A DNA stretch of 64,000 bases from Amoeboaphelidium protococcarum X5 (lineage: Eukaryota; Fungi; Aphelidiomycota): positions 868,001-932,000 of the forward strand of contig JALDTO010000146.1 in assembly GCA_023515725.1 (NCBI GenBank), given 5' to 3'. A program made the translations under genes and the position numbers. Shown piece after piece: positions 1-64,000 of the stretch. Below the pieces are notes generated by a model. That model was given only the letters and a program-made list of their open reading frames with translations. It did not search any database and was not told the origin of the DNA. Each line of letters starts with the position of its first letter. Within the stretch, counting starts at the first letter, position 1.

Positions 1-1428
1 CTTCCGCCCGTTTACATGATGGAATTTGGAAAGAATTCTAAAATGTATTTTGAAAAAGTTGCTTTGCCTAATAGCAATAGTAATGGCTCTCCGACGATGA
101 TGAACGATTCCTTTCTACCATAATAGTCTGATGTATTCTCACCGTCATTATAACGAAGACAGGTTTCTCACTAATTCTAGCAATAGGCATAGCAGTAAAA
201 GTTCTAGCAGTAAGTATAATTTTAGTGGCGATTAAAATCTATTCAGCAGTTTAATCTGGAGCGTGGTGCTGAGGAAAAGCCAAGTAAACGATACTTTTCT
301 GCACTGACTTTATCCGAGTTGATAAGATCGTATCCTATTTCGAAAAAGATTTAGAATGACAAAGCTTAAGTGGATTCCGAGATGCTCAATAGAGCGTGCT
401 TCTTGGATTTCTTGCGCGGTCTTTTAGCTCTTAATCCTCTGGAAAGATGGTCCGCATATCAGGCGCTGTAACATCCATTTATCACTGGTAAAGTATGGAA
501 TGGTCCATTTAAGCCAGAGCTCGGCGGTGTTAGAAAGTATCAATTGACTCCTGTTGAAAGCCCGTCGCTTTAGTCTTCAGTTTAGCGGCTACATAGTGGC
601 GGCGATTATAATTAGATGCAGAACTCTCAAGCTGGTAGCAGTGCGGTGTAAAAACAGAGAATAAGAGCCAATACTATAGTATCGTCACAGTTTGCTGTTC
701 CTCTTCAGTTACAAAAGGTTACTTCAAATGCAGTGCATTCTTAGCCTTAGTCTGGAAGTAGACATCATCCATCGCAGACTAGAAGACAATCTCAGCTTTC
801 TCGAGAGTCTCCTAAAATGGTAATTAACTCGGCTGCGTCCTCCACTGAGCCTTTGAATGACATCAAAAAATTGTAATTTGTCAACGGGAACAAAGATAAT
901 ACCAAGATTAGCGCCGCTGGGAAGGGCGCTGTTTTGAGTACAGGCTCTTCGGGATCGATGTCCTCTCAAGATTCAGCGAGATTCTCTAACAATGCTACAC
1001 TGTCAGCCTCGTCCAGTGGATCTATTACTCTTAATCGACTGAGCACGGAATAAAATTTCACTGGTTCCGGCTCGGCTGGTAGTTATAATAATCCTCTTTT
1101 TAGTGCAACTTTGGCCGACTTTAAACCGACTAATATTAGTCATGATTCCATACCAGAGTATTAGCAAATAAGCTCTGATTTTGGTTAGCTGAGATTGAAT
1201 TAGCGGCAACTGTAGCAGCAGTAGTAGTAACAATCTCCATAGAATAGAGAGCCGGCTGGTAGTCAGATGAATAGTCAGTTGCCTTAATAAAATCAGCAGC
1301 TATCTGGCCTTAGTAGAAGTCCGAGAGCTGCGTAGAGGCGTCTTAGTCAACAGGCTCGTTTTAAAAAGATTAGATCACACTCTGTTAGTGACTCGTATAG
1401 TCCTCTCAGACATCAGGACAAAGATTGA
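1..1428 (+). CDS. YAK1: Yak1/DYRK-family kinase, 3' part (5' truncated by window)
   Basis: Frame 1 with TAR=Gln: LPPVYMMEFGK...WRLKSIQQFNLERGAEEKPSKRYF...FLDFLRGLLALNPLERWSAYQALQHPFITG, then S/Q-rich tail; TGA 1426-1428. Confidence 0.85.
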
Positions 1429-1541
1429 GTCTATTATGATTCTATATAAAATGATAAAGACTACTCAGCTATGAAAACTATTGTCTTAATTATTATACAA
1501 ATCGATTTTATTTTAATGTGATACTTTAAATCTCATTCATA

Positions 1542-2576
1542 TCACTTCTGAATGTTATTGTCTCTCTGTATGAGCTCATCAATCCTATGTTGAAAATCAA
1601 CTAACGCGTTGTATTATAGACAATCCAATTGAACATCACCAGCATAACCCAATTCGCACAATATAGATCCGAGTTGATCTTTGATTAAAGTGATATGTTC
1701 ATCACTCAACCATGCTAAGCCATAGTAATTATCATTGGATTAAGTCTTGGATGTATAAGGCGATCCCTTATCATTGATTGCGCATTAAATCAGTCCAATA
1801 TAATACTCGGTATCATCCAAGTACTCTGACGGCAACAGCATCTCAATCACACGCTACATTTCCAGAAGCTAATTGGATCTAAGTTCTTCATACTTTACCA
1901 AGATGGACGGGAGCGGAACGGATTTCCAATACAAATAATGGCTGCGATACTTGTCAACATACCATTGCAACTTGCCCATACGTAATGAATCGCGAAAACT
2001 TTCAACCTCTTACACCTTTTTAGTGTGATTTTGCACATTTCGGTGCCAGTGATGATACGAGACAATTGAGTCGAACGGATTTCTCACCAAATGAATGAAT
2101 TGATCAAATCCTTGCCAATGAGTCTGTGGATCTGGGTATCGTTTCAATGATGTCACTGGATAGTGCGTCTTCACCAAGAATTTATCAGTCTTATCACACT
2201 CTGACTTGAATGTCTTTCTCAAGTACTTGTCGCAGTACATTGATGACGTGGTGTATTAAGTGCAGCTTTCCACCTGGTATCGCAAAAATGAATTCCCACT
2301 CCTTGGGAACGATGCAAGTGCTGTGACTCTATCAACATGATCCTTTCTTACAGCTACACGCATAAACCCGAGTATATAGAATAAAGTTTAAATATTTTAT
2401 AAAATCGCGTAAAAATTACACTATTTGACACTGCATTGATGATTATCTTGACTTGTTTCAACATTGGGACCGCCTCGACTATGAAGCAAAACAATTTTCT
2501 GCTTTTTGCGCTGTAGAAAGAGCAGAAACGATGCCACTATCAACAGCACTACGAGATATATCACTTTCTTTCCCAT
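1542..2576 (-). CDS. Type II membrane PAPS-dependent sulfotransferase (WSCD-like)
   Basis: N-terminal hydrophobic anchor MGKKVIYLVVLLIVASFL; ALASFPRSGNSFLR (PAPS loop), LVKTH, HLVRNPFD; one intron at about 2354-2419; TGA stop. Confidence 0.75.
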
Positions 2577-2953
2577 TTGTCTCTACATTTGAAGGTCTCT
2601 GTGTATCTTATTAAATGAGACTTTATAGTTTAAAGTAAGCGCATACAGAGATAGAAAGAGAATGAGGAAACAAAGAGTTCAAGCAACGACAGTTCAAACG
2701 TGCAATGTACAGAATATGCAAAGCTGTGGGAAATAGAAACCAAATAAGCAACGCGTAAACATTAAAAGAGGGCGAGATCGAAACTGAAATCGGACGATCG
2801 CCGCCTGTTTCACCCATCAAAGTCATGAATGGAGATGGAAACGGGAAGGTAATGATGATGATTCAGACAGAGATACTATAGTATTTCATTAAACTCGTAA
2901 CTGCGCCTCTTATTGACCTACAACACGGCAAAGATAAGCATTCACATAATTAA

Positions 2954-4687
2954 TCATTCAATGATGATACAATCATCAGACGCGGCTTTCTTAGAGACAG
3001 ACAGAATGTTAATAGATGAAGAGATCGACTATTTACCTATCTCAGATGGTGTCAACGCATTTTCTTTTGTGGCTTGCATGGATGACGCGCTCTGATCAGT
3101 CATATCATTGCATTCATACAAATCTCCCAACTCATCTTGATCAAATTGTATGACTGAGCAGAAGCCATCAGAACTTGCAACCAGTAATGAAAGTCCATCA
3201 GGTGCCCATGTTAGATCAGTCAAGTGATGATAATGCAAGTTCTTTACCAAAGTCAGCGGCACCTCTTGCTGGGTATCGAAGATAATAATCGAGTCATGAG
3301 TAGCAACAGCAAGAAGCATACGGTACGGCAGATTGAATACGAGTGGAATGTCACTATTATTACAACGATTGAGAGCGTACTTCACTGGAGACCATCTGAC
3401 AGCCACTGCAGGGTTTTTAGCAACATTGAAACAACACACAGGTCCAGCTTTGATATTTTGTGCAGCGTAAGCATATACACATTTGACAGTACTATGACTA
3501 TTACTAGGATCCTGAAATATACCAGAAGGACATGCCAGGATTCTGCAATCTGGCGAATATTATAAGCGCCTAAAGAAAGACGATGTATTCTCATCTTGAT
3601 ACAATCTAACGTGATTAGAAGTCTTTTTAGGAATACTCTGGATACTTGGTTCACCGCTCTATGCAGAATTCTCATGAGTTTAAGTAACATTTTCAGCTGT
3701 AGGTCCTTAGTTATTTTCAGCGATTATCTCCAGCCTTGAGGACCTTAGACTTACACTAAGTTTCAACGTCTTTCCATTATTTTTAACAGAGTATACAATC
3801 ACCGATCTACACTTGAATTGATATATAACATTAAAAAATCATTCAAAAAGCTGTATAAGGATGTATCTAACCTGTCTGAAGATTAAGTCGCGATTTATTA
3901 GCCATCAGAACTCCAACTAACACCCTGAACGAAATGCTTATGATCAACTTGCTAACACACCAATTTTTCTACATTTTCGGTAAATCAAATGTAAAACTAG
4001 TCTCTATCCACATAAAAGTTAACAGTCTTACTCTCATTAACATTCCAGATGCGCAGAGCATTATCAATATCAGATACGGACGCGATATAAGTTCCGCATG
4101 GTGACCAAGCTAAATCGAAAATGGCAGCTCTTTGAGGGCCTCTACATTAATCTTATCACAATGGATTGAACATATTACTATTAGAAAACTATTAAAATAA
4201 TAAGATTACAGCAATATACACAGCGGAATCCACTTTTCAACCTCTTCATCTCCATCCGCGTCACCAAGTGCCTACTAGAATGCTGAAGAAATCAAACGAC
4301 TAGAACCATCAGCATTTTAGTCACTAGACTTCCACACTACAATGACTCCGTCGTCTCCAGCAGTGGCAAGCAGCGGTTTATTAGGGCACCAGCGCACGCA
4401 ATTTACCCCGGCATCATGTCTCTAAAGTGTACACAAGTACTTTACACTTTCATCAGGATTCACTCTCCACAACTACACACTGTTCCGTATTATTATGAAA
4501 GATATTCGACTCTACTAAATATGAATTACAATCTTACACGTGCACAAGAATCTGCCCCAGCTGTAGCAAATCTCCCAATACTACTACTAGTTCCACCACT
4601 GATAGTAATACCGTCGCTTTTCTAGAAATCACAAGCATAAATAGGCTGCTTATTGTGCCAGTAAATGGTCAAAGTCTTGGCCCGCAT
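2954..4687 (-). CDS. CAC2: Chromatin assembly factor 1 subunit p60 (WD40)
   Basis: MRAKTLTIYWHNKQPIYACDF start; AVAVRWSP, LPYRMLLAVAT, NLHYHHLTDLTWAPDG, SSDGFCS; several short introns; TGA 2954-2956. Confidence 0.9.
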
Positions 4688-4863
4688 AACTTCAAACGTT
4701 CTTCTAGCTAACTGTTATTGTCCAGAAAAGTATCAACTTTTACAGTATATTCCTAATTTATACAGTAGATATACGAAAGAGATAAGAAGAGCCAAATTGA
4801 GATGAAACAGATAGTCCAAAGACGCGCTAAAATGAAAGTTGAGAGAACTGTTTGAGCAGCGAC

Positions 4864-4920
4864 GAGGAGAGAGCAAGCCAATTTTAGCGATGAGGAGAGA
4901 GATCAAGCCAACTTTAGCGA
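4864..4920. repeat. Imperfect tandem direct repeat (2 x about 28 bp) upstream of CAC2
   Basis: GAGGAGAGAG--CAAGCCAATTTTAGCGA / GAGGAGAGAGATCAAGCCAACTTTAGCGA, followed by ACGCGT at 4920-4925. Confidence 0.7.
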
Positions 4921-5246
4921 CGCGTTTCAGACTATTAACAGATTGAAATGTTATTATTGGAATGGATGTACGTACATATGAGGTAGTTACATCACAGAGT
5001 TCGACGTGAAAAAGTATCGGAATTTGCAGTATTAGATGGAAGACTTTTAAATTCATACCATATTCACCAAATGTCCAACAAGTTTTCATAATATTCCAAT
5101 TGTGGTCAATTCTCGTCAGTCTTTAACAAAACAAAACAACCTTGAAAGAGTTTGCATGGTATAATAAATTCAAAAGGTCTAAGAAGATATAGAAAACATA
5201 CTATTCGCAATGATACTTTAATCTAGAGATCAAAATCTTGAAAAGA

Positions 5247-7274
5247 TCATGATATACTTTGATACGATCCGGGGTAGAACACAGATGTAATCCTAGTCCA
5301 TAATCTTCTGATAGATGTAGGATATCTTCGAAGCATCCAAAATCCACTCGCGCATAGAACTGCGGCAAAGGAAGACACACCAAGCCATCTAGTTAATCGC
5401 TTATTAGATGATAGTATACGCGTAATACTTGTGCTTGAATGTGGTATAGCTTGGTATGGAGCGAGGCATACTTATACGACATGAGTAAATACTTCTCCCA
5501 CATCTTTAGTCTTGCAAGATACCATGCAAGGTGGTGGTATCTTAAGCGACTAACAATAGTCTGCAGGCTACAGCGGACAATCTAATTACTTGACCATTGG
5601 TGAATCTCGTCTACTTCCCACAATGACAAGTGGAAGAAAGTCCAAGTCGTGACTTTATTATCGAAGCGATGTGATGTAGTTGAAAGAATTGGCATCTGAA
5701 CAGTCGTACATCATAATCACAGCATCTACATCCTCCATCAGCTACTTATCTCCAGTCACGCGTGTAACTTCATCTATGGCCACCTCCTAGATGATCAGAT
5801 ACTTTTCCGATCCTTGACTATCTATGGCATTCACATACGTCATTGATGGATAATTCGGATCATACTGCGGATGGAACTACTTCTCAGCCATGAATCGACA
5901 AAACTCAGTCTTACCACATCCTTTGGCACCCAGTAGTAGACAATGGAACACATTGCGAGCATTCCTCTTCCTGATTGTGCCATCACGGCGATTCTTGATA
6001 ACTTTCACCGCACTCCTAGAATCACCCTCAAATCCAAGATAAGCCAAATATGCCAGCGTTTTGTTATAATCCAACAGAGTGGTCATACTCCACAGAGCCA
6101 GAAAACCTTATAACGTCAACTCAGGACCATTGCTTACAGTGCGTTCGCTATAATTACTCCACGGTATCCTGGTACCATTAAACACAGGACACGTACTAAA
6201 TAAGGCATTAATCTCCTAATCACTTAGCGAACCATTGTGATCCAAGTCAAATCTTCTAAACAGATCGATAAAGAACTAGTATCCACGCGGACTCAGCTCA
6301 GTCGCATCTCCGTCACCAACCTTGAGCTCTGGACTTATGAAATCAAAGCGCAATTCTACCTGATTATCATAACCAAACTTTCTCAAAACTTTCCAGATGG
6401 TCTCCCGTCTGCCACGCTAAATGAACAATGAGTGCAGGTACACAAACCCCTCCACAGTAAGTGCATTATTACGTACACCTGCCTGAGCCGGTAATCCTTA
6501 GCGCACGACATCCTTCACTCCCTCCAGCTCAGAGCTCTATAAAGGACTTCCAAAAACTTTGCGCTAGAATCGATTCAGCTCAGAATCATCCAGCAAATTA
6601 TCATTATCAAGATCGCATAGCTTAAAAATACGCTCTAAGGCTTCTTTAGCCTCACGCTTCATAGAGTGACTATGAACATCCCAAAGTGGAGAGGTTGGAT
6701 GCAGAACAGCTTTACCGCAGAAATAAAAAACTTCAGCCACGTTAACCATTTCTTTACACGAAACTTCACAGCAGCTCTCAATCTCTTTGAACTTCTACAT
6801 CAATGACATTGCGTGGATATTGGTCGGCGACGATGTACCATTGTACGCATTAGAATGCCTTCTCGGTTGCAGATCAATCTTATTGGCGACTAAAATCACG
6901 GGAACCTACTATTTTGTATTCGATCTAATCAGAGGCATCCAGAACGTGGCGATTCGATCAATGACTTTACTACCTGCAATGTTATCACTCTGAGGCCCGG
7001 ACGGCATAATAGACGCCTGACAAGCATCGTAAACAAGACAGACAACATCCGCAGTGTACAGCGACTCTTTTAAATGAACCATCTATGACAGGTTGGTGTC
7101 TGTGATCAAGGTGTTTAGATGATCAATCGTGATATCGGCGGGTATCATGTAGACGGGCAGCACCTGAGGCAGATCTTCTTCAAACTCCTCCTTCACAAAC
7201 GTATTAATAAGCGTAGATTTACCAGCTTTATCATCGCCAACAACGACAATGTTCACCTCTTCCCGCTTCTGCAT
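5247..7274 (-). CDS. GEM1: Mitochondrial Rho GTPase Miro
   Basis: Single frame with TAR=Gln: VVVGDDKAGKSTLI, KAVLHPTSPLWD, EF-hand DLDNDNLLDDSEL, MTTLLDY, second GTPase GAKGCGKT, C-terminal TM anchor; TGA 5247-5249. Confidence 0.93.
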
Positions 7275-7523
7275 AATCTTTTAATACACTTAGATTAAAC
7301 TTAGTTACTATCCGCTTCAAAGGGAACTGGAGATGGAAATAGAATTTTCTGCCAAATGGGGAGCTCGGAGAAGAAAAAGCGCCAAAACGTCAAAATGTGG
7401 CGATACAAAATGAAAAGTTTGAATAGACGTGAACCATATAGACAATTTATTTCACACAACTATTTATATCATATACATACATATTCTACACAAATATTGG
7501 CAGAGGCAGGCGCGTCAGTACAT

Positions 7524-9149
7524 TCAGCTGACTTCTTCAATGGGACCAAAGTGAGACGATGGCTTCAGGTGACTATCGCAAGCGTCAGAATGCTGTTACA
7601 ACATCTCAATCAGGACGCGTTTACGTCGACTTTCTGATGCAGGCGTGCATGTAGATGAGGTACTAGATGATATCTTCCGCATGCAACTCTATGATTATGA
7701 ATAACGCGCACCACTTTTCATCTGACTTTATTATTGAGGATCATAAAAGACCACAATGTAATCTGGATGATAATCACGAATGTCGTTATGTACATTGGCC
7801 GTAGATCCCACCAACGGCCGCAATGAGTATACTCCATTGACAATAGGTTTATGATGATTAATTCCATAAGACGTATCCCGAACACTTTCAGCAGTCTCAG
7901 TGTTGCCACCAGCTGGCTCTTCTACTATTATTTACGGTTTTAGACTAGAACTAGAATATCTACTCTACTGATAGTTTGCCAGATGAGCAAGTGCAGAGTG
8001 GTGACGATCATGAGATAATTTCTAGTGTCCTAAGCCACTTTAAGGAGTCGAATTACACTGAACAACCTCTCCACTAAGCTGATCTTTAGTACTAATACTA
8101 CTCAGACTGTCGCTCGAACTAGAACTAGTGTCCATTGTTGGAACAAATGAGTTCCGCAGTGGAGACTAATACTTTTTAAGATCCCCAACATCTCCACCAC
8201 AGCTCTTACTATCATACTCTTTCACATGATGATGATGACTATGATTATGATGATGATGATGATGATGTTGGTGAGCATTATGAGTATTCTTTACGTGACC
8301 TTTATTCTCATGATGTCCAACATGGGGCAGAATCTTTGAGAAATCGCGCCCAATGGACAATGGTAATTTAAATCGTCGAGAGCCGCCATGTTGTTCATGT
8401 TGATGCTACTAACTCTTATTCTCACTCTAATCTATAGCGCTTTACTCGCGACTAATCATCTAAGCAGCAATATCGTTACTCTAACGGTGATGATTCTAAT
8501 TATACAAAACAGGACTCTAATCAACATCCATCTCAAAATCAGATATACTAGCGACACTACTCCTACTCAGACGGCCATAAGAGTTTCTATACAGATCATT
8601 GACACCATCTACTTATACAGTGGTATACTAATCTCTAGTGCTCACTTGGACATGGCCATATACATCGCCAGTTGTATCCCATTACTCCGCCACCATTTAA
8701 CAATCGGATAATCTATTATTACAATTACGCAATGGCGATGACGCAATATCAGTGTCGGCGGCGGCCAGATTAGAATCACCATCTGGCGCCACTGCAGCCA
8801 CAGAATCGTCAATAATGTGCAGATAAACATTGTTAGAATGCAGAATACACTCAGAAGAGCCAGGTACCGAAACCATCTTGGCCATATAGTACCCATGAAT
8901 CACTGATGGAAATAGATCGATACTATCCACCCTGGTCACTATGGATCGAGGTGATAATACGACACTGGTGCTCTCTTTCCTTAAATGCGGCACGTTATCT
9001 GTATTAGGAATCGATATTATGGGCACTTTGGGATACTTATAACTACTACGCTACATCGCTATACCTTCATGGGCACTGGAACGCTAGTACGACAATTCCT
9101 AATCAGGCAATTATTAATGATTAATACTACTATTACTATTCTTGAGCAT
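7524..9149 (-). CDS. Hypothetical low-complexity His/Gln/Ser-rich protein (about 541 aa)
   Basis: ORF fragments 8697-9026 and 8166-8360 share one frame from ATG 9149 to TGA 7524; poly-His tract; no domain recognised. Confidence 0.65.
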
Positions 9150-9230
9150 GATACTGAATCTATTTAAACGGGCGTGATTCGTGTCAGATGTTTCTTCTCG
9201 CAGTTTTGTGTGTTTCGATGAGGATTTCAA

Positions 9231-9232
<2 letters not shown>

Positions 9233-9265
<33 letters not shown>
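9233..9265. repeat. (GA)n microsatellite in divergent intergenic region
   Basis: Perfect GA dinucleotide run. Confidence 0.95.
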
Positions 9266-9267
<2 letters not shown>

Positions 9268-9930
9268 CTAATGAATAAACTGCTGACTGGAAATAAAACT
9301 CGCGGTGTTTGTTTGTGTTCTTTCCCTGAAGCGTGAGAGAATCATCTGGTGGCTGAGCATCGGATCAAACAAAATCCACTGACTCAATGTAGAGCTGATT
9401 GACTGACTGAATATATATTGCTCTACCTGCCTTCACAATATCCAAAGTTTTCAAATTAATGGCTAGAATTATACAAGATCATATCAGTTTCAACTGAATT
9501 TTGAATGAAAGATTCGAGTTTAAAATACTTGCATCTACTGTATACACGCTGTTGGATCCATTCAATTTATATTACACATAACTTTGCTACAGTTAAAGTA
9601 AATTCAACCAAGCTTTTTTATGCTAACCCCATACAGCATTCTTTAATAGTCAAAACTTTTGAAACAATACATGAACAGTCAGTCATGAAAGCGCGTGTCT
9701 TCTTCCCCTTGTCATGAAGCGACGCGCTGTCGGGCGCTAACCTTAAGGTTGATGGGAACGACGATCGTTTGTTTGTTTGTTTGTCAGCCCAATGAGCCCA
9801 ACCGTTGAACAGGAGAAGGAGAGAACTCAGAAGAGAGAAAGAGAGTGAGAGTGAGAGAAAGAGAGAGAAAGAGAAGATAATTCTTGAGGTGAAACGACGA
9901 CGACGACAACCTATCCATTGACATCATCAC

Positions 9931-11559
9931 ATGGCTTCAAACAAGCATGACTCCTCCTCTGCCTCTGGCCACGGATTTCCTACTCAAATTTCCCCGTCAA
10001 CTGCTATAAATACTTCTCATAATAATAATAATCCTGCTGCGAGTAATGTGAATTCCAATCAAGATGCTGTTATTAGTTCTGTACTATCCCCGCAGTAGTC
10101 AACTGCTCCGCCGTCTATATCACATCATTAACCTCCTTCCCGCTAGTCTTCCACTAATACTAATACTACCCAAGGTGGAATTAATCTGAATAATAATAAT
10201 AATAATAATTTAAATAGAAATGTGGAGCATCTGGTAATTGCTGGTCTGCCAGTGATGAAGTATCTTGGATCGAATGGTTTGTTTAAGTACAAGTTGGCTC
10301 CTAATGTTAACATTAAAGCTGTACCGCAGTCTTAGTAGTAGTAATTAATGATGGAAGTTTAAGCGTTGTAGTAAAGAGATCTTCTGCTACTGTAGCAGTA
10401 ATAGTAGCAGTTGCTGAATTAGGCCAAGTTGATGGCAGCACCGTATTCTCCCATTAATTTTAATGCTATAGGGCAACAGATGAATCTTGATTAGATAACT
10501 GCGGTTGGGCCTCCCACCGTGTAGAATTAGAATGCTATGTAAAAGTAGACTCAAAAAATGTAAAATATCAGTCAACCAAGATCTGACTAATCTATGTAGT
10601 AATAGCACTAATAATAGTAGCAGTATCAGTTATAATAGTAGTAATGGTAGTAGCATTAACATTAGTAGCAGTATATTAATCTTTAGCATGCTCAGCACGT
10701 TAATCCCATGAATTTTTAATAGTAGCCGTAAAGACCGGCTATTGATTAGATTAGGTAGTAGTTGATGGTGCGATCTTCACAAGTGTCCTCTCTGGTAGCC
10801 AAGAGATTAAAGTAGGATCAGGATAAACTTGCTCAGAGTAATTTAACTAAATTTTAATCATTTTCTGATGCTCTCTAACGGCTGATGCCTTATCATCTCT
10901 GCTAGTATCAAGAGTTAGATTTATCGGTTGACAATGATTAGTTCCAGTCTGGTATATCGTCTAATACATTGCATTTCTAGTAGCGGAGTATATAGTTGAA
11001 TGATCGGTATCATCAAGTGTTGAAAAGATGCGCAGATAAGATAGATTTTGAAGACTCGCGGCTATTGTGTGATAAGTTACAACTGCAGAGTGAATTGGAC
11101 TTTATGAATCGGTTTAAGCAAGAGCTTTCCTCGTCTACATACTCTCAACTGGGGGATTAATATTCTTAAAAGTTTCCCTTATAATCTCCATCTGATCATG
11201 CAGATGATAATATGATGATGGAATCTGCTTATGATCGTGGCTTTGTGAGCAGTAATTAATTTATGTCTGATGCTGATGGAGATGATCAGCAGTAATACAA
11301 TTATGCCGATGAACAGTCTGATACTTCAGCCTCTGACGACACATCAGAAGATGTATCTTTCGATGAAGATGAATCGGAAGATGAAAATTAATTTCACCAA
11401 TAAACATTTACATAATAAGCATAGCATTAAATTCTTATTTACTGTATTTGTTTTGTCCGCAACGATTCAAACGCTGGTATATTTATAACTCTCAATTTCT
11501 CTCTCTTGTTTCTCATTCAGGTTAAATTAAAAAGCGACTCTTTTCAACCTAATCAGTGA
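9931..11559 (+). CDS. Gln/Asn-rich GLTSCR1 (BICRA C-terminal)-domain protein; 3' end uncertain (11391 or 11559)
   Basis: Frame 1; polyQ written mainly in TAA/TAG (10597-10671); RLKQDQ...FQSFSDALQRLMPYHL resembles the GLTSCR1 domain; acidic tail; first in-frame TGA 11557-11559. Confidence 0.65.
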
Positions 11560-11581
11560 TAACTACTAAATAGAAGACAAT

Positions 11582-12910
11582 ATGGGAGCGGTATTAGCGT
11601 GCTTGGGTACTGATTTGGCTTGTTGTTTTGGCTCAATGGCCTGTAAGTGCTTCTATCAAATTCTAGGCACCACGCTGTCAACATCCACCCGCATATCTTA
11701 TGCCATAATATTTATGCTTAATAGCATTGTTGCTTGGGTAATGCTGAGTGATTGGGCTATCAAGGCGTTGAAAGAGCGGTTTGATAAGATACCATTTTAT
11801 AAGATTGATTGTCCAGAGGGAGTTTGTTATGGCACCTTGGCCACGTATCGAATCACAATGGCTCTCACCTTGTTTCATCTTATTATGGCACTGTTCACTT
11901 ACGGTATACGCTCGACAAATGATCTCAGAGCTGGTATATAGAATGGATATTGGGGAATTAAATTTCTGGTTATAGTTGCGCTTACTGTAACCTGTTTTTA
12001 TCTGCCGAATAGCATGATACTGGCGTATGGCGGAGTCGCAACATTCACATCAGGCATATTTATTCTGATCCAACTTGTTTTACTAATTGATATGGCGTAC
12101 AGATGGAGCGAAATTTGTCTTGAGAAGTACGAAGAAAGTGATGATAGGTCTTGGATGGTTATCCTGGCTGGCGGATCCATTCTGATGCTGATAGGATCTA
12201 TCGCGATCACTGGATTCCTGTACGCGTACTACGGTATGCCCCAATGCAAGCTTAATCAATTCTTCATCTCGTTCAATCTGATTCTAGGTGTGATATCTGC
12301 CGTGGTTTCCATCTATCCAAGTATACAGGAAGAAAATCCTTAAAGTGGTCTTCCTCAATCGGCATTCCTAATGTTGTACTCTACATACTTGGTTTATACT
12401 GCTCTATCTAGTGAACCGGATGCAAAGTGTAACTTTAGTTAGGCACAGAATCACAAGAGAAACGATCAAGTGATAATTGGTGTTATTCTGACATTTCTCG
12501 CTTTAGTTTATTCCACGTCAAGTGCAGCATCTAATAGTGGCGCATTTATTCGATCTAATGGTGAAGATGGAATTGCTTTGATCTCTGACAATGAAAGAGG
12601 AGCAGGTGGAGATTCTTCGCGTGATGGCGATGATGCATTAAATGATCCCAACTTTAATGATGAGAGTGATGGATGCACTTACAATTATTCATTCTTTCAC
12701 ATCATATTCGCCATTGGAAGTATGTATGTGGCGATGCTGCTCACCAACTGGGACATTGTTAAAACGGCAGACTCGGCTGATGAGGCGATCCAACTAGGAA
12801 GATCATGGTAGGCCACATGGGTCAAGGTGGTTACCAGCTGGTTGGCGTATTTAATGTACATTTGGACACTTGTCGCTCCTCTCGTCTTGCCCGATCGTGA
12901 ATGGAATTGA
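11582..12910 (+). CDS. TMS1: Serine incorporator (SERINC/TMS1) membrane protein
   Basis: MGAVLACLG...CCFGS, CYGTLATYRI, AGIQNGYW, YNYSFFH, MYVAMLLTNW, WTLVAPLVLPDR; TGA 12908-12910. Confidence 0.93.
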
Positions 12911-13146
12911 ATAGAATTTACGTTATGTTTTATTTGAGTTCACTTGATACTGCATTCCTTTCAATTTGAAGATCTAATTCGTTACGTTGTTTGATCAATC
13001 TCGCCGCAAAGTTCTCAGGCGAGAGTGCGACGGCTAAATAGTTCCATGTGCCATTTGTTGTTTCACAATTCCTATTTCGAATCTTATTTTTTGAAACTGA
13101 AACGGTCATTGAAGGATCAATAAGGGTGAGACGATAATAATTAGAA

Positions 13147-16100
13147 ATGTTGAAGCCTGAATCAGTCTCCTAAGTCAGCTTAGATAGAACCATCACTTGC
13201 AAGGTGGGTGAGGCCAAGAACTTGACTCTGGACAAAGTTAGTAAGCATTGTATTTGTGCACTCATCGTTTTCTATATCTAATCTTTCATATTATTGTTAT
13301 AATGTAGAACTTATTGATTCTTATGTTGTGGTCAATTTGGACAAAAGGGAGGAAAAGACACCTCTGATCAGTGGTAATAGTAATCCATTCTGGGGTGAAG
13401 AGTTTATATTTGATGATGTTCCAGCTGATTTTCGGCAACTCTCGGCCACAGTCTATCACAAACAATAACAATCTGGTGATGTGAGTGGAGACAAGGATTA
13501 ATCGTCGTCACAATAACAGTAGTAGGACATTGCTCTCGGTCAAGTGTTTTTCCCTAGAGCGCTAGTCACTTCTGGCAATATGGATGATGATCAGTGGTTT
13601 GCCCTGTCTCCTGTTGATGTGGAGAATTGTATTAGCGGCGACTTGAGGGTGAGACTGACGTACAGTTAGCCAAAGATGGATTTCCCACTTCATACAGTTT
13701 CTGTTAATGTTATGGCTGCACGTAATCTTATGCCTAGGAACTCTGATGGCTCGTGTAATGTGTACGTTGTGGCTCATCTTTTGCCTGATCTTAGAGTCCG
13801 CAGTACGTAGAAATCAAAGATTGTTCATCATACTTCTCCCACGTTTAACGAGATTTTTATATTCTCGATTGATGAGCTAAAGCCGGAACATGAAATCCAT
13901 CTATCCGTGTGGCATCAAGACGCTAGAGGTGAAGACGTATTTATGGGACATTCCAGTATTCCCCTCTCATCAATTGTGCAGGTACAAAGAAGCGACAAGT
14001 GGTATACACTGTTGCCCAAGCCTGGACACATTTCTGACCTGTACCAGATGATAGATAAGTATAAAAAGAAGAGGGCATCTGAGGGAATCACAAAGCCTAA
14101 AATGTTTGCTCTGGCTCTGTAGACGGCGGATCTTGAAGCTGCGATTAATGTAAAGAATAAGAAGCCACACAAGTTTGTCGATTCCAAGTTGAATTCTCTG
14201 TCATACTGTGGTCATTGCTCTGGTATTATGTGGTCCGGCTCAAGTCAGATGCAATGCAAAGAGTGTCGTGTGAGTTGTCATGTGAAGTGCTCCAAGTACA
14301 TTGCGAGTAATTGCGGTACTTTGCGCTTAATCAGAATGAAAGTTAAGTACTCTGTTACGCCTGTGCTGAAATCCAGTAAATACTCTGAATTCCTGCAAGT
14401 GATTGCAAAGCATGATTTTCTGGCGTGTAATGTACTTGGAAAAGTTGTGCAGGAGCGTGAAGAGGCTGCCAAGTTGTTTGTCTCTATATTTGAAGACAAC
14501 TTCTCTGTGATTCCATACATCAAATCCACTATTGCCAATGAGTTCAAGATAGCGTTGGATGCCCAAACTTTGTTCAGAGCTAATTCTCTTGCATCCAAGA
14601 ATATTGACGTCTATCAGAAGGTTGTGGGCATCTAGTACTTAAAGTCCACTCTTGGGCCCATCATCAAGAATATTGTCTAGTCTAACAAGGCTTGTGAGGT
14701 GGATCCTACTCGGTTGAAAAAGGGCGATAACCTGGACATGAATTGGAAGAATCTGCTGGGATATATGAATGCTATCGTACATGCTATTTTCTCTACCTAG
14801 CATAATCTGCCGGATCAGATGCGCGAGATCTACGTTGAATTGTCAGATCAGGCTCTGAAGAAGTTTCCCATGGACAATGTGGTAAAGTTCACTGCTGTCG
14901 CGGGCTTTCTTTTTTTGAGAATGTTTGCACCTGCTATTCTGGGACCAAAGCTGTTTGGTATTATCGAAGAGTACACTGATGATAAGACGTCCAGAACGCT
15001 CACCTTACTTGCCAAGACGTTGTAGAATCTGGCTAATTTGGTGGAGTTTGGCGCTAAAGAGCCTTATATGACTCCCATGAATGAGTTTATTAGATCTAAG
15101 ATGCCATAGATGAAGTAGTTTTTGAATGATGTATCTAGTGCTGCACCCCCGGTATCTAAGCGATCATCTATGGTCAGATATTCCGTGGTGAAGGAGCCAC
15201 TGTCAGACTCAAAGAAGGCATAAGTCCTGGCTCGTTTGTATGAGTTCTTTGTCAAGTACGCTGATAAAATGTTGGAAAAGGCCACTGAATAAGCTGAGAA
15301 ATTGATTCTGCGCGATCTGTATATTGAGCTCGCGCGTATATCTGAGGAGTTATAAAGCTAGAGATAGAGATAGAATGGTAGTAACAACGATTCTGCAGCC
15401 AGCGCTGCAGAGAATAATCCGAATTTGAAGGTGATCACGAGTGCTATGGATAATACGCCTTAGTTTATGAACGTGGATGGCGACTAAAGTGGTGAGATGT
15501 TAGAGGTATCTTCTGTCAAATCGAGAACGTTCGTCAATCCTCTACCTGCAGCTGAATCTAATAAGAAAGGCAATGTCAAATTCAGTGGCGAAAAGGCACC
15601 AGACGTCATTGAAATTCAGCAGTAAGACAACAATGACAGGGATACTCCGCTTAGTGTTGAGTTGGGATAGACTGTGAGTTTAATTGTAGAAGAATAAGCA
15701 GTAGTGAGTCCGCATACTCCAACTAGATCAGAGAGATCGAATACTCTTGTCGGTGATTCCCGCAATAGTAGAATTAAGATGGGCAGACGTGAATTTGGTA
15801 GTTTTTCCGCTCAAGATGCCAAGTCTCATGTCGGATCGTTATTCGCTGACTTTAGCACTTTGTCTAATCGCAGCTCTGTTGTTCCTCAAGAGTCCTTGTC
15901 TGTCCCAGATAAAATTGTTGATTCTGCTGCGACTTCTTCCCCTACTCCAGTGGAGATCAAAGATTAACCAGCGGTGGCTTTGAAGAATTAGGACGCGTAG
16001 AGTGATACTATTGGCACTTCTACTGTCAGCTCTTCTGTAGATTAAAATTCTGTACAAGACAACGTTTCTCCTAGTGGTACTGAGACATTTCCTTAACAGA

Positions 16101-17458
16101 AACCAAAAGAGATTTAGATATTGTCGGTATAAACTGCGAGCAGATCTGCTGTGCCTCAATTATCATCTGCAACGTTAAGAGTCATAAAAAGAGGAGATAG
16201 TTCATCAAATTAGTCTTAAACTTCATCTGCACCGGTATCGCCTGTAATCGTTAAAGTTGTGACGCGTCAAACTGTCAAAGATCTGAGCGGGAATTAGTCT
16301 AGTCAAGACAATTTAAGTTCGTCCACCAGTCAGTAATCTCTAAGCTCCATAAATTTGGTATCAAGCTCGCCAGTGGATAATATGGCCAATAAATAATCCC
16401 CGCCAATCTCACAATTAAATTAGAATTTCCCCACTAGTGTCAAAACTCAACCATCGTCTCCTGTAGTCAGCAAGTTGCCTGCAGATTAGAACAGTTAGTT
16501 CATGGCTGCAGCGGATACGATCAATTAATCTTAGTCACTACCTGCATCCCCTACATATTCGTCTCCTGTAATTGCGTCTGTTCGTAATCGTAAAGGTCCT
16601 AGAAGTGCTTCCCCCGGTGGAGCAGGAGATGCAGCATCTAGAGAGAAAGCTTTAGCTCAACTTCAGGCTGCAATGGGCACAGTATCTGTAGCATCTGCTG
16701 GTTAATTTCTTAATACTTGTGCTGGGTGTTCATCTCTTATTAGTGATACGAAAGATTAGATTTCTGCTTTTGGAAAGTATTGGCACGCGGATCATTTTCA
16801 GTGTGCAGAGTGTAAATTAGTGTTAAGCGCGCAGGCAAACGCGGACAATACTGCAGCTTTCTTCCAAAGTCAACTGTACTGTCAACGTCACAATCCATCC
16901 CGTAAACCCGGTGGTAGTTGTGCTCGCTGTGACCAGGATATAGTCGATGCCGCACTTGAGGCTATGGATAAAAAGTGGCATAAAGAGTGCTTCTTTTGTG
17001 CCGCGTGTGGTGATGATCTGACTGGTGCGTTTGTGCCATTTGAAGGATTACCGTACTGTAAAGACGATTATTATAGAAGAGCAGGCCTATATTGTGGAGC
17101 ATGTGGTGAAGTTATTGAAGGCTAGTATACCACCATATTTGATAGAAAGTATCACTTGGATTGTAAGAAGTGTGATCATTGTGGAACCAGTCTGGCGGGT
17201 AAGCATTATTTCGCGTTCAATGGCGGAGTGGTGTGTCTATCTCATCGTGAAGAATTATTAAGCTGTAGAGGGTGCCATCAACCGATCTAGAGTTAGGTGC
17301 TGGTGGCCATGAAAGCTCAGTATCGCTACCATGCCGAGCATTTCAATTGCACCAAATGTGATTCCAACCTCTCCCGCACTTAGTATTATGAACGCGATGA
17401 GAATCCTTACTGTTAATAGTGCTGGCTCACTATTTACTTGTAATAGACTCGCTTTTGA
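13147..17458 (+). CDS. C2-C2-C1-RasGAP protein with long S/P linker and four C-terminal LIM domains
   Basis: C2 (NPFWGEEF), second C2, C1 (HKF...YCGHC...C..C...H..C), RasGAP (TLFRANSLASK, FLFLRMFAPAILGP, KTLQNLAN), 4 LIM fingers; one 5' intron (about 13240-13308); no in-frame TGA from RasGAP to TGA 17456-17458. Confidence 0.88.
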
Positions 17459-17667
17459 TGTAACGTTGCTGGTATGATGAAGAACCTTTATGTTTGAATA
17501 TGAATTAAAGTGATGATTATGATTGATTGACAAATAGAAGTTGAAAAGGCGTAGGTATTCTCTCTCTCTCTTGAAATTTTATTGAGCGATCATTCATTGA
17601 TTTTCTTCTACCATCCTACGTAGTAAAGTAATCAGGTATCGTTCTCTTATAGAACAAAGATTGAATA

Positions 17668-18606
17668 ATGTTTATTGATGCAGAATATACATTGTAAAGT
17701 GTTCTTGATTACGATGCATAAATATCCCGGGCCTCTCTAAACTTAATGAATCGATCGAATGGCCAGTCCAAGATAATGATGAAGTTGTTGGGCCCGCGAT
17801 TGTAATGTAGTCAAATTTATTAAGCTGTATCTTAAATAATGGATGTAATCTATCATCACTCTGCAATTATAGACCGCTATCAAAGTAGTGAAGATTAAAC
17901 TATGATCGAAGAATCTGTGCATATAATCAGTATTGCCATGCAGAAGTTATTCATTTAGTTCAATTAGACCAAGTGTCAAGAGGTTCGACGCGTCATTGTC
18001 AAATTGTTCCAGTCATAGCGTAATGTATTGATGTTTAGTGGCACCCAGGACGGTCAAGATTCAGATGAATAATTCAGTATCCAGCGCATTCCATTAGATA
18101 AAATTGAAAGTATTGATAAAATGGTCCAACTTGTAGTAGGAGTCGTATCACTGTTTGAAGTGCACAACGGTCGATTGCGAAAGTATTTTGATTAGATGCA
18201 GCGACTTAGTCCAGATGGATGGCAAAAGTTGAAGTTGATTAAAATGCCAACATAATAATCTTTTTATTCTTTGAAAGATATTGAAGATCAAAGCACTTAA
18301 TACAATGCTCAGTTTGAACAAAGTGAAGGAAATGTAGTTGAGAATTGGCTATTATCTCTGCGGCTGTTGGTTGAGCTTAGAGAGTTTGTGATGGATAATT
18401 TGGACGTTCGATACCTGCTATGGGAATATGAACAGGTATCAAAGACTCAAAGTAGACAATAAGAGAATTAAAACTATCCTTTTGCTGCTCCCGAAGCTTA
18501 GCAGTTATTAGCACAACTGTTGGCAATTTCAAAATCTAAATATACCCTTACTACTGATGAAGACGATGTCATGGCTAAAAATGACGCTATAAACATTGAC
18601 CAATGA
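17668..18606 (+). CDS. Hypothetical protein (312 aa), missed by the standard-code track
   Basis: ATG 17668 to TGA 18604-18606 open in code 6; no domain recognised. Confidence 0.65.
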
Positions 18607-18697
18607 CTATCCAATATCTAAATACTTATTCTCTTGCTAAATGTGAATATAATAATATTTTTAACACATTTATATACTAAAAGAATATACATATATA

Positions 18698-19296
18698 TCA
18701 CGAGCATTTGTAGTCGCCAGCTTTTGAATTGAGAATTAAACTGACAATGAGACCATACAAGCCGAGCACTTCAGCAAAAATCAACACCAACACCATGCCG
18801 ATGAATATCCTGTCTTGGAAGGTGTACTGCCTCACTGATGCATCTCCCACAATGCCGATAGCCCATCCAGCAGCCAAGCCAGATAGGCCAGTGGTTAGAC
18901 CGGCAGCCAGGTGAACTGCACCAGAAAAAAGTGAATACGGTCGATCGGGAGACAGACTTTGAGAAATCAGTACCGCAACCACCAGACCATAAATTCCCAC
19001 AATTGACGCCATAACAACTGGTACCAAGGACTTCATAATCAACTAAGGTTTAAACTATCCCATTCCCACAATACCAGCTCCCGCCTTTGCAGTTCCTACA
19101 TACTAAAAATAAAAAAACTTTAGTCTATCATTCAATGATTAATTCTCACCTATTGCGGATCCAGTAGCAGTCAGCACCATTGCAAGTGTGGCACCTACAA
19201 ATAATAATAATTCATAAGCTATTAATTAAACAACAATAATATCATACCAGCAAATCCAAAGAATGGTGCAAATTATGGGCAAAATTATTCAGACAT
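18698..19296 (-). CDS. VMA11: V-ATPase proteolipid subunit c'
   Basis: [60 protein letters not shown]; two short introns. Confidence 0.85.
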
Positions 19297-19813
19297 TTGC
19301 AATTTCAATTCACCAGACTGTCGCAAGAAAGAAAAGATTATAAGAACGTCAGAAAGATATGAAAACGCGAGAGAAACTGCTCAGAACGGTCGCATCGTTT
19401 CTGCTCTAATTCAAACGCAACGATTACAGTATAGAGCGGGTGCAAAAATTTACGGATCAATCCTCTACACCTCTCGTCCTTGTCCTACAATAAGTCAGTC
19501 CTCTAGATATAGGCAGCTGCTGCAGCAACTTCTGCAGGGTCATTCTAATTGGACACCGTCAACAGCTCACCTTCTCTCGGAGAAAACTAGTCCGCGAGAA
19601 TCATACGACTGACTCCCTTAATCTCCATCTCTCCCAGGATGCATTAATACCATGCTAAAATAGCTGAGAGAGAACGCGAGAAAGAAAAGAGAATTGTGTT
19701 TCAGATCACTCATCCCAATTAACAGCAACAACAACAACAACATCATCATCACCATCATAAAAGTTTATTGTACAACGCGTTTATAACTATAGATCAATAA
19801 TCACGATATATCA

Positions 19814-20550
19814 TCATTTGGCATCAATGTGCAGTTGTTGCAACTTCCAATGCCTACGACATAGGCTTTTATAAACGGAATTGCCACCGCAAAGAATCTA
19901 ATCTCCAGTCAGGACCATCTTCTCCTCGCCATTCTCATCTACAGTGACGCGCGCATTAAACGTAGCCTTTCTGCCACAGTGACAAATTGTCTTTATCTCG
20001 GATAATGTATCGGCAATTGATAATAGATACGCGCTTCCTACAAAAGGTATATTTTGATATTAAACTATCGCACTCACTTATAATTGCAAGTTCTCGAATA
20101 AACTCCATACCTTCAAACGGTTCACCGCGAAAATCACTGCGTAGACCGTAACACAACACTGGAATACCAAGAATATCTACAATATCAGATAGCTAGAGAA
20201 CTTGATCTTTCGTCAGAAATTGAGCTTCATCCACGAGAATACAACTATAGCGATCATTAGTTTGTGCATCAGCGTCTTAGACAAACTGATAAAAATTGAA
20301 ATTGATCTCAAAAGCAATAGCTTCCTACTGCAACCCAATTCTACTTGTAATCTTGCCAACGCCATATCTATCATCTATCACAGGAGCCTACATAGGAAAA
20401 GTGATAAATCTTTTCAATGATACTTCATTGGAGTGAACTTACAAACAGGAGCGTTTTCATACCACGCTCATTGTAGTTGAAAGAGGACTGAAGCAAGGTT
20501 GTTGTCTTACCAGCATTCATGGAGCTGTAGTAGAAGAACAATTTTGCCAT
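19814..20550 (-). CDS. tdk: Thymidine kinase of bacterial (Tdk) type, intron-containing
   Basis: [64 protein letters not shown]; GT-AG introns 20388-20442 and 20038-20110. Confidence 0.92.
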
Positions 20551-20777
20551 AATGTTGTTGTTTGATATAAGATAATATACTGTATATAGTATAGTATCGA
20601 TGTTAGTAATTAATAAAATGAGCTTGAGCATAATAAATGGAAGTTTTGAAACAAGATGTAAATCCATGAAACTGTTGCCCACACTAGAACAACCCCTATT
20701 GCTATAGCGATAAAACAAATTTGAATAATTAGCATTAAAATCATATTTTTTTAAAACATTACGAGAAGTCAATAACA

Positions 20778-23492
20778 TCACTTATCGTAAGCAAAAATCC
20801 TGTTCAGTGTCTCGTACATCAACATCGAGAAGGCATACACGTCCATCGACTTGCACCCGTCTCTCTAGAGACCATCGACGAACGCGCTCTTGAATTGAAC
20901 GATCAACTCGGGCGCTGCATACACATAACTTAAGCCTCTTACATTGCTCAGCTGCAGAGCTTTGACTTTATAGGCATTAGTATCGAACACTTAGGTGATA
21001 CCAAAATCACAAATAATAGGCATCAATCGATCACTACCACAATAGTCAAGCAGAACATTGTCAGGCTTGATGTCAAAGTGGACTATATTCTTTTGATGCA
21101 TGAATAAGTATCCTGCGGCGAGCATCTTATAGATAAAAACCAACTGGCTCTTACTATAAGCGACATGATTAATAGCACTTTGCCCGAGCATATATCTATT
21201 CAAACTGCCCAGTGGGTAGTATCTCATTAGGATGCACGCAGGAACTTCACTATACCCATATAGTTTTATAAATTGTGGTTAGTCTTTAAATAGATTCATC
21301 AACACTAGCTCCTAAAAGAATGCATTACGAGCTCTATCAGACATGACCTCCAAATTGTCCGCTGCAACTTTGACAATCACTTGCTGATCTCCACAGAGCT
21401 GGCGTGCGTCCTTGTCCAGAATATCGCCAAAATACAAGGAGCCATTACCAGTGACTGTTAACAGATTTTTTAGTCTAAATCCAAAGCCAGCCTAAAGCCT
21501 CAAAAACACAGGGATTGCCAAGACATCGGTAGCTGGAGCAAAAGTACTGGTAAACATAGTGGTTGAGGTGGCTTACGACCCAGATGACGCTACCACAACA
21601 GTCGTTGAAGTGGCATTGGCCGACGCTCTGACCTGCGTGACTTTTTTGCGATAAAACCTTCTTCTATACGTGAGCATCAACAACAGACAGATGATAAAAA
21701 ATGCAATGATACCAGCAATTATCGCCAGAAGTAAAGTAAGAGAAGTGCCATTCGCTGATACCACCTAATTGCCGTCCTAATTCACAGAGGAATAAACACC
21801 AGAAGTTGTTGCCGTTAATAGAGAAGACAGACTGTGTGAAAGAAGCACAAATTAAAGAGCATTCGACTATGAAACTGATTACACCTACAAGCTATTTGAA
21901 CTAATGGCGAATCCACTGACTATACCAGCATTCGAAGACCCAACAAAAGCACCTAGAGTCTCACTAGTATGGCTAATTAAATTAGTGTCACTTAGTGAAG
22001 AAGACGTCGTCAACGAATTCACTTATTGGCTTGTACTAATCGACGTTACTTGATCAGGTGTGATGGTAATAGAAGTGTCAGAGGGAGTATTAATGGCAGT
22101 TGTAGTAGAGGTAGTTGCAATAGAAGTAGTGGTAATAATAGCGACAGAAGTGGTAGTGGACTCAGTAGTAGCAATAGCCATAGAGCTCTCAAGCGACGTA
22201 GACGACGAAATTTTACCAGATGTTGTACTTATTGTAGAAGTCAATGGCATGAGAATAGTAGAATTTGTAGTAGTTATCACTTGTGACAAAGAAGTAGAGG
22301 AACTTGAGTATAACAAAGAGCTTGATGCAGGTAGTGTTGTGGTAGTCGAAGTCATAGTAGGAGAACTTGATGCAGAAAGTGTTGTTGTAGTTAAAGTACT
22401 GCTGGATGAACTTTAGGAGCAGCTTGAAGCCAGCAAAGCACCAGAATTCTCTATTGCCAAGGCTCCCACACTGGACTGCTAGCCAACAATCCATATTTTA
22501 CGCGTATTGAGATTCTCCGCAACATCATACAGGTAATTCATGGTGAGAGGAAATCTTTGGCTTACATTCTACTAGCAAATAGTAAATATTACAGAGCTTG
22601 AACCAGTAGAGTAAGACGACCCAATAATCTTCATCTGATTCAAGGGATCAATCATTGAGCTCGCAGACCCGAAATTTACTCCTGTACTAGCAGGCCAGTA
22701 AATTGTTGAATTAAACGACCCATCAACGATATTGTGTGTATACCAGAAAATCTCATAAGACAGACCGCTATATTGACGGACACCATTAACTTAAATGAGA
22801 CCCTGATCAATTAAAATCGTATTAACAGCAGAGTTGAACGCAAAAACATTGAACCATTATTAAGTGCCATTAACGTTATAAGAAGCCAGAAATCCAAACT
22901 GATTCGTTGATGACACGCTATTCCACCTACCACCAGCAATGAGACGATCTTCATAACGCGTGAGATCATACATCTAGTCAACTTGCGATGTTCCACTTTA
23001 CTTAATCCACAAGTAGGTGCCATTGTAATCCAAAGCAGCAATAAAGCCATCCTACTAGCCTTGATTGGCATAGCCAGAAAATGACCCCGAGGTGTGACCA
23101 TTGAAAAACAGCTTTTCCTGAGACTCATACAAGGTCAAACCAGACGGAAACGTATTGCCACCTGATGCTGTAGTCACCTTTGTCCATGCAACAGTGCCAT
23201 TAGGGTGAAAGCGGAAAGCCGTCATCGCGTAGAAACTACCTGAAAGACCATTTCCAACCATGAACAAATCGCCCGTCGTCTGATCAATGACGAGTGTTTC
23301 AGTGGCGCTGCTAGTTAGACCACCAGGAAGCCAAACCATATTTTTCAATTAAGTGCCATTTGAAGCGTATTAATAAAGAATATTTCTGTTGTCAGAAGAG
23401 TCGCCTATGATGAACATGATGCCATCAGACTGTCTATAAGCGATGTCCTTTAAAAAACGGGCACCAGCCACTGTTTGCTGATTGAAGCTCAT
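20778..23492 (-). CDS. Receptor-like kinase 1: beta-propeller ectodomain, S/T stalk, TM, C-terminally short non-RD kinase
   Basis: Intronless single frame; [23 protein letters not shown]; [25 protein letters not shown]; TGA 20778-20780. Confidence 0.85.
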
Positions 23493-23766
23493 TTCCAAAA
23501 TCTTGTATCAATCCAAAGTCTTTCCAATTATGATGATGCAAAGTAGACAATCAATAATTTCAATATTAAAGGATCAACACGAAGTAATTTAGAGACAAAA
23601 ACAGAGCACATATGAGGGTAACCACATCCATGAGTTGCTATTCCAAAAATAGACTTTCCAGAAATCTGGCATTATCATCAGGTGATTGCATTGTACATGT
23701 GAAATAAACAAAATGAAATTACAGTATGCATAAAACGGTTTAATGTTATTAAATCATATCCACCTT

Positions 23767-26487
23767 TCATTACCAATAGCTTTAACAAGCTCTTTCCCTA
23801 GTCAAGCATTCAAACATCATCACAGCGAAAGCATAAACATCCATTGATTTGCCAGCTTCACGTTACAAGCCATTACAGAATTAACGCCTAAACTCAATCA
23901 GCAATTCAGGTGCAGCGTAAGTAAAACTTAAGCTGCGAACATTGCTCACCTACAGCGCCTTGACTTTGTACGCGTCAGAGTCGAAAATTTGGGTGATTCC
24001 AAAGTCGCAGATTATAGGCATCAGTAAGTTTGGAGCACAGATTTCCAACAACACATTATCAGGCTTTATATCAAAATGGACAATGTTCATACTGTGCATA
24101 TGTCTGTAACCCATAGTTAGCTATTTAAGAATAAACAAAAGCTGATACTTACTGTATACCATGCCTTATGCACGCTGCTCTCCAGATATAAAGTCTTTCA
24201 AACTTCCCGGCTAGTAATGCTTCATAACAATTGCCGCTGGCTACTCGCTGTAACCTACCAACTTAATAAACTGTGGCTAATCTCTGAACAAGTACATCAA
24301 AGTCAACTCTTGATAGAACGAATTTATACTCCTATCTCCCATACTAAAAATACTATCAGAAACTATTTTGATAACCACAGTAGAGATGTTAAACTGCTAA
24401 CCAATATTAATGTTGAGAAGATCGCCAATATACAGGGATCCGTTACCGGTTTTAGCCAGCAAAGTTAGGGGCCTAAAATCATAACCAGCTTTCAAAACTA
24501 AAAATGCCGGTATTGCCAACACATCAGTAACTGGAGCCATGGTCTGACTAAAAAACGTGCTGCTAGGGATGATAGTAGACGTCTGAGCCGTATGCATATG
24601 TGTTGGTGCGACAGAGCTTCCGTAAGTTGAACTCTTATATCTTCCACCGGCCGCCCTCCTACGCCTCTTCACCAAGAGCACTGCAAAGACGCCAAGTATT
24701 ACTAAAGCGATGAAGCCGGAGAAGCCCGCAATTATGCTGGATAATATACCATTATTACCGGAATTAAGCTGCTACCCTGGCCCACCTCCAAGATCTGATT
24801 AGGTGATATCAGCAACACTACTCTGAATATATGCACCTTCGCCATTAGAGTTGTAGCCAAATGAAATTAGTGCAGAGGAACTTAAAGAGACAGAAGTGCT
24901 GATGAGTTTTTGCCAACCACTACTGGAATATCCATCCAATACCACTGAATTACTAGGAGTCAACGTTAAGAATGTAGATGTCAGTATATCAATCGACGTT
25001 GTCGTCAGAGTCGACGAGTCGATCTTGCTTGTAGTAGTGGTAGATAAGGAGGAGACTTCAGTTGATATTGTGGTGGATGAGGTACTTATTGAAGAGGAGA
25101 TAGTCGGACGAGTCGTTGTAGAATTTGTTCTTGTAGTAGTCGTCGTTGTTGCTGTTATTGGTGTAGTAATTGCAATCGTCGTAGTAGTCGGTGTAGTAAT
25201 CGTAGCAGTCGTGGTGGTGGTAGTCGAGGTCGGCGTCGAGGTAGTAGTCGTACTAGTAGTAGTGGTACTAGTAGTTGTCGTTGTCGTGCTAGTAGTAGTT
25301 GTAGTAGTAGTAGTTGTAGTAGTAGTTGTAGTAGTAGTCGTTGTAGTGGTTGTAGTTGTAGTGGGAGTGGTGGTAGTTCTAGAAGTCGTAGTTGTGCTAG
25401 TTGTTGGTCCAGCACAGCCTTAAGCCAGCAGAGTAACGGCACTCTCCTGCAGCAAGACTCCAACGTTACTACTAGTGACACCAATTACCCAAATTCTACG
25501 TGTGCTCAAATCTTGAGCCACCCCCTTTACCGTACTTATAGCCAAAGTGGATCTAGAACCAACAACGGTACCACAAACTCTCATAATAAAATCACTGGTA
25601 CCAGTGCCCACTAAGACTTTCATCTCATTCACGGGATCAATAATGCCTACTGTGTTTTCCAAATTATTGCCAGTATTGCCTGCCAAATAGACAGATGTGA
25701 CAAGAGCACCAGTTGTAGGATTATAGGTTCGCCAAAAGAGTTCGTAATTGCCGCCAGCAGAGTCGTAAACTCCAGATGCTTGAATCAGATTATTACTAAT
25801 GGTGATTGAATAGACTGCAGAATTGGAATTAAAAACATTGGCCCAATTCTTGACGCCAGCTGTAGTGTATGAAGCCAAATATCCATAAGGTTAATTGAAC
25901 TAAGATACACCATTCCAAAGGCCGCCAACAATTACGTTACTACCGTAAAGTTCAAGACAATACAGCTAGTCAACCGCCGTTGTACCTTCCTAAACAACCC
26001 AAAGCTGGGCACCGTTATAGTCCAGAGCTGCAACAAAAGTATCCCAAGGACCGCCTTTATACGTGTATCCAGCAAAATTACCACCCACCAGACCAGAGAG
26101 ATAGAAACGTCTGTTGCTCTCACTCAACGCCAAACCATAACTAAAAGCATCACCACTCTGAGTAGACATTGATGTCTATATAGCAACACTTTTATTAGCG
26201 TTAAATCGATAGGCCACAACCACAAATCGCGCTAAAGATGTCGACCTTCCGTTGCCTACGACTATGATCTCACCAGTGCTTTGATCCACTTTTACTGTAT
26301 CCAGTGATAGGGAAGAATAGCCACTAGGTAATAGAGATTAACTAAATAGCTGTGTGCCATTGGCAGCATGCTGATAAATGTATGATTCGACTCCGTCTTG
26401 ACCCACAATGAACATTGTGCCATCAGATTTACGAAATGCAATGCCAGTCAACTTAACCCCGCCAAAAGACGTGGATGTAAAGCTCAT
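23767..26487 (-). CDS. Receptor-like kinase 2 (paralog)
   Basis: MSFTSTSFGG start, SBBP-like repeats, Thr-rich stalk, [16 protein letters not shown]; TGA 23767-23769. Confidence 0.85.
25020..25410 (-). repeat. Thr-codon (ACN)n low-complexity mucin-like stalk of RLK2
   Basis: (GTA/GTT/GTC)n on + strand; the poly-Val + strand ORF is its antisense. Confidence 0.9.
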
Positions 26488-27206
26488 TTTCTGTCAACGA
26501 TTATCACCTCTTATAAATAATTTAAAGATAGTCTGCAATCAATCTAAAATCAAAATGAATAAAATGAAAGATTTTACATTGGGAAAAGAATTGCCTTATC
26601 ATTGTGCCAGCTTAAATCAATAAGGGCATACATAATCAGTTGAGAGCTGTCCAATCAGCAATTCAATCAAACGTTGAGATTTTATAAATAGACCGCAGAA
26701 GATTCACGAAGACTTTTAGTTATCCACTTCCATAACTCACTTAATACTTTATTTAAATGAAATTAAGTATCTCAAATAGTTAAACCGAACCTCTTTTACT
26801 ATATAGACTGCTTAAACAAGGTCATAAAATTTCCAACTTTGATTCATCAGCAATCCGAAATCAAGTTTTTTAAAGAGGTAAGTAGTTTTATACGCGGCAT
26901 GCTGCGCTATTTCTTAATATTCCACTGCATTGAATGTGCTAGTATAAATAACTTTGGCGGTCTACGAAATGTAATAGATGGCTTAATTGCAAGATACCTT
27001 GCCGCGATTTTGAACAGATCTGATTGATCATCAAATTTTATCTAGAAGGTGAACCATTTAAATCATATTTAATCGCTTTATTATGAGGTAATACACGACA
27101 AAATGTTTTATACAACTTTCTGATTTTTATAGTTAACAGAAACAAGACTAATATATAAAGCCCGTATAAGTTCTGTTCCACTGTTTCATTCATCAATCTT
27201 TCATTA

Positions 27207-29999
27207 TCAATAGCTTTAACAAGCTCTTTCCCTAGTCAAGCATTCAAACATCATCACAGCGAAAGCATAAACATCCATTGATTTGCCAGCTTCACGTTAC
27301 AAGCCATTACAGAATTAACGCCTAAACTCAATCAGCAATTCAGGTGCAGCGTAAGTAAAACTTAAACCGCGAACATTGCTTACCTACAGCGCCTTGACTT
27401 TGTACGCGTCAGAGTCGAAAATTTGGGTGATTCCAAAGTCGCAGATTATAGGCATCAGTAAGTTTGGAGCACAGATTTCCAACAACACATTATCAGGCTT
27501 TATATCAAAATGGACAATGTTCATACTGTGCATATGTCTGTAACCCATAGTTAGCTATTTAAGAATAAACAAAAGCTGATACTTACTGTATACCATGCCT
27601 TATGCACGCTGCTCTCCAGATATAAAGTCTTTCAAACTTCCCGGCTAGTAATGCTTCATAACAATTGCCGCTGGCTACTCGCTGTAACCTACCAACTTAA
27701 TAAACTGTGGCTAATCTCTGAACAAGTACATCAAAGTCAACTCTTGATAGAACGAATTTCTGCTTCTGTCACCCATACTTAACACACTTTCAGACACTAT
27801 TTTGATAACCACAGTTGAAACCCCGAACTTCTGACGTGCATTGTTATTCAGAAGATCGCCAGTGTATAGAGATCCATTCCCAGTTTGAGCAAGCAAAGTT
27901 AAAGGCCTAAAATCATAGCCAGCCTTCAACACCAGAAATGCCGGGATAGCCAGGACATCAGTAACCGGAGCCATGGTCTAACTAAAATAAGTGCTAGAAG
28001 GAATGACAGTTGACGTCTGAGCTGTAGACATCTATGTTGTTCCGGCAATGGCTCCGTAGGTAGGACTATTTTACCTTTTAGCTTTAGCAACCGCACGTTT
28101 ACGTCTCTGCAAATAGAGTACCACCAGGACACTAAGTACGACAAAAGCTACAATTCCAGAGACACCAGCGATTACATTAGATAGAACACTAGAATTTCCA
28201 GAATTGAGTGGTTATCCTCCAACATCCGAATTATTGCCGTCAGTTTAAGTACTCTGAAAATTAGCACCGTCATCATTATAGTTATAATCAAAAGAAAAGG
28301 GAGCAATAGAGCTGAGGCTTGACAATTGAGGACTATGACTGAAACTTGATGGCACAAACGCACTAGTATGTGATAGCGCAGTGCTACTAAAATTTCCATT
28401 TATCACCATAGAGCTATTGAAAGCCAAAGCTAAAGATGCAGACGTTGTCGTAGACTGAGCAGAGGAGTTAGCGATGCTAATAAAAGTAGACGTTGTCGAG
28501 ACTTCAGTCGATGATGTACTGTTGGTCGTCGAGATGATAGTAGAATATGTGCTAATTGTCGTCGCCGTTGGTGTAGTAATCATAGTCATAAACGTGGTAA
28601 CAGCTGTGGTTGGCGTAATACTAGTAATAGTTGTCATCGTAGTCGTGGTTGGTGTTGACGTTGCATTGTTGGACGTAGTAGATAAGGTAGTTGTCGACGT
28701 TGATGTGGTGGTGGTAGCGTTTGTCGTCGTAGTAGAACTAATCGTAGTCGTTGTTGATGGAGTAGATGTCATTGTAGTAGTCACAATTGTTGCAGTTGTA
28801 GTCGATGTAGTAGTCACAATTGTTGCAGTTGTAGTCGATGTAGTAGTCGTAGTTGTTGTCGTAGTGCTCGTTGTAGTAGTAGAGAGAGTGGTAGTACTTG
28901 CGGTGGTAGTAGTTCCACATCCTTGAGCCAGCAGAGTGACAGCACTCTCTTAAAGTAACACTCCATTGAAGCCAGAGACACCGACAACCCAAAATCTGCG
29001 CGAATTCAAATCTTAAGCAATACCATTAACTGCTCCTATAGCCAATGGAGACCGTGAACTGACAACACTCCCGCAAATTGTCATAATAAAATCGTCTGTA
29101 CCGGTGCCCACTAAAACCTTCATTTCATTGACGGGATCAATAATACCTTTCATGTATTGCAAATTCTTACCTGTATCCCCAGCTGAATAAACGGAGGTTA
29201 CAAGAGCACCAGTTGCAGGATTGAAAGTCCGCCAAAAGAGTTCATAATTGCTACCCGAAGAGTTATAAACGCCAGATGCTTAGATCAGATTATCACGAAT
29301 GGTTATCGAATATATTGCTGATTAAAAGACAAAATTGGTAGCCCAATTTTTGACGCCAGCAGTCGTGTATGAAGCAAGGTAACCAAAACCTTGTGGTAAC
29401 CCAAAAAAAGTTGCATCATTCCAGTAGCCACCAACAATCACGTTATTGCCAAAAAGTTCAATACAAGTTAAGTCGTCATCTAAAGTTGCACCTTCCTGAA
29501 CAATCCAAAGCTGACCGCCATTGTAAGTCATAGCTGCAAGAAATGTGTCCCAAGCGCCCTTATGCGAGTATCCCGCATAGTTACCATCGATTTTCCCAGA
29601 TACGTACAAACGTCTGCTGCTTTCATCTATTGCCAAACCATTAGGAAGAGCATCGCCGCTCTAAGAAGGCAATGATGCTTACATGGCAACACTTTTATCT
29701 GCGTTGAATCGATAAACTACAACGACGTAGCGCGAATCAGAAATGGCTATAGCTGAACCTGTGGCAACTATCTCACCAGTCATTTAATCCACTTTCAACG
29801 CCATCATAGCGAAAGAAGAATAGCCACTAGGCATTAGGGATTACATTGATAGCTGTGTTCCGTTGGAAGCATAATGATACAAGTACGAAAGGCCTCCTAA
29901 AGCCTGACCTGCAATGAACATTGTGCCATCTGATTAACGATAATCAATACTATTCAAAATTATGTTAGCACTCGCAAAAGTCACGGATGTAAAGCTCAT
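27207..29999 (-). CDS. Receptor-like kinase 3 (paralog)
   Basis: MSFTSVTFAS start, GAWDTFLAAMTYNGGQLWIVQEG propeller repeat, Thr stalk, TM, kinase nearly identical to RLK2; TGA 27207-27209. Confidence 0.85.
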
Positions 30000-30383
30000 A
30001 ACCAAGATTCACTAATCAGATTTCAAAAGCTGCTCAGCAAAGTAATTTTTCTATTACCAGAGATCAATAATTAAAAGTAAATTGGACTAAGATAAGAGGA
30101 ATAAGGGATATGAATGGAGTCAGCATCATCACAGTAGCGGCATATTTCAAGTGATTACAACCAACCAATCAGCCGTAGCAGAGAGTGTTAAAAATACATC
30201 ACCGGAGACTCTTCATCTACCTGTATCACAAATAAATAAATAAGATTAAATACGCGTTTTATACTTAAGTTAATCTGATAGTAAGTGTTGATTATCCAGA
30301 CTTATGTTCGATTTAGATCGAATGTATTAGTCAACCAACAGGCTGTTCGATCCTCTAACCGATCTACTGATTCGCTATTGCAA

Positions 30384-31004
30384 ATGTGTAAAAATCGTAA
30401 AATGCGACAGTTTTTATTAATATTCGATCTGAATGGAGTGCTCATAGACAGAATAGGTAAGGACAGGCGGAAACTGTGGAAAGCTGTGGAGGAGAGCAAG
30501 CGTCTAAAGAATGACTTTAAAGTGCAGCAACGCGCTGTGTTTCTAAGGCCATCTGTGGATAAATTCATGAGAACACTCTTCGATCAAGGCTTCCATGTAG
30601 CCCTGTGGACTAGTGCTGAGCACCGGAATGTCATTGGAATCGTACCTCATCTGGTAGGAGCGAATATTTTTAAATTTATATGGTGTAAAGAGGAATGTGA
30701 AATGGTCGGGTGGGAATCTAAACACAAACCTGCCGTCGTCAAAGACTTGAGCAAAGTGTGGAACTCTGACGCGATTAATCCAGATAAGCTTTTCAATGAT
30801 ACCAACACTATTCTATTTGATGACTCTGCGGCCAAGACTGCGCGTAATCCTTCAAACGCGATAATTGTGGATAAATTTGATGTGACCACGGAGGAGGCAC
30901 ATGGAGATGATTATCTGGAGCGACTCTCTGCTCTTTTACAACGCCTTCGACATGAAAATCCCGAAGATGTCAAATTATGGATATAGTTAAACCCGTTAAT
31001 TTGA
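30384..31004 (+). CDS. FCP1-homology (NIF/HAD) phosphatase-like protein
   Basis: LLIFDLNGVLIDR, FLRPSV, VALWTSA, KDLSKVW, NTILFDDS; reads through TAG 30984 to TGA 31002-31004; start approximate. Confidence 0.8.
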
Positions 31005-31159
31005 ATTGATCAAAGTGAAAATGTTGATTTAAGTTGAATGATTACCGTTGATAAAAATTGAATTCAGTTTCATTCACTTCAATTCATCCGCAACCATGGT
31101 TTTAAAACGATCATACATTTATTACAGTCAATACATATATATCACGGAAGATTCAATGA

Positions 31160-32716
31160 TCATACTTTGCTCTTTGGAGGTAGCAGTGTCTATGGAAGAA
31201 TGTCGGGCAAGTCAATACCCGCCAGTCTGAGCCTGATCAAATGTTAAGACAGAACAAATTCGTCCGAGTCCAGGTAGCCATCTTTGGTCAAGTCGGACAG
31301 AGCCCAAATTTTGCCCAGATCCGCCGTGGGTAGCTGAGACTCCATCAGAATTGGGCGCGCAATGTTTCCGGCAATCTTTCCGTCGATCGGATTCAGCTTT
31401 TGAAACTTGGCCACGTAACGAGAGCGTTCCACAGAGCTCCAGTCAAACGGTCGTTCAATAACCACCTTGTTCTCATTGTCGTCGTCTCCGAATGGATTTC
31501 GCTCGTGATCGGGTAGAGATCGGTTGCCCTGAGGGAACAATGCCATCAACTTGGGTAGATCCACGCCTAACACGTCGTCCATCGAGGTGATCAACTTTGG
31601 ATCCAGCTTCTTCAACTCATACAGATTATAAGTTTTCAAATTATTTCTAAACTTTTCCAAATCTGGGAAATCGCCCACTGGCAGATGATACTGCTTTTAG
31701 ACTTTAAGAAATTCCTGATCCAAATTCTGTATTAACTCCTCCAACTTCTTGTTCTTACCAAACACTGATGGAAGTTGTGCCTTCAGGTGCCCAATGATCT
31801 GAGCATGAACCTTGGCCATTCGCGAACGCTTTACCAATTCATTGATCTTACGAATACCAGCATTACGAGGTAGATCACGCAAGTCGTGCAATAAATCTTC
31901 CATCTCGCTCATATACAAAGCGTAGTTATCATGATTCTTATCAATATTGTCCCAGAATGAACCAATGTACACACGAATCACTTCCGGAGTGTTGACAACC
32001 TTACCGAGAGACCACATGAGAGCACCATAGACACGCATCAACTCTTACGGCTTGATGAGATCACATTTATTCAACACCACACGAATCTTCTCGCTATGTG
32101 GCTTCAGCACATCAATCGCCGACTTTAATTCTGGAGAAATATCCAACTTGCTACCATCAAATAACAGTAATATCAAATCACATCTCTCAGCAAACCACTC
32201 AATGACAGCATTGAAATCATACGCTCTACCAAGACTGTGTTTCTCTCCACTCAGAATACCAGGACTGTCAATTAGAGTAACATTCTCCAAGAACGGAACA
32301 GGCAACTGACTAACCTGAAATTTATTCAGAAATGAGGAACCAAATCTAGTCAGACCACGGAATGGTAGATCCGAAGACACTGCAGCCGCTTATCCAGGTA
32401 TAACTTTGTCATCGGCACCGTTCATGATGGCAACAAACTTGTCCGTAGTTGGCTCAACACCAACATGACTCCCAGGATAGGCTCTATCCAAAAGATATTG
32501 AATGAAGGACGTTTTACCAGTAGAATATTGGCCCATCAACAGTACGAACGGCTTAGCCTCAATATCAATGTCAGTGAGGGCAGCAGAGTGAAAATCATTG
32601 AAACGATAATTCTCCTCCAAAGGCTTAATCTTCATCTTGTACAGAGTCTTGAGACCATCAACAACACTATTGTAAGTGGACGGATCTGGCACCTTATTCT
32701 TTGAACTCTTTGGCAT
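31160..32716 (-). CDS. EHD: EH domain-containing dynamin-like ATPase (EHD/RME-1)
   Basis: GQYSTGKTSFI, EPTTDKF, DSPGILSGEK, LMRVYGALMWSLGK, NPF motif, C-terminal EH domain; TGA 31160-31162. Confidence 0.95.
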
Positions 32717-33179
32717 ACTTATTGCTTACTTCTGTGTCTCAAAATTAGTCCTACTTGTACTATAACTTAAACACTAAAGCCTAAAGAGGAAGTGATGAAC
32801 TGTCTATAGAAAGAGAGTGTGAAGGAGTAGGCAAAAACTGGGCTGAAACTGAAATTGAAATGAAACGGCGCTTCTTCAGTCGACTGTTGTTGGTTGACAT
32901 TTCCCTATCGCGTTTCAGCACAAGCATTTGAGTGAGACTTGGAGATACGATGATATCCTATCATTTCCAAACAAACAGAGTATACTTGGAATTTACTCAC
33001 TCACTCTCTCTCTCTCTCTCTCTCCACATATTTCATTCGTGAGTGATGAAAGTATTATGCGGGTTTAATTGAATGTCCTCAATCTTTTCAGAGAGACCCT
33101 TGATATTTTCTTTGCTTCAATCGCTGGGGAACTATTGTTCGTAAGAGAGCAGCTTAATAAAACGACAAAATTATACAAA

Positions 33180-33782
33180 ATGTCTAAAAAGGATAAAGTA
33201 TCAAAGATGCTCATTAAATTGAGAGTGCCAGCCTAGATGGCCACTCCATCTCCACCAATTGGACCTGCACTGGGTAGTAAAGGACTGAAAGCTATTGATT
33301 TTGTAAAGAAATTCAATGATTTGACGAGTGGACGCGTCGCTGCAGAACCTCACATGGGCAATATCAAATTTGAGAGTGGAGTCCCAGTGCGCGTTCATTT
33401 ACGCGTTAATCCGGATGATAAGTCATACTCAATGTATCTAGGTACGCCATCAACCACTCATATGCTCAAGCGTGCCGTAGCGTCTATATACATGAACCAG
33501 AGTGGATAGGCGGCGGGCGTAGATTTCAAGACTGTCCTCAATGCCGTTAAGGGAGCCAAGTAACCTCTTCACACTAAACCATTTATAGATTTGGATGGCG
33601 TGTCCAATGCAAATGATGAAGGGGAAGATTAGCAGTCAGAGTTATATGTCACTCTTAAACACGTTTATGAAATCGCCAAGATTAAATAGCAGGATCAAGT
33701 TAATAAGGATGTAAAATTGTAGTCTCTCTGCAAATCTATAATCAGCACCGCAAAGTCAATGGGTTTAAAAGTAGTGCCTTGA
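33180..33782 (+). CDS. Mitochondrial ribosomal protein uL11m
   Basis: ATPSPPIGPALGSKGLKAIDFVKKFN, VTLKHVYEIAKIK, STAKSMGLKVVP; TGA 33780-33782. Confidence 0.88.
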
Positions 33783-33881
33783 ATATAATAGATGGATTTT
33801 TACATATAAAACATATATTGTGTTCAGATGTTGGTATCTTTTCCAATTGCATACACTTGGAATGATAGTAAATTGAAAATA

Positions 33882-35003
33882 TCACTCCATGTCGTTGCCA
33901 ATCTTGTCGCGATTTCGCACCCATTGTTAGAACTGCTCTGGATCAATACCACCAATATCAATTTTAAAATCATTCAACACCTGCCTTACTATTCGTCCAT
34001 CTTGGATATAAAGAATTCTATCCGCATACACTTCCACATCTGGATTATGAGTGACCATGATTATAGTGGTCCCATACTACTAAGATGTCTTTGGTGTGCT
34101 CACATTAGCGCTTGTGCCAATATTTGATTCCTGGAGTCCATCAGTATTACCAGACAGATAGGGATTATTAATCTGATGCAATAGATTCATAATCTCTATA
34201 GTGTTCTTGGAATCCAAGTCTCCTGTTGGTTCATCTGCCAATACAATTTCTGGCTCATTAGCCAAAGCTCTGGCAATGGCAACTCTTTGACACTCTCCAC
34301 CAGACATTTCAGATGGCAGATGAGACATTCTATCCAGCAATCCCACTCTGGTCAGTAGTGCAATTGTGCGCTCTTTCCTCTGCTTCTTGTTCAACTTACC
34401 CAGAATAGTCATTGGCAGTTCAACATTCTCATACGCACTCAGAGTTCCTAGTAGATTAAAAGTCTGGAATATAAATCCAATTTTTGATAATCGCATCTTT
34501 GACAACACGGCATCGGGCGTCTTATTACTCAAGTGCAGACCATCAATAACAATCTTTCCAGATGTAGGCAAGTCCAGAGCTCCAATACAATTCAAAAGGG
34601 TAGACTTACCACCACCACTAGCACCTCTCAAAATGACAAATTCTCCGCGCCGGATAGCATAATGTTCATTCAGATCATTACCACACAGATTAATGTCATC
34701 CAAAGCTGTGACTCTCTTATCATTCAGAGTACTATCTTCTTTACCGTCTTTATCGTCTCCAATATTACTTTCGGCATCATCGCCATCACCATCGTCAGTG
34801 ACCTGCAGTTTGAAAGATTTGCTCAGATTCTTAATGACTATGACTGGTTCGCCAAGAGTTTTTCCATTTGGTAGGAGCAATTGATTAGATGAGGGTGAGC
34901 CGCCAGTTAGAGCTTGAGTGGATTAATGAGCAGATTATCCATCTATAGACTCAGCAGAAAGAGGCGGAGATTATAACAAATTGGATTATAGAATTCTAGT
35001 CAT
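33882..35003 (-). CDS. Stand-alone ABC ATPase, LolD/MacB (MJ0796) type
   Basis: GASGGGKSTLLN, IGFIFQTFNL, NVELPM, MSGGECQRVAIARALAN, LADEPTGDLD, IIMVTHN; no TM domain; TGA 33882-33884. Confidence 0.9.
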
Positions 35004-35258
35004 AATGTAATAGAGAGTGTTTCAAGTGATGATGATGACGATAAAATTGATAAAATGAGAGAAAACTTGATGGTTTGTGGAGGGGAAAGATCATCATCAG
35101 AGTTGGTCAGATTTCACAGAACGCGCGATAACTTCAAACGATTCCTTTATAGCGTGAAACTTTTTACAGTGTAAAACCGTCTATTGTCATCTCTCTAATT
35201 AGGAATTTTTATTATAAAATCTTTATTTAATCAATACACTATTCTTCCATATAGTAGA

Positions 35259-35435
35259 ATGGAAAGTGAACAGAAAAAAGTAAAGAATCTGCAGTTGGAG
35301 TTGGATTTAACAAAGGCAGAGTTGGAAATGCTGAAGGTGCAGAGTGGGAATAAATTTCTAGGAGATTACTTCATTGAAGGAATGGCATTGGGTGGAATAC
35401 TAACATTCATACTATTCAAGTTTTTTTTAAAATGA
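35259..35435 (+). CDS. 58-aa coiled-coil plus C-terminal TM microprotein
   Basis: MESEQKKVKNLQLELDLTKAELEMLKVQ...GMALGGILTFILFKFFLK, ends TGA. Confidence 0.5.
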   Translation: MESEQKKVKNLQLELDLTKAELEMLKVQSGNKFLGDYFIEGMALGGILTFILFKFFLK

Positions 35436-35505
35436 TAATAAATGAAGTTAATTTATGATTAATGTAATTTCCATTGTTCATAATTACTAGATCAGTTTTT
35501 AACAC

Positions 35506-35856
35506 TCATATCTACTTTAGGCGCGTTAAATCATTCTACATATTGTCCAAATCACGTTCCAGTGCAACGTTAAGATCACGTATAGATTCAAGTCTCAGCT
35601 GTGTACTGTTGAGCTCTCTTGGAAAACCTGTTTCATGATTTCTCAAATGTTTCAATCGGAATGTAAGAGAAATGTATCGCGCCTACCAGAAATTTCTCTG
35701 CTCTTTAGCCTGTTGTATTTCTTACTGTATGAGATGCACAGTATTCCGTAAATCTTCTCTTACTCTAGTATAAGCAGTCAAATTAGATAATATTTCTTTA
35801 GTTAATCCATAATGCTTAGATACGAATATTTAATCATCTTTATACAATAAAGTCAT
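35506..35856 (-). CDS. 116-aa hypothetical coiled-coil protein
   Basis: ATG 35856 to TGA 35506 open in code 6; heptad-like C-terminus. Confidence 0.5.
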
Positions 35857-36278
35857 TACTTTGATGCAAGCTTATTAGTTAAATTTTTAAAAAGAGTCTG
35901 AACTACTGTATGTAATGATAAGGAAGACGAAACAACCAGCCGTCTCAACTTATTAACGAAAAGGTGTCGAAGCATTCTTTTCAATGCGCGTGCAGGTCGG
36001 AGCTAATAATAATGAACACCTAAGGCGCGCTAACATTCAACTTCTTCTTTTGCTACACTTATTTTTTCTCTTGGCGAATGATAAAATTAATCCATTTCGT
36101 TCAGTGCTTTTGTTATTCCAACCAAGGAACAGTTGTAAATCGCGTTTCTTTATACCGGACGCCTTTCGTTTTCTTCAAGTTGAAAATCACTGTCAGTCAG
36201 TCATTCCTTTCCTCTGCTGACTATTGTCATTTTTTAACGCGTAAAAATAATACAGTTTATACATAGCTGGAAGTTGAG

Positions 36279-39200
36279 ATGGGTAGCCAAGGATTAAGCA
36301 CCAAGTAGGCTTGCATGAAGCTTTCAGAATAATTGGATAATCTGTGTAATAACTAGCAATATAAAAAGTCTGTTAACGTATGGACTCTTCCTATCACCAT
36401 CGTATCTATAGTATCGTCTGTTCTACTCATTGTATTTGGAGTCGTGTAATTATTATGGGGATTAAAATATACTTGGATTTTCTCATCTAGCTGTATTGCT
36501 GAGGGGGGAGTTGTTTTTGTATTGACTGTGGTCAGTTGCTGGTTACTCGATCTCGATATGTACCATTCCGCCAGGGAGATACTTTACAAATTGTAGAGTA
36601 TAGTCAAGAATGTAAAGGAACTGTAGAATGAGAATAAAGTTATATATCCCTAGTTGCGTAATTCAGTGTCGGCTGAGCTCACTCTTGTCTGGGTGTTGAG
36701 AGACTAAGAATTTGTTTAAATACCGTCAGCCCTCTTGGTATAAGGTGACTTGATAAGGCTTAGAATTGGAGATTTGGCGTATGGTAAATGTTAGAGAGTC
36801 GACTCTGAGTCTCCCGGCAAAGACGATGGCGATATAATTGAGCGTGGCAGAAAAGTGTCTTGTGCTGATCTAAATGGGGATTTATATGGGAGATTTGAAC
36901 TTCTGGAGACGCCTGTTGTGGAGATTATGAGTTATACGCTGTAGATCAAGTACAATCGCGGTCTGGTGGACAATTAAATGCAAGTCCTTACTGGATTTTT
37001 TTATAGAATTATGTACGTTGCTGTTTGTTTATCATTCACATTCAGTGTAATTAAAGTGATCTTAGATGCAGACAGGGCTATTAGCGCGTTTGGATATTTA
37101 GTGATCAACTAAATCTATGTTATTATGGCTGTATTACCTCTTTTGAATATCCCGCTATTCATTCTTATCAGATCATTTCTAACTGGAAAGATTCTACTTC
37201 TCTTTGAGAGGCTGCAGTAATCTCCTCAGGCATTCAGCGATGAACCGGATGTGGATCAATTTGATGAAGAAGAATCTGCTCCTGTCATTGATATCTCTTA
37301 TGGCTTTTCGGATATTTGGAATAAATTCAAGGATGTCTTGTAGCGACGATAGCCATTACTGACATGCGATCTACTCTCCAATCTGGCCACCATAACTTCA
37401 ATAACGTATTTGGATCGAGAGGGATCTCTGACATCTCCCTTTATGCACGTAAAGAACTTGGTTGTTTTCGATAAGGATTAGAATAAATTTACAGAATTGG
37501 ATATGTATGAAGATTTAAGTGCGCATAATGAGATTTCTTTTGCTGACAATGGATACCGTGATTAATATGTGGATTCACTCAAACCACTTGGATTGAACCT
37601 GTTGCTAAATACCGATTGTGATTGCGCTTAAAAGATATTTCATCATGGTAGCAGAAGAGACCTTGTACAAGATTACCATCGCAAATACAGATTTCTATCT
37701 AAACTTTGTAAAGTCCCAGTCTCATAGTAGCGATGTCTATGCTCCCTTGCCAAGACTATTGGATTCTCTGAGAGTGCTGCGAATGCGTATTAGAAAGTAC
37801 GGACATTGCCATTAATTTGGAAGAATTAGACGAGCGTTAAATCAGTCATGAGTCTTCAGGTGCAATAGAAGGGCATCGATGACAGTAGCAGTAATCGACT
37901 CTTATTGACTAACGGCGAACTGTCACTGATATCGAAATTATGTTCTGATGTGTGGACAGGTGAACATCTATTTGAGTTGGATGACACATTGAGGAAGCAA
38001 TTCTCAGAGATACATTTAAAGGCGATATCTCATGACTTTTAAGCATTAGCTTTCAGCTATAGCCCTGTTGATGATGATATTGAAAGCGCGGTTGACGCCT
38101 AAGAGGCTACTGATGTCCTGCATAGCTTAAATGTCGATGATTTTGATGAACTGTACAGGTCATAGGTTTTGCTTGGTGCAGCTATCTTTTAGCCATGCAT
38201 TAAAGCTGACGTTAAAGAGTTTATTGAGGATTTGCGTCTAGGAGGTATAAGATTTGTATATTTCAGTCGCAGATAGTCTAGGTAGAGTAAAGCGTTCGCT
38301 GACCGTCTGGGATTGGAAACTGATTGGAATAGTTGTATAATCCTATCCAAAGTCACATCTCCTGACGATCTTGGCTATGTGGAGCCTCATGATATTAAAG
38401 CCAAACTACCTAGAGGAATTGACAATATCAAGTAACACCTCTAGGATGTTGATGATATTCCATTATAAGTATCTCTCTTTGCGGATAGTAATTCGGAATC
38501 CATATGCAGTATGATCAGTATATTCCAGGAACACGGTGATATAGTATTGTCTGTTGGTAACAGTCTGAATCTGGAGAATGTAAACTCTTTTGCATAGAGT
38601 GATATTTCCGTAGCTGTTGATTCTATCACGTACACTGGCAATTCTTTGTATCATTTAAAGGATCAATAAAAGTAGTAAAATTACGTCAAGCAATAGTCTT
38701 AATAGCAGTTTATATAGATGCATGAAAAGTCCTCGACGACTAATCAACTAGAAGATAATGGGAAGAAAATGTTTTAAATTGCTCAGGCATTGGTCTCGCT
38801 GCATAGCCATCTAACAATGTCTGGTGATCTAAGTCCATACGTAATAAGTTAGACTGTACGTGAAGCTAGACTTTCCATGGCTCGGTTGATTTAAGCGTTC
38901 ACTCATACTTTGGCCGCTTAGCTCGGTGTTATGTTGTTGATGCTGGCGTCAGTGATTCTGCTTTTACCGCCTATTTTAACTGGATTTTAGATTCTTTTCA
39001 TTACTCTGATCGTCATACCCATGCTGTCAATGTCTTTTATATTCGCTCCTTAGCCCAACATGGATTCTATGAAGGTTTAGCCTCTGAAGAATACGCATCA
39101 CTTGAAAGATAGAACTCGCTTCTTGTGGTATGGTATTCTTCGAAATTTGCCTCTAGTTGCTGTTACGGTAGTTTGTTATTGCATTGTGCTGTTTAATTTC

Positions 39201-39641
39201 CTTCCGTCTAAACCGTGGTAGTTTAATTAGGGACTTGATGATAGTTGGTAAGTGGCAGGATCTCTAGAGTAAAATGTATTAGTACAGTCTTAGAACGTTG
39301 CCATGTTCTCGTGTGTTCTCTTCATCGTGATAAACTCTGCGTCTTATATGCATCGCGTTGATGGTCCATATGAATATATTCCTTTTGCGAACACAGCGTG
39401 GTTAGTTGCAGCTGGGCTATGTATTGTACTTACTCTCATCTGGTGCGGATGTTTTTATGTTTATTCGCAGATCAGCTTACAAGGGACTTTGTACATCTTG
39501 GCTGTGCTTTTGCCTTCACTGCCACTCAGTTATGTGTGGAATGAACTTGTCAAAAAGATGGACCGCAGTGAGTATAGTAGATTTCAACGGCGGCGAAAGT
39601 TGGAATTTAACACGAAATTGGGATGTTATTCGCCTGTATGA
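36279..39641 (+). CDS. TMEM94: TMEM94/KIAA0195-like P-type-ATPase-related membrane protein
   Basis: LVQGDLI, GIRFVYFS, FADRLGLETDWNSCIILS, AKLPRGIDNIKQHLQDVDDIPLQVSLF, C-terminal KLEFNTKLGCYSPV; TGA. Confidence 0.88.
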
Positions 39642-39696
39642 TTAAAGTTAACCATAAATTAGCTAAATGACGCGTAGAATCATCCATAAAATACAT

Positions 39697-40846
39697 TCAT
39701 AGATCACTCTCAATCTCTAGTATCTTCTCAATAGCTTCCTTTACATCTTCCACAATGAGTTTGGGCGTGATTAGTTCTTTAAGTCGATCTTTGCTATTAT
39801 GCTTCGTAATTGACGACGGAAGGTGGTACTTGCGAGGAGATTGGAAGCCTTAATCTTCTTACCAAACTCCCGTCTTCACCAGCACTGACTGCCATCCGGC
39901 TTGATTAGCACCGACGATATCAGAAGAAACATTATCTCCGACACCATAGACTCGCTCAATCGCTGATTAACTACCAGTCTACTCTCGGAACTGCTGCTTT
40001 GCATAATCATACATCGCCTTGAACGGTTTGCCATACTCAGCGGCCACCACCAAATTGTGTCCGGTAAGCTCGTAATACAAGCGTTCCATTGACAGTCTAA
40101 ACGCGCCCTGAGCGAATCGAGGCACCGAGAAATCATTAGCCCAAGTAAAGTCAGGATTGGAAAAGTACAATGGCACAGACTAGCGAAAGTCGGGCTAGTG
40201 ATGTGATGGCGACAAAGTTCCTAGGTACCCATCCTCTGATCTAAGAACATCACAAGCCACCTGAACATCTAATCCCCAATCGCGACTATCATGACATATG
40301 AAAACAGCACGAAATGGCGTGTCGTTGATATCAAACGGGGCCGCGCTTTATGGCACCTGACGAAATGGCCAAATCGATGGATGCCAGCTGAGAACTTCGG
40401 GAGACATCACAGGGCGTTTAAATCCGTACGAAAGCATCACTTCCTTGCATGAAGCGGGACCTATTACCAGAATAGGGAAATCTCTTAGCTCAGGAACCGC
40501 AGACAGCGATCGCATCGGAGTATGACACTAGATCATACGATCAGCATCAACAGGCATTCCAATAACGGCAGACAGCTTATCCGCCTTCTTCTTCTCCAGC
40601 AATCCTCCGCCATTAGTGAGGAAGACATGAGGTATTTGGCGATTATGTTTATTGTCTCCATTCAACATTTCCAATGCTCGACGCGTTCCTTTGAGACATT
40701 AGCCACCTCTAATGAGGACACCTACACTGCAATGTTAAGAATATACATTACACAGTTTTATGTAAATACGTACCATCAATGTCCAAGGCAACTCCAAACT
40801 TGGATGTAGACGCAAAACGCGACTTTTAAATTAATCTGATGCTCAT
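39697..40846 (-). CDS. HAD-superfamily IIA hydrolase (CECR5/HDHD5-like), probably mitochondrial
   Basis: FGVALDIDG, FLTNGGG, HDSRDWG, FSNPDFTWAN, RFAQGAF, YGKP, MVGDNVSSDI; one 5' intron. Confidence 0.85.
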
Positions 40847-40951
40847 TGAACGTTAGAATATACAACACTTGGCACTTTAATGATTGATTTTAAGATCTGT
40901 GGATACGTTTAAAAAGAAGATTGCGTCAAGTAGAGAAATTTGTAACAAATA

Positions 40952-42221
40952 TCACTATATCTAATCTCCTTTCAGATAAGCACCAAGGGCTCCTAAATAG
41001 CTTTCGTGTCTAAGAAAGTATGCCTGCATGGAGCTATTGGACCAATACTTGACAGCAAATGACAGAGTTCTCATTGTCTCTGGATGGCCGCGAATATATG
41101 AGCCACCAAAGTAGATATTTTTCACGTTATGAACTTTAGCGTTCAAGTACGCAATCTACCCTATATTGTTACTCACCATAAATAACAGGCTACACATAAC
41201 GCGTTAATTCTTAACCAATTAAGATATAAATTGGAAAGTTGAGTATAAAGACCAACCTTTTGGCAACATCTGACGGATTTAACTGTAGATTTTCAGTGTC
41301 AGAGTCTCGAGATGAAGACAGTGGCATTCTAAAGACTTTACCAAACGAACTTGCGATAGTGCTCGCACTAAGACCAACTTTAGAATAATCTGTGCCATAT
41401 ATATCTCCAACCATCATGTCCACAGTTCTGTTATCACCGCTCTCACTCATCTTCAACATGTCATCAAAAGTCTCTGCCCTGGTTAATACTTTCAGCAGTC
41501 CCCACAGAGTCCCTCCTCCCAGCGATGAACCTACAAAAATTGTACTTTAACACGTTCAGCAATTGAATGCCTATCACAACTTAACAATATCCTACCGCTG
41601 ACACGTTAAAATGAACTGGGCGAGTCAACTTTGAGAATTGAGACACCACTGCCAATGTTGACCAGGAGATATGGAAATCGACAACTAGACGGTGGCCCTG
41701 CAACTTCATACTGGATGGGGAGAGAGTCGCTATAAGTGAACACTTCATTCTTCACCTCTGAAATCAGAAAAGATAGCCCAGTGATAAGACAGTCCATCTC
41801 ATCCTCCTTCTCAAGGCATTTTACCCCGGTCGCTTCAAGAAGATGTGCAAACTTGTACGATCCTCCGCCAGTTGCTTTCAAAATTATACCGCTGTCCTTA
41901 CTAGCAAGCTATCGGATAAAATCCACACACATTTCAATATTCTGAGTCTCAAAATGATGAAAGTTTAAACATCCACCAGTACTTGATTATTCGCTTGGTG
42001 CATCAGCAGCGCTATTTTGATTTTTCACAAAGTGGACCACTTTGGCCAAAGTTCCGCCTACACAAAATGTTAATCATAATACTTGAGTTATATGTTTATA
42101 ATAAGCCTTGAAATGAGTATGCAGTCTTACCAATATCCACAGCGACAATAGAACGGCCATTCTATTTGTATGGAAGGTCTATTGCGCGTTCGTCGACAAG
42201 TTCTGCTTAAGTCGCGTTCAT
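40952..42221 (-). CDS. CAB1: Type II pantothenate kinase (fumble)
   Basis: VAVDIG/GTLAKVV, KATGGGSYKF, EDEMDCLITG, PYLLVNIGSGVSI, SSLGGGTLWGL, IASSFGK, YFLRHE; three introns. Confidence 0.92.
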
Positions 42222-42352
42222 TGTCGCCAACTTTTGTGTTGGGAGACGATAGACCTTTGCTGTAACTCGTGGTATCATCACGATAGAACAATAACCTGTA
42301 AATAAAGTATTGAAAATTAAATAAATAAAGAAATTAAATACAGTAATTATAA

Positions 42353-43936
42353 TCATTCAAAAGTCACCTTGAAGCGAGACTTTTTGCCGTTGCAGTTAAT
42401 AGGCACACGCTTCATCGTCTCAGTATCATCGTCGTTCTCAAATTCGCCTGATGGTGGGTACGGCTGATCTTCAGTTGAAGCAGCATCAAGCTCTGTGGAC
42501 TCGCTAACATTAAAGCGACCTTTCTTGACGGTACTAGATAATTTGCCAGCTTGTTGATTTAAATTCTGATTTTCTTTGTCTGCTGACAAAGATCCGGCAG
42601 ATTACTACTCTTCCAGTCCGACCTTCTCCATCATTCGGTTGAGAGCATCAGCCTCCACTGTTGAAAAGTCCCAACTGACACCACGACCGCTTGACTTCTG
42701 AGACTCATTAGGCTTCTTAACATTACGCTCAAGAAGAGGTTTAACGTGGTCAAGTAGAGTCTTCACCAGATAATCTTTCCGCTTGGCCTATTTGAAAAAA
42801 GCATGCTCAAGCAGTTTCTTGGCGGAGAGTCTTTTACGAGGATCTTTCACCAGGCACGCGTCAATCATTTACTGGAACAATTTAGAGTACTTGTGATTAG
42901 CCCCGTCTCTATCCAGACGTGGAGGGTCATGATTCAGAGTGAGCATCAACACTTTCAGCGGAGGATAGTGCGAGTAAGGTGCGCGACCATACGCCAACTC
43001 CAAGGCTGTTATACCAAAAGACCAAATATCAGCCTTACAGTCATAACCACTCTTTGACTACCCGGTGCTCAATACTTCTGGAGCAATGAAGCACGGTGTC
43101 CCGACAAAAGTCTTGCGCTGACTTCCTCTCTCGCCATACTCTGCCAAAGAGCTACTCACACCAAAGTCGGCGAGGTAGACGCTACCATCAGAGTCAATCA
43201 ACAGATTACCAGACTTGACATCACGATGGATATGATTGTTTCGATGCAGATAATCCAGTCCCTGAAGTGCCTACTTGAGTATTGTCGCGATAGATACTTC
43301 ATCAAGGCCATCTTGAAAACCGTTACGCAGAATATCCAAACACGAACCAACCTCAATGAACGGAGCAACAATGTACAGGAAATGATCTTTGACAAATGAA
43401 GCATAGACTGGCAATAGATTAGCATGCCGACACAGAGTCATAATTTGCAGTTCACGACGCAGTTCATCAATCTGATTACGCTCAAACATGTCCAGATCAA
43501 TCATCTTGATCGCGACTTACGCGTCCGTAGGCTTGAACTTTGCAATATAAACAGTGGCAGAAGAGCCATAACCCACAACACTACCAAGTTCATAATCCTG
43601 AGGATTCATAGACACCAAAAGATTGTGCTGATTCTCCTAACAAAGAGATTCCTGGTCATCTTTATTCAAACCGCCAGTGATATTAGCCAGTATTCCTTAA
43701 CCAGATTGGTACTACAGAGAGGTCTTTCGCGCCAGAGACTGAAATTTCTGGGACAATGACTCTTTGCGCCTGTGATTATTAGCCAACTGATTATTACTAA
43801 TCAGAGATATACCACTGCTCAGACTGCGGTTATGTCCTCTCTTTGCAGCCGGTGACGACTAACCTTCCTGATGATTACTATCACGGCTGGTGGACCTTTA
43901 CGGGGACGTTGATGAATTTGATGATGATGATGACAT
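42353..43936 (-). CDS. STE20-family kinase, OSR1/SPAK/Fray-like
   Basis: [49 protein letters not shown] motif; TGA 42353-42355. Confidence 0.88.
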
Positions 43937-44546
43937 GATGATTCTACTTCACGCTCGCAGGTAAGTAAATAGAAATTACAATTCAAATCAACAACAGATG
44001 AATTGTAAATAAATAAAAACAACTTAAAGAGAAAAAGAAGAGCTAATGAGGCTGAGATTATTGTTATATATTCGTCGATTGAATAGTCAATCAATGAACA
44101 CAACCAATTTAGGCGATCTGGCCAATCACATGAAAAGCTGTGCTGTTACAGTCCGTTTCAGCACAATGTCCGATCCACTGAAAAAATTGTGAACCGTTTC
44201 AAAAAACGACGGAGTTTTATGAACTTTCCTATTATAGTTAAAATTCGGACTCGAAATGCCAAAATATACGCGTAATTTAGGCAACTCTTGATGACTTAAG
44301 TGACATCGATAATGCCGTAAAAGTTCTTTATTACATACTCTTCCAAGTCAAGCATTAAGTTCATTGCCATCAATAAACTATTGTAGTAGTCAAGTGATGG
44401 ATAGTAGTGGCGTGAATCTTTTTCTAGTTGCTAATGTAGCTCTTTGAATCTTGGTTATTTTCCATAAAGTGCCAAGAAAAAAATTCAATTTCCACGTTAC
44501 TAAATGTGGCTTGCTTTTTTGAATCCAATTATTACTTACTTATGCC

Positions 44547-44553
44547 TATAAAA
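44547..44553 (+). promoter_or_regulatory. Putative TATA box of the Fanzor-like ORF
   Basis: TATAAAA starting 70 nt upstream of ATG 44617, followed by a pyrimidine tract. Confidence 0.5.
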
Positions 44554-44616
44554 GCGCCAGACAGTACACATTTCCTTCTTCTTCTTCTTTCTTATCTAAC
44601 TTACCATAAATATAAA

Positions 44617-45942
44617 ATGGCAAATAAAGTTACACGTAAATGCAAACTGAACACCGCCTTGAATCTTGACGATGGTGATAAGGAGATATTGATATCACAG
44701 ATTCGACTGAGCTCTGTGCATCTCACCTTTGCATCGCGTCTGATTTACCTCAGTCTTTATGTTTGGAATGAAGCTGGCAAGGCACTACCTGAACTATCTC
44801 ATCAGTAGTATTTTGTGTCAATGCTGGAGTATCTCTGCAACTCTGCTTTCCATCGCGACAATGATCACACGCGAATGCTGGCTGAAGCAATTGCTCCTGA
44901 AGTGCGATAGAGATTGAGACACGAGAGCCTGATTGGTCCAAATCCAAATTTATATCTGTTTCAAGCGCGTAAGATCATTCAGGTCATCTCCTGGCATCTT
45001 ACAGAGACCTTATGGGTGTATTAGAAGAAGGTGATTAAAGCTTAAATGGAGGCCTTTAATGTAAAAGGCCGAAGGCTTACCGTGTTTCTATAGCTGCTCA
45101 ACTCTCTGCTGACTGAAGAAGCTGTTAACACGATGGAACACTTTGGGGGCGAGTACTTGGAGATTAATCCCGCAACATAGATCCATTAGCCTCCTGATTA
45201 CGATGCTGGTGAAGATGATGAGACAATTGCGCAATAAGATGCTGCTAACAAGGACGAGTCGCTGCAATTGTTATAGGTTGAAGAAGTTCGGCACTTAGTC
45301 TCCATACATCGTCACCATTTATTGGATATTGTCACCACTTCCTTTTAAGACAAAGCTCCGAGAAAACGCTATAGTAAAAGAAAATAGGAGTCCTCGCGTC
45401 AGCTGAAAGGATCTATCGGTTTCAATAGATAGAAATCTGGTAAGCTGAAGGAGCGTGATTTCCACCACAACTACATTCCATCAAGAGCACACCATGCATT
45501 TTAGAATCAGGCTGGCTAAAAAGGTTTAGTACAGTATCTCATATATTTGCGTCAAACCCTTAAGGAACTGGGCTTGTCATCATTCAAGATTTTCCCTACT
45601 GGTACCGATGTTCCGCGCCACATCAGCTTTGACAATAGAGTTTTGGCTCAGTGGGGGTTTGGGCAATATCGTCTGGGCAATCAGCCGGCGGAGTAGGAGG
45701 AGCATGTGTAGACGCAAGAGGAAGAGAAGCAATGTATCTTGAAGTTGAAAATGGGTCTTTTGCGGCGGATGGCGAATTTCTAAGACGTCAGTATCAGCTC
45801 TGATGGTTTTGCGTGCTCTGTTTCAGTTTCAGATCAAGGTGGGAAAGCGTATGCCAACGAAGCTAAAGATCTGGAAAGTGTTGATCGTGTGATCAAACAA
45901 CGTACGTCTCAAGCCACAGTAGCAATGGCGCTGTGCCACTGA
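44617..45942 (+). CDS. Fanzor1-like protein (WED/REC portion) lacking the RuvC nuclease, 441 aa
   Basis: Open in code 6 with 17 TAR codons by my count. N-terminal KVTRKCKLNTAL; YLIYLRQTLKELG-FKIFPTGTDVPRHISFD and SISSDGFACSV recall the Fanzor FxLxP..PxHIxID and SIxTDGxSxS motifs. No DPG/E/CxxC/RD-N motifs before the TGA. Confidence 0.65.
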
Positions 45943-46005
45943 GGCTTACGTTGGAGTGCGAACTGTCGTCCACTCTCTTTTATATACTGTGAATCACTGT
46001 ATAAT
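45905..46005 (+). ncRNA. Candidate omegaRNA-like structured RNA overlapping the ORF 3' end
   Basis: Stems AAGCC(45911-15)/GGCTT(45943-47), GAGTG(45954-58)/CACTC(45971-75), CACAGTA(45915-21)/TACTGTG(45985-91); position matches Fanzor omegaRNA loci. Confidence 0.35.
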
Positions 46006-47411
46006 ATACAATCGTCTTCATTAATATATTCATTGTTTTAATAGTTAGTAACTACAAAACGCCTTAGAGCGAACAAAGGCTGCTTAATGGTTACTCGCGT
46101 CCTTTCTGAGCTGGTGATTGGATAGGTGCAGAGCTACGATAGCGAGTCGCGGTCTTACGGTACACAAGATGAGATGAAAAGATTGCTCGCAGGTTACTCC
46201 GGCGTGACTGGTTAAGACTCCTCTTGAAAATACATCTGCTGTTGCTGAAATGATCATATTCCTAGATCCGGAATCATTGACTTTGGATAGTGTGATTTGC
46301 ACACTTTTACTGTGTCTATATATGTTTGATTGGCTTTACGGCGTCAATTTGGTATGATATTCATCCAGCAGCCTTGTCAGATCTTTATGAAAATATGAAC
46401 AGGTGTATCTCGAGTTACGCTAGGGGCCAGTCGTTGTTTCGTTACATGCGAAGGCAGTGACTTGCTAACGATGCCTTGTCGATCGCGAACGGAATTGGAG
46501 CGAATAGTCACCGCATAAGTTGCTAGTAATGATTAATCTGTTGTCGTATATAGTGATTCAAAGCTTTTAAAATGAAAGTTTTTAATCGGTGTGTAAGTAA
46601 TCAGCAGAGAGCGTCCAAGTCTCTAACTGTTGTCAAGTGAAAGTTGATTGACGCGACTGGTTTTTCAAATGATTAAGCAGCTTTAGCAGCACTCTATCTA
46701 GATTGACGGCGCCAAAGTTATATGGACTGTGAACTATGTACGCTCTTAGCTCCAGATTGAAAGTATAGGCATTGTATTTCGAGAATTGGGATCGCGCGGC
46801 GATTAGGACCAACCCGTACTATTGTTGATTCAAGCGACGCGGCTTGATAACGAACGCATCCTCATCAGACTATTCTGCACAGTTGTAAAGTTGTTAAAGA
46901 CATAATTTTTTAAAGCAGAGAACATATGACTACGAGGACGATATGTCCGTAAGCTGATCAACTCGCGCTCAAGTTGCGGACCACTTGTCGTTACTCCATT
47001 CAACCTCGCCAACTACAGAGGATAGAGGGAATGCCTGGGAACAAGTACTGTAAATGAGTAACCACACAAGAGCAACTTTGAGTGGATGCAGAAATGAAAT
47101 CTATTCACCGTTGAACAACATTTTGAAATAGTAATTGCGTATTTGTACAGCATGAGATTTCCAATTCATGTTACAGTCGTGCAGACTGATCAATGATCTT
47201 TGCCTATTGTGGCTGAGCAACGTTCCCACGCCTCCTCAAGATTATACAATCAAGTTCTCACGATAGATGAGATCCATCTCTTTTGATCATCGTGTTAATA
47301 TAGTATTCAACTTATTTACACGTTTTTACCTTGCTTGTCTGGTTAGATCCTGTATAGTCAGTCTAAGTTTCCCCTGTCTAGTATATCAAGTAGTCCCGAT
47401 ATAGCATTCAT

Positions 47412-47709
47412 TGTTAGCACACGCGTCGATCAAGTATCAACAACTGACTCTGTGGGGCTTAGATGATCAACATTGTTTCAAGTGCGCGCCTCTCTCATCA
47501 TTGACGTCTCGAATAGGCAAGTATCTGCAGTATATTTGCGCGCCACTTATGAACATTGATTTCTTCCACTTAACGTGTTAATAGAGTATTTATCTTATTA
47601 ACATATTTTATCTTCCTGTACTTCTGTTGGTGTCTCTGTTTGACTCTTAATCTTTGTATATAGCTTCCCGTCTTTTCCTATTGTGTTTATAGTCTGTCCT
47701 AGAGTATCA
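47412..47709 (+). repeat. 5' LTR
   Basis: TGTTAGCAC...AGAGTATCA; no difference found from the 3' LTR by eye. Confidence 0.95.
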
Positions 47710-47710
47710 C

Positions 47711-47720
47711 TTAACACGTT
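47711..47720 (+). other. Self-priming primer-binding site
   Basis: TTAACACGTT is the exact reverse complement of LTR-internal AACGTGTTAA (47572-47581); no TGG tRNA-type PBS. Confidence 0.75.
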
Positions 47721-47733
47721 CTCTGTAATAGTA

Positions 47734-48684
47734 ATGTCTGGCACTAACACTCCTCCCGTTGATATCAATTAACTGATGGCCATTAATCAGCAGCTCTAGA
47801 ATTAAATATAATTCCTCTCTGACTAAATGACTTTATTACAACATCACGCTGCGCACTCAACTTCATCAGCGCCGCCTCCGCCATCTGCATTATAGAAGCG
47901 TTAAATTGTCTATCCTGAGAAATTCGATGGTAATGTAACTGAGTTCCGCTCATTCGTCAATTAATGCTAATTGATGTTTGACTTACATCCTGAAGCGTTT
48001 GCATCTGATGACATCAAAATCAAGACTGTTGGCTCTTTGCTCTGCAAGAAGGCAAGCAAGTACTATGATCCGATTATCGAATAGCCGGACCAGTACAAGG
48101 ATGAGCTGAAATCTTATGATTCATTCATTTAGTGCCTTAAGGATTGGTTATGCCCCGCTAACTAGCGTGATAATGATGAGAAAGCACTACGTAAGCTGAA
48201 ACAAGGCACTTCCTCTGTCTCCGCCTATGCGGCTGAATTTAGATATCTCTCTTCTGGAATAGGTTGGAATGATACTTCCTTAAAGTCTGAATTTAGAGAA
48301 GGATTGAACAATGATGTCAGACTGCTTATGTTATCTACGGATGAGCCGGAGTCTTTGTCTGAGTTGGTAAAATTAGCCATCCGTTGTGGCGAACGCGTTG
48401 CTGATATGAAGGCCTTAGGTGGTGGTTATCGTCACTTCAGAAAGTAGCATTCATCCAGTGGATCTTCTACTGCTTCTGCTTATTCTAACTCTTCTACTTC
48501 TGCTTCTCATTCTTCTTCTGGCCCTTCTCATCCAGACAATATGGAAATTGATCAAGTAAAGCGTGGTCCTCTGTCTGCAGAAGAACGCCAGCGTAGACTG
48601 ACTGAGAGATTATGTTTATACTGCGGTGGTGCTGGACATATTAAATCTGACTGCTCTGTGTTGAAGAATCGTACTCAAGGGTGA
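47734..48684 (+). CDS. gag: Retrotransposon Gag
   Basis: PEKFDG...FVNQCQL, LKQGTSSVSAYAAEF, FREGLN, MEID, zinc knuckle CLYCGGAGHIKSDC; TGA 48682-48684. Confidence 0.92.
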
Positions 48685-51600
48685 CTCTCGAATGAATATA
48701 TTTTTAGTCTAACTTCAGCTACTTCATCAAAGATGATTCTTCCTACTTTATTAAAGTATGGCCCGCAGAATATCCACCTTCCTTTCCTCTTAGATTCTGG
48801 TGCTGACAGCTGCTTCCTTAATGAAAGTGTCGTTTCTGAATTTAATATTCCCGTCGTCAGATGTAAGAGTAAAGTCCGAGTATCTTTCGCTGATGGAGAC
48901 AGGCAGAATAACGTGTACATAACGCATCAGACTGTACCCTTGTAAATGCATATTGGTACTCATATTGAAACCATTACGTTCTATGTGATTAAACTTGCTC
49001 ATAGTGGAATTATTGGGTACTCATGGTTGAAACTGCATAATCCAGAGATTGATTGGTCTGCTGAAACTATTAAATTTGCATCGCCGCATTGTTTGACTAG
49101 TTGCGTTAACTCTCCGGAATCGATTTCAACTTCCGTGGCCTCAGAAACCGCTTGTTCAGTAGTATCTTCCGAAAGTTAGCCTGTATACGTGTCTCTCCCA
49201 GATTCTCGCAATTCTCTTAGTCCTGAGTCAGTCCCTGCTGCAATGTCTGCATTCCATTCCGTCCCTTAACTTCCCTCTGCTGAGAATAATCCAGTTTCTG
49301 AATCCTTTGCTGTTGCTGTGCCTTAACCTGTCGGTGAGGATGCCATTATTGATGTTGTCTCTGATATTAATTAGTTTGACTCTTGTGTCTCTGTTTCCGT
49401 TTCTGATTCTTCGTCTATGTCCACTCCATTAAATGTTAGGAGTGATTCTACTTCTGTCACTACTTCCGTCTCTTGTCTCGATTCTGCGTCTGTCATTACT
49501 TCTGTCTCTAGTCTAGATTCAACTTCTGTCTCTGAATCTGTCTCTGGTCCCTCTTGTCTCAGCATTAATGCAGCAATTCTTGGTATGTATGAGAAGGATT
49601 CTGATAACACTATTATTCCTGGTTTCATTTATGAGGCTGAAGATGGTTCAATTAATTATCGATGCTTATCTGATGTTATCCAAGAGTAAGTTTGTTTAAT
49701 GAAAGAGGATGCCGATGCATCTAATCCAACTCTCCCTAATTAGATTAAGGATTTTGGTGATGTATTCATGAAGTAGCAGTTAAATGAGCTTCCACCTCAT
49801 CGTGAACAAGACTGCACTATTGACTTGGAGCCTGGTAGCAAGCCTCCTGTTGGTAAAATGTATAAATTGACTTAGGAAGAAGATTCTGTCATGCGTGAAT
49901 GGTTATCAAAGAATCTGGATCGTGGCTTCATACGCAAGAGCTAGTCACCTTATGGTGCTCCCTGTTTCTTTGTTCGCAAGGCTGACTGGACTAATGATTC
50001 TAAGTTACGACTCTGCATGGATTACCGTGGATTGAACAAGATTACCATTAAGAATCGGAATCCTCTGCCAAACATATCTGACATTTTCCGCTCTCTTTAG
50101 AAAGGAAAGTTGTTTACTGCATTGGATTTAGATGGTGCATTTGAGCTTCTGCGTGTCAAAGCTGGCCATGAAGCTAAAACCGCTTTTCTCACTAAATATG
50201 GTCAATACGAATTTCTGGTGATGCCTTTTGGTTTGGCAAACGCTCCCGCTTAATTTCAAACATTCATGAATGATCTATTTAAGAACTAGATTGGCAAATT
50301 TGTTGTGGTTTATCTGGATGATATTGTTGTATATACTGATGGTGATGAAAAGGAACATTGGTAACATGTACGCGAAGTTTTGTAGATTCTCCGTTCTAAT
50401 AAGCTTTACTGTAAACTGTCAAAGTGCAAGTTCGCTTAATCTTCTACGTCTTTCCTCGGCTATATTCTGTCCAAAGATGGTATTCTCATGGATCCTAGAA
50501 AAGTCGAAGCTGTTACTCAATGGCCAACGCCAAAGAATGTAAAGGATGTGATGATGTTCCACGGCTTTGTGAATTTCTACCGTAAATTCATTCCGCACTT
50601 TGCAGATCTGACGCGCCCTCTGACTTAACTACTCAAAAAGGATGTTGTTTTTACTTGGGATGCCGAGAGGTAGCACGCATTTGACTCGCTGAAAAAGATG
50701 TTTAATAGTAATATTGTACTAAGTCATCCTGATGAAGAGAAACCTTTCGTGGTTGAAGCAGATGCGTCTGACTATGGCATTGCCGGTGTATTGTCTTAGT
50801 AGTCTGACTCTGGAGAATTCAAACCTGTCGCTTTCTATTCAAGATAACTCAATCCTGCTGAGCGTAATTATGAGATCTATGATAAGGAATTACTGGCAAT
50901 TCATCAATGCTTCAAAGAATGGCGCCACTTTCTGCAAGGTGGTAAGCATCAAGTTACAGTCTTGACTGATCATAAGAGTTTGCAATATTTCACGACCACA
51001 AAGCAATTGACAAGGAGATAGGCTAGATGGTCTCTATTCTTCTCTGAGTTTGATTTTGTCTTGACACATCGTCCTGGTGCCAGAAATGGTAAAGCTGATC
51101 TGCTCTCTAGACGCTCAGATTATGCGGTTGACGAAGAGAAGTACAATTTTAGATGTTTGTTAGATCCTTCGAAGTTTGTGACTCCGTAAGAGTTGGATCT
51201 GTTTTCCATGTCCGTTGGTCAAGAGCTGTAGTGTTAGATGATCAGAAGTGATGTACTCAATAAGGAATTTGATGAAGAGCGTGACTGGCCTATGGTAATT
51301 GCGCATTTCCTGTTGACGGACGAATGGTTGGATGTATCTAGTGACATATTGGATAAATGTAAGTAAGAGTGTCAACATTTCATCATGGTGCATGGAAAGT
51401 TACACAGAATCCTGGCTGATAATCGATCGAAGAGACCTTACTTGCTAAAGTCTGATAGAGATGCTCATATAGCTCGATTCCATGATGGACTTGGTCATTT
51501 TAAGTATCATTCCATAGTTGACCTCATTGAACGCCGTTTCTGGTGGCCTGATATGCATGCCGACATTAAGTAGTATATTAAAGAGTGTGCGCAATGCTAA

Positions 51601-52659
51601 CTTGATGCTTCTAAGAATTAGTTCACGCAAAAGACTCTTCTGCGTCCTATTCCTCCCGTTGCTCTCCCATTCGAGAGATGGGGTATCGACTTTGTGCAGG
51701 ATCTGTAAACGACTAAATCTGGTAATAATCACATCATTACCGCTATTGATTACGCTACTCGTTGGGTGGTTGCTAAAGCTGTGAAGTTTAGAGATTCTGA
51801 TACTGTTGCAGATTTCCTCTACAATGATATCTTTATGAATTACGGTGCACCTTATGAGATTTTGTCTGATAGAGCAAAGTCATTCTTAGCTGATGGTATA
51901 GCGAAATATGAAAGAATGCAAGGTGTTAGACCAATTGCTACTGCACCTTATCACCCTCAAACTAATGGTATGGTAGAGAGAATGCATTCTATGCTCAATC
52001 ACGCGATAACTACTTTAACTAATGGGCGTCCGGAAAGATGGGACGAGTATCTGAAGTAAGCTTTGTTTGGTATACGCTGCCGAACTCATGCAGTGACCAA
52101 GAAGTCACCATTCTACATGCTTTATGGTGTGGAGCCTCGTTTACTAGGTGATTCGCGTCCTCCTGAGTGCACTTTGCAGCCGTTGGATGAGATTGAGTAG
52201 CTTGAGGAGAAAGGAGAAATTATGGCAAGAACCTTTGAAGCTATGGGAGATTCCAGAGCTGCTGCGTATGAGAGATCTAAGACTTAGGCTGAAAGTATGA
52301 GAAGACGTCACAATCTTGATCCGAATGCTCCAGAATATTACTTCAAGATTGGTGATTGGGTCAAGTTAAAGCATCACAGCATGAATAAGTTTGAATTCGA
52401 TTGGAAGGGACCATATCATGTTGTCGACGTTGGATTTCCCGGTACCTACTGGTTGATGTCACCTGATGGAATACGATTTGATGCTACAGTTAATGAAAGA
52501 GATCTTGCTCCTTTTCTGGCAGCTACTGAGAAGAATAAGGACTATTTCTATGATGGATCTTCAAGGAGTTCTGTGGATTAGCTGCCGTTTAGAGAGGGGG
52601 CTAGTGTTAGCACACGCGTCGATCAAGTATCAACAACTGACTCTGTGGGGCTTAGATGA
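48685..52659 (+). CDS. pol: Retrotransposon Pol (PR-RT-RNaseH-IN), same frame as gag
   Basis: [67 protein letters not shown]; no TGA until 52657-52659. Confidence 0.95.
52591..52600 (+). other. Polypurine tract
   Basis: AGAGAGGGGG 4 nt before the 3' LTR. Confidence 0.85.
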
Positions 52660-52902
52660 TCAACATTGTTTCAAGTGCGCGCCTCTCTCATCATTGACGT
52701 CTCGAATAGGCAAGTATCTGCAGTATATTTGCGCGCCACTTATGAACATTGATTTCTTCCACTTAACGTGTTAATAGAGTATTTATCTTATTAACATATT
52801 TTATCTTCCTGTACTTCTGTTGGTGTCTCTGTTTGACTCTTAATCTTTGTATATAGCTTCCCGTCTTTTCCTATTGTGTTTATAGTCTGTCCTAGAGTAT
52901 CA
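52605..52902 (+). repeat. 3' LTR
   Basis: Direct repeat of 47412-47709. Confidence 0.95.
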
Positions 52903-53011
52903 TCATCGACGATCATACCACAAATGATCTACCTGAACTCGTTTCGATCTCAGTAGTCAAGATTTGTCGGGCTCTAGTAGTACTTTGATCAGAGATGGCA
53001 AGGGAATGTAG

Positions 53012-54817
<1,806 letters not shown>

Positions 54818-55053
54818 ATATATTATTTTGTCTTATAATAATTATTAATATTCCAGCACTGGATGCATCTTATTAGCTAGCTCTACTGTAATGACAATTG
54901 TCCACCTGTCTTCTCCAACGTTCGCCGAAATTCCCAATCATCGCTTTTGTTTCCACTCCGATTTTCTCTTCTTAACACACCTTCTTTAGTGGAAACAACT
55001 GATTGAACAAGACATAGTAAATAAATTGAGATAAAGATTAATAACGATTAATT

Positions 55054-55797
55054 ATGACGTATTAAGAAAGAAGCTAACAGTACAATTGGTAGAGTGCCTT
55101 TAAAGCGTCATCTGATATCACTCCGCCTATAAAAAGTCATTTGGTCAGAGTGTACTCCAGTTTGGCCGCTGCTGTTGCAAGTTGTGCTTTAGGCGTGTAT
55201 TTGAATGTGTCTATAAATTTATGGTCTCCTGGGATACTGACGATGATTGCCAGCTTTGCTCTGATATTCGGTATCAAGTCGTTGGCTGCCACTAGAGAGA
55301 ATTAGAATCTGAGATTTGTCATGTTGTTGGGATTCGGCCTACTGTAAGGGCTGGCTATTGGACCGCTGTTACACATGGTGATGTTTATTGATTAGAAGAT
55401 TGTTCTGCATGCTGTTGTATGTACAGCTCTGGTATTCATTGGATTTACTGGTGTGGCTTTGAATGCTAAAAGAAGGTCCTACTTGTATTTGGGTGGTATT
55501 CTTGCCAGCGGTATGTCGATTTTGATGTGGACTTCGCTGTTTAATATGTTTGTCAGATCAAAGATGCTGTACACTGGAGAGTTGTACCTAGGACTATTGG
55601 TATTTATGGGATATGTCATATTTGACACGTAGATCATCATTGAGAAGGCTGCACAAGGCTCCAGAGACTTTATTGGTCATTCAGTTGAACTATTTGCAGA
55701 TTTGATATCTATATTTATTAGAATTCTGATAATAATGTTGAAAAATAATGAGAATAAAAGAAGATAGTCGAATGATAACAGCAGAAAGAGAAAGTGA
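55054..55797 (+). CDS. Bax inhibitor-1 (TMBIM6-like)
   Basis: HLVRVY, AKRRSYLYLGG, YVIFDTQIIIEKA, HSVELFADLISIFIRILII, basic C-tail; TGA. Confidence 0.9.
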
Positions 55798-55847
55798 ATA
55801 ATAAATTTTGAATTGATTATGGTATTTACATTATACATGCTTTCTGT

Positions 55848-56773
55848 TCACTTTCGTTATCGCTTGGTCTATTGATATCTCTGATGCGCTTGATCTTCCT
55901 AAGCACCGCGATTGTAATACAAACTTTAAGATTAGCTACTTATCCCCCTTTAATCGCGATACTGAGAATTTAAATCTTGGTCATAGTCTCGTCTAAAACC
56001 TCCAATGTTGGAGGTTGGTGAACGAGAACGTCGCCTCTACTGCATTGATGAACTATCATACTGCTAATCAATGGAAGTCCTCTTTGATTAAAGCAATTTA
56101 GATCTTAATTACTTTTCTTTGAGTTGACGTGCAGATTAAGATGATATTGATGATTTTAACTTATTTCCATTAATCTCAATCAATGGTTTTTATAATAATT
56201 ACCATGCATTATCAAACGCGTCAAAATGAACAATTATCTATCTACCTTTGAAATCATCTTACGCTACCTTAGCATCACTACTCCTTTAATCTTCAACCAT
56301 TACATGTTCGCTAATACCTAGGAACATCCTCAATAATTCTTAAGCGTCAGACTGAGTCAGTATTTATTAAGACTGCAGAGACACATCGAGGCATTAATCC
56401 ATAACGAGCGAAATATTGTTTACAACGTCATCAACGGGGAAATTATCCATAATGAATTCCATCTACTAATGGGGAGGATAATTAAGAAGCGGCTTAACTA
56501 CAACAGGCAAATCTCCAATAACTACTCCATCGAGATACAATGCGCATACCGCGTCAGAAGTGTCCTGGTAAATGAAAACTGCACTCTTTCCAAGGCCAGA
56601 CACTATGCATGGCTTCATTAGAACGACACGTCCACAATGTTTAAACACATCATATAAATCCTTCTCTTTCACAAGTTATGAGATATTTGTAACCTACAGA
56701 ACATATTTCAAGTATGATAATGTCTTTACTAAAGTAACGCTTATAAACTTACCAAAATATGAAGTGATTTCAT
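55848..56773 (-). CDS. RRM-containing protein
   Basis: VTNISQLVKEKDLYDVFKHCGRV...AVFIY...LDGVVIGDLPVVV; one 5' intron; open to TGA 55848. Confidence 0.6.
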
Positions 56774-56999
56774 CTTTACAAGCGGAAACGCTGGGTAAGT
56801 AATAAGAATAGGGGGAAAGCCCGTTGATAAAGATGGGACATCACCTGAATCATCCAAATCTTCAAATAAAATCCAAGTTTTCTATAAGAATCATAAATCG
56901 ATAACAAATAAAAGATTTATCTAGCATCAAATTTGACGTTAATCAGATCAACATCATCATCATTATTATTATTCATCAGGTCAACTTCATCACTATAAA

Positions 57000-58492
57000 T
57001 CACGCATCAGCACTCTCTTCAATAAACTTCTTCAACTCTTAAATTGTCGTAACCAATTGTTCATTCTCTTGCTATTTCCTTAGACAATCAGACTCTTGAT
57101 CGGAGAGGAGTCTCTATAATTTCGCAACCTTGGCTTTCATGTCCTACAATTACTTCTGACTCTTTTCAAATTGCACTTTCCAATCCCTGCTCGCCTCGCA
57201 TCTAGATTTCAGCTGACCAATTTCTCTCTGGAATTACTATTTCTACTGCAACATTTGTTCCATTACTAGCGCGTTTGCAAATTTTAAACTTTTAAATTCT
57301 TGAATTGCAATCTAAGCTTCCATCACAATTGGATCTATATAACGGTCAGATTACACGCCAACTTCTGTACACTCTTTATTACTACTCTACTTTACTTCTT
57401 TATCGGACTCAAGTTGCTTAATCTAAAGATCCTTCTCCATAATCTCATTCTTTAATTTAGATTGGCAGCTCTCTTGCTTGATTAGCTCTTGGCTTAAATC
57501 AAGATTACGCGCAGTAAAATGTTCCAATTCTTCTGCAGCCTCTGACAATAATAACTCTTACTCTTCATTTTGAACTATCAACTTGTTATAGGCTTGTTAC
57601 AACTCCTCTAGTACCTCAGAAGGAACGTAATCAGTCTGATACTGATCAATAAGCCGAGATTTACAATCAACTTCTCCCTAGAGTTAATAGACACTGTACT
57701 GCAATGATGCAACTTGCAATTTGTATGCATCTCTCTCCGGCAACAATGAATCCACTTATTACTAAAACAACAAAACTTTCTACTCATAATCTTGAACTTG
57801 CATCTATCGCTCTTTATCTGCAGCTCTAGACTGTTGCCATTTTGAGCGCAACTCTTGCAATTTGGCGTCCTTCTCAATTAATTCCCCTTACAGATTGGAG
57901 ATTGTCTACTTCAGACGTGAGATTTAAGCTTGGGATCCATTATCCACTGACAATTACTACAACATATCCACCAACTACTTTTGATTGCCCTTGGTAAACC
58001 GCAAAGACTTTTCCATCAACTTTTACAAGTCATTGCAATCTTTACTTTTATCTGCACCAATCTTGGATAGATGAGAAATGCTCTTCATTGCAGCATTTTC
58101 ATTGTTCTTTGATGATACTTTGAGGCCAACAGGCTTTACCGGAACAGATGCTGAAAGTCTATGTACTCCTTAAATGAATGGCTACAGATAAAATGAATGA
58201 ATATAAATTGCGCCAAACAGACTGTGTAAATATATACGGGGGAAGAATAAACTTACTGGTGTATTCTCCTTAGCTCTTAGAGGCTTTTGTTTCAACTACA
58301 ATATGAAACAATAATATTAGTTGACAACTCAGGACGCAATAATAATACCGTATTGAGTTGATTCTTAGAGCTCAATTCTTTAAGAATGGATGTATTACTG
58401 TTATTAGGAGACGGATCGTCTACATACTTGGCCTTCTTCCACTCTTGCAGCAGTCCAAACCTGCTCTTGGACTCGATATTATCAGCACTCAT
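57000..58492 (-). CDS. Hypothetical long coiled-coil protein
   Basis: E/Q/K/L heptad-rich code-6 frame ending TGA 57000-57002; probable intron near 58170-58255; start approximate. Confidence 0.6.
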
Positions 58493-58890
58493 ATTTATTC
58501 AAATTGTATCAATGAAACTTTGATGCTTTAAGTAGATATAGTTCGAGCCAAGTGATATAGCTAGATAGTGACTAGATGATACTATACAACGTTAGAGTTG
58601 TTGAACAATAGACTACTGTAGTAATAGTGATTACAATAGAGAGAGAGACAGTTGAAACAATCGAAGCGGCGCGCGAGACTTCCACAGCGAGACCAAACGC
58701 AGAAAACTCTCGCTCTATCGTTTTGAAACAAAAGTTTAAGAGAAATCCTCCCCGTTCTCTGATTGTTTCTTCAATTGTTCACACATTTCTGCACGATCAT
58801 CATCATCGTATCACTATCGTCGTAATATTGATTAACTTTATTATCTCTATCTTTATCGTTTTTTATTAAAATCTCTAGTGAATATAGAAT

Positions 58891-59619
58891 ATGTCAGCGG
58901 AAGTGGAAAAACAGTAGAAGCATGTTCCAAAGAGGAATTTGCCTGGTTCCAAGAGATCAGATTGGTACTCGTTTGCTCCATCGTCGCTGGAGGATATGGA
59001 TAGTTCTTTCTCTATTCAGCAGTATCTACAGTATCTCAATAGCCAGACATAGACTGCGGAGTAGGTTGATAAATTTGTTAATCCACCCGATGCTACAGAT
59101 GAAGCTCTATGGCAATATGAGAATATGCGGATGTTGTGTTTGCAGTTGAACAACCTGATTGTGGCTCTGTAGGATGTTTGTCACCCAGAGAATGGCTCGC
59201 CCGGCTGTGTAGAGATGAAGGCTGATGAATGGCTCTATTTATGTGCCTCACATCCGTCTCCGTAGAATTGTTGTGCCATTGATTATATTGTTCACTCACT
59301 CGATGGTGCTAGTGCTCTGTTGAACAGCACCAAGTTCTTCTCATCCCGCGTAAGTGTACCAGACTCTAGTGTGAAGTAGTTTGCCCTCATTGCCAGACGG
59401 CTCTATAGAATATTCGCTCATGCCTACTACCATCACCGTGATGTATTTGATGCCTTCGAGGATAGAACTCGTCTGTATGAACGTGTTGTAAAGTTGAGTT
59501 TGAAGTATGATTTGATTCCACCAAAGTTGTTTATCATTAAAGGATACGGATTTGAGGGAGAAGTCGAGTCTATGCAGTCTTAATAGTAATCGTCTACATC
59601 TTCTGACTCGTCTAGTTGA
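58891..59619 (+). CDS. MOB4: MOB4/phocein (STRIPAK)
   Basis: [55 protein letters not shown]; TGA. Confidence 0.9.
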
Positions 59620-59766
59620 ATTATACATGCGATACTTTTTACCGTATTTGGTAACATTTGATGTTGAATGTGTAATAAAGCGATAAAATGATTACAATTT
59701 TGATAGATTCAGTGATGATACAATCTTCTTTACCTTTATTCTCCTTATGAGGTGCAATCAATAACA

Positions 59767-60921
59767 ATGATGAAACGTTATACGTTGTCTTAATTGTATT
59801 TAGCGGAGTAGCGATTAAGTCTTATTAGGCATAAACAGATTAGCAATAATTTCTAGCAGAGATGTTTGGTGAGTGAGAGAACTTTGTGCTATCATTAAAA
59901 GCGACTGCATTCGTCTCATTAGAAGCACAATGTGGAACTCCCGCGTTAGGCCTTGTAACTAACTGTTATGGGAGCGATTTCTAATGTCGGACTGATTGCC
60001 GCTAAATCTTATTATGGATACAAGTATGGTTCTATATCGCTACTCGCTGATGCTGCTCATGGCCTCGGGGATTTGGTTAGTGATGCTGTGACGTACTTTA
60101 CTTTCAAGATTGCTCAAGATGGGAAATAGTCTACTTCTACTTCAACGCCATCAACATCAACATCAACTAAAAGATATGACGCAATAAAGTATCCATTCGG
60201 TAGAGGCATGTTTGAACCGGTGGGAAGTGTCGTTGTGAGTGGACTTCTTCTGTCTGCATCGATTGGGATCATGTATCATTCCGGACACTTGTTGTTAGAC
60301 ATGCTGGGTGTATTGAATGGTGGTGGTTAATCGCTTCATGCAGATCAATAATAATCTCATACTCATTCACATACTCGTATCGATTAATAAGCTCTTTGGA
60401 TTGCATTAGGGAGTATTGGAGTGAAAGAGTTGTTGTTCAGATACTCGAAACGTGTAGGCGATCAGTTGAAATCATCAGTTATAATTTCTAATGCTTGGCA
60501 TCATCGCGCGGATGCATTAACATCACTAGTTGCCTCGATCGGTGTTGGAGCATCTACTTTCGGATATCATTATATAGATCCTCTAGGTGGAATGGCTGTC
60601 GCTGCTCTAATTTTAAAGCCAGCTGTTCGCGGAATTTAGAATGGGATGGATGAGATACTATGCAAACAGTCTAAAGAATCGCTGAGATTAAGAGATGATG
60701 TATATACATTCATTACTGCAGATAGAAAAATTCAGCCTGAACTACTTTCACGTAAAGCAGACATGAGATTGCGAAAGATGGGTCCATACAGCATTCTATA
60801 CCTTGATGTTGATGCAGCGCAATTGAAGTAATCAAGCGTCTGTAGTCACATCAGACAAGAGATTCATCATGAGTATCCTGAAATTAAGGAGATTATTATC
60901 AACTTGAAGCAATAGACTTGA
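59767..60921 (+). CDS. Mitochondrial cation diffusion facilitator (Mmt1/2-like)
   Basis: SLLADAAHGLGDLVSD, YPFGRG, KELLFRY, NAWHHRADAL, IDPLGG, RKMGPY; TGA 60919-60921. Confidence 0.88.
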
Positions 60922-62115
60922 TAAAATTTTGCAGTATTTCGATATGAATTTTGAGACATTGTATGATGCCTTAATGATCGCTTTAACACTGGACATTTAA
61001 GGCACATACTTGAGACAACGATTCTTCATAATCATCCAAGGCTAATCGCGCTACTTGTAAAGCTACTTCATCACGGTCCACTTTCAATATAGACAAAGCA
61101 GTCAGCAAGCGATAACACATGCCTTGCCGCGAAATTGAATAATCGAGCCAATACTATGATGATTAGAGTTGTTCTTAAAGCGGGTGCGACTATTTAAAAG
61201 CACCGCTTCCTGATATCAACAAGCGAACGTAATGATCAACATTCACGGCATCATACAAGTTCTAATCATTGGAGCAGAATCCATACTCCAATAGAAGAGT
61301 AAGATTATCGTGTGGGCCATAATTAATGAATATTTAGTCTCCGCCCTTATAATCTCTCGGTGCTTTAAGATGGAAACAATTTTACTCAACCGATATCAGT
61401 GTCTACACCAAAACTCAAATGACGCATACAATACAATTAGTGCACGATAATGGTAGAATACTTACTGTAGCAGATACAGAATGATTTAAGAGATCAAATA
61501 CTGGGATCATACATAGAACATTCTATCCATTCACATAAATGATGATAGATCGCGAGTTAACATTATACCATGCCCACGCTAGATCTCGATTATTGATATG
61601 CAGTCCGTATAGTCTTTACAACTATCGCTTGAGGCATTTGTAATCACTTTAAATTCGCTTTCGCTGCTACTATATGCATTCTACACAAAGTCATACAATA
61701 CCCAACGCGTCACATCAACATCAATTTAATCCAATTCGCAATACATACCTTGCCAATGCCGAGGGAGGGACGAGAGTTGACTTTCAGTAAGAGCCAGACA
61801 AGGCAACCATAAATCCACTCCACTAGGGAGACAATAGATATACGACGCGAATTTACTGCAATTACGACTTTGCGCATATTTCTCTATAAGCAGCATGGCC
61901 ATCAATCGTTATCTCTCGGTTCCCAGGATACCAGACGCGGGAGATAGTGGGAACACGATATCATCAAAGTGAATCTAAAGGATATCCTCGCCTTCCGCAA
62001 TATCAACTCGAGCGCCCAACCCACGAATGCCATCCTGCACTTGCACCTGGACGCGACTGATATTATTACAAGCATTCCAAGATGTAGATTAGAAAAGCCC
62101 GTCACATTTAGACAT
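60899..62115 (-). CDS. SET-domain (Rubisco LSMT/Rkm-like) methyltransferase
   Basis: GIRGLGARVDIAEGE, WAWYNVNSRS, MIPVFDLLNHS, INYGPHDNLTLLLEYGF; one intron. Confidence 0.82.
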
Positions 62116-62204
62116 TTTCACTTGCAATATCAATAAATTTATTGCTCAATTTCAAAAAAATAGATTTGCCCCTCTCGAAGATGGTAGAATAAAACAACAC
62201 ACTT

Positions 62205-63804
62205 TCAGTACGGTAATACCTGATGCAAATAAGTATATCTTCCACCGTCTGCAAAGTCAGCTGCAACATGTCCATTACCAACCATTTTGTACTTGTAAAT
62301 CATCAGGCCTTCTAGAGCGACCGGACCTCTAGCATGAATCTTACTGGTACTTATACCAATCTCTGCACCAAATCCATAACGGAACCCGTCAGCAAATCTG
62401 GTAGAAGCATTCCAATAAACACCTGCTGCATCCACATACTTGAAATACTTATCATAATTCTCCTTAGACTCACTAATGATGCAGTCTGTATGTTTAGAAC
62501 CGTGCGAGTTGACATGCTTGATCGCATCATCAATAGAGTCGACAATCTTCACGGCCAACACAAGATCGAGAAATTCAGTTCTATAATCTTCATCATTGGA
62601 CTCTTTCACTTACATTGCATCATCTGTTGAGCCTGATTACAATATAGAACGACCAATCTAGTCCATTCTAAGTTCAATCTTGGCAGCGATCAATTATTTA
62701 ACCAGCTGCTTCAGATGACGATCAGCAAACTTTCTATGCACCAGCAAAGTCTCGCAAGCATTACATGCCGCCGGATAATGAGTCTACACCTAAATTATGT
62801 TGATCATTACTCAATCTTGGCATTACAAATCAAGTACATAATACTTACCTTTGAGTCAATTATAATGCGCACAGCTTTATCATAATCAGCAGATTCATCG
62901 ACAAATACCGAGCATAAGCCATCAGCGTGTCCCAACACGGCGACACGAGTATTACTCTTCACATAGTTCACCAAGTCTTTAGATCCTCTAGGAATCACCA
63001 AATCAATATAATCGTCCATCTTGAGCATCTCTGCCACCTGGTCACGATTAAAAATCAACTACACTGCATTTTAGATAATGTTTGGATCATTCACACTCTG
63101 TAAAGCATCTCTTATAATCTAATTAAGACACTCCAACGTCCCTGCAGCCTCTTTACCTCCTTTCAAAATTACAGCATTACCTACTCACATTAACACTTAA
63201 CGATACATTTAAAAACCAAAATAGAATAATAGATCCAATGTTTAATAATCTTACCAGACTTTATGGCCAGAGATGCAATCTAGATCAATACTTCAGGACG
63301 AGACTCAAAGATGATCAACAGAGTTCCAATTGGGCAGGATACACGACGCAACTCCAGGCCATCAGCCACTTTACTAGCAAGTGAAATCTTGCCTACACTC
63401 CACTTATTGATACATAATAGAATTCATAAACAATATAATCAAACAAGGATTACCTATAGGATCAGGCATAGAAATTACATCAGATATTCCCTTAAGCATA
63501 TCATTAAACTTGGAGTCATCCTTGCCAAACAGGTCCAATCTCTTAACCAAGTTCTAATTCAAATTTCCCTTACTAGCCTCATCCTTCGCTTTCTACACAA
63601 ACTCGTCATAAGGCACTTGTATATTATCACCATATCAAAACTAAATCATACCGCAAGATCCTGTTAATTCTGAACTCTAAGAGACTCGATACCATCTTTC
63701 AACTTCTACTGTAGACTTGCCAATACAGAATTTCGACCACCTTCAGACGATGCTTACAACAAGAGAGAAGCCTCACGTGCAGCCTTTGCAGTCTTCTAAG
63801 CCAT
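62205..63804 (-). CDS. PRO2: Gamma-glutamyl phosphate reductase
   Basis: CPIGTLLIIFESRPE, IDLVIPRGS, YPAACNACETLL, HGSKHTDCI, NASTRFADGFRYGFGAEIGIST, HARGPV; three introns; start approximate. Confidence 0.93.
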
Positions 63805-64000
63805 TTATTAATATGAAAGAAATTAGAAAAATAATTACAATGATATGACCAAAGCAGTATAATTGATAACAAGCGGAAAGAGAATAATGAATGACATTGA
63901 ACGAGACAATGATCGCCGCGTCAACAACGGCAACAGATCGGAACGACAACGGATGAAACAAACGACACGACTTACGGGAACTAAATTCCTACCTATAGTT

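Follow-up and report, generated by a model that had tools for sequence, protein, structure and literature searches.

The open reading frame at positions 44617–45942 of the plus strand of the window (the whole 64-kb stretch of Amoeboaphelidium protococcarum DNA analyzed here) is most likely a truncated, non-functional relic of a Fanzor1-type transposon. Its homology, its break point, the domains it lacks and the copy numbers of its family are observed directly, and its function has probably been lost. The frame corresponds to the first 55% of a Fanzor1-type gene, whose carrier is a 2.8-kb non-autonomous transposon of the Tc1/mariner-like type. The window copy lacks everything past codon 420, namely RuvC-I, II and III, the TNB domain with its zinc finger, the structured 3' end and the terminal repeat on the 3' side, and the remnant is joined to an unrelated 160-bp repeat, which by chance supplies 21 codons up to the first TGA. 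Only the WED/REC lobe and the family promoter are left. Such relics stay open for long and become annotated as genes because TGA alone terminates translation in this organism.

A. protococcarum is an aphelid that reads TAA and TAG as glutamine and retains TGA as its only stop codon. TGA-only frames of 900–1300 codons occur throughout the 64-kb window, which indicates that TAA and TAG here encode amino acids. The frame at 44617–45942 has 17 in-frame TAA/TAG codons and a single terminal TGA, and its translation under code 6 gave 441 uninterrupted codons, whereas the standard code reaches a stop after 63 amino acids; both lengths agree with the preliminary description. The motifs quoted there were all found and in the claimed order, KVTRKCKLNTAL being followed by YLIYLRQTLKELG...FKIFPTGTDVPRHISFD and then by SISSDGFACSV. 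The SDG lies 44 codons before the end of the frame, against the roughly 45 given earlier. The TATA box reported for the gene is also present: TATAAAA is located at 44547–44553 (plus strand), 70 nt 5' of the ATG, and is a putative promoter element. It is conserved at −70 in the paralogues (at −67 in the copy L002) and was found in all 11 copies that could be checked.

The same 441-amino-acid protein is deposited at NCBI as P0053, and the gene is therefore not hidden from protein-based mining by its alternative code, contrary to what had been claimed. The NCBI names of its paralogues take the form 'hypothetical protein MIR68_... [Amoeboaphelidium protococcarum]', and the Fanzor1-type genes of this species, which belong to at least four lineages, are annotated as hypothetical proteins only. 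The wider claim that standard-code Fanzor mining would miss such genes is unsupported too, as their NCBI translations are correct and the supplement of Saito et al. 2023 already includes Fanzor hits from Amoeboaphelidium occidentale, the sister species (KAI3658238.1 and KAI3657820.1). No paper in the literature searched names Fanzor alongside Amoeboaphelidium or aphelids.

Searched at the DNA level, the 23.6-Mb assembly that contains the window yielded 22 matches to the frame. Twelve other copies in the full-length range match it from nucleotide 1 to ~1260 only, and their own frames continue to 771–772 amino acids, with the C-terminal end ...RPQWNCRAERRA. The window copy belongs to subfamily A, where L002 is intact, encodes 772 amino acids and is 93% identical over the frame at 44617–45942. 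A second member, L003, is 94% identical to the window frame, is broken off at nt 978 and is annotated as the 348-residue protein P0050; it lies on the same contig as the window copy and its break falls at a different point. Subfamily B contains eight intact copies, which are ~99–100% identical among themselves and ~85% identical to the window frame. Of the two alternatives in the preliminary description, these data favor the second, an internal-deletion derivative pointing to active code-6 Fanzors elsewhere in the genome: intact copies exist, eight of subfamily B and one of subfamily A, although the loss is more exactly a 3' truncation than an internal deletion.

The C-terminal half of the intact paralogues, which has no counterpart in the window copy, contains the sequences LIG[IV]DPGKKN, VVITPE[YF]HTSKQHS[IL]CH, a zinc finger of the form CP...C.NC, and VDRDVNAY. 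These hold the D-E-D triad of RuvC (IDPG, PE[YF]HTSKxHSxCH, CxNC, DRDVNA), with the glutamate placed directly before the zinc ligands. A glutamate immediately upstream of the zinc ligands sets Fanzors apart from canonical TnpB (PMC13565253).

Pfam scans gave no significant match for stop-free pieces of the window frame or for the 198-residue C-terminal piece of L002, and the intact paralogue P0001 also had no Pfam match, scoring below the threshold of the TNB family PF07282. A phmmer search of PDB sequences returned nothing for the 198-residue piece or for P0001, and a profile of eight homologues gave only weak RuvC-III matches (LaTranC, E 0.12; a 'Transposase' chain, 0.38). HMMER, run exhaustively with the C-terminal piece, found 31 relatives. 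The distant homologues P0016, P0017 (from the chytrid Amoeboradix gromovi) and P0023 pass the Pfam cut-off for PF07282, the Cas12f1-like TNB domain, and a precomputed PF07282 assignment exists for P0043, a 40%-identical paralogue in the same species.

An AlphaFold (AF2) model of P0001 was built from an eight-sequence alignment. It is of modest quality, with a mean pLDDT of 57.7; the N-terminal 160 residues have pLDDT values of 70–93, and residues 10–160 and 300–350 are confident. The single-sequence AlphaFold model of the 198-residue C-terminal piece had a pLDDT of 37. A Foldseek search of the PDB with the P0001 model gave seven hits at E ≤ 0.001, all of them Fanzor structures (SpuFz, the best at 8.6e-12, PpFz and GtFz), and the first hit after the Fanzors came at E 0.046. 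VIA-align superposed the model on Fanzor1 chains with Z 11.1–14.6 across model residues 1–767. TnpB and Cas12f chains aligned with Z ~6 on model residues 1–410, the match placing residues 2–175 of ISDra2 TnpB, the WED plus REC part of that structure, on model residues 2–406. SpuFz1 and GtFz1 are representatives of Fanzor1 (PMC10432273).

The family is Fanzor1-like as judged from the predicted structure, because of the Foldseek and VIA-align matches of the P0001 model and the TNB-bearing relatives, and the residues of the window frame correspond to its WED/REC lobe. Codons 1–420 (44617–45876, plus strand) make up the Fanzor-homologous part, as delimited by the alignments and the structural matches. 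The identity proposed in the preliminary description, a Fanzor1-like protein with the WED/REC part only, is supported by these matches together with the motifs of the intact paralogues; the comparison of an AlphaFold model with SpuFz that it called for was run on intact P0001.

The frame is part of a longer piece of transposon DNA. By BLASTN to L002 and L003, the 1.73 kb at 44147–45878 (plus strand) is recognized as the 5' part of a Tc1/mariner-like element of subfamily A that carries a Fanzor gene. Its 5' terminus, TACAGTCCGTTTCAG at 44147, is intact, and it also includes the promoter region and nucleotides 1–1262 of the gene. In BLASTN it is 90.5% identical to L002 (44145–45878), also matches L003, and is ~84% identical to subfamily B. 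The intact elements are 2824 bp (A) or 2849 bp (B, with one B copy of 2837 bp) and contain a gene of 2.3 kb. They begin with TACAGT[CT]CGTTTCAG and finish with GAAATAGACTGTA. The element ends, TA/CAGT...ACTG/TA, form an imperfect terminal inverted repeat of ~13 bp and are of the Tc1/mariner-like type; they were seen in nine copies of this genome (2824–2849 bp) and in four of strain MP228.

The Fanzor gene is the only gene of the intact elements, which have no transposase gene. The termini suggest that the Fanzor elements were mobilized in trans by a transposase of the DDE_3 type. A decayed DDE_3 (Tc1/mariner) element at G000:C98:191912–192611 (L042:413–1112) retains a transposase fragment and has the same ~30-nt terminal sequence as the Fanzor elements; an autonomous partner that mobilized them may have left this remnant. 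Further DDE_3 elements with TACAGT ends are present in the genome.

The 5' flanks were compared at the termini of the elements L004–L012, L002 and L046–L049. The base before the TA target is T in all 16 termini, which represent 15 independent insertions in two strains, and the base preceding that T is A in 14 of the 16 and G in the other two; the 3' flank is variable. Fanzor1 TAMs are AT-rich, 4–5 nt long and include the 5' target-site duplication (PMC13565253). The asymmetric ATTA 5' flank is a candidate insertion/TAM motif and would fit those of Fanzor1.

In the intact copies, GC-rich hairpins are predicted for the last codons together with the 53-nt 3' UTR (z −2.0), the region in which Fanzor guide (omega) RNAs arise. 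Rfam found nothing at window positions 43900–47500. The intact copies may well encode functional RNA-guided nucleases of an element that was mobile until recently.

Other Fanzor sequences are abundant in the genome, with 58 protein-level matches in at least four lineages, many of which are fragments. Two more lineages are intact with two copies each, one P0043-like (759 amino acids) and the other of ~800 amino acids and 47% identical to P0043; the copies are located at G000:C207:293405–295681, C249:16–2292, C98:1401584–1403974 and C142:302933–305320. The full-length A-type copies L002 (G000:C205) and L046 (JALECJ010000257.1 of strain MP228) have both flanks in common. L046 is the orthologue of L002, and the shared flanks place this insertion before the split of the two sequenced strains, in both of which it is intact.

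The similarity of the window copy to every paralogue stops at 45878, which corresponds to nucleotide 1262 and codon 420 of the frame and lies ~37 residues before the RuvC-I aspartate (D457 of P0001). L002 and the second-strain contigs carry on with full-length sequence at this point. The window frame thus contains neither the RuvC nor the TNB domain. A code-6 tblastn search with the missing C-terminal 357 residues found no RuvC-coding sequence in the whole 64-kb window, and no 3' terminus of the element was found anywhere in it, which argues that no spliced or displaced RuvC exon is present here. The description of the locus as RuvC-less was therefore accurate, and the deletion junction is now mapped to 45878, at the edge of an unrelated repeat.

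This repeat is a dispersed sequence of ~160 bp with a palindromic core (45879–46041, plus strand), and the last 21 codons and the TGA of the frame (45879–45942) are read from it. Copies with the same left boundary are found at L019 (1555–1729) and L020 (1601–1755), where they lie among unrelated genes, and another is at L032 (974–1074); roughly seven exist in all, in both orientations. When the repeat was compared with the four intact Fanzor families of the genome, it resembled none of their 3' ends. Two of the roughly seven copies adjoin Fanzor sequence, one at the window break and one ~30 nt 3' of a C-terminal remnant at C244:442.5k, an association that may only reflect transposon nests. The repeat was considered as the omega RNA or right end of the family and rejected, being unlike the 3' ends of the intact families and in opposite orientation at C244.

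Further downstream, 46042–47169 is a 1.13-kb non-coding dispersed repeat, with four full-length copies at 97% as well as partial and more diverged ones (L014–L018). Neither a long frame nor obvious TG..CA ends are present, and the stretch belongs to a repeat family instead of being a unique 'accessory island'. It is followed by a gypsy-type LTR retrotransposon at 47412–52902 (plus strand) with long gag-pol frames. Its 298-nt LTRs (47412–47709 and 52605–52902) are 100% identical, which indicates a very recent insertion.

Changes in codons 1–326 were polarized with L002, L003 and L006. Private to the window copy are 25.5 nonsynonymous against 21.5 synonymous changes (omega ~0.35); the counts are 10:19 (omega ~0.16) for the intact L002 and 11:14 for L003. 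By these counts constraint on the window copy looks relaxed and not abolished. An omega of 0.35, being below 1, indicates that part of the branch evolved under constraint, and it is the value expected of a branch that lies partly before and partly after the truncation, two periods that are inseparable here. The window copy also has a private 3-nt deletion, and it carries N48Y in a column where ten homologues, with identities as low as 21%, all have Asn. When the 73 observed differences were placed at random on the inferred ancestor, the frame remained open in 49% of 20,000 trials. Openness by chance is this frequent because TGA alone stops translation, and the intact frame is therefore no evidence of selection. 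No 441-residue counterpart from strain MP228 was found in the 90% cluster, and none of the six annotated A-type copies of that strain (the P0051/P0047 pair, P0042, P0045, P0048, P0049 and P0055), one of which is L046, shares flanks with the window.

Some features of the locus speak against a relic: neither the promoter region nor the start codon is damaged, the frame carries a gene annotation, and the private omega is below 1. The same omega, the 441 open codons and the retained TATA box and start would favor a domesticated nuclease-free Fanzor, in which an expressed WED/REC protein serves as an RNA-guided or TAM-directed DNA binder, either a repressor or a competitor. In TnpB and Fanzor the WED/REC lobe reads the TAM and the guide-target duplex (PMC13565253), which is also in favor of such a role. 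However, the RuvC/TNB half is missing completely, as is the 3' end that encodes the RNA, while repressors of the TldR type keep the RuvC fold. The junction lies at an unrelated repeat in a nest of transposon debris and the last 21 residues come from that repeat, an invariant residue is replaced in N48Y, the open frame is expected by chance in about half of the trials, the 90% cluster holds no MP228 counterpart, and P0050 shows that another copy was broken off at a different point. The domesticated TldR-like binder put forward in the preliminary description is accordingly very unlikely. It is extremely doubtful that the 441-residue protein, made from the intact promoter, binds TAM sites or the omega RNAs of the intact copies and dampens the family as a nuclease-free competitor; if it did, it would be a eukaryotic, truncation-born counterpart of the nuclease-dead TnpB derivatives.

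Another explanation would make the locus an internally deleted yet mobilizable non-autonomous 'ghost' element, with the 160-bp repeat as its 3' end and guide-RNA module. The intact 5' terminus, the strong palindromic core of the repeat and the repeat copy beside the Fanzor remnant at C244 are consistent with this. The repeat, however, has no ACTG/TA terminus, differs from the 3' end of each of the four intact Fanzor families, stands alone at L019 and L020, loci that contain no Fanzor sequence, and at C244 is oriented opposite to the remnant. A second copy of the composite of 5' part plus repeat was not found among the genome matches, and such an element is highly improbable. A mis-join of the assembly at the repeat boundary, with a full-length gene at the real locus, would likewise account for the break. 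No listed short-read contig of the source strain bridges 45878 and one ends exactly there, but this is expected either way, because any repeat boundary interrupts De Bruijn contigs. The window copy differs from its relatives by 73 private changes right up to the junction, and the genome matches included no orphan 3' half of subfamily A, which leaves an assembly artefact with minimal probability. A truncated relic remains the best explanation of the locus.

The locus in the window would thus be an ordinary transposon relic, an example of how dead genes can go on looking alive under a code with a single stop. The Fanzor families of A. protococcarum are new, uncharacterized members of the known Fanzor1 group; the window locus is a damaged copy from one of these families. 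The lineages of this species, one of which has eight intact, near-identical copies with clean Tc1/mariner-like ends and an invariant ATTA 5' flank, are candidates for a Fanzor system that was active recently and whose TAM can be predicted. They would need recoding for expression.

Among known systems, the TldR proteins, which are TnpB-like nuclease-dead repressors, have a common superfamily origin with the window frame, and both are without nuclease activity, as predicted for the frame from its missing domains. TldRs retain the RuvC fold and a dedicated guide RNA; their loci are conserved, lie outside transposons and evolve under purifying selection. The window frame has neither an inactivated but retained RuvC fold nor a guide RNA, it lies in a nest of transposons, and constraint on it looks relaxed.

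As regards TnpB of ISDra2 and Cas12f, the WED/REC lobe of the P0001 model superposes on TnpB residues 2–175 with Z ~6. The RuvC-III motif of the family, a CxxC followed by RDxNA, matches as well. Unlike TnpB and Cas12f, the proteins of this family are eukaryotic, have 771 residues as opposed to ~400 and possess a relocated RuvC-II glutamate. The transposon that carries their genes belongs to the Tc1/mariner type, as opposed to IS200/IS605.

The closest similarity is to Fanzor1, represented by SpuFz1 of Spizellomyces punctatus (PDB codes 8GKH and 9CEU), GtFz1 and PpFz. The sequence identity of this family to them is just 10–15%, its genes are written in a code in which TAA and TAG specify glutamine, and the window copy is without the RuvC, TNB, omega-RNA region and right end. 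The predicted fold of the intact paralogues resembles Fanzor1 from end to end (Z 11–15). As in Fanzor1, their RuvC has the D-E-D motifs and its glutamate directly precedes the zinc finger, the REC is helical and enlarged, the genes reside in a DNA transposon with TA target sites, and their AT-rich 5' flank (ATTA) is in line with Fanzor1 TAMs. The open reading frame in the window is the counterpart of the WED/REC part of these enzymes.
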